A DNA stretch of 64,000 nucleotides from an uncultured Gemmatimonadales bacterium (GCA_963798915.1 CAWCVB010000005.1:453158-517157), one strand, 5' to 3'; counted from the stretch's first letter, positions 1 to 64,000 are shown. The notes: generated from the letters alone by a model not told the origin. Translations and numbers: made by a program.

Positions 1-999
1 CGAGAAGATCTGCTCGCCAGTCAGGGTGTCGGTATGCTGATAGGCATTGACGTGGCATCCGGCGCAGAGCCGCGGATTCCGCTCGGACGCATGGGACGTG
101 AAGATCCGGGACGTGTCATATGCAAACCCGGCAGGGCGGTAGCCAGCGGTACCGAGAAGTACGGCGCCCTGCGGCGCGTGTGGCGTCGTTCCATGGCTCC
201 CGCCGGCAGGTTCGGAGCGCCGGATGTGGCAGCGCATGCACAGGTTCAGCTCGGGATCCGGATTGGAGATCGAGAACCGGAGCTGCGACTCGTTGGGCGA
301 CCCATGCGGATCATGGCAGACTGCACACGTGGTGGCCATGGGTGTCGCGTCGTCATGTTCCACAAAGTTGGCATCCGCGTTCCAGGCTCGCAGGACCCCC
401 TTGCCCTCGTGGCAGCTCTGGCATTCGGCGCGACTCGCCGGCGAGGCAACCACCTGCGCATGGGCGGATTGTTTCCACTCATCGGCGAAGGGATTGTGGC
501 CGCCCGAGTGGCACGCGGCGCAACTGGCAGCAGAATCATCCAGCGTCATGTGCGCCAACGGCACGTTACCGGGCAGGTCGGGGGCCTGCACATGCTCCAG
601 CCCAGGGCCATGGCAGTTTTCGCACTGGACGTTATGGTAGGCCGAATCCTCGACCAGATTCCAGCCGGCCGGTCCGGTGAGGCCGTTACCCTTCTCGTTC
701 AGGGTATGGCAGCCAAAGCAGCTGGGCTGCGAATGACCCGAGTTGATCAGCGTGGCATAGGCCTCGGCGTGCGCTGAGGTCTTCCAGTCCTTCCCGTGCT
801 CGACATGGCAATTGCCACACGTCGTCTGGTTGCTGGCGACGTCGAACAGGCCAAGGAAGCCATTGATGCTGTCAGGTGGCGGGTTGAACGGCGGGCGGTC
901 CCGGAAGACGATCTTGTCGGAACCGCAGCCTACGAGCAAGGCGAGGGCCGTCAGGGTGAAACAGAGGAAGCTGGCACGGCGTCGGCTTGGCGCAGTCAT
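1..999 (-). CDS. Multiheme c-type cytochrome lipoprotein (at least 8 hemes; runs off the window edge)
   Basis: Not in the ORF track. Manual translation from ATG at 999 gives MTAPSRRRASFLCFTLTALALLVGC (lipobox), then CxxCH motifs CGNCH, CFGCH, CENCH, CAACH, CQSCH, CAVCH, CMRCH, CAGCH. Frame is open to position 1. Confidence 0.92.
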   Translation of the reverse strand, partial: MTAPSRRRASFLCFTLTALALLVGCGSDKIVFRDRPPFNPPPDSINGFLGLFDVASNQTTCGNCHVEHGKDWKTSAHAEAYATLINSGHSQPSCFGCHTLNEKGNGLTGPAGWNLVEDSAYHNVQCENCHGPGLEHVQAPDLPGNVPLAHMTLDDSAASCAACHSGGHNPFADEWKQSAHAQVVASPASRAECQSCHEGKGVLRAWNADANFVEHDDATPMATTCAVCHDPHGSPNESQLRFSISNPDPELNLCMRCHIRRSEPAGGSHGTTPHAPQGAVLLGTAGYRPAGFAYDTSRIFTSHASERNPRLCAGCHVNAYQHTDTLTGEQIFS

Positions 1000-1179
1000 A
1001 TTTGACCCTTGAGAGGGAATCTGCATACAATACCTACGGACATCTGCGGAGTTTCGCAAGCGCTGTGGGTATCCCATGAGCGGATCGTCACATATTCTTC
1101 ATGAAATCTGCGCTTCCCGGCCCCACTCTTCATTGTTACAACCACACGGTCGTCGTCTCGTTATTCTAGGGGCTCTGTG

Positions 1180-1864
1180 ATGAATCCACGGTTCTGCTCG
1201 GCGTGCGGGAGTCAGCTTCGGCCCGGCGGCCGCTTCTGCGGCGCATGCGGAGCGCCAGCCGATGGCGTCCCGGTGACGGCCTCAGGCGGAATGCGCCGCG
1301 TCGCCGGTCATCCTGGGTGCACTGGTGGTGCTGACCGGGGTGGTGCTGCTGGCTCGGTCCCAGCGGCGGCCAGCGGAGCCGGACTCGTCGTTGGCATCGG
1401 CCGCCGGCGCCGGGGCGGTCATGCCACCTGACATCAGTGGCATGTCGCCGCGCGAACGGTTTGACCGACTGTACAACCGCAGCATGACGGCAGCCGAAGC
1501 GGGCGATGCATCCACCCTGTCCACTTTTGCACCAATGGCCTTGCTGGCGTATGCCCAGCTCGACACCGTGGATGCCGATGCGCGCTATCATGCGGCCATG
1601 CTCCGGCTGCACACCGGAGACGTGCCCGGCGCTGCGGCGCTGGCCGATTCGATTCTGGCTGCAACGCCGGGCCACCTCTTCGGATACGTGATCCAGTTGA
1701 CCGTGGCGCGCTGGCGGAAGGATACCGCCGCCGCCGCCGCCGCCCAGCGTGCCTTTGCGGCCCACTACGACGCCGAACTCCAGGCGGGCCGACCGGAGTA
1801 CGCCGAGCACCGGACCATACTGGATGACACCCGCCGTGGCGCCTCGGCCACCGTATCGAACTGA
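1180..1864 (+). CDS. Double zinc-ribbon membrane protein (apparent frameshift near 1290-1310)
   Basis: The N-terminal CSACG...FCGACG ribbon (ORF 1177..1431) joins a TM segment plus helical domain (ORF 1325..1864) by a single frame change. First gene of the ccm operon. Confidence 0.6.
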
Positions 1865-1942
1865 CGGGCCGGCGTCCATGCTGCTATGTTGCACGTGATT
1901 GCCCGGACGACGGGCATGACTGCCTCCCGGAGATAGGTCGAC

Positions 1943-2371
1943 ATGAAAGCCGGAACCAAATTCCTGGTCGGGGCTGCGGTGATCGTCGCCGCGGTCAGCT
2001 GGCTCATCGTGGCTGGCGTGCGCGAGACCGGTGTCTACTACCTCACGCCCACTGAGCTGGCTCAACGGGCCTCGGTGGACTCGAGCTACTTCGGTCTTGG
2101 TGTACGGGTCGGCGGCGCCAAGGTCGTGCCGGGCTCCGTGACCCGGAACGTCGCGTCGCAGGACATCGACTTCCGCATTTCGGACGGCCGTCAACAGTAC
2201 CCCGTGCACTATCACGGGATCGTACCCGACACCTTCACGGGTGCCGACGACATCGAGGTCATCGTTGATGGAAGCCTGGGGCATGATGGGGTCATACGCG
2301 CCACCGAAGTGCTGGCGAAATGCGGGTCGCGCTACGAGGCGGCGGCCGAGGACGCGCGCCGCCAGGCCTGA
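1943..2371 (+). CDS. ccmE: Cytochrome c maturation heme chaperone CcmE (Cys-type, CxxxY)
   Basis: N-terminal TM, YYLTPTE, PDTF, and VLAKCGSRY motif. Directly upstream of ccmF. Confidence 0.92.
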   Translation: MKAGTKFLVGAAVIVAAVSWLIVAGVRETGVYYLTPTELAQRASVDSSYFGLGVRVGGAKVVPGSVTRNVASQDIDFRISDGRQQYPVHYHGIVPDTFTGADDIEVIVDGSLGHDGVIRATEVLAKCGSRYEAAAEDARRQA

Positions 2372-2377
2372 CGCACA

Positions 2378-4420
2378 ATGACCTTTCTCGGACAGTTCGC
2401 CCTCTGGACGGCGTTCCTGGTTGGTCTCTGGGGCGCCGTCGTGTCATTCTCCGGGCGCTGGCGCGAGCGGCCCGAGCTGGCGCGCAGCGTGCGCCGCTCG
2501 GTGTTCATGGTGTTCGCGGCCCTGGCCGTGGCGTCGCTGTGCCTCTGGAAGGGCCTGCTCGCGCACGATTTCAACATCGAGTACGTCTGGTCCTACACCT
2601 CGCGCAACCTGCCGACCTACTTTGTGGTGTCCGCGTTCTGGGCGGGGCAGAAGGGATCGCTGCTCTTCTGGGCCGTGGTGCTCTCCACCTTCGCAGCACT
2701 CGCGCAATTGCTGACGGCGCGCCGGCATGCGCACCTCCTCCCATACGTGGCCGGCGTTACCAACTCGGTGGTGGCGTTCTTCGTGAGCGTCATGATCTTC
2801 GCTGCCAATCCCTTCAGCCGCCTGGACTTCACCCCGCTCGACGGTCACGGCCTGAATCCCCAGCTCCAGAACGTGGGCATGGTGATCCATCCGCCGATGC
2901 TCTACCTGGGCTACATCAGTGTCACGATTCCGTTTGCCTTTGCGGTGGCCGCGCTGCTCTCGCGCCGAATTGATTCGGGCTGGGTGGTCGCGATTCGCAA
3001 GTGGACCCTCGTGTCCTGGCTGTTCCTCTCGATCGGCATCACGCTGGGGATGTGGTGGGCCTACGTTGAACTCGGCTGGGGCGGCTACTGGGCGTGGGAT
3101 CCGGTCGAGAATGCCAGCTTCCTGCCCTGGCTCACGATGACGGCCTTTTTGCATTCGGTGATGATTCAGGAAAAGCGCGGGATGCTGAAGCGCTGGAACC
3201 TTGGCCTCGTGGTGGGCTCGTTCCTGCTGAGCATCTTCGGCACGTTCATCACCCGCTCGGGTGTCATTGCCAGCGTGCACAGTTTCACCCAATCCAACGT
3301 GGGCTATTTCTTCCTGGGTTTCCTGGCAATCGCGGGCGCGTTCTCGTACACGCTGCTGTACACCAGGTGGCCGTCGCTGGAACCCGACAGTCAACTGGAG
3401 AGCATGCTGAGCCGGGAGGCCGCCTTTCTCTTCAATAATCTGGTGCTAGTCGGGATCGCGTTCTCCGTCCTCTGGGGCACGCTCTTCCCGATTCTCTCGG
3501 AGTTGGTGCGAAACACCAAGATCACGGTCGGTCCGCCCTTCTTCAACAAGGTAAACATCCCGCTCGGGCTGCTGTTGCTGGCGCTGACCGGCATCGGGCC
3601 CCTCATCGCCTGGCGCCGGGCATCCCGCGCCAACCTCCGGCGCCAGTTCACGGTGCCGCTGGGCGCGGGGCTTGGCACGGGCCTGGTGCTGCTCATTGCG
3701 GGCATGCGAGACCCGTACCCGATCATGGCCCTGGCCCTGGGCGGTTTCGTCACCGGCACGATCGGACAGGAGTTCTTCCGGGGGGTGCGTGCCCGGCGGC
3801 GGATGCACGGTGAGGGCGTGGTCGGAGCGCTGTTCCACCTGATTGCACGTAATCGGCGCCGCTACGGTGGCTACATCGTGCACGTGGCGATCGTCATCTA
3901 CTTCGTCGCCTTTACCGGGATGGCGTTCAAGCGCGAGCGCGAAGCAACCTTGAAGCCGGGCCAGAGCATCCAGCTTGCCAGCCCCTTCGGCCATAACTAC
4001 ACGCTGACGCATGTGGGAGTCTCGCAATACAAGGCCTTGAACCGGTTTGTGACGGCCGCGAGCGTGCGCGTGAGCCGGGATGGCAAGGACCTCGGCATCA
4101 TGACCTCCGAGAAGCGCCAGCATTTCACGGTGGAGAACGGCCAGGAAGTGGCCTCCTTCGAGCCGAGCACGGAGGTGGCAATCCGCAGCGACCTGCGCGA
4201 AGACCTGTATATCGTGTTTGCGGGCGCCGTCGATGGCACCGAAGAGGCGGTCTACCGCTTCACCATCAATCCGCTGGTCTGGTGGGTCTGGTACGGAGGC
4301 GTCCTGCTTGCGATTGGCGGCCTGATCACGATGTGGCCGGGAGAGCCGCCGGGCACGACGCCCACACGCACGCAGGCAGGTTACACCGTGACGCTGGAAG
4401 GAGCTGGTGCCAGTGCCTGA
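2378..4420 (+). CDS. ccmF: Heme lyase CcmF/NrfE family
   Basis: WWD domain WAYVELGWGGYWAWDPVENASFLPWL, IHPPMLYLGY, SVHSF. Many TM helices. Confidence 0.96.
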   Translation: MTFLGQFALWTAFLVGLWGAVVSFSGRWRERPELARSVRRSVFMVFAALAVASLCLWKGLLAHDFNIEYVWSYTSRNLPTYFVVSAFWAGQKGSLLFWAVVLSTFAALAQLLTARRHAHLLPYVAGVTNSVVAFFVSVMIFAANPFSRLDFTPLDGHGLNPQLQNVGMVIHPPMLYLGYISVTIPFAFAVAALLSRRIDSGWVVAIRKWTLVSWLFLSIGITLGMWWAYVELGWGGYWAWDPVENASFLPWLTMTAFLHSVMIQEKRGMLKRWNLGLVVGSFLLSIFGTFITRSGVIASVHSFTQSNVGYFFLGFLAIAGAFSYTLLYTRWPSLEPDSQLESMLSREAAFLFNNLVLVGIAFSVLWGTLFPILSELVRNTKITVGPPFFNKVNIPLGLLLLALTGIGPLIAWRRASRANLRRQFTVPLGAGLGTGLVLLIAGMRDPYPIMALALGGFVTGTIGQEFFRGVRARRRMHGEGVVGALFHLIARNRRRYGGYIVHVAIVIYFVAFTGMAFKREREATLKPGQSIQLASPFGHNYTLTHVGVSQYKALNRFVTAASVRVSRDGKDLGIMTSEKRQHFTVENGQEVASFEPSTEVAIRSDLREDLYIVFAGAVDGTEEAVYRFTINPLVWWVWYGGVLLAIGGLITMWPGEPPGTTPTRTQAGYTVTLEGAGASA

Positions 4421-5015
4421 GCTGGACGCAACGATGACCCGCCGCGGTTTGCTGGTCGGACTCCTCACGACCGGTGGCGCTGCCATGCTGGGGGCGCAGA
4501 CCCAGTCCCAGGGTGACAGCCTCGCGGGTGGCGGCTCCATTGGCACCCTCGGGGCGCCGGGCCTGGCCGGGCGGCCCATGGCCCCGACCACCGCGGCTGA
4601 CAACGACCTTGCCATTCAGGCGCTCGAAAAGCGGCTGCGCTGCTCCTGCGGATGCGGACTCGACATCTACACCTGCCGCACGACTGATTTCACCTGCACC
4701 TACTCACCGCAGCTCCATCGCGAGATCATGGAGTTCTGGAACAACGGCCAGTCAGCCGACCAGATCATCGCAGCGTTTGTCCAGGAGTATGGCGAGAAGG
4801 CACTGATGGCGCCGCCGCCCCGCGGCTTCAATCTGGCCGGATATCTGGTCCCGGGCATTCTCATTCTCATGCTGGGTGCCGTGCTCGCGTGGGTGCTGTT
4901 GCGCCGGCGGGCGCTGGTGGCGCCCGAGGGCGTGGCGGAACCACGGGCGATCGATGCCTCCGAAGCCGAGCTGGCAGAATTGAAGCGCGCCATCTCCGAC
5001 GCGGATGCGGGATGA
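4407..5015 (+). CDS. ccmH: Cytochrome c biogenesis protein CcmH/CcmL-like
   Basis: LRCSCGC motif, IIAAFVQEYGEKALMAPP, C-terminal TM. Overlaps the ccmF stop. Exact start uncertain (4407, 4413 or 4434). Confidence 0.8.
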   Translation: MPVPELDATMTRRGLLVGLLTTGGAAMLGAQTQSQGDSLAGGGSIGTLGAPGLAGRPMAPTTAADNDLAIQALEKRLRCSCGCGLDIYTCRTTDFTCTYSPQLHREIMEFWNNGQSADQIIAAFVQEYGEKALMAPPPRGFNLAGYLVPGILILMLGAVLAWVLLRRRALVAPEGVAEPRAIDASEAELAELKRAISDADAG

Positions 5016-5497
5016 TCTGGGAACTGATCGGTGCACTGGCGCTGGGAGCCGCCGCCGTCTGGTTTGTACTTGCTCCGGTGGGCCAGCCACTTGCGCCCGA
5101 ACGCGCCCGGCCTGCGGATCCCTTTGACGTAGACGAAACCCCACGCTCGCGCGCTGTCGAGGCGTTGCGCGAAATCGAGTTTGATCGCGCCACCGGCAAG
5201 CTGTCGGACGCAGACTACGCCGCGCTCAAGTCCCGCTATACCGGCCTCGCGGTGCAGGCGATGCGACAGGAACGTGCGGCTGCGCCGGACGATGCCGACC
5301 TCGAGGCAATGATTGCCGCTCGACGAGGGCAGGCGTCCAGCGCCTGCGAGACCTGTGGGCCTCGCCCGGAGCCCGATGCGGTGTTCTGTTCGACCTGCGG
5401 CGGCCGGCTCGCGACCGGCCGCCTGTGCATGTCGTGCGCCGCCCCGGTGCCCGCTGACGGCGTATTCTGCGAGCGTTGTGGAGCCCGCGCCGCCTAG
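5012..5497 (+). CDS. CcmI-N-like membrane protein with C-terminal double zinc ribbon
   Basis: ATGA overlap with ccmH. TM, then LREIEFDRATGKLSDADYAALKSRY, then four CxxC pairs. Confidence 0.75.
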   Translation: MIWELIGALALGAAAVWFVLAPVGQPLAPERARPADPFDVDETPRSRAVEALREIEFDRATGKLSDADYAALKSRYTGLAVQAMRQERAAAPDDADLEAMIAARRGQASSACETCGPRPEPDAVFCSTCGGRLATGRLCMSCAAPVPADGVFCERCGARAA

Positions 5498-5498
5498 T

Positions 5499-6092
5499 CT
5501 ACATCCGAATCAGCACTCCCATTTCCATCCGCACCCAGGCCATGGCCGTTCGCCGGTATCCCTCGGCCAGGTCGTCACCGCTGAACACGCTCTGCGAGAT
5601 GCCTGACGTCAGCCGGTTCTCGAATCGGAGCGGCCCCGTGCCGAAGCGCAGGGCGATGCCGGCGCCAGCGCCCAGACGGGTTCGTCGGCTTGCACTGCTC
5701 AACGTCCAGATGTCACCGCGGACTGCGAGGTCCAGCAGGAGCGTGGCCCCGCCGGTGCGGTGTACCGGATGCGCCAGCGACAGCACCACGCCGGTGCGCG
5801 AAAACGGCACTGCAGAGAGCTGAACAGCCGATGCGGAATCCGACGCCCGGAGAGCCGAGGGCTGCACTTCCACGGCGAGACCAAACTCAAGGCTGCCGGC
5901 ACTGCGACGCACCCCCACGTCCGCACCCAGCCCTGGGCCAGGTCCAAAGCTGGTGCCGTCACGGTGTGCAGCCGGACTGAACCAGGTCTGACCGATGGCG
6001 CCCGTGGTCCACCAGCCGTGCTCCTGGGCCCTGCCTGCGCTCGGCAGGGCCAGCAGGAGTACGGCGACCGGTGCGATGGTGACCCGGTTCAT
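5499..6092 (-). CDS. Putative outer-membrane beta-barrel protein
   Basis: Signal peptide MNRVTIAPVAVLLLALPSAGRA and alternating beta-strand pattern. ATGA overlap with the upstream gene. Confidence 0.55.
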   Translation of the reverse strand: MNRVTIAPVAVLLLALPSAGRAQEHGWWTTGAIGQTWFSPAAHRDGTSFGPGPGLGADVGVRRSAGSLEFGLAVEVQPSALRASDSASAVQLSAVPFSRTGVVLSLAHPVHRTGGATLLLDLAVRGDIWTLSSASRRTRLGAGAGIALRFGTGPLRFENRLTSGISQSVFSGDDLAEGYRRTAMAWVRMEMGVLIRM

Positions 6093-7306
6093 CGCATCTC
6101 CAACGCGATGTACCCATTGGTCTCGGCGTTCTTGCCCTTGATGATCCAGTTGTAGCCGGCGTGCCGCTCGGTCGTGGTGATATCCTCCACCGCATTGCCG
6201 ATCAGGTCGTCGTTGGTCTTGATCAGCGAGCTTCCCAGCGACACAACTTGCTGCACCACCGGCAGATATTTCCAGACCTTGCCGTACCATGTGGTAACGT
6301 CGTTTCCGCCGGCAAGCCCCTTTACGAGCGCGTCCACGGCCTGGATGATCGACTTCAGGTCGGTCTGACTGGCCTTCATGACGCAGGGCGTGTCATCGTC
6401 CTCCACAAAGAAGAGCCGGAGCGCCTGGCCGGGGTGGGCGACCTTGAAGTTGTCCAGCTGTGCCTGGCTCATCAGCAACGCGGAGCCGATCCAGTCCTTG
6501 TTGTCCTGATTGAAGGAATAGGGCGCGACGGCTCGTTCGTTGATGCACTGGTACGAGGTGAGTGAATCCGTGCTCCCCTTTTGGCCGAGCACTGAGATCT
6601 CGATCTCCGGCGCACCCTTGAGCCAGGACTCGAAGGTGCTGTTGAGGTGACTCTGCGTGAGGTACAAGCCCGGCACCGGGCCGGATGACGTACTGACGCC
6701 GGAGGAGGTGCCGCCGCCGGACGATGTACCACCGCCGTCACAGTCGGTACACATCGCAAACGACAGGCTGCGCCGCCTGATCGCATTGAAGTCGGTTTCC
6801 CGCGGCACGACGGCCAGGACCGGGACATCAGGCGGGTGGTCGGGATCCAGGGCGATGCGCTTGCCATCGAGTGTGAACCCGACTGGGAGCGTTCCGTCGG
6901 CGCCGATGGTGCCCACCAGCAGATCGGGCCCTCCGTCCCATTTCGCGCGATGCTGCGGCACGGGGAAATAGACCTCCAGCTGCGCTGCGGCGGCCATGTC
7001 CACCGCGGCCCCGTCGGCACTGTGCAGGGCGGTGGCACCTCGCCCACCCGCCGCGGCCAGGAACCGGTCGACCGCGAGTTTGCCTTCGGGCACGGAGGCG
7101 CTGTCCAGTGCCTGATGGATATACGCACGAAAATCCTCGTGAGCGAGCGCCCGGGAAAACCGGCGGGCAAGTTGCTCCCGCTGGATGTCCTGGTTGGCGC
7201 TCGCAGTCCGAGCTACGGCAGGGGTATCTGACTCCAGGACGGGCGATTCCGTTCCGGTGCTGCATGCCACGGCGATCAGGAGCAGTGGCAGAAGTGACTT
7301 CCTCAT
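6089..7306 (-). CDS. Lipoprotein, DUF3103-like
   Basis: Lipobox IAVAC and GGAGG RBS. Motifs LDPDHPPDVPVLAV and ESWLKGAPEI resemble DUF3103 (family assignment is from memory). Confidence 0.55.
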   Translation of the reverse strand: MRKSLLPLLLIAVACSTGTESPVLESDTPAVARTASANQDIQREQLARRFSRALAHEDFRAYIHQALDSASVPEGKLAVDRFLAAAGGRGATALHSADGAAVDMAAAAQLEVYFPVPQHRAKWDGGPDLLVGTIGADGTLPVGFTLDGKRIALDPDHPPDVPVLAVVPRETDFNAIRRRSLSFAMCTDCDGGGTSSGGGTSSGVSTSSGPVPGLYLTQSHLNSTFESWLKGAPEIEISVLGQKGSTDSLTSYQCINERAVAPYSFNQDNKDWIGSALLMSQAQLDNFKVAHPGQALRLFFVEDDDTPCVMKASQTDLKSIIQAVDALVKGLAGGNDVTTWYGKVWKYLPVVQQVVSLGSSLIKTNDDLIGNAVEDITTTERHAGYNWIIKGKNAETNGYIALEMR

Positions 7307-7420
7307 GGTGTCCTCCGGTGGAGTGAAGCTCCAAGCTCGGAAGGACCGCCATGGTTACCGGTACCGGAGAAACGCGTCCGGTGTTGTAAAAATGAGGTGG
7401 GAGATTGCTGCGAGGTTTGT

Positions 7421-9142
7421 CTAGTGCTCGATCTGCTCCAGCCGGCGCACGGCCAGACTGAGTGAAATCACCGCCGTGCATCCGCAGAGCAGCAGCACGG
7501 CGCCCAGCGCCAGCACCAGCCCGGGCGAGAGTCTGAAGGATTCGCCAGCCTGGTGGGCCCGCATGTACGCGCTGACCGGAATGGCCTCGACCGCAATGAG
7601 AAGGCCGAGCAGCGCAATGCCGCTCATCATGAACACCAGCCCGCCGAAGCTGGTCGGTATCTGGGCCGCGTTCTCAGTGTCGAACTTCGGGTAGAAGGCA
7701 CCCAGACAGAGTGCCAGGGCACTGGCCGCGACGGCGAAGGAGAGGATCGTGCCGCAGCTCACCAGCATCATGAACGACGAGGCATGCAGCAGCAGGTTGG
7801 TGGTGATCGTGATCAGGAGCGCCAGGACGGCGAGCGGGGTGACGCCGAGCCAGAATTTGCTCAGCAGCAGCGTGCGCAAGCGCAACGGACTGGACTGAAT
7901 GAGCCAGAGCTGGCGGCCCTCAAGCGAGACGGACGGGAAAATGAACCGGGCCGCCACGGCCGTGAGCACGAACCCGGCCAACCCCAGGTTCAGGAACACG
8001 ATGATGGTCACCAGAAAGAATGGGACCTTTTCGCCCGAAAACAGCGGCAGCGACTGGATGTTGAAGACGTACACCACGACCAGCACACCCAGCAGGATCA
8101 ACTGGCTCCACTGGGTTGGATCCCGAAAGAACACCCGCACGTCCTTGAGCAGGAACTCTCGCCGAGCGGGGCCCATGCCTCCCATGAAGCGGCTGATGAT
8201 GGCCGACCATGAACGTCCGCGGACAAAGCGCTCGGCACCTTCCTGGGACTTGCTGTACCCATCGCGAAAGAGCCGGCCGTGGAGCCACCCGCCCATCATG
8301 ACGAATGCAGCAGCCGTGGTCACGAGGAGCAGAATCGGCAAGGGGTCCGCGATGTGGCGGAGCCAGTTCATGATCATGTCCGACGCCCACTGCGTCGGCA
8401 GAAAGGGGTTGGTTGGCGCCCGGAGAACGGCGAGAAAATCCACCAGGCTCTCAAAGCCCTCAGGACGGGCCAGCCGCTCCGGCCGTACGAGGCGGAACAG
8501 CAGCGCCACGCCGCCGGCCGCGCCCAGGGCCACCAGGGTGAGCAGGTCCCGGATGCGCCGCGCGGGGAAGACATTCACCAGCAGCAACGTGATCCCGGCG
8601 CCAACGACGGCTGGCAGAATGATGAACGGCAGCAGTGCCGCCATCGCGACGAAGGGGAACAGCGGCCCGCCATGGAAGACGATGCCATAGGCGGTGAGGA
8701 TGGGCACTGCCATCAACAGCACCATCCAGGAGCTGTGCCCTGCGGTCTCGAGCAGCTTGGCAAGGTACAGGCGGAACCAGTGCAGCGGTGCGGCCACCAG
8801 CAGGTCGAGGTCGCGTGCCAGGAAGAAGCTGGAGAGCGACGTGATCAGGTTCGACAGCAGCAGGATGGCGGCGAAGGCGAGGAAGATGACACCCAGCATC
8901 TTGGAGGCGAGGAGCACGCCGATTTCCTGGGTGCCGACATACCGGAGCACCCGGTAGCAGATCCCGAAGGCGGCAGTCCAGAACAGGGCGCCCACGATCA
9001 GGAAAAGGAGCATGCGAGTGCCGCGGCCATGCCGCCTGCTGCGGCTCCGCGCAAGCGCGCTGCGCCACTTGGGAGCGAGGACGTCACCGAGGCTGGGCTG
9101 ATGCGGCACCTGCCGCACCGAGACGGGGAGGCCGCTATTCAT
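7421..9142 (-). CDS. Putative ABC transporter permease (multi-TM)
   Basis: Many TM segments, FFLARDLDLLVAAPL, KDVRVFFRDPTQWSQL, SVSLEGRQLWLIQSSPL. Follows the ABC ATPase. Confidence 0.85.
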   Translation of the reverse strand: MNSGLPVSVRQVPHQPSLGDVLAPKWRSALARSRSRRHGRGTRMLLFLIVGALFWTAAFGICYRVLRYVGTQEIGVLLASKMLGVIFLAFAAILLLSNLITSLSSFFLARDLDLLVAAPLHWFRLYLAKLLETAGHSSWMVLLMAVPILTAYGIVFHGGPLFPFVAMAALLPFIILPAVVGAGITLLLVNVFPARRIRDLLTLVALGAAGGVALLFRLVRPERLARPEGFESLVDFLAVLRAPTNPFLPTQWASDMIMNWLRHIADPLPILLLVTTAAAFVMMGGWLHGRLFRDGYSKSQEGAERFVRGRSWSAIISRFMGGMGPARREFLLKDVRVFFRDPTQWSQLILLGVLVVVYVFNIQSLPLFSGEKVPFFLVTIIVFLNLGLAGFVLTAVAARFIFPSVSLEGRQLWLIQSSPLRLRTLLLSKFWLGVTPLAVLALLITITTNLLLHASSFMMLVSCGTILSFAVAASALALCLGAFYPKFDTENAAQIPTSFGGLVFMMSGIALLGLLIAVEAIPVSAYMRAHQAGESFRLSPGLVLALGAVLLLCGCTAVISLSLAVRRLEQIEH

Positions 9143-9893
9143 CAAAGATGGCGTCGAGGCCGACACCCTGAAGGCCGCCCGTGAGGCGCAGGAACAGCGC
9201 TTCCAGGCTTTCGTCGCCGGCAATGCTTTGCCGACGAAGCTCGGTCATGGTGCCCTCGGCAATGAGTTGGCCGCGCTGGACGATGGCGATCCGGTCGCAC
9301 ATCCCCTCAGCCACCTCCAACGTGTGGGTGCTCATCAGGATGGTGCCGCCCCGATCGACATAGGCCCGGAAGAGATCCTTCAGCGTCCTCGCGCTCTTCG
9401 GGTCCAGGCCGACCATCGGCTCATCAACGATGATGACTTCAGGCCGATGCGCAAAGGCGCTGGAGATGATCAGCTTCTGACGCATCCCATGGCTGTAGCT
9501 CTCGGTCAGTTCATCCCGCCACGGCGTCAGCTCAAAAACTTCCAGCAGTTCATTCATCCTGCGTTCGACGCCGGCACCTTCCTGGCCGTACAGGGCGGCC
9601 ACGAACCGGACGAACTCGGCCCCGGTCAGTTTCTCGTACACGTACGGGCGATCGGGGATGTAGCCGATCATCTGCTTGATGACCTGCGGCTTCTCCCAGG
9701 TCGGAACGCCGCCGATACGGATCTCGCCGGATGTTGGCCGGAGGATCTGGGCAATCATCCTCATGGTGGTCGTCTTGCCCGCGCCGTTGGGGCCAAGGAA
9801 CCCGTACAGCGTGCCTCTTGGCACCTTGAGGGACAAGTCATCGACGGCGGTAAAGTTGCCATAGTGCTTGACGAGGTGCTCGACTTCGATCAT
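9135..9893 (-). CDS. ABC transporter ATP-binding protein
   Basis: Walker A GPNGAGKTT, signature YSHGMRQK, Walker B IIVDEP, H-loop STH. Confidence 0.95.
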   Translation of the reverse strand: MIEVEHLVKHYGNFTAVDDLSLKVPRGTLYGFLGPNGAGKTTTMRMIAQILRPTSGEIRIGGVPTWEKPQVIKQMIGYIPDRPYVYEKLTGAEFVRFVAALYGQEGAGVERRMNELLEVFELTPWRDELTESYSHGMRQKLIISSAFAHRPEVIIVDEPMVGLDPKSARTLKDLFRAYVDRGGTILMSTHTLEVAEGMCDRIAIVQRGQLIAEGTMTELRRQSIAGDESLEALFLRLTGGLQGVGLDAIFDE

Positions 9894-11224
9894 TGCGGGA
9901 GTCTCTCGAGGGAAGCCAGCAGGCCGCGGTACTGGATGGGACCGCCGCCACTCCTGGCGCGAACGATGTGAAGCGTCGAATCCGCCTGGACCCGCCCCGT
10001 GTTGAGGTCGGCCGCCAGCCAGTGCTCCAGGAAGACCTGCGGCAGCAGCACCGGTGACCATCCGGACGAGTCCCGCCGCGCGCCAAGGGTCAGGCGAGCC
10101 GGGATGTGGTGGTGACGGAGCGTCGCGATGAAGAGCCGAGCCCGGCCCAGCTCCGACCCGCGGCGGGACGCCAGTGTCGCGATGGCATCGTCATCCTGCC
10201 CATCGCCACCGATCCGGCGGGAAACCCAGCGGGCCAGGCCGCTGACGGAATCGGCCCGGCTGGTGGCGCCACGGAAGGCCCCCGCCGTCCTGGCGCTGAT
10301 CGCCGGATCCTCGGCGGGAAAGTCCAGCGTCTCAGCCGTATCCTCGGCCATCAGCAGATCGGGAAGGGCAGGCGGAAAGCGATGAAGTTCCTCGGTGATG
10401 GTCGGCCGCGCGCCGTTCCGGAAATTGAGATGCGCGATCTCGAAGGCGGTCCGTTCGAGCAGTAGCCCGTTGGGCAGTTGAGCGCGGAGCGGGAATCCGG
10501 CCGGGTCGAGCCACAGCATGATCGGCGCGCTGCTGCCAAGTTCGACGAGCAGTCGGGCCTGAATGGTGTCAGTGAGGGCAGGAACCCACTGGCCGCTGGC
10601 CCGGTCAAGCCTGGCGCTGTCGACCACGATGAGCGGGCCCGTGGGCGGCACGGAGACGAACCTGGCACGATGGACCGCCCCGCTCAGCGGGTCCAGGAGG
10701 TCCAATGAAATCGTGTCGCGCGGCACCAGCAGCCCATACACCGAAATCCGGAGAGCTGCCGCAAGCACAGGCAGTGCCCGCGCATCAGCTATTCGTATGG
10801 AGCGCACCGTTCGGGTTCCAGTCCGAAGCTGAGCGCGAAAGACACCGTTGCTGTCCCGGCTTCCCTCCACGACGATGGATGGTGCAAGCCCGGTCGCACG
10901 GGCGGTCCAACCGCGCAGTGTCAGCGTCGGAGTCAGCGTCACCGTCTCGAGATAGCTCTCGATGCTGTCGCGGGTCCCGATGTCGAGCCGCTGTTCCACG
11001 CGTGCGCCATCCGCCAGCGTGTCGGCAGTGAATGACGCAGTGCCCACCTGGATGCCACCGGCGTACACCGCGTAGAACCTGCTGCCTGGGGCAAGTCGGT
11101 TGGATGCTGTTATTCCGGGCTCGAATCCGCGGCCCGACTGCTGGCGCTTGATCAGCCAGCCGAGGCAGGCAAACCACGATGCCATGACCAGCACTCCGGC
11201 GACATGAAGCCGGCGCGGTCTCAT
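9890..11224 (-). CDS. Membrane-anchored protein with degenerate transglutaminase-like domain
   Basis: N-terminal TM. C-terminal DAIATLASRRGSELGRARLFIATLRHHHIPARLTLG resembles the TGc core. 4-nt overlaps with both neighbours. Confidence 0.65.
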   Translation of the reverse strand: MRPRRLHVAGVLVMASWFACLGWLIKRQQSGRGFEPGITASNRLAPGSRFYAVYAGGIQVGTASFTADTLADGARVEQRLDIGTRDSIESYLETVTLTPTLTLRGWTARATGLAPSIVVEGSRDSNGVFRAQLRTGTRTVRSIRIADARALPVLAAALRISVYGLLVPRDTISLDLLDPLSGAVHRARFVSVPPTGPLIVVDSARLDRASGQWVPALTDTIQARLLVELGSSAPIMLWLDPAGFPLRAQLPNGLLLERTAFEIAHLNFRNGARPTITEELHRFPPALPDLLMAEDTAETLDFPAEDPAISARTAGAFRGATSRADSVSGLARWVSRRIGGDGQDDDAIATLASRRGSELGRARLFIATLRHHHIPARLTLGARRDSSGWSPVLLPQVFLEHWLAADLNTGRVQADSTLHIVRARSGGGPIQYRGLLASLERLPQ

Positions 11225-11715
11225 GGCCCGCCGCGGCCGATCGCCGCTTCGACGAGTTCCCGCTCGGCTTCCCGTTCCACGACAATCGTCAGCTCCGGCA
11301 TCGGTCGTGGCCCTGCGCCGAGTGTCTCGACCATGAGCGCCGCGGCCTCCTCGATGTCGAGCAGCCCGGGTCCGGTGCCGAGCGGCGCGCTGGCCAGCCG
11401 CTTCAGTCCCCACTCGCTGGCGCGTCGCCACGCCGAGGCAAGCGCACGGCGCAGGACCTCGGGCGTGATCGCCGAGTCCCGATCCTGGAGAATGACGTGC
11501 AACATGAATGGCGCTGACAGTTCGCCAGCCCTCGTAATGACAGCCGAGCCGGCATCCAGCGGCATCGCGGTGCGGCAGTCGGCGGCAAATGCGGGACCCG
11601 CCTGGCGGTCGAGTCGGACTCCGGCCGCCGTCACCGGTTCCAGCCGATCGTTGGCAGCCCGGAGTATCGCGTCCGCTTCAATAAACGCGAGATCATCGAC
11701 GACGCATCGAATCAC
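11221..11715 (-). CDS. Macro domain protein
   Basis: DDLAFIEADAILRAANDRL, GSAVITRAGELSAPFMLHVI, LASAPLGTGPG. GTG start overlaps the TPR gene stop. Confidence 0.8.
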   Translation of the reverse strand: MIRCVVDDLAFIEADAILRAANDRLEPVTAAGVRLDRQAGPAFAADCRTAMPLDAGSAVITRAGELSAPFMLHVILQDRDSAITPEVLRRALASAWRRASEWGLKRLASAPLGTGPGLLDIEEAAALMVETLGAGPRPMPELTIVVEREAERELVEAAIGRGGP

Positions 11716-12389
11716 AGATCGAATCCCTGGGCTCGGCGATAGGCCTGGGCCGCTTCCTCGGGCCGGTTCAGCCGGTCCAGGACGCGGCCGTAAATGTGCC
11801 ACGCACGGCGGTCGGCCGGATTGCGCTCTGTCGCCTTGGCCAATGCTTCGGCGGCGGCCGGCAGTTGGCTGGCGCGGTTCAGCGCATCACCCAGCGACAC
11901 GTGAATGCCGGGACGGTCGGGCTGCAGCGCGAGGGCGCGCTGAAGCAGCTCGGCGGCCTCTTGCACCAGGCCGCGGTTCATGAGCACCACTCCCAGCTCA
12001 TGCAATGCCGGCGCGTGTGCCGGATGCAGCCGCAGCACTCGGCGAAGGTCGGCCTCGGCCTCGGGATATTGTCGCAGGCGCCCTCGCAGCGCGCCCCGAA
12101 CCACGAGGTACTCGGTCTGGTCAGGCGCCGCCTGGATCGCCTCATCCAGCGATCGAAGTGCCGCCTCGGGTTCTTCGGCCAGTTCCAGTGCCCGGGCATG
12201 GCCAATCCTGGCCTCCACGAACGTGGGCATCGCCGCAAGTGCCGCCGCGTAACGTGCGGAGGCATCGGCATAGCGGCCTTCACGCCACGCAGCTTCCGCC
12301 GCCTGGAAGGCGGCATCGGCGGCCCGCCGGACTTCGGCCTTCTGCTTGTCCGGCTCCTCAGGGGTGGCGGAGGGGCTGGGTTTGTCCAT
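11712..12389 (-). CDS. Tetratricopeptide repeat protein
   Basis: Repeated TPR patterns, e.g. ALHELGVVLMNRGLVQEAAELLQRALALQPD. Confidence 0.85.
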   Translation of the reverse strand: MDKPSPSATPEEPDKQKAEVRRAADAAFQAAEAAWREGRYADASARYAAALAAMPTFVEARIGHARALELAEEPEAALRSLDEAIQAAPDQTEYLVVRGALRGRLRQYPEAEADLRRVLRLHPAHAPALHELGVVLMNRGLVQEAAELLQRALALQPDRPGIHVSLGDALNRASQLPAAAEALAKATERNPADRRAWHIYGRVLDRLNRPEEAAQAYRRAQGFDL

Positions 12390-12536
12390 GAAAAACTCCG
12401 GATGCCGGCAGCGCCGGCTGCTCAGGAATGTGCGGAACAGTAGAAAAAGCCGTGCCGCTGCGGAAGTTGGCCTCACGGCCGCCGGTCGCAAACCTCTCAT
12501 TGAAGCAGGTCCGGCTTTCGGGTATCTTTCGGGGCT

Positions 12537-15413
12537 ATGGCTCAGGAATACCTTGTCGTCCGGGGAGCGCGCGAGCACAACCTCAAGGACATCTCGGTGT
12601 CCATCCCGAGGAATCGCCTCACCGTCATTACCGGCCTCTCCGGCTCAGGCAAGTCTTCGCTTGCCTTCGACACCATCTACGCCGAGGGGCAGCGACGCTA
12701 CGTCGAGTCGCTGTCCGCGTACGCCCGGCAGTTTCTCGGGCTCATGGAAAAGCCTGACGTCGATGCCATCGAGGGGCTTTCGCCCGCCATCTCCATCGAG
12801 CAGAAGAGCACGGGCCAGAATCCGCGGTCCACCGTTGGCACCGTCACGGAGATCTACGACTACCTGCGGTTGCTCTGGGCTCGGACCGGCGTGCCTCACT
12901 GTCCCAATGACGGCAGCCCAGTGGCACGGCAGAGCGCGGCGCAGATTGTGGACGCCGTGTTGCAGCTGCCCGAAGGTACCCGTATTGAGGTTCTCGCACC
13001 GCTGGTGCGAGGAAGAAAAGGCGAGTTCCGGGAAATGCTCGAGGACGCGCGCCGGCGCGGCTTCGTCCGGGTGCGGGTAGACGGCGAGACCTACGACCTG
13101 GCCGACGTGCCCAAGCTGAATCGTCGCAAGAACCACGAGATCGCGCTGGTCGTTGATCGGCTGGTGGCGCGGGCTGCCGACCGCTCGCGGCTGCATGACT
13201 CGATCGAGACGGCGCTGAAGGAGGCCGACGGCATCGTCGAGGTGATTCGCCACGACGGGCAGGGCGGGCGTGGCGGGAAGGTGTCGTCGGTGTTGTACTC
13301 CGAGCGCCTGGCGTGTCCCGTGTGCGGGCTGTCCCTTCCCGAGCTCGAGCCGCGCCAGTTCTCGTTCAATTCCCCGTATGGCGTCTGCCCCGATTGCAAC
13401 GGCCTCGGTACCCGCAAGGAAGTGACGCCGGGGCTCATCCTTGGCGATCCGAGCATTTCCATTCTCGAAGGAGTCGTACTGCCCTGGGGCGAGCCCGGGG
13501 GGTATCTCCGCAAGGTCGTGATTCCCACTCTTGCCCGCACCATCGGGTTCGACCCGGCTGCTCCCTGGGGCGATTTGCCACCGGCCGCGCAGGACGCCCT
13601 GCTGCACGGAACCGAAGGCAAGATCCGGTTTGCTGCCGACGGCGCCAAGGGAAAGACTGCCTACGAGGCAGAATGGGAGGGCATCCTCCGGAACGTCGAG
13701 CGGCGCTACCGCGAGTCGACCAGCGACGCGGTGCGCACCTCGCTCGACCAGTACATGGTCGAGATGCCGTGCAGCACCTGCGGCGGCCACCGGCTCAAGC
13801 CCGAGTCGCTCTCGGTGCTGGTGCAGGGCCGCAGCATCGGCGAAGTCATTGATCTTCCGGTGGACCGCGCGCTCGAATTCGTCTCATCGTTGCCGCTGCG
13901 CAGTGGCGAGAACGTGATCGGGCTGGATGCCGACGTGGCCGGCCCCATCCTCAAGGAGGTCGCCGACCGTCTGCGCTTCCTGGCCGACGTCGGTCTCGGC
14001 TACCTCACCTTGGGGCGTGGCGCCGGCTCGCTCTCCGGTGGCGAGATGCAGCGCATCCGCCTCGCCACCCAGATTGGGTCGCGACTGGTCGGGGTGCTCT
14101 ACATCCTGGACGAGCCGAGCATCGGGCTTCACCAACGAGACAACGAGCGTCTGCTGGATACCCTGCGCGGCCTGCGCGACCTGGGCAACACCGTCATCGT
14201 CGTGGAGCACGACGAAGACACCATTCGTGCGGCCGACCATGTGCTGGATCTCGGCCCCCGTGCGGGGCGGCTGGGTGGCGAAGTCGTGGCTGAGGGCACG
14301 CCGGACGAAGTGACAGCGGCACCGGATTCGCTCACCGGCCGCTACCTGCGCGGCGAGCTCAGGGTCAACGTGCCGGAGCGGCGCCGGTCCGCCAACGGGC
14401 GGGCCATCACCGTCGTCGGCGCGTCTGCCAACAATCTCAAAGATCTGGACGTGCGCTTCCCGCTCGGCGTATTCACCGCCGTCACCGGAGTTTCCGGTTC
14501 AGGCAAGTCCACGCTCGTCACTGACATTCTCTACCAGTCACTGGCACGGCATTTCTATCGGGCGCGGGTTCTTCCGGGGGCGCACCAGCGGATCGATGGA
14601 TTGGAGCAACTGGACAAGGTCATTGATATTGACCAAAGCCCCATCGGTCGGACGCCACGCTCAAACCCGGCAACGTACACCGGGCTGTTCACCCCGATTC
14701 GCGAGCTGTTCACCCAGTTGCCCGAGGCCAAGCTGCGCGGTTATGGCCCGGGTCGGTTCTCATTCAATGTGAAGGGCGGGCGCTGCGAGGCCTGTCAGGG
14801 TGACGGGCTGGTCAAGATCGAGATGCATTTCCTGCCTGACGTTTACGTTCCCTGCGAAGTCTGCAAGGGTCGGCGGTATAACCGCGAGACGCTCGAGGTG
14901 CGCTACAAGGGGCGCAGCATCGCTGATGTGCTCGACCTCACGGTGGCAGACGCGCTGGACTTCTTCGCGAACCAGCGGCGGATCGCCGACCGGCTGGAGC
15001 TTCTCAATGACGTCGGCCTGGGGTACATCCATCTCGGTCAGCCGGCCACGACACTCTCCGGCGGCGAGGCGCAGCGGGTCAAGCTGGCGGCGGAACTCGC
15101 CAAGCGCGACACCGGGCGCACGCTCTACATCCTCGACGAGCCGACCACCGGTCTCCACTTCGAGGACGTGCGGCTTCTGCTCGAGGTCCTGCATCGTCTG
15201 GTCGACAAGGGAAACTCGGTCGTTGTCATCGAACACAACCTGGACGTAATCAAGACGGCCGACTGGATCATCGACCTTGGGCCGGAGGGCGGTGAGCACG
15301 GGGGACGCGTCCTGGCGGAGGGTACGCCGGAGCAGGTGGCGCAGACCACCGGAAGCTTTACGGGGCAATACCTCCGGAGAGCGCTGCAGGGACGACCCGC
15401 CGCCTCGCGCTAG
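12537..15413 (+). CDS. uvrA: Excinuclease ABC subunit A
   Basis: Two ABC ATPase domains ([18 protein letters not shown]), zinc fingers, [18 protein letters not shown]. Confidence 0.98.
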
Positions 15414-15483
15414 GATCGGAGCACGTCCGTCGCCCCACTAGCCAGCTACTTGCCGCCGACTAGCTTCAGGCGGAGGAGGCTGC

Positions 15484-15717
15484 ATGCGCGAGGCCCATAC
15501 CCACAGATACACCAATGGAGACCTTACGGTCCTTTGGCAGCCTGCGCTCTGCCAGCACTCCGGCGCATGCGCTCGCGGCCTGTTGGCCGTCTTTGATCCC
15601 CGACGGCGGCCATGGATCGACATGACGGCTGCCCCAACCGACCAGATCGAGGCCCAGGTACGTCGCTGCCCGAGCGGAGCGCTGAGTTGCGCGCGAGTTG
15701 AGCGTCGGCCGTCGTAG
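15484..15717 (+). CDS. Small divergent 4Fe-4S-binding protein (YjdI/Fer4_19-like)
   Basis: CQHSGACARGLLAVFDPRRRPWI...CPSGAL and a strong GGAGG RBS. Confidence 0.85.
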   Translation: MREAHTHRYTNGDLTVLWQPALCQHSGACARGLLAVFDPRRRPWIDMTAAPTDQIEAQVRRCPSGALSCARVERRPS

Positions 15718-15780
15718 CGCTCAGCGCTCGGCCCGCACTTCCTGGCTCTGAATCTTCCATACCATCCGAGGAGACATCCC

Positions 15781-15996
15781 ATGCGCTACGATGATATTCT
15801 CTCCTTGCTCGGCTATGCTGGCGACCACGACCAGCGGGTCAGGATCGTGACCTCCGAACACACCGAAGTGGTCGGCATTCCCACCAGTCTGGATACGGAC
15901 GTTACGGCCCACGAGGTCTACCTGCGGCCCGAAGAGTCGGACGAGACGGAGATTGCGGTTTCGCTGGGCGCCATCGCCTCGGTTGAGCTGGTTTGA
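15781..15996 (+). CDS. Small hypothetical protein (71 aa)
   Basis: GAGGAG RBS, host-like codon usage, fills the gap between genes. Confidence 0.7.
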   Translation: MRYDDILSLLGYAGDHDQRVRIVTSEHTEVVGIPTSLDTDVTAHEVYLRPEESDETEIAVSLGAIASVELV

Positions 15997-16009
15997 CTCC
16001 TGGCCGTGA

Positions 16010-16036
16010 CGAAACAAACTGAAACATCAGGACGTA
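16010..16036 (+). promoter_or_regulatory. Candidate ECF sigma promoter (cGAAAC-N17-CGTA)
   Basis: GAAAC at 16011-16015, 17-nt spacer, CGTA at 16033-16036. Lies about 58 nt upstream of the first array gene. Confidence 0.5.
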
Positions 16037-16093
16037 GGGCTGCGCGTTGCCCGGTCTGACCGCCGGCGAAGGCCCGCTCGAGGAGGCGATGGA

Positions 16094-16351
16094 GTGGAAG
16101 GCATACTGGCTATCATCTTCATCTTCGGCGTGCCAGGAGTGATCGCGCTGTCCTTTACCCCCATCGGGAAGGCCCTGACGGAGCGGATCCGCCACGGCGT
16201 TCAGCCCCGGCTGGTCGAGTCAGAACCGGCGATGTATGACGAATTAGACGCCTTGCGCCGCGAGGTCGGGGAGCTGGCCGAACGAGTAGATTTTACGGAG
16301 CGATTGTTGGCCAAGCAGAATGAGCCCCGCCTGGTGGAGGGCGGCGAATGA
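16094..16351 (+). CDS. Small TM + coiled-coil protein, ERxDFxER array member 1
   Basis: AGGAGG RBS. N-terminal TM, C-terminal ELAERVDFTERLLAKQ. Confidence 0.85.
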   Translation: MEGILAIIFIFGVPGVIALSFTPIGKALTERIRHGVQPRLVESEPAMYDELDALRREVGELAERVDFTERLLAKQNEPRLVEGGE

Positions 16352-16668
16352 TGCAGACCGCACCCGTCCTGGCCGGAGATGGCATCCGTCTTGAGCCCTT
16401 CATCGTCGGCATCGTCATTGTGATCGCCATTATCGGTGGCGTCCAGCTGCTGCTGCCGTTGGTGCGGGCGCTTGCGCGCCGATTGGACGGGGGCGGCGAA
16501 TCGGCACAACTTCATGACGAACTCGAGATGTTGCGGGCCAGGGTCCTCGATTTCGAGCCGATGACTCAACGGGTGGCCGAGCTGGAAGAACGCCTTGACT
16601 TCACGGAACGCATGCTTGCTGCCAGCGCCCAGCCCGCCCCCCGGCCTGTCTCGCCGCAGGAGCCCTGA
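16348..16668 (+). CDS. ERxDFxER array member 2
   Basis: ATGA overlap. TM, then VAELEERLDFTERMLA. Confidence 0.85.
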   Translation: MMQTAPVLAGDGIRLEPFIVGIVIVIAIIGGVQLLLPLVRALARRLDGGGESAQLHDELEMLRARVLDFEPMTQRVAELEERLDFTERMLAASAQPAPRPVSPQEP

Positions 16669-16725
16669 CCGGTGGAAGACGTCATCAAGGTGTTGCTGCT
16701 CATCCTCGGTGGGAGGGGGTAACTC

Positions 16726-17082
16726 ATGAGGCGGGAAAAGCAGGAATGGATCGGTGCCGCCTTTGTCGGAATCGGGTTGGGGGCGATGGCACTGTTTGGC
16801 GCGCTCGCTGCGGCGTCCGCCGTGCTGGGTCCGATCTCCGTGCCGATCTGGGCCATCGCCGCATTCATGGTGATGGGTATTGTGAGGTCGCCTGTCGGGA
16901 AGGCATTTGCGGAGCGCCTCGCGGGCCGCACCACTGACTCCGACGACCCGGATCTGCCCGCGCTCTACGCCGAACTTGACGAGTTGCGGGCCCGCCTGAG
17001 CGAGATGGAAGAACGCCAGGATTTTGCCGAGCGGTTGCTGGCGCAGCCACCGCAGGCGGGAATTCACGGGGAAGCGAGCTGA
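16726..17082 (+). CDS. ERxDFxER array member 3
   Basis: Two TM segments, then LSEMEERQDFAERLLAQ. Confidence 0.85.
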   Translation: MRREKQEWIGAAFVGIGLGAMALFGALAAASAVLGPISVPIWAIAAFMVMGIVRSPVGKAFAERLAGRTTDSDDPDLPALYAELDELRARLSEMEERQDFAERLLAQPPQAGIHGEAS

Positions 17083-17085
17083 CTC

Positions 17086-17403
17086 ATGATGCTTCAGGGA
17101 ACTCAGTCGGGCGAGTTTGGCATGGCGCTGGCGCTTGGCGCCGTTGCGATCTGCCTGATCTTTGTGGTGCTGCGGCCGCTGATGGCGGCGCTGATGCATC
17201 GGATTGCCCGCCATGATGATGAGTCGTTGCTCGAGCTCGAGGCCCGGGTGGCGCGCTTGGAGGAGGGCGGGATGATGGGAGCGCTTCCCTCACAGACGGA
17301 GCAGAGGGTGGCTGAGCTGGAAGAACGCCTCGATTTTGCCGAGCGATTGCTGGCGCAGCCACGGACGCCCGGTTCGCATGGCGCCGAGGGAGTGATCCGA
17401 TGA
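17086..17403 (+). CDS. ERxDFxER array member 4
   Basis: TM, then VAELEERLDFAERLLAQ. Confidence 0.85.
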   Translation: MMLQGTQSGEFGMALALGAVAICLIFVVLRPLMAALMHRIARHDDESLLELEARVARLEEGGMMGALPSQTEQRVAELEERLDFAERLLAQPRTPGSHGAEGVIR

Positions 17404-17729
17404 TGATCCAGGTTCCGGCGCCACCGGCGCCTCCTGACATCCCCAGCTTTCTGGTCCAGACGGGCGGTCCTCCGGCCTGGGCGTTTGTCATCCCGATCGT
17501 TGCGATCCTGGTCGCGGGGATCGTGTTCTTCCCCTTGATGCGTGCGCTGGCACGACGGATAGAAGGGAAGATCAGCGGCGGTGTGCAGGATGAGCTGGAG
17601 GATCTCCGGTCACGGATCATGACCTTGGAGGAACAGGCGATGCGCGTGCCGGAGCTGGAAGAGCGGGTGGACTTCGCGGAGCGACTCCTGGCCAGCACCC
17701 GCACGGCCGACCGGTTAACGGAGGGATGA
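17400..17729 (+). CDS. ERxDFxER array member 5
   Basis: ATGA overlap. Pro-rich N-terminus, TM, VPELEERVDFAERLLAS. Confidence 0.85.
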   Translation: MMIQVPAPPAPPDIPSFLVQTGGPPAWAFVIPIVAILVAGIVFFPLMRALARRIEGKISGGVQDELEDLRSRIMTLEEQAMRVPELEERVDFAERLLASTRTADRLTEG

Positions 17730-17732
17730 GTC

Positions 17733-18107
17733 ATGGCGGATGACCAGGATCGCGGCGCTTTCACCATGCTCTGGATCGTCTCGGTACTGCTCTCCATCGG
17801 CATGGGGTTCATGTGCCTGGTCGCTCTGAGCGAAAATCAGGAAGTCGCGGCGCTGTTCGGGTTGGGCGGTTTTGGTGTTGGCGGCTTGCTCGCTACCACC
17901 TACCAGCTCACACGCAACCGGCGTCGTTCGCGGCCATCGGACGAGGCCCTCGAGCCACTGGTGGAGCGACTGCAGATGCTCGAGCAGGACCAGCTACGGA
18001 TGGCCGAACTTGAAGAGCGGGTAGATTTCGCCGAACGGATGCTGGCCAAAGCCGAGGAGCATCAGCCCGCGGTGCGCTCAGGCGAGCGGGAACCACCCCT
18101 CACATGA
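17733..18107 (+). CDS. ERxDFxER array member 6
   Basis: Two TM segments, then MAELEERVDFAERMLAK. Confidence 0.85.
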   Translation: MADDQDRGAFTMLWIVSVLLSIGMGFMCLVALSENQEVAALFGLGGFGVGGLLATTYQLTRNRRRSRPSDEALEPLVERLQMLEQDQLRMAELEERVDFAERMLAKAEEHQPAVRSGEREPPLT

Positions 18108-18469
18108 GCTGGCGCAGGACTTTCGGGCTTGACCCGATTGAGTTCATCATCTTCTGGCTGCTGGCCTTCGGGTTGGGCGTGGGCCTGGCCGACCTCAGCC
18201 ACGAGGACGGATTCATTCCTCTCGCGCTCTCGGTGGCGGCGGGGCTCTATGTGTTCGTCCGGCGCCGAGCACTCGGGCGGCTGGGGCGGGAAGGGCAGGC
18301 CGGTGATGACCTGGCGGAATTGCGCGACGACCAGCGCGCCGCCACCGACTACTTTGAGCGCCGGATCACGGAGATCGAGGAGCGCCTGGACTTCACGGAG
18401 CGGATGCTGGCGCGGGCTCAGGATGAGATGCCGCTGCTGGAGCCCCGGCGGGGCGGGCAGGGCTCGTGA
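18104..18469 (+). CDS. ERxDFxER array member 7
   Basis: ATGA overlap. Two TM segments, then ITEIEERLDFTERMLAR. Confidence 0.85.
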   Translation: MSWRRTFGLDPIEFIIFWLLAFGLGVGLADLSHEDGFIPLALSVAAGLYVFVRRRALGRLGREGQAGDDLAELRDDQRAATDYFERRITEIEERLDFTERMLARAQDEMPLLEPRRGGQGS

Positions 18470-18855
18470 GCTGGCGGGGTGTTTTCGGGCTCGACGGAGT
18501 CGAGTTCGTGCTCTTCTGGGCTGGCTCCATCGTTACGGCGATCCTCGTCGGGGTGGCCTCGGAGGAGCCGGCAGCAGCGATGTCAATGCTGGTACTGGCC
18601 GCGTTCGTGTACGCGGTGCTGCGACGGCGGGCGCTCCGCGGCCTGCCGGCGCAGGACGGGGGCAAGCTGGAGGAACTGGTGGCCCAGCTGCAGGACGAAC
18701 AGTCGGCCGCATCCGAGTTCTTCGAGCGACGCATTGCCGAGCTGGAGGAGCGGGTGGACTTTGCTGAGCGCATGCTGGCGCGAGGGCAGGAAGAACGGCT
18801 GGAAGCTGGCCGTCAGTCATCGGTCATCAGTCGACCGTTGACTGACGACCCTTGA
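18466..18855 (+). CDS. ERxDFxER array member 8
   Basis: GTGA overlap. Two TM segments, then IAELEERVDFAERMLAR. Close paralog of member 7. Confidence 0.85.
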   Translation: MSWRGVFGLDGVEFVLFWAGSIVTAILVGVASEEPAAAMSMLVLAAFVYAVLRRRALRGLPAQDGGKLEELVAQLQDEQSAASEFFERRIAELEERVDFAERMLARGQEERLEAGRQSSVISRPLTDDP

Positions 18856-18890
18856 CCGGCACGAGCGACGACTTACTCACGGAGCACCAC

Positions 18891-19286
18891 ATGGTCACAC
18901 GGGAAGATATTCAGTCCTGGCTGGACCGGCTGGATGGAGGCGGGCTCCAGATCGAAGAGCCGGAGTCCAATCTCTGGATTGCCACGACGCCGGACGGCGG
19001 CGAGATCGTATGTAACTATGCCCCTCCGGTCATGATTCTCCGGGTGCGGGTCATGGAAGCTCCGCGGGACGATACCCGCCGGGCCGAGCTCTTTCGGGAG
19101 CTCCTGACCTTGAACGCCCACGAGCTGGTCCATGGCTCGTACGGGCTGGAGGGTGACCATATCGTGCTGACGGACACCCTCGAGCTCGAGGACCTGGATT
19201 ATTCCGAATTCGAAGCCAGCTTCGATTCCATGACCCTTGCCCTGGCGTCGCACATGTCTGCGCTGGCGCCCTACCGAGACAGGTGA
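18891..19286 (+). CDS. CesT/YbjN-like (type III chaperone fold) protein
   Basis: GGAG RBS. ELFRELLTLNAHELVHGSYGLEGDHIVLTDTLELEDLDYSEFEAS matches the CesT-type pattern. Confidence 0.75.
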   Translation: MVTREDIQSWLDRLDGGGLQIEEPESNLWIATTPDGGEIVCNYAPPVMILRVRVMEAPRDDTRRAELFRELLTLNAHELVHGSYGLEGDHIVLTDTLELEDLDYSEFEASFDSMTLALASHMSALAPYRDR

Positions 19287-19295
19287 GAGACGACG

Positions 19296-20063
19296 ATGGG
19301 AATCTTTGACCGCTTCTCGACGCTGCTCCGGTCGAACATCAACGACCTCATCTCCCGGGCCGAGAATCCCGAGAAGATGCTGAACCAGCTGATCACGGAC
19401 ATGCGATCACAGCTGGGCAAGGCCAAGACCGAGGTGGCGGGTGCCATCGCGGACGAGAAGAAGCTGGAGTCCGACGCCCAGGCCATGAAGAAACAGGCCG
19501 AGGAGTGGGAACGCCGTGCCATGCTGGCGGTCCAGGAAGGGCGTGACGACCTGGCCAAGCAGGCGCTGACTCGCTACAACGAAAACCTGCAGGGCGCCCA
19601 GCAGCTGCACGAGACCTGGGTCAAGTCCAAGCAGGAGACCGAGGCGCTGAAGCTGTCGCTCCGGCAGTTGAATGACAAGATCGAGGAAGCCAAGCGCAAG
19701 AAGAACATTCTGATTGCACGAGCGCGGCGGTCCGAAGCGCAGCAGCGCATTCAGCAGACCATGGCTGGCATGTCGGACAAGAGTGCCTTCGAGTCGTTCG
19801 AGCGGATGGCGGAGAAGATCGAATCCAACGAACGCAAGGCGCTGGCGGCGGCCGAATTGCACGAAGAGTTTACCGGCGACTCGCTGGCCAGGCAGTTCGA
19901 GGTGCTCGAGTATCACGGCAGCGCCGACCAGCAGCTGCTCGAATTGAAGCAGAAGATGGGACTGCTCGGTGCCGGCAGCAGTGGCGAGGCAAGGCGCCTC
20001 GGCAAGGGAATGGATGACGTGCAGGATGCCGAGGTGGAGGAGGAGGGGGGAACTGAAGGCTGA
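19296..20063 (+). CDS. pspA: PspA/IM30 family protein (bacterial ESCRT-III-like)
   Basis: MGIFDRFSTLLRSNINDLISRAENPEKMLNQLITDM, A...GRDDLAKQAL, AFESFERMAEKI, long coiled coil. Confidence 0.93.
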   Translation: MGIFDRFSTLLRSNINDLISRAENPEKMLNQLITDMRSQLGKAKTEVAGAIADEKKLESDAQAMKKQAEEWERRAMLAVQEGRDDLAKQALTRYNENLQGAQQLHETWVKSKQETEALKLSLRQLNDKIEEAKRKKNILIARARRSEAQQRIQQTMAGMSDKSAFESFERMAEKIESNERKALAAAELHEEFTGDSLARQFEVLEYHGSADQQLLELKQKMGLLGAGSSGEARRLGKGMDDVQDAEVEEEGGTEG

Positions 20064-20100
20064 GGGCGGAATGCTCGCCGCTGAAGGCTGAACGCTGAAC

Positions 20101-20146
20101 ACCCGGGCCGGGCACCGTGTTAGTATTCACGGCGCCCGGCCCGGGT
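20101..20146. terminator. Strong GC hairpin after pspA
   Basis: ACCCGGGCCGGGCaCCGTG / CACGGcGCCCGGCCCGGGT inverted repeat. No clear U-tract. Confidence 0.5.
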
Positions 20147-20181
20147 ATCGCTTCAGCCTATAGCCTTGAGCCTTCAGCCTC

Positions 20182-21252
20182 ATGCCCACTCCCCGCTTCC
20201 TGATCCTGGCCGATGGCGATTTCGGCCCCATGACCTCGAAGACCGCCAATTCCGTCATCCGGTTTCAGCCCGATCGGATCGTGGCGGTGCTGGACCGAAG
20301 TCAGGCTGGCCGTACCGTCCAGGACATTCTTGGCTTCGGCGGCGACGTGCCCGTGGTTGGCTCCATGATGGAAGGACTCGAACGCCAGCCCACGGCGGTC
20401 CTGATCGGCATTGCGCCACAGGGCGGTCGGCTGCCGGACGAGTGGCGGAGCTGGCTGGCGGATGCGCTCGATGCCGGATGTGATATCTGGAGCGGGCTCC
20501 ATACCTTCCTCGCCGACGATCCGCTCCTGGCCGAGCGGGCCCGGGCCAACGACTGCCGGTTGCTCGACCTGCGTCGCCCACCCGCCGACCTGCCGATCGC
20601 CAGCGGGGCGGCCAAGCAGACCGAGGCCTTTCGGGTGCTGACCGTTGGGACCGACTGCAACGTGGGCAAGATGACGGCACAGCTCGAACTGGTGAAGTCC
20701 CTGAATGCGCGCGGCGTCCGCACTCGCTTTGTACCCACGGGCCAGACCGGCATCATGATCGAAGGCTGGGGCATCGCGGTTGACGCCGTGGTGGCGGACT
20801 TCATCGCCGGCGCTGCAGAACGGATCACGCTCGAAGGCGCGCGCGACTCGGACGTCGTTCTCGTCGAGGGGCAGGGAAGCATCAACCACCCCGGCTACTC
20901 CGGCGTCACATTGGGATTGCTCCATGGGAGCTGCCCCGACGCCATGATTCTCTGCCACCAGACCACCAGGCAGTATATCGGGGACTATCGTCAGGCCTCC
21001 TGGCTCAAGATGCCGCCGTTGGCGGAGTACGTGCGCATCTACGAGACCATCGCAGCCGTGGTCCATCCGTCGCGCGTCATCGGCGTCGCACTCAATACGT
21101 ATGACATGAGCGAGGCCGATGCACGAGCCGCCTGCGCGGCAACCACGCGCGACACCGGGTTGCCAGCCACCGACCCAGTGCGGTTCGACGAGACGCCCCT
21201 GATCGATGCAGTGCTGGCGGCGCGGAACGCGAGGGTCCAGTTGACCCGATGA
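20182..21252 (+). CDS. DUF1611 family P-loop protein (DgcN-like)
   Basis: RVLTVGTDCNVGKMT, PTGQTGIMIEGWGIAVDAVVADFIAGA, VEGQGSINHPGYSGVTLGLLHGS. Confidence 0.88.
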   Translation: MPTPRFLILADGDFGPMTSKTANSVIRFQPDRIVAVLDRSQAGRTVQDILGFGGDVPVVGSMMEGLERQPTAVLIGIAPQGGRLPDEWRSWLADALDAGCDIWSGLHTFLADDPLLAERARANDCRLLDLRRPPADLPIASGAAKQTEAFRVLTVGTDCNVGKMTAQLELVKSLNARGVRTRFVPTGQTGIMIEGWGIAVDAVVADFIAGAAERITLEGARDSDVVLVEGQGSINHPGYSGVTLGLLHGSCPDAMILCHQTTRQYIGDYRQASWLKMPPLAEYVRIYETIAAVVHPSRVIGVALNTYDMSEADARAACAATTRDTGLPATDPVRFDETPLIDAVLAARNARVQLTR

Positions 21253-22184
21253 GCGCCATTCTGGTGCAAGGCCTGGTCAAGCAGTACGGCGGTCCGCCGC
21301 CGGTCACCGCAGTCGATGGCCTGGATTTGCAGGTGGAGCAGGGCGAGGTCTTCGGGCTGCTGGGTCCCAATGGCGCGGGCAAGACCACGACCGTCGGAGT
21401 GTGTACCACCCGCGTGCGTGCCTCGCGTGGCCGGGCGGTCGTGGACGGGATTGACGTGGCAACCGATGCTCCCGCCGCGCGCTCGCGGCTCGGCGTGGTG
21501 CCGCAATACAACACGCTCGATCGGGCCTGCACGGTACACGAGAATCTCTATTACCACTGCCGTTATTACGGCATGAGCGCCGCTGCGGCCCGTACCAGGT
21601 CCGCCGAACTCCTGGAGCAGTTCCGTCTCACCGACCGCGCCAGGTCCATGCCCGCGCAACTCTCCGGCGGCCTGGCCCAGCGAGTCCAGCTGGCGCGGGC
21701 GATAGCCCATCGACCCTCGATTGTCTTCCTCGATGAGCCGACGGCCGGGCTGGATCCGCAAAGCCGCCTGGCACTCTGGGAGCTGATCGAAGGCATGCGC
21801 TCCCGCGGCATTACCGTGCTGCTCACCACCCATTATATGGAAGAGGCCGACCGCCTGTGCGACCGGCTCGCCATCATGGACCACGGCAAGATCCTGGCAT
21901 CGGGGACACCGGAGGAACTCAAGCGCAGCGTGGGCGGCGAAACGATGGTCGACCTGCGGCTCGCCGGCGAGCCCGCTGACCTGGTCGAGGAACTTGGCCA
22001 TTTGCCGAGCGTCACCAGCGCGGCGGAGCACGATGGCGGCGTGCGACTGCTGACGACGTCGCGCGAAGGACTGCTGCCCCGCATCGTGCAGGTCGCCGGG
22101 GGACGCTTGCATGACCTGTCGGTCCGCGAGCCGACGCTGGAGACGGTCTTTCTCCGCCTGACCGGCCGGGAACTGCGTGACTGA
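21249..22184 (+). CDS. ABC-2 type transporter ATP-binding protein (NodI/DrrA-like)
   Basis: GPNGAGKTT, LSGG, FLDEPTAGLDPQSR, TTHYMEEAD. Confidence 0.93.
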   Translation: MSAILVQGLVKQYGGPPPVTAVDGLDLQVEQGEVFGLLGPNGAGKTTTVGVCTTRVRASRGRAVVDGIDVATDAPAARSRLGVVPQYNTLDRACTVHENLYYHCRYYGMSAAAARTRSAELLEQFRLTDRARSMPAQLSGGLAQRVQLARAIAHRPSIVFLDEPTAGLDPQSRLALWELIEGMRSRGITVLLTTHYMEEADRLCDRLAIMDHGKILASGTPEELKRSVGGETMVDLRLAGEPADLVEELGHLPSVTSAAEHDGGVRLLTTSREGLLPRIVQVAGGRLHDLSVREPTLETVFLRLTGRELRD

Positions 22185-22992
22185 GCCAGCAATGCGGCCG
22201 TCGTACCGGCGTGCCTTCTGGGGCCTCATCCTCCGCGACCTGCGCGTGCTGCGCCGGACCTTCTGGCCTTTCATCACGCGCACCGGCATGAATCCGCTGC
22301 TTACCGTATTCGTCTTTGCCTACGTCTTTCCCAAGATCGGCCAGGGGATGCACTTTGCCGGCAGCGATGGGCCCAACTTCGGCACCATTCTGGTCCCCGG
22401 GCTCGTGGCCGTTGCAATCGTCTTTCAGGGCATCGCGGCCGTTGCGCTGCCACTCGCCATGGAACTCAGCGCCACGCGGGAAATCGAGGACCGGGTGCTG
22501 GCGCCGCTGCCCAACTGGCTTGTCGCCGGCGAGAAGATCGTGTTTGCTGCGGTCCAAGGGGTGGTGGCCGGCCTGGTGGTGTTTCCGCTGCTCTACCTCG
22601 TGCCGGCGATGCCGGTCGAGATCCACGTTCACTCCTGGCCGCTGCTGGTCGGGGTCGTGCTGCTGGCGAGCCTCGCGTCCGGCGCGCTGGGGCTCGCGCT
22701 CGGCACGTCGGTCGAACCACGGCAGATCGGACTGATGTTCGCTGTGGTGGTCGTACCGATGACCTTTCTCGGCTGCGTCTACTACCCCTGGGCGGCGCTG
22801 GGGCCGATTCCCTGGTTGCAATGGCTCGTGCTCATCAACCCGCTGGTGTACATGAGCGAGGGCCTGCGGGCCGCGCTCACGCCAGATCTGCCGCACATGC
22901 CGGCTGCGCTCTACCTCGCCGCGTTGGTGCTTGCCACGGCGCTCATGGCCGGGTTCGGCCTGCGGTCCTTCCGCCGACGCACCGTGGATTGA
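22177..22992 (+). CDS. ABC-2 type transporter permease
   Basis: Multiple TM segments, NPLVYMSEGLRAAL motif, overlaps the ATPase gene. Confidence 0.9.
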   Translation: MTEPAMRPSYRRAFWGLILRDLRVLRRTFWPFITRTGMNPLLTVFVFAYVFPKIGQGMHFAGSDGPNFGTILVPGLVAVAIVFQGIAAVALPLAMELSATREIEDRVLAPLPNWLVAGEKIVFAAVQGVVAGLVVFPLLYLVPAMPVEIHVHSWPLLVGVVLLASLASGALGLALGTSVEPRQIGLMFAVVVVPMTFLGCVYYPWAALGPIPWLQWLVLINPLVYMSEGLRAALTPDLPHMPAALYLAALVLATALMAGFGLRSFRRRTVD

Positions 22993-23059
22993 GGCGTTCT
23001 GCCCTGTTCCGCGTGCATCCGGTTGTACTCCGGTTGATGTGCCGGCGTAGCATGGTGGC

Positions 23060-23449
23060 ATGGACTCTGTTCTGTCACCGGTTTCCCCGGACATGCCGCT
23101 GGTCACTGCGCTGCAGCTGGCGCCTCCCGCCCGGCTCTGCGGCGTCTGGATTGAAGGGGCGGCGCATTCCAGGCCGTTCCCGGTCCGGATTGCCGCACCC
23201 GCGGGTTGGCGCTCGCTGCTGCTCGGTTCCGACTTGGGACTGCTGCTGACGCTCGTCGATTCTGCGATCGTCGATGCCGGCGCCGGACCCGTCCGGCTGG
23301 CGGCGGACCAACTGCGGGCGCGTCGGTCGCTGGAGCTGTTTGACGGCTCGCGGACGTGCATTGTTCCGCTCGCGGGCAGCAGTCCCGAATCTGTCGTTGC
23401 GAACCAGCCCGGCTCCCTGCTGCTCAGCCGCATGCGCTATATGAGTTGA
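23060..23449 (+). CDS. Hypothetical protein
   Basis: Same-strand ORF filling the gap. No recognised motif. Confidence 0.45.
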   Translation: MDSVLSPVSPDMPLVTALQLAPPARLCGVWIEGAAHSRPFPVRIAAPAGWRSLLLGSDLGLLLTLVDSAIVDAGAGPVRLAADQLRARRSLELFDGSRTCIVPLAGSSPESVVANQPGSLLLSRMRYMS

Positions 23450-23510
23450 CCTCCTCGCCGGCTCGCCCGTAGGTTTCGGCGCTCTGACCGAACCGCTGCA
23501 TTCTCTGGGA

Positions 23511-24455
23511 GTGGCCGTGCTGCATCTTGCGTACCCGCAGTGGCTGGAAGACTTCGCCTCCTTCTTCAATTCTGACGCCAAGGCGTTCATCGCCTATGGG
23601 CTGCGCGTCCTGGGCATCTGGGTGCTGGCCTGGCTGGCCCTCCGGGCCGTGCGCATCATCGCGCGCCGCATTGAAATCAGTGTCGACGACCACAACGACC
23701 TGCTAACCACGATCCGGGAAAAGCGGGGGCGGACCATTGCCCAGCTGGTCCGCGGCGCTGGTCGAGCGGTGATCGTCAGCGGGGCAGTGCTCCTGACCCT
23801 CCGAGTCTTCATGGACATCAGTCCGATCCTTGGTGCGGTTGGCCTGCTGGGGTTGGCGGTCTCGTTTGGGGCCCAGAGCCTGGTCAAGGATGTGATCACC
23901 GGCTTCTTCATGCTGGTGGAAGACCAGTTTGGCGTTGGTGATATCATCCAGATCGGTGACAAGGGCGGGGTGGTCGAGCGGCTCACGCTTCGTGTCGTCA
24001 TGCTGCGTTCCATCGACGGGGTGCTCCACATCATCCCCAACGGCGAGATCAACATGGTGAGCAACATGACCCGGGGTTGGTCGCGGGCTGTGCTCGAAAT
24101 CGGCATTGCATACGGGTCCGATGTGGATCGGGCGCTGCGTGTCTTTCGTGATGAAGCCGCCCGCTTTTCCGAGGATGCTGCCTGGAAGCCCCGGCTGGAC
24201 GGCCCGCTGGAAGTCCCTGGCATCGAATCGCTGGGCGACAGCGCCGTGGTGATCCGGGTGCTGGCGCGTACCCAGCCGGCGGCGCAGTGGGACGTTGCCC
24301 GTGAATTCCGCCGCCGCATCAAGAACCGGCTGGATGCGGAGGGTATCGAGATTCCCTTCCCGCAGCGCACCGTGCACTTTCGCCTCGAGCCGGACGATGC
24401 GGCCGAAGGCAACAAGCCAATCACTCGCGCGCTGCAGAAGGCGGGAGGCGAATGA
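23511..24455 (+). CDS. mscS: Small-conductance mechanosensitive channel family protein
   Basis: GLAVSFGAQSLVKDVITGFF, DQFGVGDII, IPNGEI, GIEIPFPQR. Confidence 0.92.
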   Translation: MAVLHLAYPQWLEDFASFFNSDAKAFIAYGLRVLGIWVLAWLALRAVRIIARRIEISVDDHNDLLTTIREKRGRTIAQLVRGAGRAVIVSGAVLLTLRVFMDISPILGAVGLLGLAVSFGAQSLVKDVITGFFMLVEDQFGVGDIIQIGDKGGVVERLTLRVVMLRSIDGVLHIIPNGEINMVSNMTRGWSRAVLEIGIAYGSDVDRALRVFRDEAARFSEDAAWKPRLDGPLEVPGIESLGDSAVVIRVLARTQPAAQWDVAREFRRRIKNRLDAEGIEIPFPQRTVHFRLEPDDAAEGNKPITRALQKAGGE

Positions 24456-25972
24456 GTCTCCAACTATTCAACACGATGTCCCGGAGTGTCGAGCCGTTCA
24501 CGCCCATGCGCCCCGGCCAGGTGGCGATGTATGCCTGCGGCCCGACCGTCTACAACTACGCCCACATCGGAAACTTCCGGACGTTCCTGTTCGAGGATCT
24601 CCTGCGCCGGTGGCTGGAAGCCAGTGGGCTGGAGCTCTTCTACGTGATGAACCTGACGGACGTGGACGACAAGACCATCCGCGGCGCCGGACAGGCAGGC
24701 CTCGCGCTGCGGGAATATGTCGAGCGCTTCATTACCGCGTTTCACGAGGACCGACGGTACCTGCGGATTCGCGATGCCTCCATCTATTCGCGCGCTACCG
24801 ACTACATCGGCGCCATGGTGGCGCTGGTGCAGGACCTCGTGACCAAGGGAATTGCCTATCCCGGCGACGATGGCTCGGTCTATTTCGCGATCGGCCGTTT
24901 TCCGGGCTATGGCAAGCTGTCGCGGCTGGACACCCGTGAACTGAAGAGCGGCGCCAGCGAGCGCGTGTCCACCGACGAGTATTCCAAGGAGGACGCGCGC
25001 GACTTCGTGCTGTGGAAGGCCGCCCGGCCCGAGGATGAGGCGGTGGGCGCGGCCTGGGATGCTCCTTTTGGCCGCGGCCGGCCCGGCTGGCACCTGGAGT
25101 GCTCGGCGATGGCGCTGACGCTGCTCAAGGAGAAGTGGGGCCGCGATGTGCTCGACATCCATGCCGGTGGCGTGGACCTCATCTTCCCGCATCACGAGGA
25201 CGAGATTGCTCAGAGCTGCGCCTTCACGGGGCAGGAGCGCTTCGCCAACGTCTGGATGCATGGAGAGTTCCTGACCCTGTCCGGCACCAAGATGTCCAAG
25301 CGGTTCGGCAACATTCTGACCGCGCGGGATCTCAAGGAAGAGGGGGTCGATGCCGGCAGCGTCCGACTCCTCATGTTCAACACCCATTACCGGCAGCCGT
25401 TGGACTGGAGCGATGAGGCGCTGGGCCACGCGCGGGAGGGCTCGCGCCGGCTGGGTGAGATGGCCGACCGGCTTCGGCGCTCGGCGCAGCAGGAGGGTGC
25501 GGAGGACCAGGCGTTCGTGACCATTGCCGATACCTGCCAGCTCGACTTCGCGGCATCGATGGATGATGACCTCAATTCGCCCCGGGCGCTGGCGGCATTG
25601 TTCGTCTTTGGGCGGGAGGCCAACCGGCTTCTGGATGCCGGCAAGCTGCCAGGGGCGGCGGCGCTCGGTGTGCTGGATCTGGCCGAGTCGGTCCTGGATG
25701 TGTTCCCGTCAGGTCAGTCGGTGACGGTGCTCGTTGGCGGCGTTTCGGGTGTCGGTGAGACGGGCAGCGTGGCGGTCGAGTCCCTCAGCGAAACCGCTCC
25801 GGCCGACGTCGCCGAGCAGACGCAATGGGCGGAGGCCTGGGCCCGGCGCCGGCAGGAAGCCCGGCTCAATCGCGACTTTGCCACGGCGGACCGGATCCGG
25901 GACCTGGTCTCGGCGGCGGGCTTCGAGATCCGTGATGGTCGGGGTGGAGTGGAGGTCAGGCGCCGGGGTTAG
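24452..25972 (+). CDS. cysS: Cysteine--tRNA ligase
   Basis: CGPTVYNYAHIGN, GRPGWHLECSAM, DLIFPHHEDE, KMSK. Confidence 0.97.
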   Translation: MSLQLFNTMSRSVEPFTPMRPGQVAMYACGPTVYNYAHIGNFRTFLFEDLLRRWLEASGLELFYVMNLTDVDDKTIRGAGQAGLALREYVERFITAFHEDRRYLRIRDASIYSRATDYIGAMVALVQDLVTKGIAYPGDDGSVYFAIGRFPGYGKLSRLDTRELKSGASERVSTDEYSKEDARDFVLWKAARPEDEAVGAAWDAPFGRGRPGWHLECSAMALTLLKEKWGRDVLDIHAGGVDLIFPHHEDEIAQSCAFTGQERFANVWMHGEFLTLSGTKMSKRFGNILTARDLKEEGVDAGSVRLLMFNTHYRQPLDWSDEALGHAREGSRRLGEMADRLRRSAQQEGAEDQAFVTIADTCQLDFAASMDDDLNSPRALAALFVFGREANRLLDAGKLPGAAALGVLDLAESVLDVFPSGQSVTVLVGGVSGVGETGSVAVESLSETAPADVAEQTQWAEAWARRRQEARLNRDFATADRIRDLVSAAGFEIRDGRGGVEVRRRG

Positions 25973-25977
25973 GGCTC

Positions 25978-26054
25978 GGTCGACGGTCAAGGTCGACGGT
26001 CGACGGGTCGAGGGTCGACGGTCGAGGGTCGAGGGTCGCGGGTCGAGGGTCGAG
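25978..26054. repeat. Heptamer tandem repeat GGTCGA(C/G), about 11 units
   Basis: Read directly: ggtcgac ggtcaa ggtcgac ggtcgac g ggtcgag ggtcgac ggtcgag ggtcgag ggtcgcg ggtcgag ggtcgag. Confidence 0.85.
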
Positions 26055-26066
26055 AGCTCGCCTTTT

Positions 26067-26162
26067 CGTCACCCCAGCGAAAGCTGGGGTCCATGAGGGC
26101 TCACCCGAGCTGAGTCGCTGTGTCCGAGTCCCACATGGACCCTGGTTTGCACCGGGGCGACG
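26067..26162. repeat. Paired inverted palindromic repeat (REP/BIME-like)
   Basis: CGTCACCCCAGCGAAAGCTGGGGTCCATG (26067-26095) and a degenerate reverse complement CATGGACCCTGGTTTGCACCGGGGCGACG (26134-26162). Confidence 0.7.
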
Positions 26163-26178
26163 CACGGGCGAGTTTCGG

Positions 26179-26252
26179 CCCGCCCATCCCGCCCATCCCG
26201 CCCATCCCGCCCATCCCGCCCATCCCTCCGCCCATCCTGCCCGTCCTGCCGT
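26179..26252. repeat. Nonamer tandem repeat CCCGCCCAT, five perfect plus degenerate copies
   Basis: Five exact units at 26179-26223, then decaying units. Confidence 0.85.
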
Positions 26253-26273
26253 AAGCCTCGTGCCCGTCGCCAG

Positions 26274-26302
26274 TTGACTCCTGCCATTCCGTCTGCTATT
26301 GT
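26274..26302 (+). promoter_or_regulatory. Sigma70-type promoter for the tRNA-tuf operon
   Basis: TTGACT-N17-TATTGT with TG extension, 26 nt before tRNA-Thr. Confidence 0.7.
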
Positions 26303-26328
26303 AAGAGTCTGTCTTTTTCAGCCTTCAG

Positions 26329-26401
26329 GCTGACGTAGCTCAATTGGTAGAGCAGCGGTTTTGTAAACCGCCGGTTCGGGGTTCAAGTCCCCGCGTCAGC
26401 T
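26329..26401 (+). tRNA. tRNA-Thr(TGT)
   Basis: Acceptor stem GCTGACG/CGTCAGC, anticodon arm GCGGT-TTTGTAA-ACCGC, T loop TTCAAGT. Confidence 0.95.
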
Positions 26402-26437
26402 CGCTTGCAGCAGCGGACGGAGCGTCGGGCGGTGCGC

Positions 26438-26521
26438 GGTGGGGTGGCCGAGTGGCTAATGGCAGCAGACTGTAAATCTGCCGGGCTATGCCCTACGTAG
26501 GTTCGAATCCTACCCCCACCA
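26438..26521 (+). tRNA. tRNA-Tyr(GTA)
   Basis: Acceptor stem GGTGGGG/CCCCACC, GCAGA-CTGTAAA-TCTGC, long variable arm, TTCGAAT. Confidence 0.95.
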
Positions 26522-26622
26522 TTGCGTCGTGGGTCACGGGTCGCAAGACGGCGAATGAAGGTCGGGGATTCGATTGGATGTCGGCGGCTGGAGTGCGCTT
26601 CGCGACCCACGACTCGACACAC

Positions 26623-26695
26623 GCGGGTGTAGCTCAGTTGGTAGAGCATCAGCCTTCCAAGCTGAGGGTCGCGGGTTCGAGTCCCGTCGCCCGCT
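26623..26695 (+). tRNA. tRNA-Gly(TCC)
   Basis: Acceptor stem GCGGGTG/CGCCCGC, TCAGC-CTTCCAA-GCTGA, TTCGAGT. Confidence 0.95.
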
Positions 26696-26696
26696 T

Positions 26697-26769
<73 letters not shown>

Positions 26770-26861
26770 CTGGAGAGACGAGTCGACGGTCAACAGTCGA
26801 CGGTCGACCGTAGGCCGTTGACGTTCAGGCAGACCCAGCAGGCATCAAGGAGCAGCGGGCA

Positions 26862-28064
<1,203 letters not shown>

Positions 28065-28104
28065 GGTACGGGCGGCCCCCGGGCCGCCCCCACAGAGCGA
28101 GCAT

Positions 28105-28257
28105 ATGCCAAGAGATAAAGTCATCCTCGAATGCACCGACTGCCGGAACCGCAACTTCTTCCTGGACAAGAACAAGCGGAAGCACCCGGAGCGCGTCGAG
28201 CTGCGGAAGTTCTGTCCGCGCTGCGGCAAGCACGTCACGCATAAGGAAACCAAGTAG
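28105..28257 (+). CDS. rpmG: 50S ribosomal protein L33 (Zn-binding type)
   Basis: Manual translation MPRDKVILECTDCRNRNFFLDKNKRKHPERVELRKFCPRCGKHVTHKETK. Position between tuf and secE. Confidence 0.96.
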   Translation: MPRDKVILECTDCRNRNFFLDKNKRKHPERVELRKFCPRCGKHVTHKETK

Positions 28258-28259
28258 GC

Positions 28260-28493
28260 ATGGCCGAAACCCAGCCGACCGAGCGGGCGCCCGGCAGGAT
28301 TGCGCGCGCCGGTGAGTTCCTGGTGGCGACCCGCGCCGAAATGCGGAAGGTCACCTGGCCCAGCCGGGACGAGCTGGTCAAGGCGACGCGCATGATCGTG
28401 GTGCTGTCGCTCATCCTGGGCGTGACCATCGGCTTGCTCGACGTGGTGCTCCAGAAGTTGCTGGTGGACGGCGTCGCGATTCTGGCGCGGTAG
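28260..28493 (+). CDS. secE: Preprotein translocase subunit SecE
   Basis: EMRKVTWPSRDEL plus a TM segment. Confidence 0.95.
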   Translation: MAETQPTERAPGRIARAGEFLVATRAEMRKVTWPSRDELVKATRMIVVLSLILGVTIGLLDVVLQKLLVDGVAILAR

Positions 28494-28496
28494 GCC

Positions 28497-29039
28497 ATGG
28501 AATATCGCTGGTACGCCATTCAGACGACGGCTGGGCACGAGAACAAGGTCCGCAACCTGCTGCAGAAGCGGATTGCCGATGACCCGCGGCCGGACGACGA
28601 CAAGCTGGTCCGGCAGGCCCTGGTGCCAACCCAGGAAGCGGTCGAGATCAAGAACGGCAAGAAGGTCACCGTAGACCGGAAGCTCTATCCCGGCTACGTC
28701 CTGGTCGAGATGGGCATGTCGCAGGAAGCGCTGCACCTGGTCAACAGCATCCAGGGCGTGATCAAGTTTGTGGGCACCGGGCGGCTGCCGCAGGCGCTGC
28801 GACAGGAGGAGGTCAACCGGTTGCTGGGTGTTGCCGTCGAAGCCTCGGCCGCCGAGCCCCGGGAAGAGATCCCCTTCATGGTCGGTCAGGTGGTGGAAAT
28901 CACCGAAGGGCCCTTTGCCGACTTCAGCGGCTCGGTGGAAGAAGTTCTGCCCGACAAGGGCAAGGTCAAAGTTTCGGTCAGCCTTTTCGGCCGGCCAACG
29001 ACGGTAGAGATGGATTATCTGCAGTTGAGAGGGCATTAG
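28497..29039 (+). CDS. nusG: Transcription factor NusG
   Basis: WYAIQTTAGHENKV, YPGYVLVEM, KOW domain GPFADFSG...LFGRPT. Confidence 0.97.
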   Translation: MEYRWYAIQTTAGHENKVRNLLQKRIADDPRPDDDKLVRQALVPTQEAVEIKNGKKVTVDRKLYPGYVLVEMGMSQEALHLVNSIQGVIKFVGTGRLPQALRQEEVNRLLGVAVEASAAEPREEIPFMVGQVVEITEGPFADFSGSVEEVLPDKGKVKVSVSLFGRPTTVEMDYLQLRGH

Positions 29040-29040
29040 G

Positions 29041-29087
29041 GCGGCTGCGGTAGGGGCAAAGCCATGGCTTTGCCGTGCCGCAGCCGC
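29041..29087. repeat. GTAG-type REP-like palindrome (copy 1)
   Basis: GCGGCTGCGGTAGGGGCAAAGCCATGGCTTTGCCGTGCCGCAGCCGC. Near-identical core at 60206-60247. Confidence 0.7.
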
Positions 29088-29238
29088 CCCCCGCGACCGC
29101 GCGGGTCATCGCGGCAGAACGATTCCTCGGAATAGTCCGGGGATCACGCCGGTCAGGGGCGGGTCGTAGGAGCGGGTCTAGGACCCGCTCCATCAGACCC
29201 GCCCCGACGTCGGCCCGAGTTCGAACCAGGAGAAGTAG

Positions 29239-29664
29239 ATGGCCAAGAAAATCACCGCACAGGTGAAGCTGCAGTGCCCGGCAGGAGCGGCCAACCCCGC
29301 GCCGCCGGTGGGTACCGCGCTCGGTCCCCATGGTGTCAACATCATGGAGTTCTGCAAGCAGTTCAACGCGCGCACGCAGAACCAGGCCGGCATGGTGATC
29401 CCCGTGGTCGTGACCATCTACGCCGACCGCACCTTCACGTTCATCACCAAGACGCCGCCCGCCGCCAACCTCCTGATGAAGGAGGCGTCGGTGGACAAGG
29501 GCAGCGCCGCGCCCAACCGGACCAAGATCGGTACGGTGACCCGCGCGCAGCTTCGCAAGATCGCCGAGATCAAGATGGCGGACCTGAACGCGTCGGACGT
29601 CGAGAGCGCCATGCGCATGGTGGCGGGCACCGCCCGTTCCATGGGGCTGGAGGTGGCGGACTGA
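29239..29664 (+). CDS. rplK: 50S ribosomal protein L11
   Basis: [29 protein letters not shown]. Confidence 0.98.
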
Positions 29665-30353
29665 TGGCAACGCGTGGCAAGCGCTTCAGCGCAGCGATGG
29701 GAACCGTGGACCGGGCCCGGGAATATTCGGTGCCCGACGCCGTCCAGCTCGTCAAGGGAGCCGCCACGGCCAAGTTCGACGAGACCGTGGACATGGCCGT
29801 CCGCCTCGGCGTCGATCCTCGGCATGCCGACCAGGTGGTCCGCGGCACCGTGGTCCTGCCCCATGGGACCGGCAAGTCGGTCCGGGTGCTCGTGCTGGCC
29901 CAGGGCGACCGGGCTCAGGAGGCCCAGAACGCCGGGGCTGATTTCGTGGGTCCGGAATACCTGCAGAAGCTCAAGGATGGCTGGCTGGACTGCGACGTCA
30001 TTGTCGCAACGCCGGACATGATGGGGCAGCTCGGCGCGCTGGGCCGCATTCTGGGTCCGCGCGGCCTGATGCCGAATCCCAAGGCCGGCACGGTCACCAT
30101 GGACGTGACCAAGGCGGTCAAGGAGATCAAGGCAGGCAAGATCGAGTTCCGGGTGGACAAGACCGGCAATGTGCACGCGCCGGTGGGCAAGGCTTCCTTC
30201 TCGGCCGAACAGCTCACCCAGAACGTGCAGGCATTCATGGACACCATCGTGCGGGCCAAGCCCAGCGCGGCCAAGGGGACCTACCTCCGGTCGGCAACGC
30301 TTTCCAGCACGATGGGGCCGGGCGTCCGGCTCGACATGGCGGGGTACCGATGA
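29664..30353 (+). CDS. rplA: 50S ribosomal protein L1
   Basis: [37 protein letters not shown]. Start at ATG 29664. Confidence 0.98.
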
Positions 30354-30841
30354 GCAAGACGGAACGGCAGGACGCGGTCGAGGCGCTGACGGCGCAGCTC
30401 AAGGCGGCGCCCAACGTCTACGTGACCGATTTCAGCGGCCTCAACGTGCTGCGGATGACCGAACTCCGCCGGCGCATGCGAGAGGCTGGCGTAACATATG
30501 TCGTGGTCAAGAACACCTTGGCACGCCGGGCCCTGGCGGCCAGCGACATCGGCAGTCTCGAGGAGCACCTGACCGGCCCCACGGGGCTGGTGCTGGCGAC
30601 TGACGCATTGGCGGCCGCCAAGGTGATCACCGAGTTTGCCCGGGAGTTCGACAAGCCCACGGTCAAGGCCGGCTATCTGGAAGGCACCACCGTGGAACCG
30701 GCGTACATCAAGCGGCTGGGCGAGATCCCGTCCCGCGAGGTGCTGCTGGGACAGTTTGCCGGCGCACTCAATAGCGTTCTGTATTCGTTTGTCGCGGCCC
30801 TCGAGGCGCTTCGCGACCAGCGGCAGTCGTCCGCTGCTTAA
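30350..30841 (+). CDS. rplJ: 50S ribosomal protein L10
   Basis: [26 protein letters not shown] and operon position. Confidence 0.96.
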
Positions 30842-30861
30842 CCGTGGGGAGAGAGAGCAAC

Positions 30862-31239
30862 ATGGCAACGATGAGCAATGAAGACATCCTCGAGGCGATC
30901 GGGGGCAAGACCGTCGTGGAGTTGGCCGACCTGATCGACGCGTTCAAGGAGAAGTTCAACGTGACCGTCGCGGCGATGCCCGCCGGCGGCGCGGGGGCGG
31001 GCGGCGCGGCGCCGGTGGCCGAGGAGCAGTCGGAGTTCTCGGTGGTGCTGACCGGTGGCGGCGCCAAGAAGATCCAGGTCATCAAGGTGGTGCGCGAGAT
31101 CACCAGCCTGGGCCTGAAGGAAGCCAAGGATGCGGTGGACAATGCCCCCAGCGTGCTGAAGGAAGGCATTTCCAAGGCCGAGGCAGAAGAGCTCAAGAAG
31201 CGTCTCGAAGATCAGGGCGCGACCGTCGAACTGAAGTAG
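30862..31239 (+). CDS. rplL: 50S ribosomal protein L7/L12
   Basis: [22 protein letters not shown]. Start at ATG 30862. Confidence 0.97.
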
Positions 31240-31430
31240 CGCGAAGCGCTGTCCCGAGCCGGAGGGCGCCGCTCTCCGGCCAAGGACCTGGCGTCTTCAA
31301 CCTACATTCAGTGAGATGGCATGCACGCATTTCGTTCAGTCTGGTCCGTGATGGTTCCGAGCCCCAGAGCACCCCGCCCCCGGCGGGGATTCCGTGCTGG
31401 GGCCCTTTGTGCTGCGAGTGAGAGAGTCGG

Positions 31431-40470
<9,040 letters not shown>

Positions 40471-40503
40471 CCGGCCGGCCCGCTTTCTGGCCCCTCGGCA
40501 GCA

Positions 40504-40544
40504 CGACAGCGGCGCACCGTACTCCGGTGCGCCGCTGTCGTTTT
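40504..40544 (+). terminator. Intrinsic terminator after rpoC
   Basis: CGACAGCGGCGCACCG-tactc-CGGTGCGCCGCTGTCG followed by TTTT. Confidence 0.75.
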
Positions 40545-40617
40545 CCCGTCCGTGGTTTGACGAGGGGCGTACGACGCTTCAGATTGGAGCCACTCTCTCC
40601 TGAGCCGGCGGAGCGCC

Positions 40618-41277
40618 GTGACCATTCCCTTCGAGCTTGAGCAAGTGCTGCGCGCCGGCAGTCCTGCAGATCGGGAGACTGCCTGGGCAGACCTGGTCGC
40701 GCGTCACACCCGGCTCTTCCTGGCGGTCGCCCGGTCATTCGGCGGCTCTCGGGACGAGGCAATGGAGCGGTACAGTTACATCATCGAGAAGTTGTACGAG
40801 AATGACTACCGGCGGCTCCGGGCATTCCAGCTCGATGGCGGCGCCCTGTTCTCCACGTGGCTCACGGTCACCGCGCGTCGTCTCTGTCTCGATCACTATC
40901 GTGCCCGTTACGGCCGTGCCCGACCCGCCCGTGATCGCCAACAGGCTGATGCCCTCCGCTCGCTGCGCCGCCGCTTGCAGGATGCAACCGCGGTCGCCAT
41001 TGAGCCTGACCTGCTCCCGGACGAGTCATCGCTCTCGGCCGAGAGCGAGGCCATCAGGCGGGAGCGCGACGAACGCCTGCAACTGGTGTTGGAGGCGCTC
41101 CCGGCCGGCGACCGCCTGCTTCTCCGCCTCAGGTTCGAGGACGATCTTTCCGCGTCCCGCATCGCCAGCGCGCTGGGGCTCCCCACGCCCTTTCATGTGT
41201 ATCGACGGCTGAATGCCGTGCTGACCCGCCTTCGCGCGGCGCTGCAGTCGGGCGGCATCGACGGCAGTGCCGGCTGA
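40618..41277 (+). CDS. ECF-type sigma-70 factor
   Basis: Region 2 FSTWLTVTARRLCLDHYR and region 4 LEALPAGDRLLLRLRFEDDLSASRIASALG. Confidence 0.9.
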   Translation: MTIPFELEQVLRAGSPADRETAWADLVARHTRLFLAVARSFGGSRDEAMERYSYIIEKLYENDYRRLRAFQLDGGALFSTWLTVTARRLCLDHYRARYGRARPARDRQQADALRSLRRRLQDATAVAIEPDLLPDESSLSAESEAIRRERDERLQLVLEALPAGDRLLLRLRFEDDLSASRIASALGLPTPFHVYRRLNAVLTRLRAALQSGGIDGSAG

Positions 41278-41313
41278 AGCGGCCGCAATCTGCATGGAAA
41301 TGACCGTGAAACA

Positions 41314-41919
41314 ATGACAAGCGACCATGCTGGGTCGCGGCCGCCGCCGCGGGCGGCGGGGACCGACCGGGAGCAGCACATGGATACTCTGGATGTTGCC
41401 AGGTACCTCGACCGGCGACTGCCGGCGGAACACCGCGCACGAGTCGAAGCCCATCTGGCCGGCTGTAACAGCTGCCGGGACGAGGTCGTGGCTGTCAGCG
41501 GGCTGCTGGCGCATGCCCGGCGGCGGCGACGACTGGTATTTACGGCTCCGCTTGCCGTCGCCGCGGCGATACTGCTGGTCCTGCTCCCGCGGATGGGAAA
41601 CCGCCAGAATCAGGGTCTGGAACTCCGGAGGGGCGCGAGCGCCGACGTGCTCACCGCGTATGGCCCGCTGGGGGAGAGCGCGAGCGCTCGTCCCCGGTTT
41701 GTGTGGGGAGCAGTCCCGAACGTTCAGAGTTACCGGCTGACCGTGAGCCGAGCCAACGGTACGACGCTGTGGTCGGGAAGCAGCGCCGATACGGGCCGGA
41801 GTCTTCCCGATTCCATGACGCTTCACGCCGGCGCCTCCTACTGGTGGGTTGCGGATGCATTGCTGGACGACGGCACCAGCCGCTCCACTGGCGTCCACAA
41901 TTTCCGCGTCGCCCCGTGA
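41314..41919 (+). CDS. Zinc-finger (zf-HC2/ZAS) transmembrane anti-sigma factor
   Basis: HLAGCNSC (HxxxCxxC), TM LAVAAAILLVLL, beta-rich extracytoplasmic domain. Confidence 0.85.
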   Translation: MTSDHAGSRPPPRAAGTDREQHMDTLDVARYLDRRLPAEHRARVEAHLAGCNSCRDEVVAVSGLLAHARRRRRLVFTAPLAVAAAILLVLLPRMGNRQNQGLELRRGASADVLTAYGPLGESASARPRFVWGAVPNVQSYRLTVSRANGTTLWSGSSADTGRSLPDSMTLHAGASYWWVADALLDDGTSRSTGVHNFRVAP

Positions 41920-44837
41920 AGAGCGGACGCAGGTGTCCGCCCGCCGTCGTTGTGGCGGTGCTGCTGGTTGCCTGTGTCGCGCGAGATCATCAGCCGCCGG
42001 CTCTCCTCAACCGGAGTGACAATGTTCCGGCGGCGCTACCAGCCAATCCCGACTCCCTCGCCTTCCGCCTGGCCGTCGCGCCCGAATCACTCTTCGCGGC
42101 CGGGCTCGAATTGTATTATCGCGATTCGTTTGACAGTGCCCGTCACGTCTGGCAAGTCGAAGCGCGCCGAGCCTCCGGCAAGGATTCGTCTTCTCTGGGC
42201 CGCACGCTCATGTGGCTGGGCCTGGCGCAACGGCACCTGGGAAACCTGGTCGAAGCACGCCGCAGTGAAGAATCAGCGCTGGGTGTCAAGCAGCGCTTCG
42301 GCCAGGACGCTCAGATCTCCCGGTCGTTCAACGCACTGGGTCTGGTGGCTTGGGATCAGGGCCGATATCGCGAGGCGCTGGCGTATTTCGATTCGGCAGA
42401 AGCGCGCGCATGGCAGAATGGGGACAGCGTCGGCGCTGTCCGGGCTGCGCTCAACGTGCCGCTCGTTCAGGTCGACCTGGGAGACTACGCAGCCGCTCGC
42501 GCCGGATTCGAGGCGGCGCTGTACCAGGCGCGCGCCCTGCGCAACGAGCAGTTTCAGGCCAATGCGCTGGCTAACCTGGCGATGCTCGAAATCCGGGTGG
42601 GAGATCCCTCTGCCGCGCTCCCACTTCTCGCCCAGGCACGCGCGCTCTACCAGCGGCTCGACTACCGCGTGGGCGAAGCCAATGCGCTGGGACAGTTGGC
42701 CACTGCATGGAGTGCGCTAGGCGATCTTCAACGCGCCATCGCGTTGGCCGATTCCGACCTGACGCTTGCCCGATCGGAGGGAATGGTGGCCGAGGTAGCG
42801 GCCATCCTCGAGATCGAGGCTGATCTCCACCTTCAAGCCGGAAGCCCCCGGCTGGCTCTGCTCCGGCTTCGCGACGCCGATAGCCTGGATGCGGCTGTGG
42901 GCCTGCCAAACGAGCGGGGGAACAACCTCCGCCGTTCGGCCACCATCCTGCTCAGCATGGGAGAGCCATCGGCCGCCGTCGAGAGGGCGCGCGCCGCGCT
43001 TGCCCTGCATGACTCACTCGGAGCACGAGCCGAGGTGGTGCTGGACCGGCTGGAATTGGCGGGGGCCTTGCTTGCGGCGGGAGAGCCTGATCGCGCCCGC
43101 CAGGAGGCGGATGTCGGCCTGCGGGAAGCGGAATCGATGGGGAACCCATCGCTGGAGCGGCGCGCGGCAGGCGTGGCAGCACAGGTGGCGCTTGACGGTG
43201 GAGACCCTCGGCTGGCGTTGCGCTACGCATCCCGCGCCGGCGCCGCTCAAGGCATCAGTGACTGGACCCTGCCGTCTTTGCGAGCCGGCGCCTTGCTTCA
43301 GTTGGGCCACCTGCCAGAGGCGCGAGGAGAAGCGCAGCGGGCGGTTGCGGCAGTGGAACGCGAGCGCGCATCTCTGGCCCTGGGCCCACTGCGGTCGAGT
43401 TATCTCCAAGGCAGGATCGAGGTATTCGCCCGGCTGGTGCAGATCCAGCTGGCGTTGGGCGATACGGCCGCCGCGTTCGAGACTGCTGCCGCGGTTCCAG
43501 GCCGCGGGTTGCTCGAGCGTCTGGGCCAGGTTTCCAATCCCAAGGGGAACATTGGTGGTGCGGCAGACGCTGAGCGACTACTGCGAGAGGCGGCAGAAGT
43601 GGAGGCGGAGTTGGCTGCCCTTGGGTCAGGCCTCAAGGACCGGGGTCGGGTCCAACCGCTGACGCGGCGGCTATCTGCACTGCGCAGTGTCTATGAGGAA
43701 TACTTGGCACACCACGCTGCGTCGCCCTCGGATCGGCTACTCGGTCTGGGCCGCGTGCGCTTGCAGGAAATTCAGGCTGCACTGTCTCAGGACGAGGGTC
43801 TCCTTACGTACCTGTCCAGCGCGAACCGCCTGGACGCCTTTCTGGTAACGCGAACCCACCTGGCGTATCGCAGCAGCTCGACCGGGTCGCGGGATCTCGC
43901 TGGCCGGATCCGAGTGACGAGGGAGTTGCTGATCCGGGGCGGATCGGAGTCTCCCTTGCGCCAGTCCCTGGGTGACTTGTACCGAGTGCTTATCGGCGAT
44001 TTCGCTCGCACCGGCTCGCTTCAGGGCGTCCAGCGGATCGTGATCGTCCCGCATGCTGCCCTCGAGGCGATGCCTTTCGCGGCGCTGTGGAATCAGCAGG
44101 CCAGCCGGTTCCTGGTTCAGGATATCTCCATCGCGTATCTGCCGGCGGTCGGGGCCCTGACGGTGCGGCAGGGCCCGGCTCGAAACGTCATGCGGGGCCT
44201 GATTGTCTTTGCCCCGCTTCCTGATTCCCTGCCTGGCACGGCCCGGGAAGCACGCGCCATTGCACGGTTGGTTCCCGGAGCGGAGCTACGAGTCGGTCGC
44301 TCCTCCTCGGAATCGGAAGTTCGCCGGTCGCTACAGTCGGCCCGTCCCGTGCACATCGCCTCGCACGGGATGCACAACGCGCATAACCCCCTGTTCTCGC
44401 GGATCACTGTCGGGCGGTCATCCGACGCCAAGGGCGGGGACGGGAAGCTTCAGGTCCATGAGATCCTCCGGCTGACGGTTTCAAGTCCGTTGGTCTTCCT
44501 CTCAGGCTGTGAGACTGGGCTTGTTGCATCGGGGCAGGAGCCCTTCACCCGCAAGATGGAGGAGGGAGGGCTCGCCCAGGCGTTGCTCGCGGCGGGCGCG
44601 GGTACAGTCGTCGCGACGCTCTGGCGAGTTGAAGACCAGTCGGCGGCCGATCTGGCCCAGAGCTTCTACCGAGGGCTCTCGACCGGTGCCGCTCCCGCGG
44701 AAGCGCTGGCTCAGGCACAGCGGCTGCAGATCCAGTCGAACCGGAACCTGGACTGGGCCGCCTACACGGTGAGCGGGCTGTCACCGGTGCGCGCAATTCC
44801 GGCAACGATGTCCGTGCAACAAATACCGGGGTCGTGA
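41916..44837 (+). CDS. TPR + CHAT (caspase-like) protease with lipoprotein signal
   Basis: GTG start overlaps the anti-sigma stop. Lipobox VLLVAC, long TPR region, IVPHAALEAMPFAAL, catalytic VHIASHG and LVFLSGCETG, VVATLWRVED. Confidence 0.92.
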   Translation: MKSGRRCPPAVVVAVLLVACVARDHQPPALLNRSDNVPAALPANPDSLAFRLAVAPESLFAAGLELYYRDSFDSARHVWQVEARRASGKDSSSLGRTLMWLGLAQRHLGNLVEARRSEESALGVKQRFGQDAQISRSFNALGLVAWDQGRYREALAYFDSAEARAWQNGDSVGAVRAALNVPLVQVDLGDYAAARAGFEAALYQARALRNEQFQANALANLAMLEIRVGDPSAALPLLAQARALYQRLDYRVGEANALGQLATAWSALGDLQRAIALADSDLTLARSEGMVAEVAAILEIEADLHLQAGSPRLALLRLRDADSLDAAVGLPNERGNNLRRSATILLSMGEPSAAVERARAALALHDSLGARAEVVLDRLELAGALLAAGEPDRARQEADVGLREAESMGNPSLERRAAGVAAQVALDGGDPRLALRYASRAGAAQGISDWTLPSLRAGALLQLGHLPEARGEAQRAVAAVERERASLALGPLRSSYLQGRIEVFARLVQIQLALGDTAAAFETAAAVPGRGLLERLGQVSNPKGNIGGAADAERLLREAAEVEAELAALGSGLKDRGRVQPLTRRLSALRSVYEEYLAHHAASPSDRLLGLGRVRLQEIQAALSQDEGLLTYLSSANRLDAFLVTRTHLAYRSSSTGSRDLAGRIRVTRELLIRGGSESPLRQSLGDLYRVLIGDFARTGSLQGVQRIVIVPHAALEAMPFAALWNQQASRFLVQDISIAYLPAVGALTVRQGPARNVMRGLIVFAPLPDSLPGTAREARAIARLVPGAELRVGRSSSESEVRRSLQSARPVHIASHGMHNAHNPLFSRITVGRSSDAKGGDGKLQVHEILRLTVSSPLVFLSGCETGLVASGQEPFTRKMEEGGLAQALLAAGAGTVVATLWRVEDQSAADLAQSFYRGLSTGAAPAEALAQAQRLQIQSNRNLDWAAYTVSGLSPVRAIPATMSVQQIPGS

Positions 44838-44884
44838 ATCCCACGGGCCCGTTCCTGACCAGCGCCGACGCGCCGGAGCCAGTC

Positions 44885-45901
44885 ATGTGCCAGTCTCTGA
44901 AGTGGAAGCGCCTCGTTGCCAGGGTATCGGCTGGCCTGATGGTGGTGACCACTCTGAGTTGCGGGGGCGGTGAGCCCACCGGGCCTGTCGCGGAGCCAAT
45001 GGCCGCGAAGGGCCACGTAGCCACGGTCACAGTCCAGCAGGCCGATCCGGCTGCCGGCAGCCAGGGTGTGGTGAACCTGCGGGTGCGAATCTTCGGGTCG
45101 GGGTTCAGCAAGGGGGCCGTGGCAGACTGGGAGCGGAATGGGGTGGCTGACCCGGCGATTACTGTCAGCTCAACCCAGTACGTGAGCTCGACCGAAGTGG
45201 ATGCAACCGTCAGCATTGCGGCTGACGCCGAGGTGGCATCCTACGATGTGGCCGTTACAAGCGGCGGCAAGAAGGGCATCGGGACCGAGCTGTTCGCGGT
45301 GACATTGGCCGATCCCACTGCCACCTGGTTTGTGCCCGTGGGCGATGCCAGCGTAGCGTTTCAGGGCGACCATGCCGATACGGTCCTGGCGGTGAATGGC
45401 GGACCAGCGACCAGTTACGCGCGGTACCGCGACGGAGAGTGCGGCGTGAGCGCGACCATATTCGCAACCGTGTCCGGGTCGACCACCGGCGATGCCACGA
45501 TCCTGCCGAGCGTTTCCGGGCGCAAGGGCTGCAGCCGTCGGTTCACGTTTGTGTATCCCGACCAGAGCAGCGAGATGGTCCGGAGCTTCAACAACTTGCG
45601 CGAACTGCAGAACGGTCTCTTCGCTATTCCTCCAGGCCAGACCATCAACCGGCGGCTCATTGTGGCGCCGGACGCCCTCAGCCACAATCCCTCGCGCTGC
45701 GGGCGGCTCCTGTTTGGCCAGAACGACGGGCCGAATGGCCTTGTGGGCGTGGGCAGCGACAGCGTCAGCGTGACACGCCTCAATTCCGTGACGTGGCTGG
45801 TCCAGTCCCAACCCGGTCGCGTCAAGGCGACGTGTGAGAACACAGGCGAGATTCTGGACATGCCCGTGCGCTTTCTCGTGGAGTCCAGCCGGCCGCTGTA
45901 A
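44885..45901 (+). CDS. Lipoprotein with Ig-like N-domain and Cys-containing C-domain (paralog A)
   Basis: Lipobox TTLSC, RVRIFGSGFSKGA...YDVAV (IPT/TIG-like). Start at 44885 or 44834. Confidence 0.7.
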   Translation: MCQSLKWKRLVARVSAGLMVVTTLSCGGGEPTGPVAEPMAAKGHVATVTVQQADPAAGSQGVVNLRVRIFGSGFSKGAVADWERNGVADPAITVSSTQYVSSTEVDATVSIAADAEVASYDVAVTSGGKKGIGTELFAVTLADPTATWFVPVGDASVAFQGDHADTVLAVNGGPATSYARYRDGECGVSATIFATVSGSTTGDATILPSVSGRKGCSRRFTFVYPDQSSEMVRSFNNLRELQNGLFAIPPGQTINRRLIVAPDALSHNPSRCGRLLFGQNDGPNGLVGVGSDSVSVTRLNSVTWLVQSQPGRVKATCENTGEILDMPVRFLVESSRPL

Positions 45902-46121
45902 CGTGCGATAGTTGATCGCAACCTCGCTCGCCCGACGCGCCTCACTGGCGACGCGCGAGATTCGCTGCGCGTCGCCAGCAATCTGCCCCTGCATCTCCCA
46001 GAGCACCGCACCCATATCAACCAGTTACGGGCCCTCTGGCCGGACCGCTCAGCAAACGCGGGACGGTCGTCCGTGTAATGGGAAGAGCGAGGTTCAGGAC
46101 CACTGTCTCGGGAGGCGCGAC

Positions 46122-46862
46122 ATGTATTCAGGTCTGCTGGCGCTTGCAGCGTGCGCGATGCTGATGGGCTGTGCGGATGACGCCGCTGCCCCGGTAACCC
46201 GGGACTTGGACAAGAGCGCGCACGGGGGGCGCGGCAACATCGATACCGATTCTCGGGCCGTCCTCGCCTGGAACGATCAGGTGGGCGGTATCCCGACGGC
46301 CATCACCGGTGACGGACTCGATCGGCAGGCCCTCACCATCGGGACGTTGAATACGTACGAGGGCCAGTTCTGCGGAGTGCACGGCAAAATCTTCAACACG
46401 CCCTCGGCATCGAATTCCGGTGATCTGGTTTTCGATCCCGACTTCAACTATCCGAGCCAGACGTGCGGGCCAGCGCGTTATCTCAACTTCTATCTCTCCT
46501 ACGACGCCACGAGCCAGCAGCGCGGCGCCGCCCTGCACCTGGCTCCTTTCATGAACGTCCCCAGGATCTGGGCGATCCCGTCCGGTGAGACAAGCGTTCA
46601 GAATATGCCCATCGCCGTCAACCAGCCGGGATGCGCCAGCCTGGTCTTCAACAGCGACCGGTATCCCGGATCCGACAACGTCCTGGTGACCCGCCTGGAC
46701 GACGGCTCCGGCGCGCGGGCCTGGCGTGTCGAGAGCTTCGGGGGGCACCTGGCAATGTGCACCGTGACCCAGCATGGGAAGGACGTGGCGAACGGGACCC
46801 GATATCTCCCCTTCAGCTTCACCGTGACCGAAGTGTTCTACCCGTATCCAAGCTACCCCTGA
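46122..46862 (+). CDS. Lipoprotein (paralog B)
   Basis: GGAGG RBS, lipobox MLMGC. Shares CGV..IF..S...GD and GSD.V.VTRL motifs with paralog A. Confidence 0.75.
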   Translation: MYSGLLALAACAMLMGCADDAAAPVTRDLDKSAHGGRGNIDTDSRAVLAWNDQVGGIPTAITGDGLDRQALTIGTLNTYEGQFCGVHGKIFNTPSASNSGDLVFDPDFNYPSQTCGPARYLNFYLSYDATSQQRGAALHLAPFMNVPRIWAIPSGETSVQNMPIAVNQPGCASLVFNSDRYPGSDNVLVTRLDDGSGARAWRVESFGGHLAMCTVTQHGKDVANGTRYLPFSFTVTEVFYPYPSYP

Positions 46863-46916
46863 CTGATCCAGTTGCCAGGTTTTCTGACCACCCTTCCATT
46901 CCTACGGAGGATTGCC

Positions 46917-47681
46917 ATGCCTCGTTGTTCAGTGCCGTGCCTTCTGCTTCTTGGCGTGCTCGCTGGCGCATGCGTCGGGGACACGCCGACCGCTCCCGTG
47001 AACCTCAGGGCCGCCAAGGGTGGCGCCGGAGGTGGAGGGAGCAGCGACATGACAGTCACTTCGGTGGTGGCTGATGCCGACGCGAGCATAGCCCCAATGC
47101 TCCAGCTCCGAAGCGACGGACTGGGCGCTTACCAGAATTCCAGCTCGCTCAGCTCGATCATTCAGGGGATCGGCGCCTGGGTTCTGGATGTCAAGACTCC
47201 GCGCAATGCCACCCGGCAAGTGTATCTCGACTTCAGCCAGCCCGTGGCAGGCAGCGGACCCAATGGCGGCGCACCGATCGCGCTTCCGTCCGGCCTGTAT
47301 CAGGTGAGGATCATCTCGAAATGCAATGCGTACGGAACGACCATGCAGGACCTCGCACCCGGCGGGACGACAATCTGTCCGCTGCACATCGCATTCGATC
47401 ACGATGGGGTTGGCTACGCGCTCCAGATGAATCCCCAGAGCGGTGACGCCGACGGATCCTATGCGGAAACGGAACCTGCCCGCATCACCTGCGTGACGCC
47501 AGCGTCGGGAGCCGGCAGTTGCACTGGATGGACGCTTACCCCAACGGGAGTGCTACCGGACGGGACCGGGCTGGGGAACGTCGCCAAGTTGCTCAGGTAC
47601 CAGACCAGCAAAGGGAAGACGACGAAGGTGGAGCAGGGAGATTTCCTCTTCTCGTTCGCGATTGCGGTGACCAGACCCTGA
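46917..47681 (+). CDS. Lipoprotein (distant paralog C)
   Basis: GGAGG RBS, lipobox LAGAC, AAKGG linker as in paralog A, C-terminal FSFAIAVT. Confidence 0.75.
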   Translation: MPRCSVPCLLLLGVLAGACVGDTPTAPVNLRAAKGGAGGGGSSDMTVTSVVADADASIAPMLQLRSDGLGAYQNSSSLSSIIQGIGAWVLDVKTPRNATRQVYLDFSQPVAGSGPNGGAPIALPSGLYQVRIISKCNAYGTTMQDLAPGGTTICPLHIAFDHDGVGYALQMNPQSGDADGSYAETEPARITCVTPASGAGSCTGWTLTPTGVLPDGTGLGNVAKLLRYQTSKGKTTKVEQGDFLFSFAIAVTRP

Positions 47682-47759
47682 TCCCGCGGCGCGGGCTGCG
47701 CTCCCTGGACGGCGCGCCGCCCGTGCTGTCACGTTGCGCCCACTCGTCAGGAGGAACCC

Positions 47760-48296
47760 ATGCGGCAGCTCCTTGGCTCTCTCGCGCTTTCGGCACTCGT
47801 CACGGCTGGATGCGCCGACTCCATCTCTCCGGAGGCAACGCCCCAGGCCGCGTCTGCCCTGGCACTCGCGTCGGTCGGGAGTCCTGCAACCCGCGATGCG
47901 ATGACGGACTATCTGGAATACACCACGACCCTGGGGGGGAAGGTTCTGGGCTGCGTGGGCGAGCCGGTCATCGTCACCTTCCGCTATACGACACGGTTGC
48001 AGCGCCTGACCGATGGAGCCGGTGGCTTCCACGGCATCTTCACGCTGGTCGACAAGGGAACGACGGGGGTGGGCGCGAGCACTGGTACCCTGTTCCTCAT
48101 GCAGGAAGGCCAGTCGGAGAATATCCAGCAGCGTATCGACGGGTTCCCGGTGAGTTACACGGCGAACTTCATTCGCCGCTTCATCTCCCGTGGATCAGCG
48201 ACCAACTTCCGGGTCCATAACCTGACGCATTTTACGATTGATGCCTCGGGTGAGACCACTGTTGATTTTAGCAGCTCGGATGCGACCTGCCACTAA
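47760..48296 (+). CDS. Lipoprotein, unknown function
   Basis: AGGAGG RBS, lipobox VTAGC, beta-rich, Cys near the C-terminus. Confidence 0.75.
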   Translation: MRQLLGSLALSALVTAGCADSISPEATPQAASALALASVGSPATRDAMTDYLEYTTTLGGKVLGCVGEPVIVTFRYTTRLQRLTDGAGGFHGIFTLVDKGTTGVGASTGTLFLMQEGQSENIQQRIDGFPVSYTANFIRRFISRGSATNFRVHNLTHFTIDASGETTVDFSSSDATCH

Positions 48297-48331
48297 GTCA
48301 CCTTCGAGTAAGACCGGCTGGCCACATGCGC

Positions 48332-48514
48332 TTTCGGGAAAATCTCATCTACGGGCGCTTCGTCCTGGCCGGCAGCGGCATCTATCGCTACGCTGAAATC
48401 GATATCGAGCCGCCGGAAGGCTACGAGATGCCCGAGGTAATCCCTGAGGTCGAGGCCCCGGTGCCCGAACTCGGTGTTGCAGTCCCGGTCGGTGCGGGGG
48501 CAGCCGACGAGTAG
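48332..48514 (+). repeat. Duplicated rpoC 3' end (att-like direct repeat)
   Basis: 48368-48514 aligns without gaps to 40324-40470 (12 mismatches in 147 nt by manual count). Upstream codons FRENLIYGRFVL align to [12 protein letters not shown]. Confidence 0.93.
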
Positions 48515-48570
48515 AGCGGGACTGCAGCACAGTGCGCCCGCAAGAGCCGCGCGACATGCTTAGTGAGACG

Positions 48571-48610
48571 GAAGGGCGGCGCCCGGGATTCCGGGTGCCG
48601 CTCTTTCTTG
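48571..48610 (+). terminator. Intrinsic terminator after the rpoC 3' copy
   Basis: GAAGGGCGGCGCCCGGGATTCCGGGTGCCGCTCTTTCTT hairpin plus T-rich tail. Confidence 0.65.
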
Positions 48611-48840
48611 TCGGAACGATTCCTACTGACGAATCCACCTGCGAGCGTTAACGTAGCTTGCCACCCGCCGCACCCGCCGCACCGAAATCCGAGAGGTCTG
48701 AATGGCGTACGTTTGGGTGGGGCCAACGGAATTGGGACAGCCGCGGGTGTGCTTGGTGGTCGCAGAATGGCGGTCGCTCATCCGTCAAGGCATCGTTATT
48801 GACCAATTCCCTCTACCAACCTTGGTATCAGGAGGCTACA

Positions 48841-49080
48841 ATGCGACTCGGCCTGCTCACAATCGGTGGCGTTGCGGCGGGTGTGGCGCTCGCCGCCATG
48901 CTGGCGCCCGCTGCGGCGGCGGCCACCGATTTCGGCTGTTCAGGAGGGATCATTTGGTGCGGGAGGGTTGACGATCCGCATACCAACGAGAACTGTACCC
49001 ACTTTCAACTGGACCCTAACACGGGTCACCTTGTTTGTACGGAGTGGTCGGGAACGGATACGTATCGCCATGGACCGTGA
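48841..49080 (+). CDS. Small secreted Cys-rich peptide (79 aa)
   Basis: AGGAGG RBS, Sec signal ending APAAAAA, mature part with four Cys. Confidence 0.75.
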   Translation: MRLGLLTIGGVAAGVALAAMLAPAAAAATDFGCSGGIIWCGRVDDPHTNENCTHFQLDPNTGHLVCTEWSGTDTYRHGP

Positions 49081-49142
49081 GAGACGGTTCTCATGAGTCT
49101 CGCGCCGCGCGCCAATGCGGTGCGCCATTCCGAAAGACAGTG

Positions 49143-49658
49143 ATGCGATTCCTGGCGCTGGCGTGCGTTACTCTCGCGATGGCCGCTCCGATGGACGGCG
49201 ACCATAGATCACCGTCGCCAGCTCAAGTGATGTTGTCGCATGCTCATCGCCCAACAGCGACCGTTGTGTTTCGCTCAACGGATTGCGGCTTCACCTTGGC
49301 AGTGTTCGATGAATTGGAGCGTTGGGCCCTTGATGGGCGCCTTGAGCTTCGGGGCTATATCGTGGGAAATGTCGCAGCTGGTAAACTCCCCAGTTTCAAG
49401 CGTGCGTACCGAATTGGATTCCCGCTCAGGTCCTTCACGGAGCGCGAGGCAAGGCGATGGATGACAGACAACCTGATTAAGGAGACACCGACCCTCTTGG
49501 TCACCGACTCGAGCGGCAATACGCTCTTTGTTACGAAGCTGAGTGGACAGGCGGCGGAGGCACAAATCGTGCGGGATCAGCTCGCGCATGTAATGCCGGT
49601 GGTCTCGAGCCCGAGCCAAGCTGCGCGGGCGAACCCAGCTGCACCGAGCCTGGAATGA
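49143..49658 (+). CDS. Exported thioredoxin/TlpA-like fold protein with single active-site Cys
   Basis: Signal peptide, VVFRSTDCGFT, IKETPTLLVTDSSGN (cis-Pro loop pattern). Confidence 0.6.
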   Translation: MRFLALACVTLAMAAPMDGDHRSPSPAQVMLSHAHRPTATVVFRSTDCGFTLAVFDELERWALDGRLELRGYIVGNVAAGKLPSFKRAYRIGFPLRSFTEREARRWMTDNLIKETPTLLVTDSSGNTLFVTKLSGQAAEAQIVRDQLAHVMPVVSSPSQAARANPAAPSLE

Positions 49659-50686
49659 ACCGGTACTGTGGGCCGGTCGTTGCGGCGATCTTGCTGGTCA
49701 GTTGCGAGGGTCCTGCGGTCGGGGTGAAAGAGGCGCCGGGCAAGGCGGCGGTCGAAGCTCATGGTGCGACGCCTCTTCAACGAGTGTATCGCAGGGATGT
49801 TGGTACGTTCCGCCATGTTCGTTTCATGGGTGACAGTCTTCCGGCATCCCCGACGCTCGTGGCAGCTCGCGGCGACACGATTTTTGTAGCTGGGCAGGAT
49901 AACGCCATTACCGCCTTCGATGGTCAGGGTACGTACCTCTGGACCTTCGGCAGAAAGGGCCAAGGCCCGGCTGAATTCTCCCGCATCCGGGACATTGAGC
50001 CTACGGCGGAGGGCCTCGCCGCCTATGACCCGGTCAATGGCAGGATTACGGAGATTGACGGTCGAGGGGTTCTGTTGCGGGAGACCAGCCTCGCCGAGGT
50101 GCCACGTGGCGATCAGTTTGCGCCATTGCAACATCATCGCTATGCGATCGTCACCACATCGATTTCCGAGCCCCGAAATGTCGTTGTCGTAGATACGCTG
50201 GGACGAGTTGTCGGGAGTCTTCAATGGCCATGGACGGCTTACGACTCGCTCGATCCCATTGCTCGCCAGGTCGTAACTGCCGCAGCGACGGGGGGAAAGT
50301 GGGTTGCTGGATTCCGGTTGGGCGACGGCTGGTACTCGCTGAGAGACACTGTGCTTAGTGGTGCGGTGCATTCATTCGCCCGACATGTTGACTTTCCTGC
50401 GCTGATCGTGGAGAAGGATCCATCGGGGCGGTCTTCGACTCATCTGGGACGCGCTGAGGTGGCAGCAATGACCGTCGCATTGCGCGGGAGGTCCCTCTTC
50501 GTGCTGTTCGGAGGTACTGGCGACAGCGCATTCAGAATCGTTGATGTTCACGATGCTGTCACCGGGAAGTATGAGAACTCGATACTGCTCCCAAACGCGT
50601 CATCCGGTGTGGCCGTGGGTCCGGACTTGATGGTGTCGATCGTCACTGATCCTGAGCCGGGACTGGACATCGTGTCGTTGAAATAG
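49655..50686 (+). CDS. 6-bladed beta-propeller lipoprotein (NHL-like)
   Basis: Lipobox LLVSC, FDGQGTYLWTFGRKGQGPAEF. ATGA overlap. Confidence 0.8.
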   Translation: MNRYCGPVVAAILLVSCEGPAVGVKEAPGKAAVEAHGATPLQRVYRRDVGTFRHVRFMGDSLPASPTLVAARGDTIFVAGQDNAITAFDGQGTYLWTFGRKGQGPAEFSRIRDIEPTAEGLAAYDPVNGRITEIDGRGVLLRETSLAEVPRGDQFAPLQHHRYAIVTTSISEPRNVVVVDTLGRVVGSLQWPWTAYDSLDPIARQVVTAAATGGKWVAGFRLGDGWYSLRDTVLSGAVHSFARHVDFPALIVEKDPSGRSSTHLGRAEVAAMTVALRGRSLFVLFGGTGDSAFRIVDVHDAVTGKYENSILLPNASSGVAVGPDLMVSIVTDPEPGLDIVSLK

Positions 50687-50799
50687 CGATTTGCTGCCCG
50701 GTATGGACGCTCGAATGCTCCGGTCGTCGTGCTGTTACGTAAGGATGGCCCCGCCACTTGGGCGTGGGAATGAACGACGAATAACGCTCCTTTGAAGGC

Positions 50800-50840
50800 A
50801 TGAAAAGCGGTGTCCGGGATCTCGGGCGCCGCTTTTTCAT
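50800..50840. terminator. Bidirectional intrinsic terminator between convergent propeller genes
   Basis: ATGAAAAGCGGTGTCCGGGATCTCGGGCGCCGCTTTTTCAT with A and T tracts on either side. Confidence 0.75.
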
Positions 50841-50899
50841 AAGGCCGGTCCCGAACTGCCGGAGGTTGGTTCAATCGTGTTCAACAACGCCGGACTGAT

Positions 50900-52116
50900 T
50901 CAGCGAGGCAGCACTTCGAGAACCTGAACCACTGGGCTCCCGTCCGAATCAGCACCGATGCCATAGAGTCGGCCTTCATGGATCCGTTTGAACATGAAAC
51001 CGGCGGGTACGCGGACCTCCGTTGATTTGCTCCCGTCAGGCGCGTAAACGAGCCACCTTCGGGATCCCGTCTGGTCGAACGAAAAGTTCGGGGCATCTCC
51101 AATTCGAACATCATCCGCCGTGGCAGGACAATTGAGCCACACGTCGCCATTGTCGGCAGTGATGATCGCACTCCACGGTGGATAGTGCTTGGCGTACTGC
51201 GCTGCACGAGCGCAGCGGCGGCCTGCTCGCGTTGCTGCATTCCAGTGCGCCCGAGTTCTTGATCGACCAGCACCGCAATATCGGGCGCAGTGAGCTCCGG
51301 CAGTTCGAGCGAGCTTTTCCAGACTCCAAGCAGCGAGAAAGCCGAGTCGGAATGCCAGAGCTCGAAGCGATCGGTCGAACCAAGGAAGATACCGTCAAGA
51401 CTGGCCGCCCATACCGGCATGGCGGCGTACAGCCCAGTCTGGGGAGTCGTGCCGGCATGAAGCCGGGTGATCACTGAAGCGGTATCGGAGAAGAGCCTGG
51501 AAACTTCGACGGCAGGTTCAATCACGCCGCGATCTTGCGCATCTCTGCCCAACGTGCTGGCTGCCCGAAAGACGCGATGCGGACTGAAGGCAGCATAGCC
51601 GACTGGTAGCCCGGAACCGAACGGCATGGAAAGGGCGCCGCGATAGGCGCCGTCCTGTCCAAACTGTTCGAGCCTTCTCGCGGAAGGGTTGGGAACGTAG
51701 ACCGTTCCATCCGGCCCGAGAAACAGCCGGACCAACCCCTTACCCAGTTCGCCGGGGCCCGTGCCGAATCGACCGAACACTTCGGTCACGTTTCCAGAAT
51801 TGCCAAGCCGGAAGATGTGACCCAGCCCGGCATCCAGTACCAAGACATCGTCGTCTTCAGCGACCGCCAAATCCACCGGGTTGACGAACGGCTCCGCACT
51901 ACCTGCTGTCTGCCAAGAGACCTTGGTGCCTCGAGCGCAATCCGCCTCCCAGCTCACATCCCACGAATCCAGCTCAGACATTGCAGGTATTCCAGATGAA
52001 TGGCCGGCTGATAACGGCGGAAGCCGTCCAGGCTGGCGCGAGCAGCTCTCCGCTGCGAACACGGCAGTGAGAACGAGTACTGATTGGCGCAGCAATGGTC
52101 GCGATACCGACAGCAA
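50900..52116 (-). CDS. 6-bladed beta-propeller protein (frameshift near 51200)
   Basis: FVNPVDLAVAEDDDVLVLD, FGRFGTGPGEL. The C-terminus (YPPWSAIITADNGDVWL...LYGIGADSDGSPVVQVLEV) lies in another frame (ORF 50900..51142). Confidence 0.7.
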
Positions 52117-52466
52117 TGCGCTGCATCACGCTCACAGCGCTCTCCTTGCTAAGGGGTCATGCGTGCAGCCAGCGGGCGCCGCGTCATTCCGGTCAGCTGA
52201 TCCAGGTCGCCGCTGGACAATCCTCCCAAGTGAGCGGAAGAGACTCCGCCCTTGGAGTCAGCCAGCATCGTAAGAGGAACCGCCTGCGCATGCCAGTTAC
52301 TGCCAACGATCGCAGGCTGGCGCAGCAGCTGCTTATCGTGTGACGTAGCGGCAGTCGGGCGGAAGTAGGATAGGGCCGCACCCGGTGGCAACGCTGTCAA
52401 GCGATGAGCTCGGGCACGGCGCGACCGGCCCCTAGGCGCCGGCTTGTGCCCGGGCGGATCATCCGC

Positions 52467-52532
52467 GATGAGGCGCACCCGGGGGGCAAGGACAGTCTGC
52501 TCAGCCTCAGGGAGAACATCGTCATCGGCGAC
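52467..52532 (+). repeat. Degenerate third copy of an rpoC 3' segment
   Basis: Translates DEAHPGGKDSLLSLRENIVIGD versus rpo[23 protein letters not shown] (40249-40314), without gaps. Confidence 0.75.
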
Positions 52533-52782
52533 CCCGGTTGGTACGGCCTTGGAGTCAGAGTAGCCCAAGCGGCCCGAGCCCGCTCCAACAGTCCGTGGCC
52601 AGCGGCTGCTGTCAGGAAACCGTGACTTTCGCCATTCTCTTGGATGACCGTGTGCGGCAGCGCGGCCATTTGCAACGCCCACCCGTGGGTCCATGTGAGG
52701 CCGCTCACGGGGCTGGACGGGCCAATGTCCCAGTTTGGGAAGGGACCGCGAGGCCAGCACCCGAGCCCAGGAGGACCAGACC

Positions 52783-53073
52783 ATGGCCAGGAACAGCTCG
52801 CGCGATTATGCGCTCATGACTGATGACGAACGACGCCGCTTCGCCGCTGAACAGCAGACGGAGGAGCCCGCGCCGATGGAGTTTGACGAGCCGCGGAAGA
52901 TGGGAAGTCAGGGACACAGCCAGATTGACCAGGAGGAGGAAGCCAAGGACGAGGAACATCGTGACGGGGCGGCGGCGCAGCTCGATGAGGATGCTCACGA
53001 CGAAGCCGTTGAGGAGCACGACGCCAGTTCCGTCGAGCCACCAGCCACGGCGTCTCGGCCGCGCCGGGCCTGA
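52783..53073 (+). CDS. Small acidic, probably disordered protein
   Basis: AGGAGG RBS, MARNSSRDYALMTDDERRRFAAEQ..., D/E-rich. Confidence 0.65.
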   Translation: MARNSSRDYALMTDDERRRFAAEQQTEEPAPMEFDEPRKMGSQGHSQIDQEEEAKDEEHRDGAAAQLDEDAHDEAVEEHDASSVEPPATASRPRRA

Positions 53074-53322
53074 CGACCCGATTGTCTCGCGCTGTCATTG
53101 TGAGACGGCGCCGCTGTCGAAGCAACCTGGCCGCCGCGTCGGAACCTCTGGCCCACGGCAGCGAGCTCCGCCCAGGATCTCGATCGGGCTGCCAGATTGC
53201 TTCGCACGCCCGATGGGCAAGCTCGCAATGACATCCTATCGTGACCCGTGACCCGTGACGTGACCGTGATCGCGACCCGCGACCCGCGACAGATCTTCCC
53301 CCGCCCACGTATATTGATTCCC

Positions 53323-53664
53323 ATGCCTCTGGCTGTCCGGCTCCGCGCACTGTTCCTCGCCCTGCTGTTCCTGGGCGGGAGCTTCGTGGTGCCGGTACTG
53401 GATGGTGTGCTCTATCACTCGGGTCGGATTCATCTGGTCGCCCGGGTGCATCTCGATGCCCAGAGCGACCAGTCCTGTCACGCCGAACGGTGCCTCCTCG
53501 ACACGCCCATTGCCGGCGCGAGTCTCGAGGCCGCCGGGTCGCAGCAAGTCTCGGCCGCCAGCGAGACCCCCACGGTTGCGACCGTCCGGCCTGTGCCTGT
53601 TCCTCCCTCCCTCCTCAGCACCTCCGCTCTTCATTCACGAGCTCCACCGATCCGCTACAGCTGA
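53323..53664 (+). CDS. DUF2946/CzcI-like leader protein with C-terminal RAPP motif
   Basis: Hydrophobic N-terminus, His/Cys cluster (H...H...H...CHAERC), Pro/Ser linker, HSRAPP near the stop. Directly upstream of a metal efflux operon. Confidence 0.7.
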   Translation: MPLAVRLRALFLALLFLGGSFVVPVLDGVLYHSGRIHLVARVHLDAQSDQSCHAERCLLDTPIAGASLEAAGSQQVSAASETPTVATVRPVPVPPSLLSTSALHSRAPPIRYS

Positions 53665-53739
53665 ACCGCACGCTCGCCCATCGCGGCAGGCGTGCGCCCG
53701 ACAGATTCCCCAACGCTCACCCACGGACCGGAGCATCAC

Positions 53740-55002
53740 ATGGTCAGGGCGATGGTCGTTGGCGCGCTGTGCGTGGCGGTGTCAGTGCAGGCCCAGGAGC
53801 CCGCTGACAGCCTGACGCTCACGCGCGACCGGGCGATCGCACAGGCGCTTGCGGGCAGTCCTCTGCTCGCAATCGCTCGAGAACAGGTTGCACAGACCAG
53901 GGCACAGGGCACGCAGGCCAGTGCCTTTCCGGATCCCGAAATCGGGGCCGACTGGGCGGGACTGTCCAGGCCCTTCGGGTTCGGGACACGGACCGCCTCC
54001 GACGTGAGTGTCGGGCTGACGCTGCCGTTTCCCCAGAAGTTGCTGCAGCAGGGTTCGGCCGGCCGATCCACGGTCCGATCGGCGGAGTTTGCCTACCAGC
54101 AGCAGCGGCAGGCCGTGGCGGCTGAGACCGCGCAGGCCTATGACGCGCTGCTCGTCGCGCTCCGGCATGGCCGGGATCTCGCCGACGCGCGCCAGCTCGC
54201 CGCCGACTTCCTGGAACGCACCGAAGCCCGGTTTGCCGGGGGAACGGTGCCTCGGATCGACGTGATCAAGGCCCGCGTCGATCTGGCGCAGGCGGAGAAC
54301 GATCGGATTGCCAACGAGCGGGACCAGGCCAATGCCCGGAGCGCGCTCAATCGCTCGATGGGGCGAATGCTGCGACTCCCGCTGGTGCCCGCCGACTCGC
54401 TCGCGCTGCCGGACACACCGGGTCCGCTCGATTCGCTCATTGATGTCGCGCTGGCCCGCCGACCTGAACTGCGCGGCCTCGACGCCGATCGTGCTGCCGC
54501 CCGGTCCACGGCGTCGGTGGCGCAGCAGTACTTCCTGCCTGATCTGTCCCTCTCCCTGGAGAAGAACGCGGTGACTGGCAGCCCCAACGAATACACGCTA
54601 GGGCTGGGCTTTTCGGTGCCGCTCTTCTTCTGGAATCACCAGCGGGGAGAGGTGGCGGAAGCGCGGCACCGCGTGCGGGAGCTGGACGCGGCCTACCGCG
54701 ATCTCGAGGCCGGTGTCGAGCAGGATGTGCGCGTGGCCTGGGCATCGGCTGATGCCGCCATTCGGCAGGCCGCCTATCTCGAGACGGAGCTGCTTCCGGA
54801 AGCTCAGCGCGCGTACGACATCGTCGCGCGCAGCTATGCCCTGGGCGGATCCTCGGCCCTCGACGTACTCGACGCCCGCCGAACCTTGATCGATTCCGAG
54901 AATCAATACGCGGAAGCACTGGGCGCGGCCAACGACGCTGTGTTCCAGTTGCGGCTCGCCGTGGGTGAGCCCGTCGCCACTGTCACCGGAGAGCCACGAT
55001 GA
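53740..55002 (+). CDS. TolC family outer-membrane factor (CzcC-like)
   Basis: Signal peptide, two OEP repeats, LGFSVPLFFWNHQRGEV, SYALGGSSALDVLDARR. Confidence 0.9.
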   Translation: MVRAMVVGALCVAVSVQAQEPADSLTLTRDRAIAQALAGSPLLAIAREQVAQTRAQGTQASAFPDPEIGADWAGLSRPFGFGTRTASDVSVGLTLPFPQKLLQQGSAGRSTVRSAEFAYQQQRQAVAAETAQAYDALLVALRHGRDLADARQLAADFLERTEARFAGGTVPRIDVIKARVDLAQAENDRIANERDQANARSALNRSMGRMLRLPLVPADSLALPDTPGPLDSLIDVALARRPELRGLDADRAAARSTASVAQQYFLPDLSLSLEKNAVTGSPNEYTLGLGFSVPLFFWNHQRGEVAEARHRVRELDAAYRDLEAGVEQDVRVAWASADAAIRQAAYLETELLPEAQRAYDIVARSYALGGSSALDVLDARRTLIDSENQYAEALGAANDAVFQLRLAVGEPVATVTGEPR

Positions 55003-56156
55003 ATCGCCCTGCCATTTCGCTGATGCTGCTGGCCGCTCTCGGCCTCGCCACCGGCTGTGGCGATCAACCTGACGGCCAGGCGGCCACCACGCCGGCCGTC
55101 CCGGCCGATTCGGCCAGGTCGTTCCAGTTGACGGTGACGCCGGCTCAGCGACAGCGCCTGGACCTCGTCACGATTGACAGCACGTCGTTTCGTCCGGTGA
55201 TACGGGTGACCGGCGCGGTCGCGTTCGACGGGGATCAGGCGACCACCGTGCTCGCGCCGGTATCGGGGCCTGTCACCCGGGTGCTGGTCCAGCCCGGTGC
55301 GCAGGTGGCCCGGGGTCAACCCCTGGCCATGGTCTCCTCGCCGGACTTTGCCGCCGCGGTGGCGGACTATCGCAAGGCGGCAGCCACAGAACGGAATCTC
55401 GAGCGCATCGCCAAGCTTGACAGCTCGCTCTTTGCCAACGACGCCCTGGCGCGCCGGGACCTGGAGCAGGCCCAGACCGATGCGCTCGCGTCGCGGGCGG
55501 ATCGTGAGGCCGCCCTCGCGCAGTTGCGGGCCCTCGGCCTCGATAACGGCACGATGGACGCTCTCGCCGCCGGTAAGGATGTCGGCGTGGTCGCGGCCGC
55601 CATCCGGGCGCCGCTCAGCGGAACCGTGGTCGAGCGCCTGGTGAGCCCGGGCCAGTTGCTGGAAGCCGGCGCCACGCCGGCCTTCACGGTGGCCAACCTC
55701 ACGAAGATGTGGGTCATGGCCAGTGTGTTCGAGGCCGAACTCCCGAATGTCCGGCTGGGTGATGCCGCCACGGTCATGCTGACCGACCTCGCCGACACTG
55801 TCGCCGGCCGGGTGGACAATATTGCAGCCGAAGTCGATCCCCAGACGCGCGCCACCAGCGTGCGCATCGTGGTGCCGAACCAGAATCGCCTGCTCAAGAA
55901 AGACATGTACGTGCGCGTGACGATCCACTCGCGCCGCCAGCGGCGCGGCATCCTGGTGCCGGTCAGCGCCGTGCTGCGTGACGACGACAATCGGCCCATC
56001 GTGTACGTGGCGGCCGACTCCGGGCGCTTCCAGCGGCGGAGCCTCACCCTTGGCGCGCGCCAGGACAGCACCTACCTGGTGACGGCGGGTCTGCGGCCGG
56101 GCGAACGTGTGGTGACGGAGGGCGGACTGTTCCTGCAGTTTGCCGAGAGCCAGTGA
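54999..56156 (+). CDS. RND efflux periplasmic adaptor (CzcB-like)
   Basis: Lipobox LATGC, APVSGPV, IRAPLSGTV, VDPQTRA, GLRPGERVVTEG. Confidence 0.92.
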   Translation: MNRPAISLMLLAALGLATGCGDQPDGQAATTPAVPADSARSFQLTVTPAQRQRLDLVTIDSTSFRPVIRVTGAVAFDGDQATTVLAPVSGPVTRVLVQPGAQVARGQPLAMVSSPDFAAAVADYRKAAATERNLERIAKLDSSLFANDALARRDLEQAQTDALASRADREAALAQLRALGLDNGTMDALAAGKDVGVVAAAIRAPLSGTVVERLVSPGQLLEAGATPAFTVANLTKMWVMASVFEAELPNVRLGDAATVMLTDLADTVAGRVDNIAAEVDPQTRATSVRIVVPNQNRLLKKDMYVRVTIHSRRQRRGILVPVSAVLRDDDNRPIVYVAADSGRFQRRSLTLGARQDSTYLVTAGLRPGERVVTEGGLFLQFAESQ

Positions 56157-59100
56157 TCGCGCCGGAGGAACGAGCGTCGTTCATCAACCGGCTTGTCGCT
56201 GGCGCACTGTCGCAGCGCTTCCTCGTCATGATGCTGGCGCTCATGCTGGTGGCTGGCGGGCTCTGGTCGTTCTCGCGCCTTCCAGTGGACGCGTATCCCG
56301 ACATCGCGCCGACGATGGTGGAGATCGTGACCCAATGGCCGGGGCACGCCGCCGAGGAGGTGGAGCGACTGATCACGGTGCCCCTGGAAGTGGAAATGAA
56401 CGGGCTTCCACGGCTGGAAGTCGTCCGGTCAGTTTCGCTGTATGGGCTTTCCGACGTCACGCTGACATTCCGGGATGGCACTGACGACTACTTTGCCCGC
56501 CAGCAAGCGTTCGAGCGCCTGCCCGGCGTGGACCTTCCCGAGGGCGCTGAGAGCGATGTGGTTCCACTGACCTCGCCGTCCGGCCTGGTTTACCGCTACG
56601 TACTCGACAGCCCCGATCGCTCGGCGATGGAGCTCAAGAACCTGAATGACTGGGTGATCGGCAAGGCATACAAGTCGGTGCCGGGCGTGGCCGACATGTC
56701 TGCCATGGGCGGCGAGACCATGCAGTACGAGGCGCAGCTCGATCCTGACCGCCTGGCGGCGGCGGGTGTCTCGGTGAGTGACGTAATGGACGCGCTGGCT
56801 CACAACAATGGAAACGCGGGCGGTGGATTCTACTCCGAAGGTGGCCAGTTCTACTACGTGCGGGGCCTGGGGCGGTTTCGTACCGTCGAGGACATCGAAA
56901 AGGTGGTCGTCACCGTGCGCAATGGCACGCCGGTCGTGGTGCGTGATCTCGGGTCAGTGGTGATCGGCCATGCGCCCCGACTGGGCCAATTCGGGTTCAA
57001 TGACCGGAATGACGCCGTGGAGGGGGTGGTCCTCATGCGCCGGGGTGAACAGGCGCAGGATGTGCTGAAGGGTGTGGAAGCCATGACCCGGCAGCTGAAC
57101 GATTCGGTGCTGCCGCAAGACGTGAAGATCCATCCGTTCTACGATCGCAGCGACCTGGTGCACCTCACGACGCGCACGGTCGAGGCCAACCTGGTGCGCG
57201 GAATTCTGCTGGTCGTCGCCGTGCTGATCTTCTTCCTGTATGACGTGCGTTCCGGACTGATCGTCGCGACGGCCATTCCGCTGGCCCTGCTGTTTGCGTT
57301 CATCTTCCTCGACTTGCGCCACATTCCTGCCAATCTGCTGTCGATCGGAGCCATTGACTTCGGGATTCTGGTGGACGGCGCGGTCTTCATGGTGGAAAAC
57401 ATTCACCGCGAGCTCGCGCTTCGCTACGGCACGGAATACCGCCTGTACGACGTCATCGTGCGGGCCGCCGCGGAAGTGGACCGGCCCATCTTCTACGCCA
57501 TGGCGGTGATCATCGCCGGGTTCCTGCCGATCTATGTACTGAGTGGTCCATCGGGCAAGCTGTTCAAGCCCATGGCGGATACCACGATCTTTGCGCTCAT
57601 CGGCTCACTGGTCGTGACGCTCACGGTCCTGCCGGTGCTCTGCACCTGGCTGCTCCGCCGCGGCGTACGGGCACGACGGAATCCCGGATACGAGTGGGTC
57701 AAGACGAAATATCTCCGGGCGCTGGACTGGTGCCTGGCGCGGCCCTGGACCACGACTGGCGTGACCTGCGCGCTGTTCGTGGCTTCGCTGCTGATGGTGC
57801 CGTTCATCGGCGCGGAGTTCATGCCGCACCTTGATGAGGGCGCGCTCTGGGTGCGGGCCACCATGCCGTACACCATCTCGTTTGACGAGTCGTCCAGGAT
57901 CGTGCCGGAGGTGCGGAAGATTATCAAGTCGTTTCCCGAGGTCACCGTGGTCGCGTCGGAGCACGGGCGGCCCGACGACGGTACCGACGCCACCGGTTTC
58001 TTCAATGCGGAGTTCTACGTCGGGCTCAAACCGTATAACGAGTGGAGCGGTCCGATCCACGGCAAGCCGGCGCTCATCGCCGCGATTGACCGGAAACTGG
58101 CGCAGTTTCCCGGGATCACGTTCAATTACACGCAGCCCGCAGAAGATGCGGTGGACGAAGCCGAGACCGGCCTCAAGAGCGCGCTCGATGTGAAGATTTT
58201 CGGCTCGGACCTTCAGGTGTTGGAGCAGAAAGCTCGGCAGGTCAAGGCGGTGCTGGCCAGAGTCCGGGGCATGGCGGACCTGACCGTGGTGCAGGAACTG
58301 GGACAGCCATCGTTGACCGTGGAGGTGGATCGCGATCGCATCGCGCGCTACGGCATCAACGCCGGCGACATCAATGGATTGCTGGAGGCGGCCGTGGGTG
58401 GGGCGGTGGCCACCGAGGTGGCGCAGGGCGAGCGGCTCTACGACCTCGTCGTCCGACTCAAGCCGGAGTTTCGTGGGACGCCGGAGGCGATCGGCGATAT
58501 CAAAGTGCCCGCACCGGACGGCCAGCTCATTCCGCTCAGGAACCTGGCCAATATCCAGATCTCCAACGGGGCGTCGTTCATCTACCGGCAGGGAGGGTCG
58601 CGCTTCATCGGCGTGCAATACTCGGTAGAGGGGCGCGACGTGGCGAGCGCCGTGCACGATGCACAGGCGGCCGTGGCCAAGGTGGTGCAATTTCCGGCTG
58701 GCTACCGGATTGTCTGGGGTGGCGAGTATCAGGACTATGTGGCCTCGCGCTCCCAGATGCGCATCATCTTGCCGCTTACGCTGCTGCTGATTTTCCTGCT
58801 GCTGTTTGCGCTGTACGGCAACTTCAAGTTTCCCGCCATCACCGTCGTGGGCGTGGTGCTCTCGGCGCCGGTCGGCGGCCTGCTCATGCTGCTCCTCACC
58901 CACACGCCATTCTCGGTGTCATCGGGCATCGGTTTCCTGGTGCTGTTCGGCGTATCAGTGCAGACCGCAGTGGTCTACATCTCATGCGCCAACCAGCTGC
59001 GCAAGGAGGGGAGGCCGATCGCGGAGGCCACCCGGGAATCGGCGGTGCTCCGTCTGCGGCCCATCATGATGACCGCCATTCTTGCGGCCATCGGCCTCTT

Positions 59101-59257
59101 GCCGGCGGCGTTCTCCCATGGTGTGGGATCGGACTCCCAGCGGCCCTTCGCGATGGTGATCGTGGGCGGCATGCTTTCGCGCCTTGTCATCAGTGTACTG
59201 GTCACCCCGGTGCTCTACCACCTGGTAGCCCGCAAGGAGGACCGGTTGCAGGTGTGA
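56153..59257 (+). CDS. Heavy-metal efflux RND permease (CzcA/CusA family)
   Basis: LPVDAYPDI, EEVERLITVPLE, HME motif GAIDFGILVDGAVFMVEN, RLRPIMMTA. Confidence 0.94.
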   Translation: MIAPEERASFINRLVAGALSQRFLVMMLALMLVAGGLWSFSRLPVDAYPDIAPTMVEIVTQWPGHAAEEVERLITVPLEVEMNGLPRLEVVRSVSLYGLSDVTLTFRDGTDDYFARQQAFERLPGVDLPEGAESDVVPLTSPSGLVYRYVLDSPDRSAMELKNLNDWVIGKAYKSVPGVADMSAMGGETMQYEAQLDPDRLAAAGVSVSDVMDALAHNNGNAGGGFYSEGGQFYYVRGLGRFRTVEDIEKVVVTVRNGTPVVVRDLGSVVIGHAPRLGQFGFNDRNDAVEGVVLMRRGEQAQDVLKGVEAMTRQLNDSVLPQDVKIHPFYDRSDLVHLTTRTVEANLVRGILLVVAVLIFFLYDVRSGLIVATAIPLALLFAFIFLDLRHIPANLLSIGAIDFGILVDGAVFMVENIHRELALRYGTEYRLYDVIVRAAAEVDRPIFYAMAVIIAGFLPIYVLSGPSGKLFKPMADTTIFALIGSLVVTLTVLPVLCTWLLRRGVRARRNPGYEWVKTKYLRALDWCLARPWTTTGVTCALFVASLLMVPFIGAEFMPHLDEGALWVRATMPYTISFDESSRIVPEVRKIIKSFPEVTVVASEHGRPDDGTDATGFFNAEFYVGLKPYNEWSGPIHGKPALIAAIDRKLAQFPGITFNYTQPAEDAVDEAETGLKSALDVKIFGSDLQVLEQKARQVKAVLARVRGMADLTVVQELGQPSLTVEVDRDRIARYGINAGDINGLLEAAVGGAVATEVAQGERLYDLVVRLKPEFRGTPEAIGDIKVPAPDGQLIPLRNLANIQISNGASFIYRQGGSRFIGVQYSVEGRDVASAVHDAQAAVAKVVQFPAGYRIVWGGEYQDYVASRSQMRIILPLTLLLIFLLLFALYGNFKFPAITVVGVVLSAPVGGLLMLLLTHTPFSVSSGIGFLVLFGVSVQTAVVYISCANQLRKEGRPIAEATRESAVLRLRPIMMTAILAAIGLLPAAFSHGVGSDSQRPFAMVIVGGMLSRLVISVLVTPVLYHLVARKEDRLQV

Positions 59258-59273
59258 CGACCCGCGACCTGCC

Positions 59274-59302
59274 TTGACCTAACCCCATCCCGGCGCTACG
59301 TT
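59274..59302 (+). promoter_or_regulatory. Sigma70-type promoter of rpsL
   Basis: TTGACC-N17-TACGTT, 53 nt upstream of the ATG. Confidence 0.6.
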
Positions 59303-59355
59303 TCCAAGTCTGTCCCGGAACAGGCCGGGGCTGCTCAACGCACCAAAGCAGGGAT

Positions 59356-59736
59356 ATGCCGACCATCAATCAGTTGATCCGACACGGCCGCAAGCCGGCC
59401 GAAGCCAAGGACAAGTCGCCGGCGCTCAAGGGCAACCCCCTCAAGCGCGGGGTCTGCACGCGGGTCTACACCACGACCCCCAAGAAGCCGAACTCGGCCC
59501 TCCGCAAGGTGGCGCGTGTTCGCCTGACCAATGGATTCGAAGTTACCGCGTATATCCCTGGTGAGGGCCACAACCTGCAGGAACACTCGATCGTGTTGAT
59601 CCGTGGCGGCCGGGTGAAGGACCTGCCGGGCGTCCGCTATCATATCGTCCGTGGTGCGCTGGATTCCGCCGGCGTCAACGACCGTCGCCGCAGCCGGTCC
59701 AAGTACGGCGCCAAGCGGCCCAAGGCGGCCAAGTGA
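59356..59736 (+). CDS. rpsL: 30S ribosomal protein S12
   Basis: [29 protein letters not shown]. Confidence 0.99.
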
Positions 59737-60203
59737 GCCGCCGGAACAAGGCGGTCAAGCGGATCGTCCCGCCGGATCCGCGGTTCGACAGCCAGACCGT
59801 GTCCAAGTTTGTCAGCAACCTGACCTACGATGGCAAGAAGAGCACGGCGGAACGCATCTTCTACGATGCCATGGACATGATCGAGGAACGCACCGGCCAG
59901 GCCGGTGTCGCAGTCTTCAAGCAGGCCGTCAACAACGCCAAGCCCGCGGTGGAAGTGAAGAGCCGCCGGGTCGGTGGTGCGTCGCTCCAGGTCCCGGTGG
60001 AAGTGCGTCCGGAGCGCCGGACGGCCCTGGCCATGCGCTGGCTCATCTCCTTCTCGCGCGCCCGCACCGAGAAGACCATGTCGGAGCGGCTGGCAGCGGA
60101 GCTGATCCTCGCCTCCAAGGGCGAAGGCAATACCATCAAGAAGAAGGATGACACGCACCGGATGGCCGAGGCCAACCGCGCGTTCTCGCATTATCGGTGG
60201 TGA
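59733..60203 (+). CDS. rpsG: 30S ribosomal protein S7
   Basis: [31 protein letters not shown]. Confidence 0.99.
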
Positions 60204-60205
60204 GT

Positions 60206-60247
60206 CGCGCGGTAGGGGCAAAGCTATAGCTTTGCCCCTACCGCGCG
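60206..60247. repeat. GTAG-type REP-like perfect 42-bp palindrome (copy 2)
   Basis: CGCGCGGTAGGGGCAAAGCTATAGCTTTGCCCCTACCGCGCG. Confidence 0.8.
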
Positions 60248-60259
60248 GTCGGAATCGAG

Positions 60260-60288
60260 AGGGGTGGCCAGGTGGCCGCCCCTTTTTT
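60260..60288 (+). terminator. Intrinsic terminator after rpsG
   Basis: AGGGGTGGCCA-gg-TGGCCGCCCC-TTTTTT. Confidence 0.8.
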
Positions 60289-60345
60289 GCGTGGCCCACG
60301 GGGCGATCCGGTGTTATATCAGGGCACCCCATCATGGAGCTGCCC

Positions 60346-60734
60346 ATGCGCGCGATCCCGTTGGCTCTGGCCCTCTTCGTCCTCAGCGCCTGCGACAGCC
60401 TGACCGACCCCGTCAGCGGCCCCTCCGGCCAGCCGGACGTGCCGGTGCCGGCGGTCGGCGCCGTTACCGGCCGGGTGCTCTCGAAGGAGTATGGCGTGAT
60501 GAGCGGCATCAAGGTCGTCGCCAACCCGGGTGACAGAACCGCCACGACCGATGGGGTGGGGTCTGGTCCCTGAATGGGCTCAGGCCGGGTCTGGTGGCGC
60601 TCCAGCTGGGCAACCTGCCGCCTGAGTGCGAGGCGCCCGAGGCGCGGGCCATCGCTCTTGACCCGGGAGCCACGGTCCGGGTGCGTTTCCTGGTCGACTG
60701 CTCAGGAGGCAGCGAGACCGGACCCGCCAACTAG
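60346..60734 (+). CDS. Lipoprotein with carboxypeptidase-regulatory-like beta-sandwich (frameshift in G-run near 60560)
   Basis: MRAIPLALALFVLSAC lipobox, GAVTGRV...TATTDG. Continues in another frame as GVWSLNGLRPG...VRFLVDCSGGSETGPAN*. Confidence 0.65.
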
Positions 60735-61023
60735 CACGGGTGGCTTGACTTCGGACCTTCGGCCGTTAACTTTTCGGGGCTCTGGCTTTCCACGGTTATT
60801 TCAGGTTGCCGAGAAAAGCCAATGCGACATCGGGTGACGTGACGGCGCAGTGTTGCCAGCCACCTCTCGCCCTCCGATTACAACGCGTATCCCGCCCTCG
60901 GCCTCGCGGCTTCAGGAGCGGGGTCATCCCGGGCGGAAGCCCGGATGCCGCGCGGAGCGATACCACGGGATCACGGTCCCGGCTCGGTCGCCCCGCTTTT
61001 TCGCTGATAGGAACTGGAGACGC

Positions 61024-63123
<2,100 letters not shown>

Positions 63124-63220
63124 GCCATGAGTCATGAGTCGTGGGTTGTGGGTGTCGCGACTCATGACGCACGACGCATGACCCGGCAGCGACACCAAAC
63201 GCATCAAGGAGCAGCGGGCA

Positions 63221-64000
<780 letters not shown>

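Follow-up and report, generated by a model that had tools for sequence, protein, structure and literature searches.

PspA/IM30 proteins are bacterial relatives of ESCRT-III that act in membrane repair and remodelling. To our knowledge, their membrane targeting has been described mainly for Proteobacteria, Firmicutes and Actinobacteria. PspB, encoded in the pspA operon of Escherichia coli (pspABCDE), is a small bitopic inner-membrane protein made of an N-terminal transmembrane (TM) helix and a cytoplasmic helical domain, and duplicates of PspB inside psp operons are already on record. According to the main text of PMC11237479, LiaI of Bacillus subtilis and PspM of Mycobacterium tuberculosis are small membrane anchors of PspA homologs. 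The same text presents the pair formed by a CesT/Tir-like chaperone and PspA (the yjfI-yjfJ class) as a conserved core neighbourhood, with genes for band-7/flotillin, AAA+ ATPase, YqiJ-type 3TM and spermine-synthase proteins as partners. It also describes SHOCT and SHOCT-like modules, short helices that end varied membrane or globular proteins and are proposed to assemble membrane-associated complexes.

The window analyzed here, a stretch of 64,000 nucleotides from an uncultured Gemmatimonadales bacterium, resembles the CesT-PspA dyad in that a CesT_Tir_1 gene immediately precedes pspA. It differs in what comes before this pair, namely, eight consecutive plus-strand ORFs of 85 to 129 aa that span positions 16094 to 18855, as determined by ORF calling. 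The dyad partners described in the main text of PMC11237479 include no such array of small tail-bearing membrane proteins. The first-pass annotation knew of no description of an array of this kind, and the phylum goes unmentioned in the main texts of the two large comparative-genomics papers on Psp systems; the string “Gemmatimonad” is absent from that of PMC11237479.

The junctions within the array comprise four 4-nt overlaps (three ATGA and one GTGA), two 3-nt gaps, and a 57-nt gap between paralogs 2 and 3, the only sizeable one. ORFs, alignment and junctions all agree with the first-pass annotation, which had reported eight tandem small ORFs with a common tail and tight junctions. The apparently operonic layout that it saw, with the CesT-like gene and pspA, was likewise borne out, and the genes are presumably cotranscribed. 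A scan of positions 15400 to 20400 returned no promoter-like and three terminator-like sites, a yield that shuffled sequence matched.

Outside the tail, the paralogs are 29 to 39% identical to paralog 1 in the alignment of the eight. Their variable membrane parts are predicted to consist of a single TM helix, a proline-rich N terminus followed by one TM helix, or a two-TM hairpin. Paralog 1 (16094..16351, 85 aa) starts at a GTG codon with GGAGG 8 nt upstream; its one TM helix, of the MEGILAI...GG type, is followed by a cytoplasmic helix and by the tail motif (16271-16312). In paralog 2 (16348..16668, 106 aa), which has a single TM helix and carries the tail motif at 16579-16620, the start overlaps the stop of paralog 1 (ATGA). 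Paralog 3 (16726..17082, 118 aa, tail motif at 17002-17043) has a long hydrophobic N-terminal region of the “IPIW” type and a 76% identical ortholog in a genome of the same genus (L011). The pre-tail parts of these three proteins have closer relatives in other loci (19, 16 and 20 of them, respectively) than inside the window. Paralog 4 (17086..17403, 105 aa, tail motif at 17314-17355) has one TM helix, and its pre-tail part has weak relatives only, in five loci. Paralog 5 (17400..17729, 109 aa, tail motif at 17652-17693) combines a Pro-rich N terminus with one TM helix, after which comes the sequence RALARRIEGK; relatives of its pre-tail part occur in 19 loci and are closer than any inside the window. 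Paralog 6 (17733..18107, 124 aa, tail motif at 18006-18047) has two hydrophobic segments and a pre-tail part for which no relative was detectable among the 21 loci. Paralogs 7 (18104..18469, 121 aa, MSWR..FGLD, tail motif at 18371-18412) and 8 (18466..18855, 129 aa, tail motif at 18739-18780) are of the two-TM hairpin type; paralog 8 is the closest relative of paralog 7 (40% identity over 90 aa), and this two-TM subclass is present in 9 of the 21 loci. The paralog types are old, as the closer relatives of paralogs 1, 2, 3 and 5 in other loci show.

What the paralogs have in common is the C-terminal motif E-x-x-E-R-x-D-F-x-E-R-x-L-A, which ends all eight ORFs of the window, with E, E, R, D, F, E, R, L and A invariant in the alignment. 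It is carried by 133 of 136 array members from the 21 loci, and its residues are conserved among these carriers in 131 (E), 133 (R), 127 (D), 132 (F), 133 (E), 133 (R) and 130 (L) cases. The shared motif is not due to chance. Over its 14 codons, pairs of paralogs show on average 6.1 synonymous versus 2.5 nonsynonymous codon differences, with 67 to 90% nucleotide identity. The excess of synonymous differences indicates that the tail is kept by purifying selection on the protein and not by recent copying. On the same synonymous differences, we reject gene conversion as an explanation for the identity of the tails.

The tail family is large, unnamed and centred on Gemmatimonadota. It comprises 4793 cluster representatives at E <= 1e-3 and 1724 at E <= 1e-10, with clusters defined at 50% identity. 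No Pfam or NCBIfam model reached its cut-off on the window members or on the 140 members scanned, and the 30 nearest clusters in the ESM Atlas were all unnamed hypothetical proteins, most commonly from Gemmatimonadota, that gave no functional lead. A single homolog exceeds 226 aa (P0121, 391 aa); on this weak evidence, large proteins do not seem to carry the tail. Like the SHOCT modules, the tail is borne by at least three kinds of membrane anchor; neither SHOCT nor DUF1707, however, ranked in the top 25 Pfam families by frequency when the 140 members were scanned. A defence-system reading was dropped, as PADLOC matched none of the nine small or CesT-like proteins; on PspA it gave weak coiled-coil matches only (JetC, ZorA).

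A hydropathy scan predicted one or two TM segments in each window protein, with a second hydrophobic segment in four of the eight. Lys and Arg residues number three to five after the last TM segment versus none or one before a single TM segment, and by the positive-inside rule this distribution argues for an N-out/C-in topology with a cytoplasmic tail. The AlphaFold2 model of paralog 5 is one continuous helix from residue 27 to residue 107 (mean pLDDT, 91.8). As modelled, the cytoplasmic helix runs straight on from the TM helix and leads into an amphipathic C-terminal helix, ER.DF.ER.L. A single long helix is typical of oligomeric coiled coils, and it fits a reading in which PspA plays no part: the helices would bundle through their tails into parallel homo- or hetero-oligomers that form a membrane scaffold or a small pore, with the pspA neighbourhood an inherited gene order. 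A PDB sequence search with the family profile might seem to point the same way, as its matches cover the last TM helix and the tetrameric C-terminal coiled coil of KcsA and NavAb-type bacterial sodium channels. However, these matches are nonsignificant (E values of 0.006 to 0.9, best 0.0064) and reflect helix composition; we keep them as an architectural analogy. A prediction of the complex between PspA, the CesT-like protein and residues 47 to 109 of paralog 5, run with alignments and without controls, gave a score of 0.00, which speaks neither for nor against binding.

The description of these proteins as PspB-like in the first-pass annotation stands for architecture and topology only. The array proteins fall into the size class of PspB, have its N-terminal TM helix and cytoplasmic helical domain, and are, like it, encoded next to pspA. 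PspB was also the most frequent NCBIfam match in the family, reached at E <= 0.05 by 36 of 140 members (lowest E value, 1.5e-5) with none near the cut-off, and the Pfam model PF06667 matched 2 of the 140. With the TIGR02976 model, window paralogs 1, 5 and 6 scored 14.8 to 17.8 bits against a cut-off of 51.7, which places them outside the PspB family as curated. In hhalign comparisons with a PspB alignment (A3), our alignments A2 and A1 gave probabilities of 12.6% over 23 columns and 9.6% over 10 columns, respectively; A3 is shallow, with 18 Enterobacteriaceae sequences that are 77 to 100% identical, which makes the test weak both ways. The comparison sets RV.ELEERLD on RIQALE.ILD of PspB, so that the tail falls on the conserved C-terminal helix. 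The array proteins might on these grounds be true, highly divergent PspB homologs, multiplied in this lineage, which we regard as unlikely. E. coli PspB itself cross-matches GspM (8.7e-5) and FtsL (0.08), the same look-alike families as the array members, and the PspB signal may therefore reflect TM-plus-coiled-coil composition alone. The LDAEHPNW sequence that is invariant in PspB (A3) is absent from the array, which has ER.DF.ER.L instead. Array genes lie upstream of pspA, whereas pspB lies downstream, and no pspC is adjacent to the array; the sole PspC-domain match in the genome (C2:65253-65423) is unlinked, on another contig. Finally, the arrays hold 2 to 11 copies with varied membrane parts, two-TM hairpins included, whereas PspB has no second hydrophobic segment. 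LiaI and PspM are comparable in proposed role, as small integral membrane proteins beside a PspA homolog that recruit it to the membrane. Nevertheless, we saw no sequence relationship to them (of 140 members, one gave a PspM match, E = 0.0064), they have other topologies, and both are single genes and not arrays.

The gene that follows the array (18891..19286, plus strand) encodes a CesT_Tir_1/YbjN-like protein, a member of Pfam PF22550 (E = 7.7e-24; 84.6 bits against a cut-off of 27; profile positions 5 to 128 of 131) with weaker YbjN and CesT matches too. The longest ORF (18852-19286) begins at a TTG codon at 18852; we place the likely start at ATG 18891 because the N-terminal sequence MVTRED is conserved in an alignment of 19 orthologs (A5). 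Nine nucleotides past this gene lies pspA (19296..20063, plus strand), with no second PspA match elsewhere in the genome; its ESCRT-III-like PspA/IM30 product belongs to PF04012 (PspA_IM30; E = 2.2e-47; 162 bits against a cut-off of 33.9; profile positions 1 to 217 of 220).

The CesT-like gene separates array and pspA in 13 of the 20 arrays fetched, and it is well established, also in the main text of PMC11237479, that CesT-family proteins bind partner peptides. The array proteins could thus be clients of a CesT-like chaperone that holds their tails before or after membrane insertion, with PspA a mere neighbour. We hold this to be very improbable, as the gene is missing from the other 7 of the 20 arrays, in which the tail is just as invariant. 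The PF22550 profile found nothing in four of four such array genomes tested (96 to 99% complete), with the positive control detected, and a query with the CesT-like protein found nothing in five of five. Conversely, the CesT-PspA pair occurs without a tail gene in a sister family, f2, and, according to the main text of PMC11237479, in other phyla. Thus, unlike in the described dyad, the CesT-like gene is dispensable in the lineage of the window. The first-pass annotation had listed the CesT-like protein among the possible targets of the tail; the existence of array-bearing genomes without the gene shows that it is not an obligatory one.

Linkage to pspA is a constant feature of the arrays in the window's own family. 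Tail matches were found in all 71 sampled genomes of that family, with 3 to 19 copies each, and all 20 arrays fetched (2 to 11 genes), which had been selected by tail score and not by pspA, immediately precede pspA on its own strand. In 39 of 41 further same-family genomes, a tail match lies at most 2 kb upstream of pspA, among the matches listed and judged by coordinates. These genomes are not independent observations, because the linkage is largely inherited synteny (uvrA ... array ... pspA ... DUF1611). PspA was present in all 89 tail-bearing genomes and the tail in none of 23 genomes without PspA, a correlation confounded by phylogeny.

The linkage anticipated by the first-pass annotation holds within the family; not all tail proteins are encoded near pspA. 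In families f5 to f8, 10 of 10 fetched loci with tail-family matches have no pspA within approximately 9 kb and no recurring neighbour; one of the ten (L036) carries a sister subtype and not the main one. The same tail is found on a TM2-domain protein that 34 of 41 same-family genomes have in common; in the genome of the window this protein is encoded on a different contig from pspA. Moreover, family f2 has cesT-pspA with a tail-type gene upstream in 0 of 13 loci, which indicates that PspA does not need tail proteins. These observations favour the PspA-independent membrane assembly considered above. Against it, the sister subtype (tail EEQ.F[LM]..LL) occurs as a single gene directly before cesT-pspA in f5 (1 of 1 locus fetched), f6 (3 of 3) and f8 (1 of 1), so that the position before (cesT-)pspA is taken by one or the other of two subtypes, depending on the family. 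The 4-nt overlaps and 3-nt gaps that run through the array up to the cesT and pspA genes, together with the presence of PspA in every tail-bearing genome, also argue against it. On balance we find an assembly of this sort rather improbable, although it is the strongest of the rival readings. The families f5, f6 and f8 are more distant than the window's own. The sister subtype is also found after bshC, in the window's genome and in an f7 genome, and none of five sister-subtype proteins matched PspB.

The array-before-pspA layout, conserved across one bacterial family, is probably the signature of a set of PspA partners not described before. We put at about even chances a model in which the tail proteins are N-out/C-in anchors or sensors, functionally like PspB, PspC, LiaI and PspM elsewhere, whose shared helix docks PspA or oligomerizes. 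The array genes, translationally coupled to each other and set directly before (cesT-like)-pspA, would be coexpressed with PspA, and their products would anchor it to the membrane or sense stress for it. With their variable membrane parts these proteins would probe differing membrane states or partners. The tail, which is constant, would serve to bind a single cytoplasmic partner, most probably PspA, and/or to draw the paralogs together as mixed oligomers. A bolder version, which we advance tentatively and somewhat doubt, is that the arrays are combinatorial sensor panels: up to 11 old paralogs, each differing in the part that is embedded in the membrane or faces the periplasm, would coassemble through the invariant helix into mixed bundles, which would recruit or release PspA at certain types of membrane lesion. 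They would then form a new class of adaptors, unrelated to PspB/C, LiaI and PspM, with the tail a portable PspA-docking module also found on the TM2-domain protein.

This work defines a large protein family, of approximately 4,800 clusters at 50% identity, without a Pfam or NCBIfam model. Where its genes lie makes this family an obvious candidate when the membrane partner of PspA is sought in a major soil phylum. Mutagenesis and binding tests can start directly from the invariant 10-residue motif, and the arrangement of several paralogs that vary in their membrane parts and share one tail represents a natural experiment in which one effector may be served by many membrane inputs.

Eight short ORFs follow one another on the forward strand of the window, at 16094-16351 (#1, 85 aa), 16348-16668 (#2, 106 aa), 16726-17082 (#3, 118 aa), 17086-17403 (#4, 105 aa), 17400-17729 (#5, 109 aa), 17733-18107 (#6, 124 aa), 18104-18469 (#7, 121 aa) and 18466-18855 (#8, 129 aa). 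Four of their junctions are 4-nt overlaps (three ATGA, one GTGA), two are 3-nt gaps, and a 57-nt gap separates #2 from #3. The array leads into a CesT-like gene (longest ORF 18852-19286, +, 144 aa; Pfam CesT_Tir_1, E = 7.7e-24, with weaker YbjN and CesT matches) and pspA (19296-20063, +, 255 aa; Pfam PspA_IM30, E = 2.2e-47). The ORF list, an alignment of the eight paralogs (A1) and Pfam thus bear out the first-pass annotation, which had described eight consecutive small ORFs with tight junctions and a common tail ahead of these two genes. The CesT-like gene probably starts at ATG 18891 rather than at the overlapping TTG 18852, because all 19 aligned orthologs begin with MVTRED-like residues. 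No Pfam or NCBIfam model scored above its cut-off with any of the eight paralogs. Two antisense ORFs over the array (16201-17214, -, 337 aa; 17084-17812, -, 242 aa) are probably spurious, with the Arg-, Pro- and Gly-rich translations usual for such ORFs in DNA of 64-66% G+C; the coding frames conserved across the array are those of the + strand.

The C-terminal block reads E-[LMI]-[EA]-E-R-x-D-F-[AT]-E-R-[LM]-L-A in A1, with E, E, R, D, F, E, R, L and A invariant in all eight paralogs, which outside this block are merely 29-39% identical to #1. Across 21 loci, 133 of 136 array members carry the motif, and the residues of ER.DF.ER.L are present in 131, 133, 127, 132, 133, 133 and 130 of these 133, respectively. 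Compared pairwise (28 pairs), the paralogs show, within the 14 codons of the motif, means of 6.1 synonymous and 2.5 nonsynonymous codon differences, at 67-90% nucleotide identity. The constancy of the tail is therefore due to purifying selection on the peptide, with recent duplication or gene conversion ruled out as its source.

A hydropathy scan found one or two hydrophobic segments per paralog, so that the one or two divergent transmembrane (TM) segments joined to a near-invariant tail, as first proposed, also held. Lys and Arg number three to five within the 15 residues past the last segment, versus none or one ahead of a single segment. By the positive-inside rule, this bias predicts an outside N terminus and a cytoplasmic helix and tail; in the two-TM types, #7 and #8, both termini would be cytoplasmic. 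AlphaFold2 modeled #5, with a 140-sequence alignment, as one unbroken helix over residues 27-107 (mean pLDDT 91.8, pTM 0.45). The TM helix is thus predicted to pass without a break into some 60 residues of cytoplasmic helix, at whose end the motif lies.

The same tail occurs on another anchor outside the window. A 128-aa protein with a TM2 domain (Pfam, E = 1.8e-20), encoded on another contig of the same genome (C6:144384-144767, -; 1480-1866 of fetched locus L009), ends in LSERLDFAERLLA, an ER.DF.ER.L tail, and has full-length relatives in 34 of 41 genomes of the window's family (a tally that includes the unpublished G159). A DUF2383 gene adjoins it. Since this protein ends like the single-TM and two-TM proteins, the tail appears to be a portable module carried on three anchors: a single TM segment, a two-TM hairpin and a TM2 domain.

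The age of the paralogs was judged by BLAST of their pre-tail parts across 21 loci. Those of #1, #2, #3 and #5 have nearer relatives in 16-20 other loci than within the window, which argues that they are old, conserved types. Paralogs #7 and #8 are reciprocal best matches (40% identity) of a two-TM subclass present in 9 of the 21 loci, #4 has weak relatives only, and no relative of #6 was found in these loci. The coexistence of conserved types with the poorly matched #4 and the unmatched #6 suggests that arrays evolve through birth and death around a conserved core.

A word-indexed search with A1 scored 8000 candidates, of which at least 4728 matched at E ≤ 1e-3; those few that carry a name are hypothetical proteins of Gemmatimonadales MAGs, with no Pfam domain among them. 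When HMMER was run with a profile of a 140-sequence family alignment (A2) against all of 1.84 billion cluster representatives, 4793 reached E ≤ 1e-3 and 1724 of them also E ≤ 1e-10; almost all measure 82-153 aa. A separate search for longer homologs gave a single protein of more than 226 aa. In the ESM Atlas, every cluster returned was unnamed, with Gemmatimonadota as the commonest source. A copy-number survey of this phylum, which the first-pass annotation had proposed, covered 151 genomes (tail match at E ≤ 1e-4; tallies include the unpublished G057). Among the sampled families, f1, that of the window's genome, has tail matches in 71/71 genomes, with 3-19 each. In the other families they occur in 5/31 genomes in f2 (single weak matches), 1/2 in f3, 1/1 in f5, 1/6 in f6, 8/16 in f7, 1/2 in f8 and 0/19 in f10-f12.

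We fetched 20 arrays, selected on their best tail score and for the most part from different genera; 19 belong to f1 and one to f3. They hold 2-11 genes each, and in all 20 pspA lies directly downstream on the same strand. In 39 of the 41 further f1 genomes for which coordinates of tail and PspA matches were listed (G057 left out), a listed tail match likewise precedes pspA, at a distance of 99-1851 nt and on its contig and strand; in the other two, G137 and G070, the tail matches listed sit on contigs other than that of pspA. Because the whole gene order is common to them, the f1 genomes are not independent observations. PspA was present in 89/89 tail-bearing genomes and the tail in 0/23 genomes without PspA (a PspA tally that includes the unpublished G057 and G097), a co-occurrence that follows phylogeny.

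Other neighbors recur as well. In the window, uvrA (12537-15413, +), a divergent 4Fe-4S mono-cluster protein gene (15484-15717, +; Fer4_19, E = 1.3e-23) and a 71-aa ORF without Pfam or NCBIfam match (15781-15996, +) precede #1, and a DUF1611/DgcN-like P-loop gene follows pspA (20182-21252, +; Pfam E = 5e-74; NCBIfam DgcN, 285 bits, under the 480-bit cut-off). The last was found downstream in 17/20 fetched loci and appears syntenic only, with no functional tie to the array seen. Upstream, uvrA was found in 14/20, and many genomes of the class have it ahead of the array or of pspA; the 71-aa ORF is conserved in 11/20 (phmmer E = 1e-13 to 1e-30), at a distance of about 2 kb in some.

The linkage to pspA suggested by the first-pass annotation, firm in these arrays, did not extend to the tail-family loci fetched from f5-f8. 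At these ten loci, from five genomes (1-3 copies per genome), pspA was found within about 9 kb of none, and no neighbor family recurred. The family as a whole is therefore not bound to pspA. One of the ten, L036, holds a sister subtype, a small TM-plus-helix protein with the tail EEQ.F[LM]..LL, which the A1 profile detects weakly. A single sister-subtype gene lies directly upstream of cesT-pspA in f5 (L041), f6 (L042, L141 and L142) and f8 (L045); no such gene was found upstream of pspA at 13 loci of f2, five of f7, one of f4 and one of f11. Two related subtypes thus fill, each in other families, one and the same position ahead of (cesT-)pspA, which is better evidence of a functional tie than synteny within f1. 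The sister subtype also directly follows bshC (bacillithiol synthesis) in the window's genome (C6:104435-104656, -; L010 1453-1734) and lies between bshC and murJ in an f7 genome (L036 9517-9750), so that bshC marks a second conserved context of the wider family.

The likeness of the array proteins to PspB lies in architecture, topology and operon context, and to this extent the earlier label of PspB-like stands; homology is not established. NCBIfam PspB led the matches of 140 members (36 of them at E ≤ 0.05, lowest E 1.5e-5), ahead of GspM (16) and CcmI (9), but all scores were far under the cut-offs (17.8 versus 51.7 bits for #5 with PspB). Pfam PspB matched 2/140 members, and 0/5 sister-subtype proteins gave a PspB match. 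Because E. coli PspB itself matches GspM (8.7e-5) and FtsL, the PspB matches may reflect TM-plus-coiled-coil composition. Hhalign against 18 enterobacterial PspBs (A3), a shallow alignment and hence a weak test, gave probabilities of 12.6% and 9.6%, placing RV.ELEERLD on RIQALE.ILD, and the LDAEHPNW invariant in PspB is absent from the array proteins. On present evidence they are not members of the PspB family. The only PspC-domain match in the window's genome (C2:65253-65423, +; E = 2.1e-22) is unlinked to pspA.

The CesT-like protein had been proposed as one possible common target of the tail. Its gene lies between array and pspA in 13/20 fetched arrays and is missing from seven, whose tails are equally conserved; Pfam PF22550 was found in 0/4 genomes of such arrays (96-99% complete; the control genome was positive), and a query with the protein found it in 0/5. 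The tail thus appears not to require the CesT-like protein, which leaves PspA, self-association or another partner as candidates. The main rival to a role with PspA, a PspA-independent oligomeric membrane assembly, seems unlikely to us. Searched against the PDB, A2 gave weak, nonsignificant matches (best E = 0.0064) to the region of full-length KcsA and NavAb-type channels that spans the last TM helix and the tetrameric C-terminal coiled coil, which may be an architectural hint at parallel bundles. The most likely reading, which we hold to be evenly balanced, is that the array supplies PspA with membrane anchors or sensors, a set specific to this lineage and expanded in it; the invariant cytoplasmic helix would then serve as a docking or bundling module.

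The CesT/Tir-PspA dyad has been described as a conserved neighborhood in an article that also describes operons with duplicated PspB, as well as modules of the SHOCT-like type (PMC11237479, mSystems 2024). The string "Gemmatimonad" is absent from the main texts of that article and of PMC9239133 (mSystems 2022), whose supplementary tables or web app could list such neighborhoods, and no paper on the array system was among the full-text matches listed for Gemmatimonadetes, PspA and phage shock. Within these sources, the first-pass remark that no description of such an expanded array was known still applies. The array is real and strongly conserved, and is best classed as a Psp system whose small membrane partners form a new class and have multiplied.
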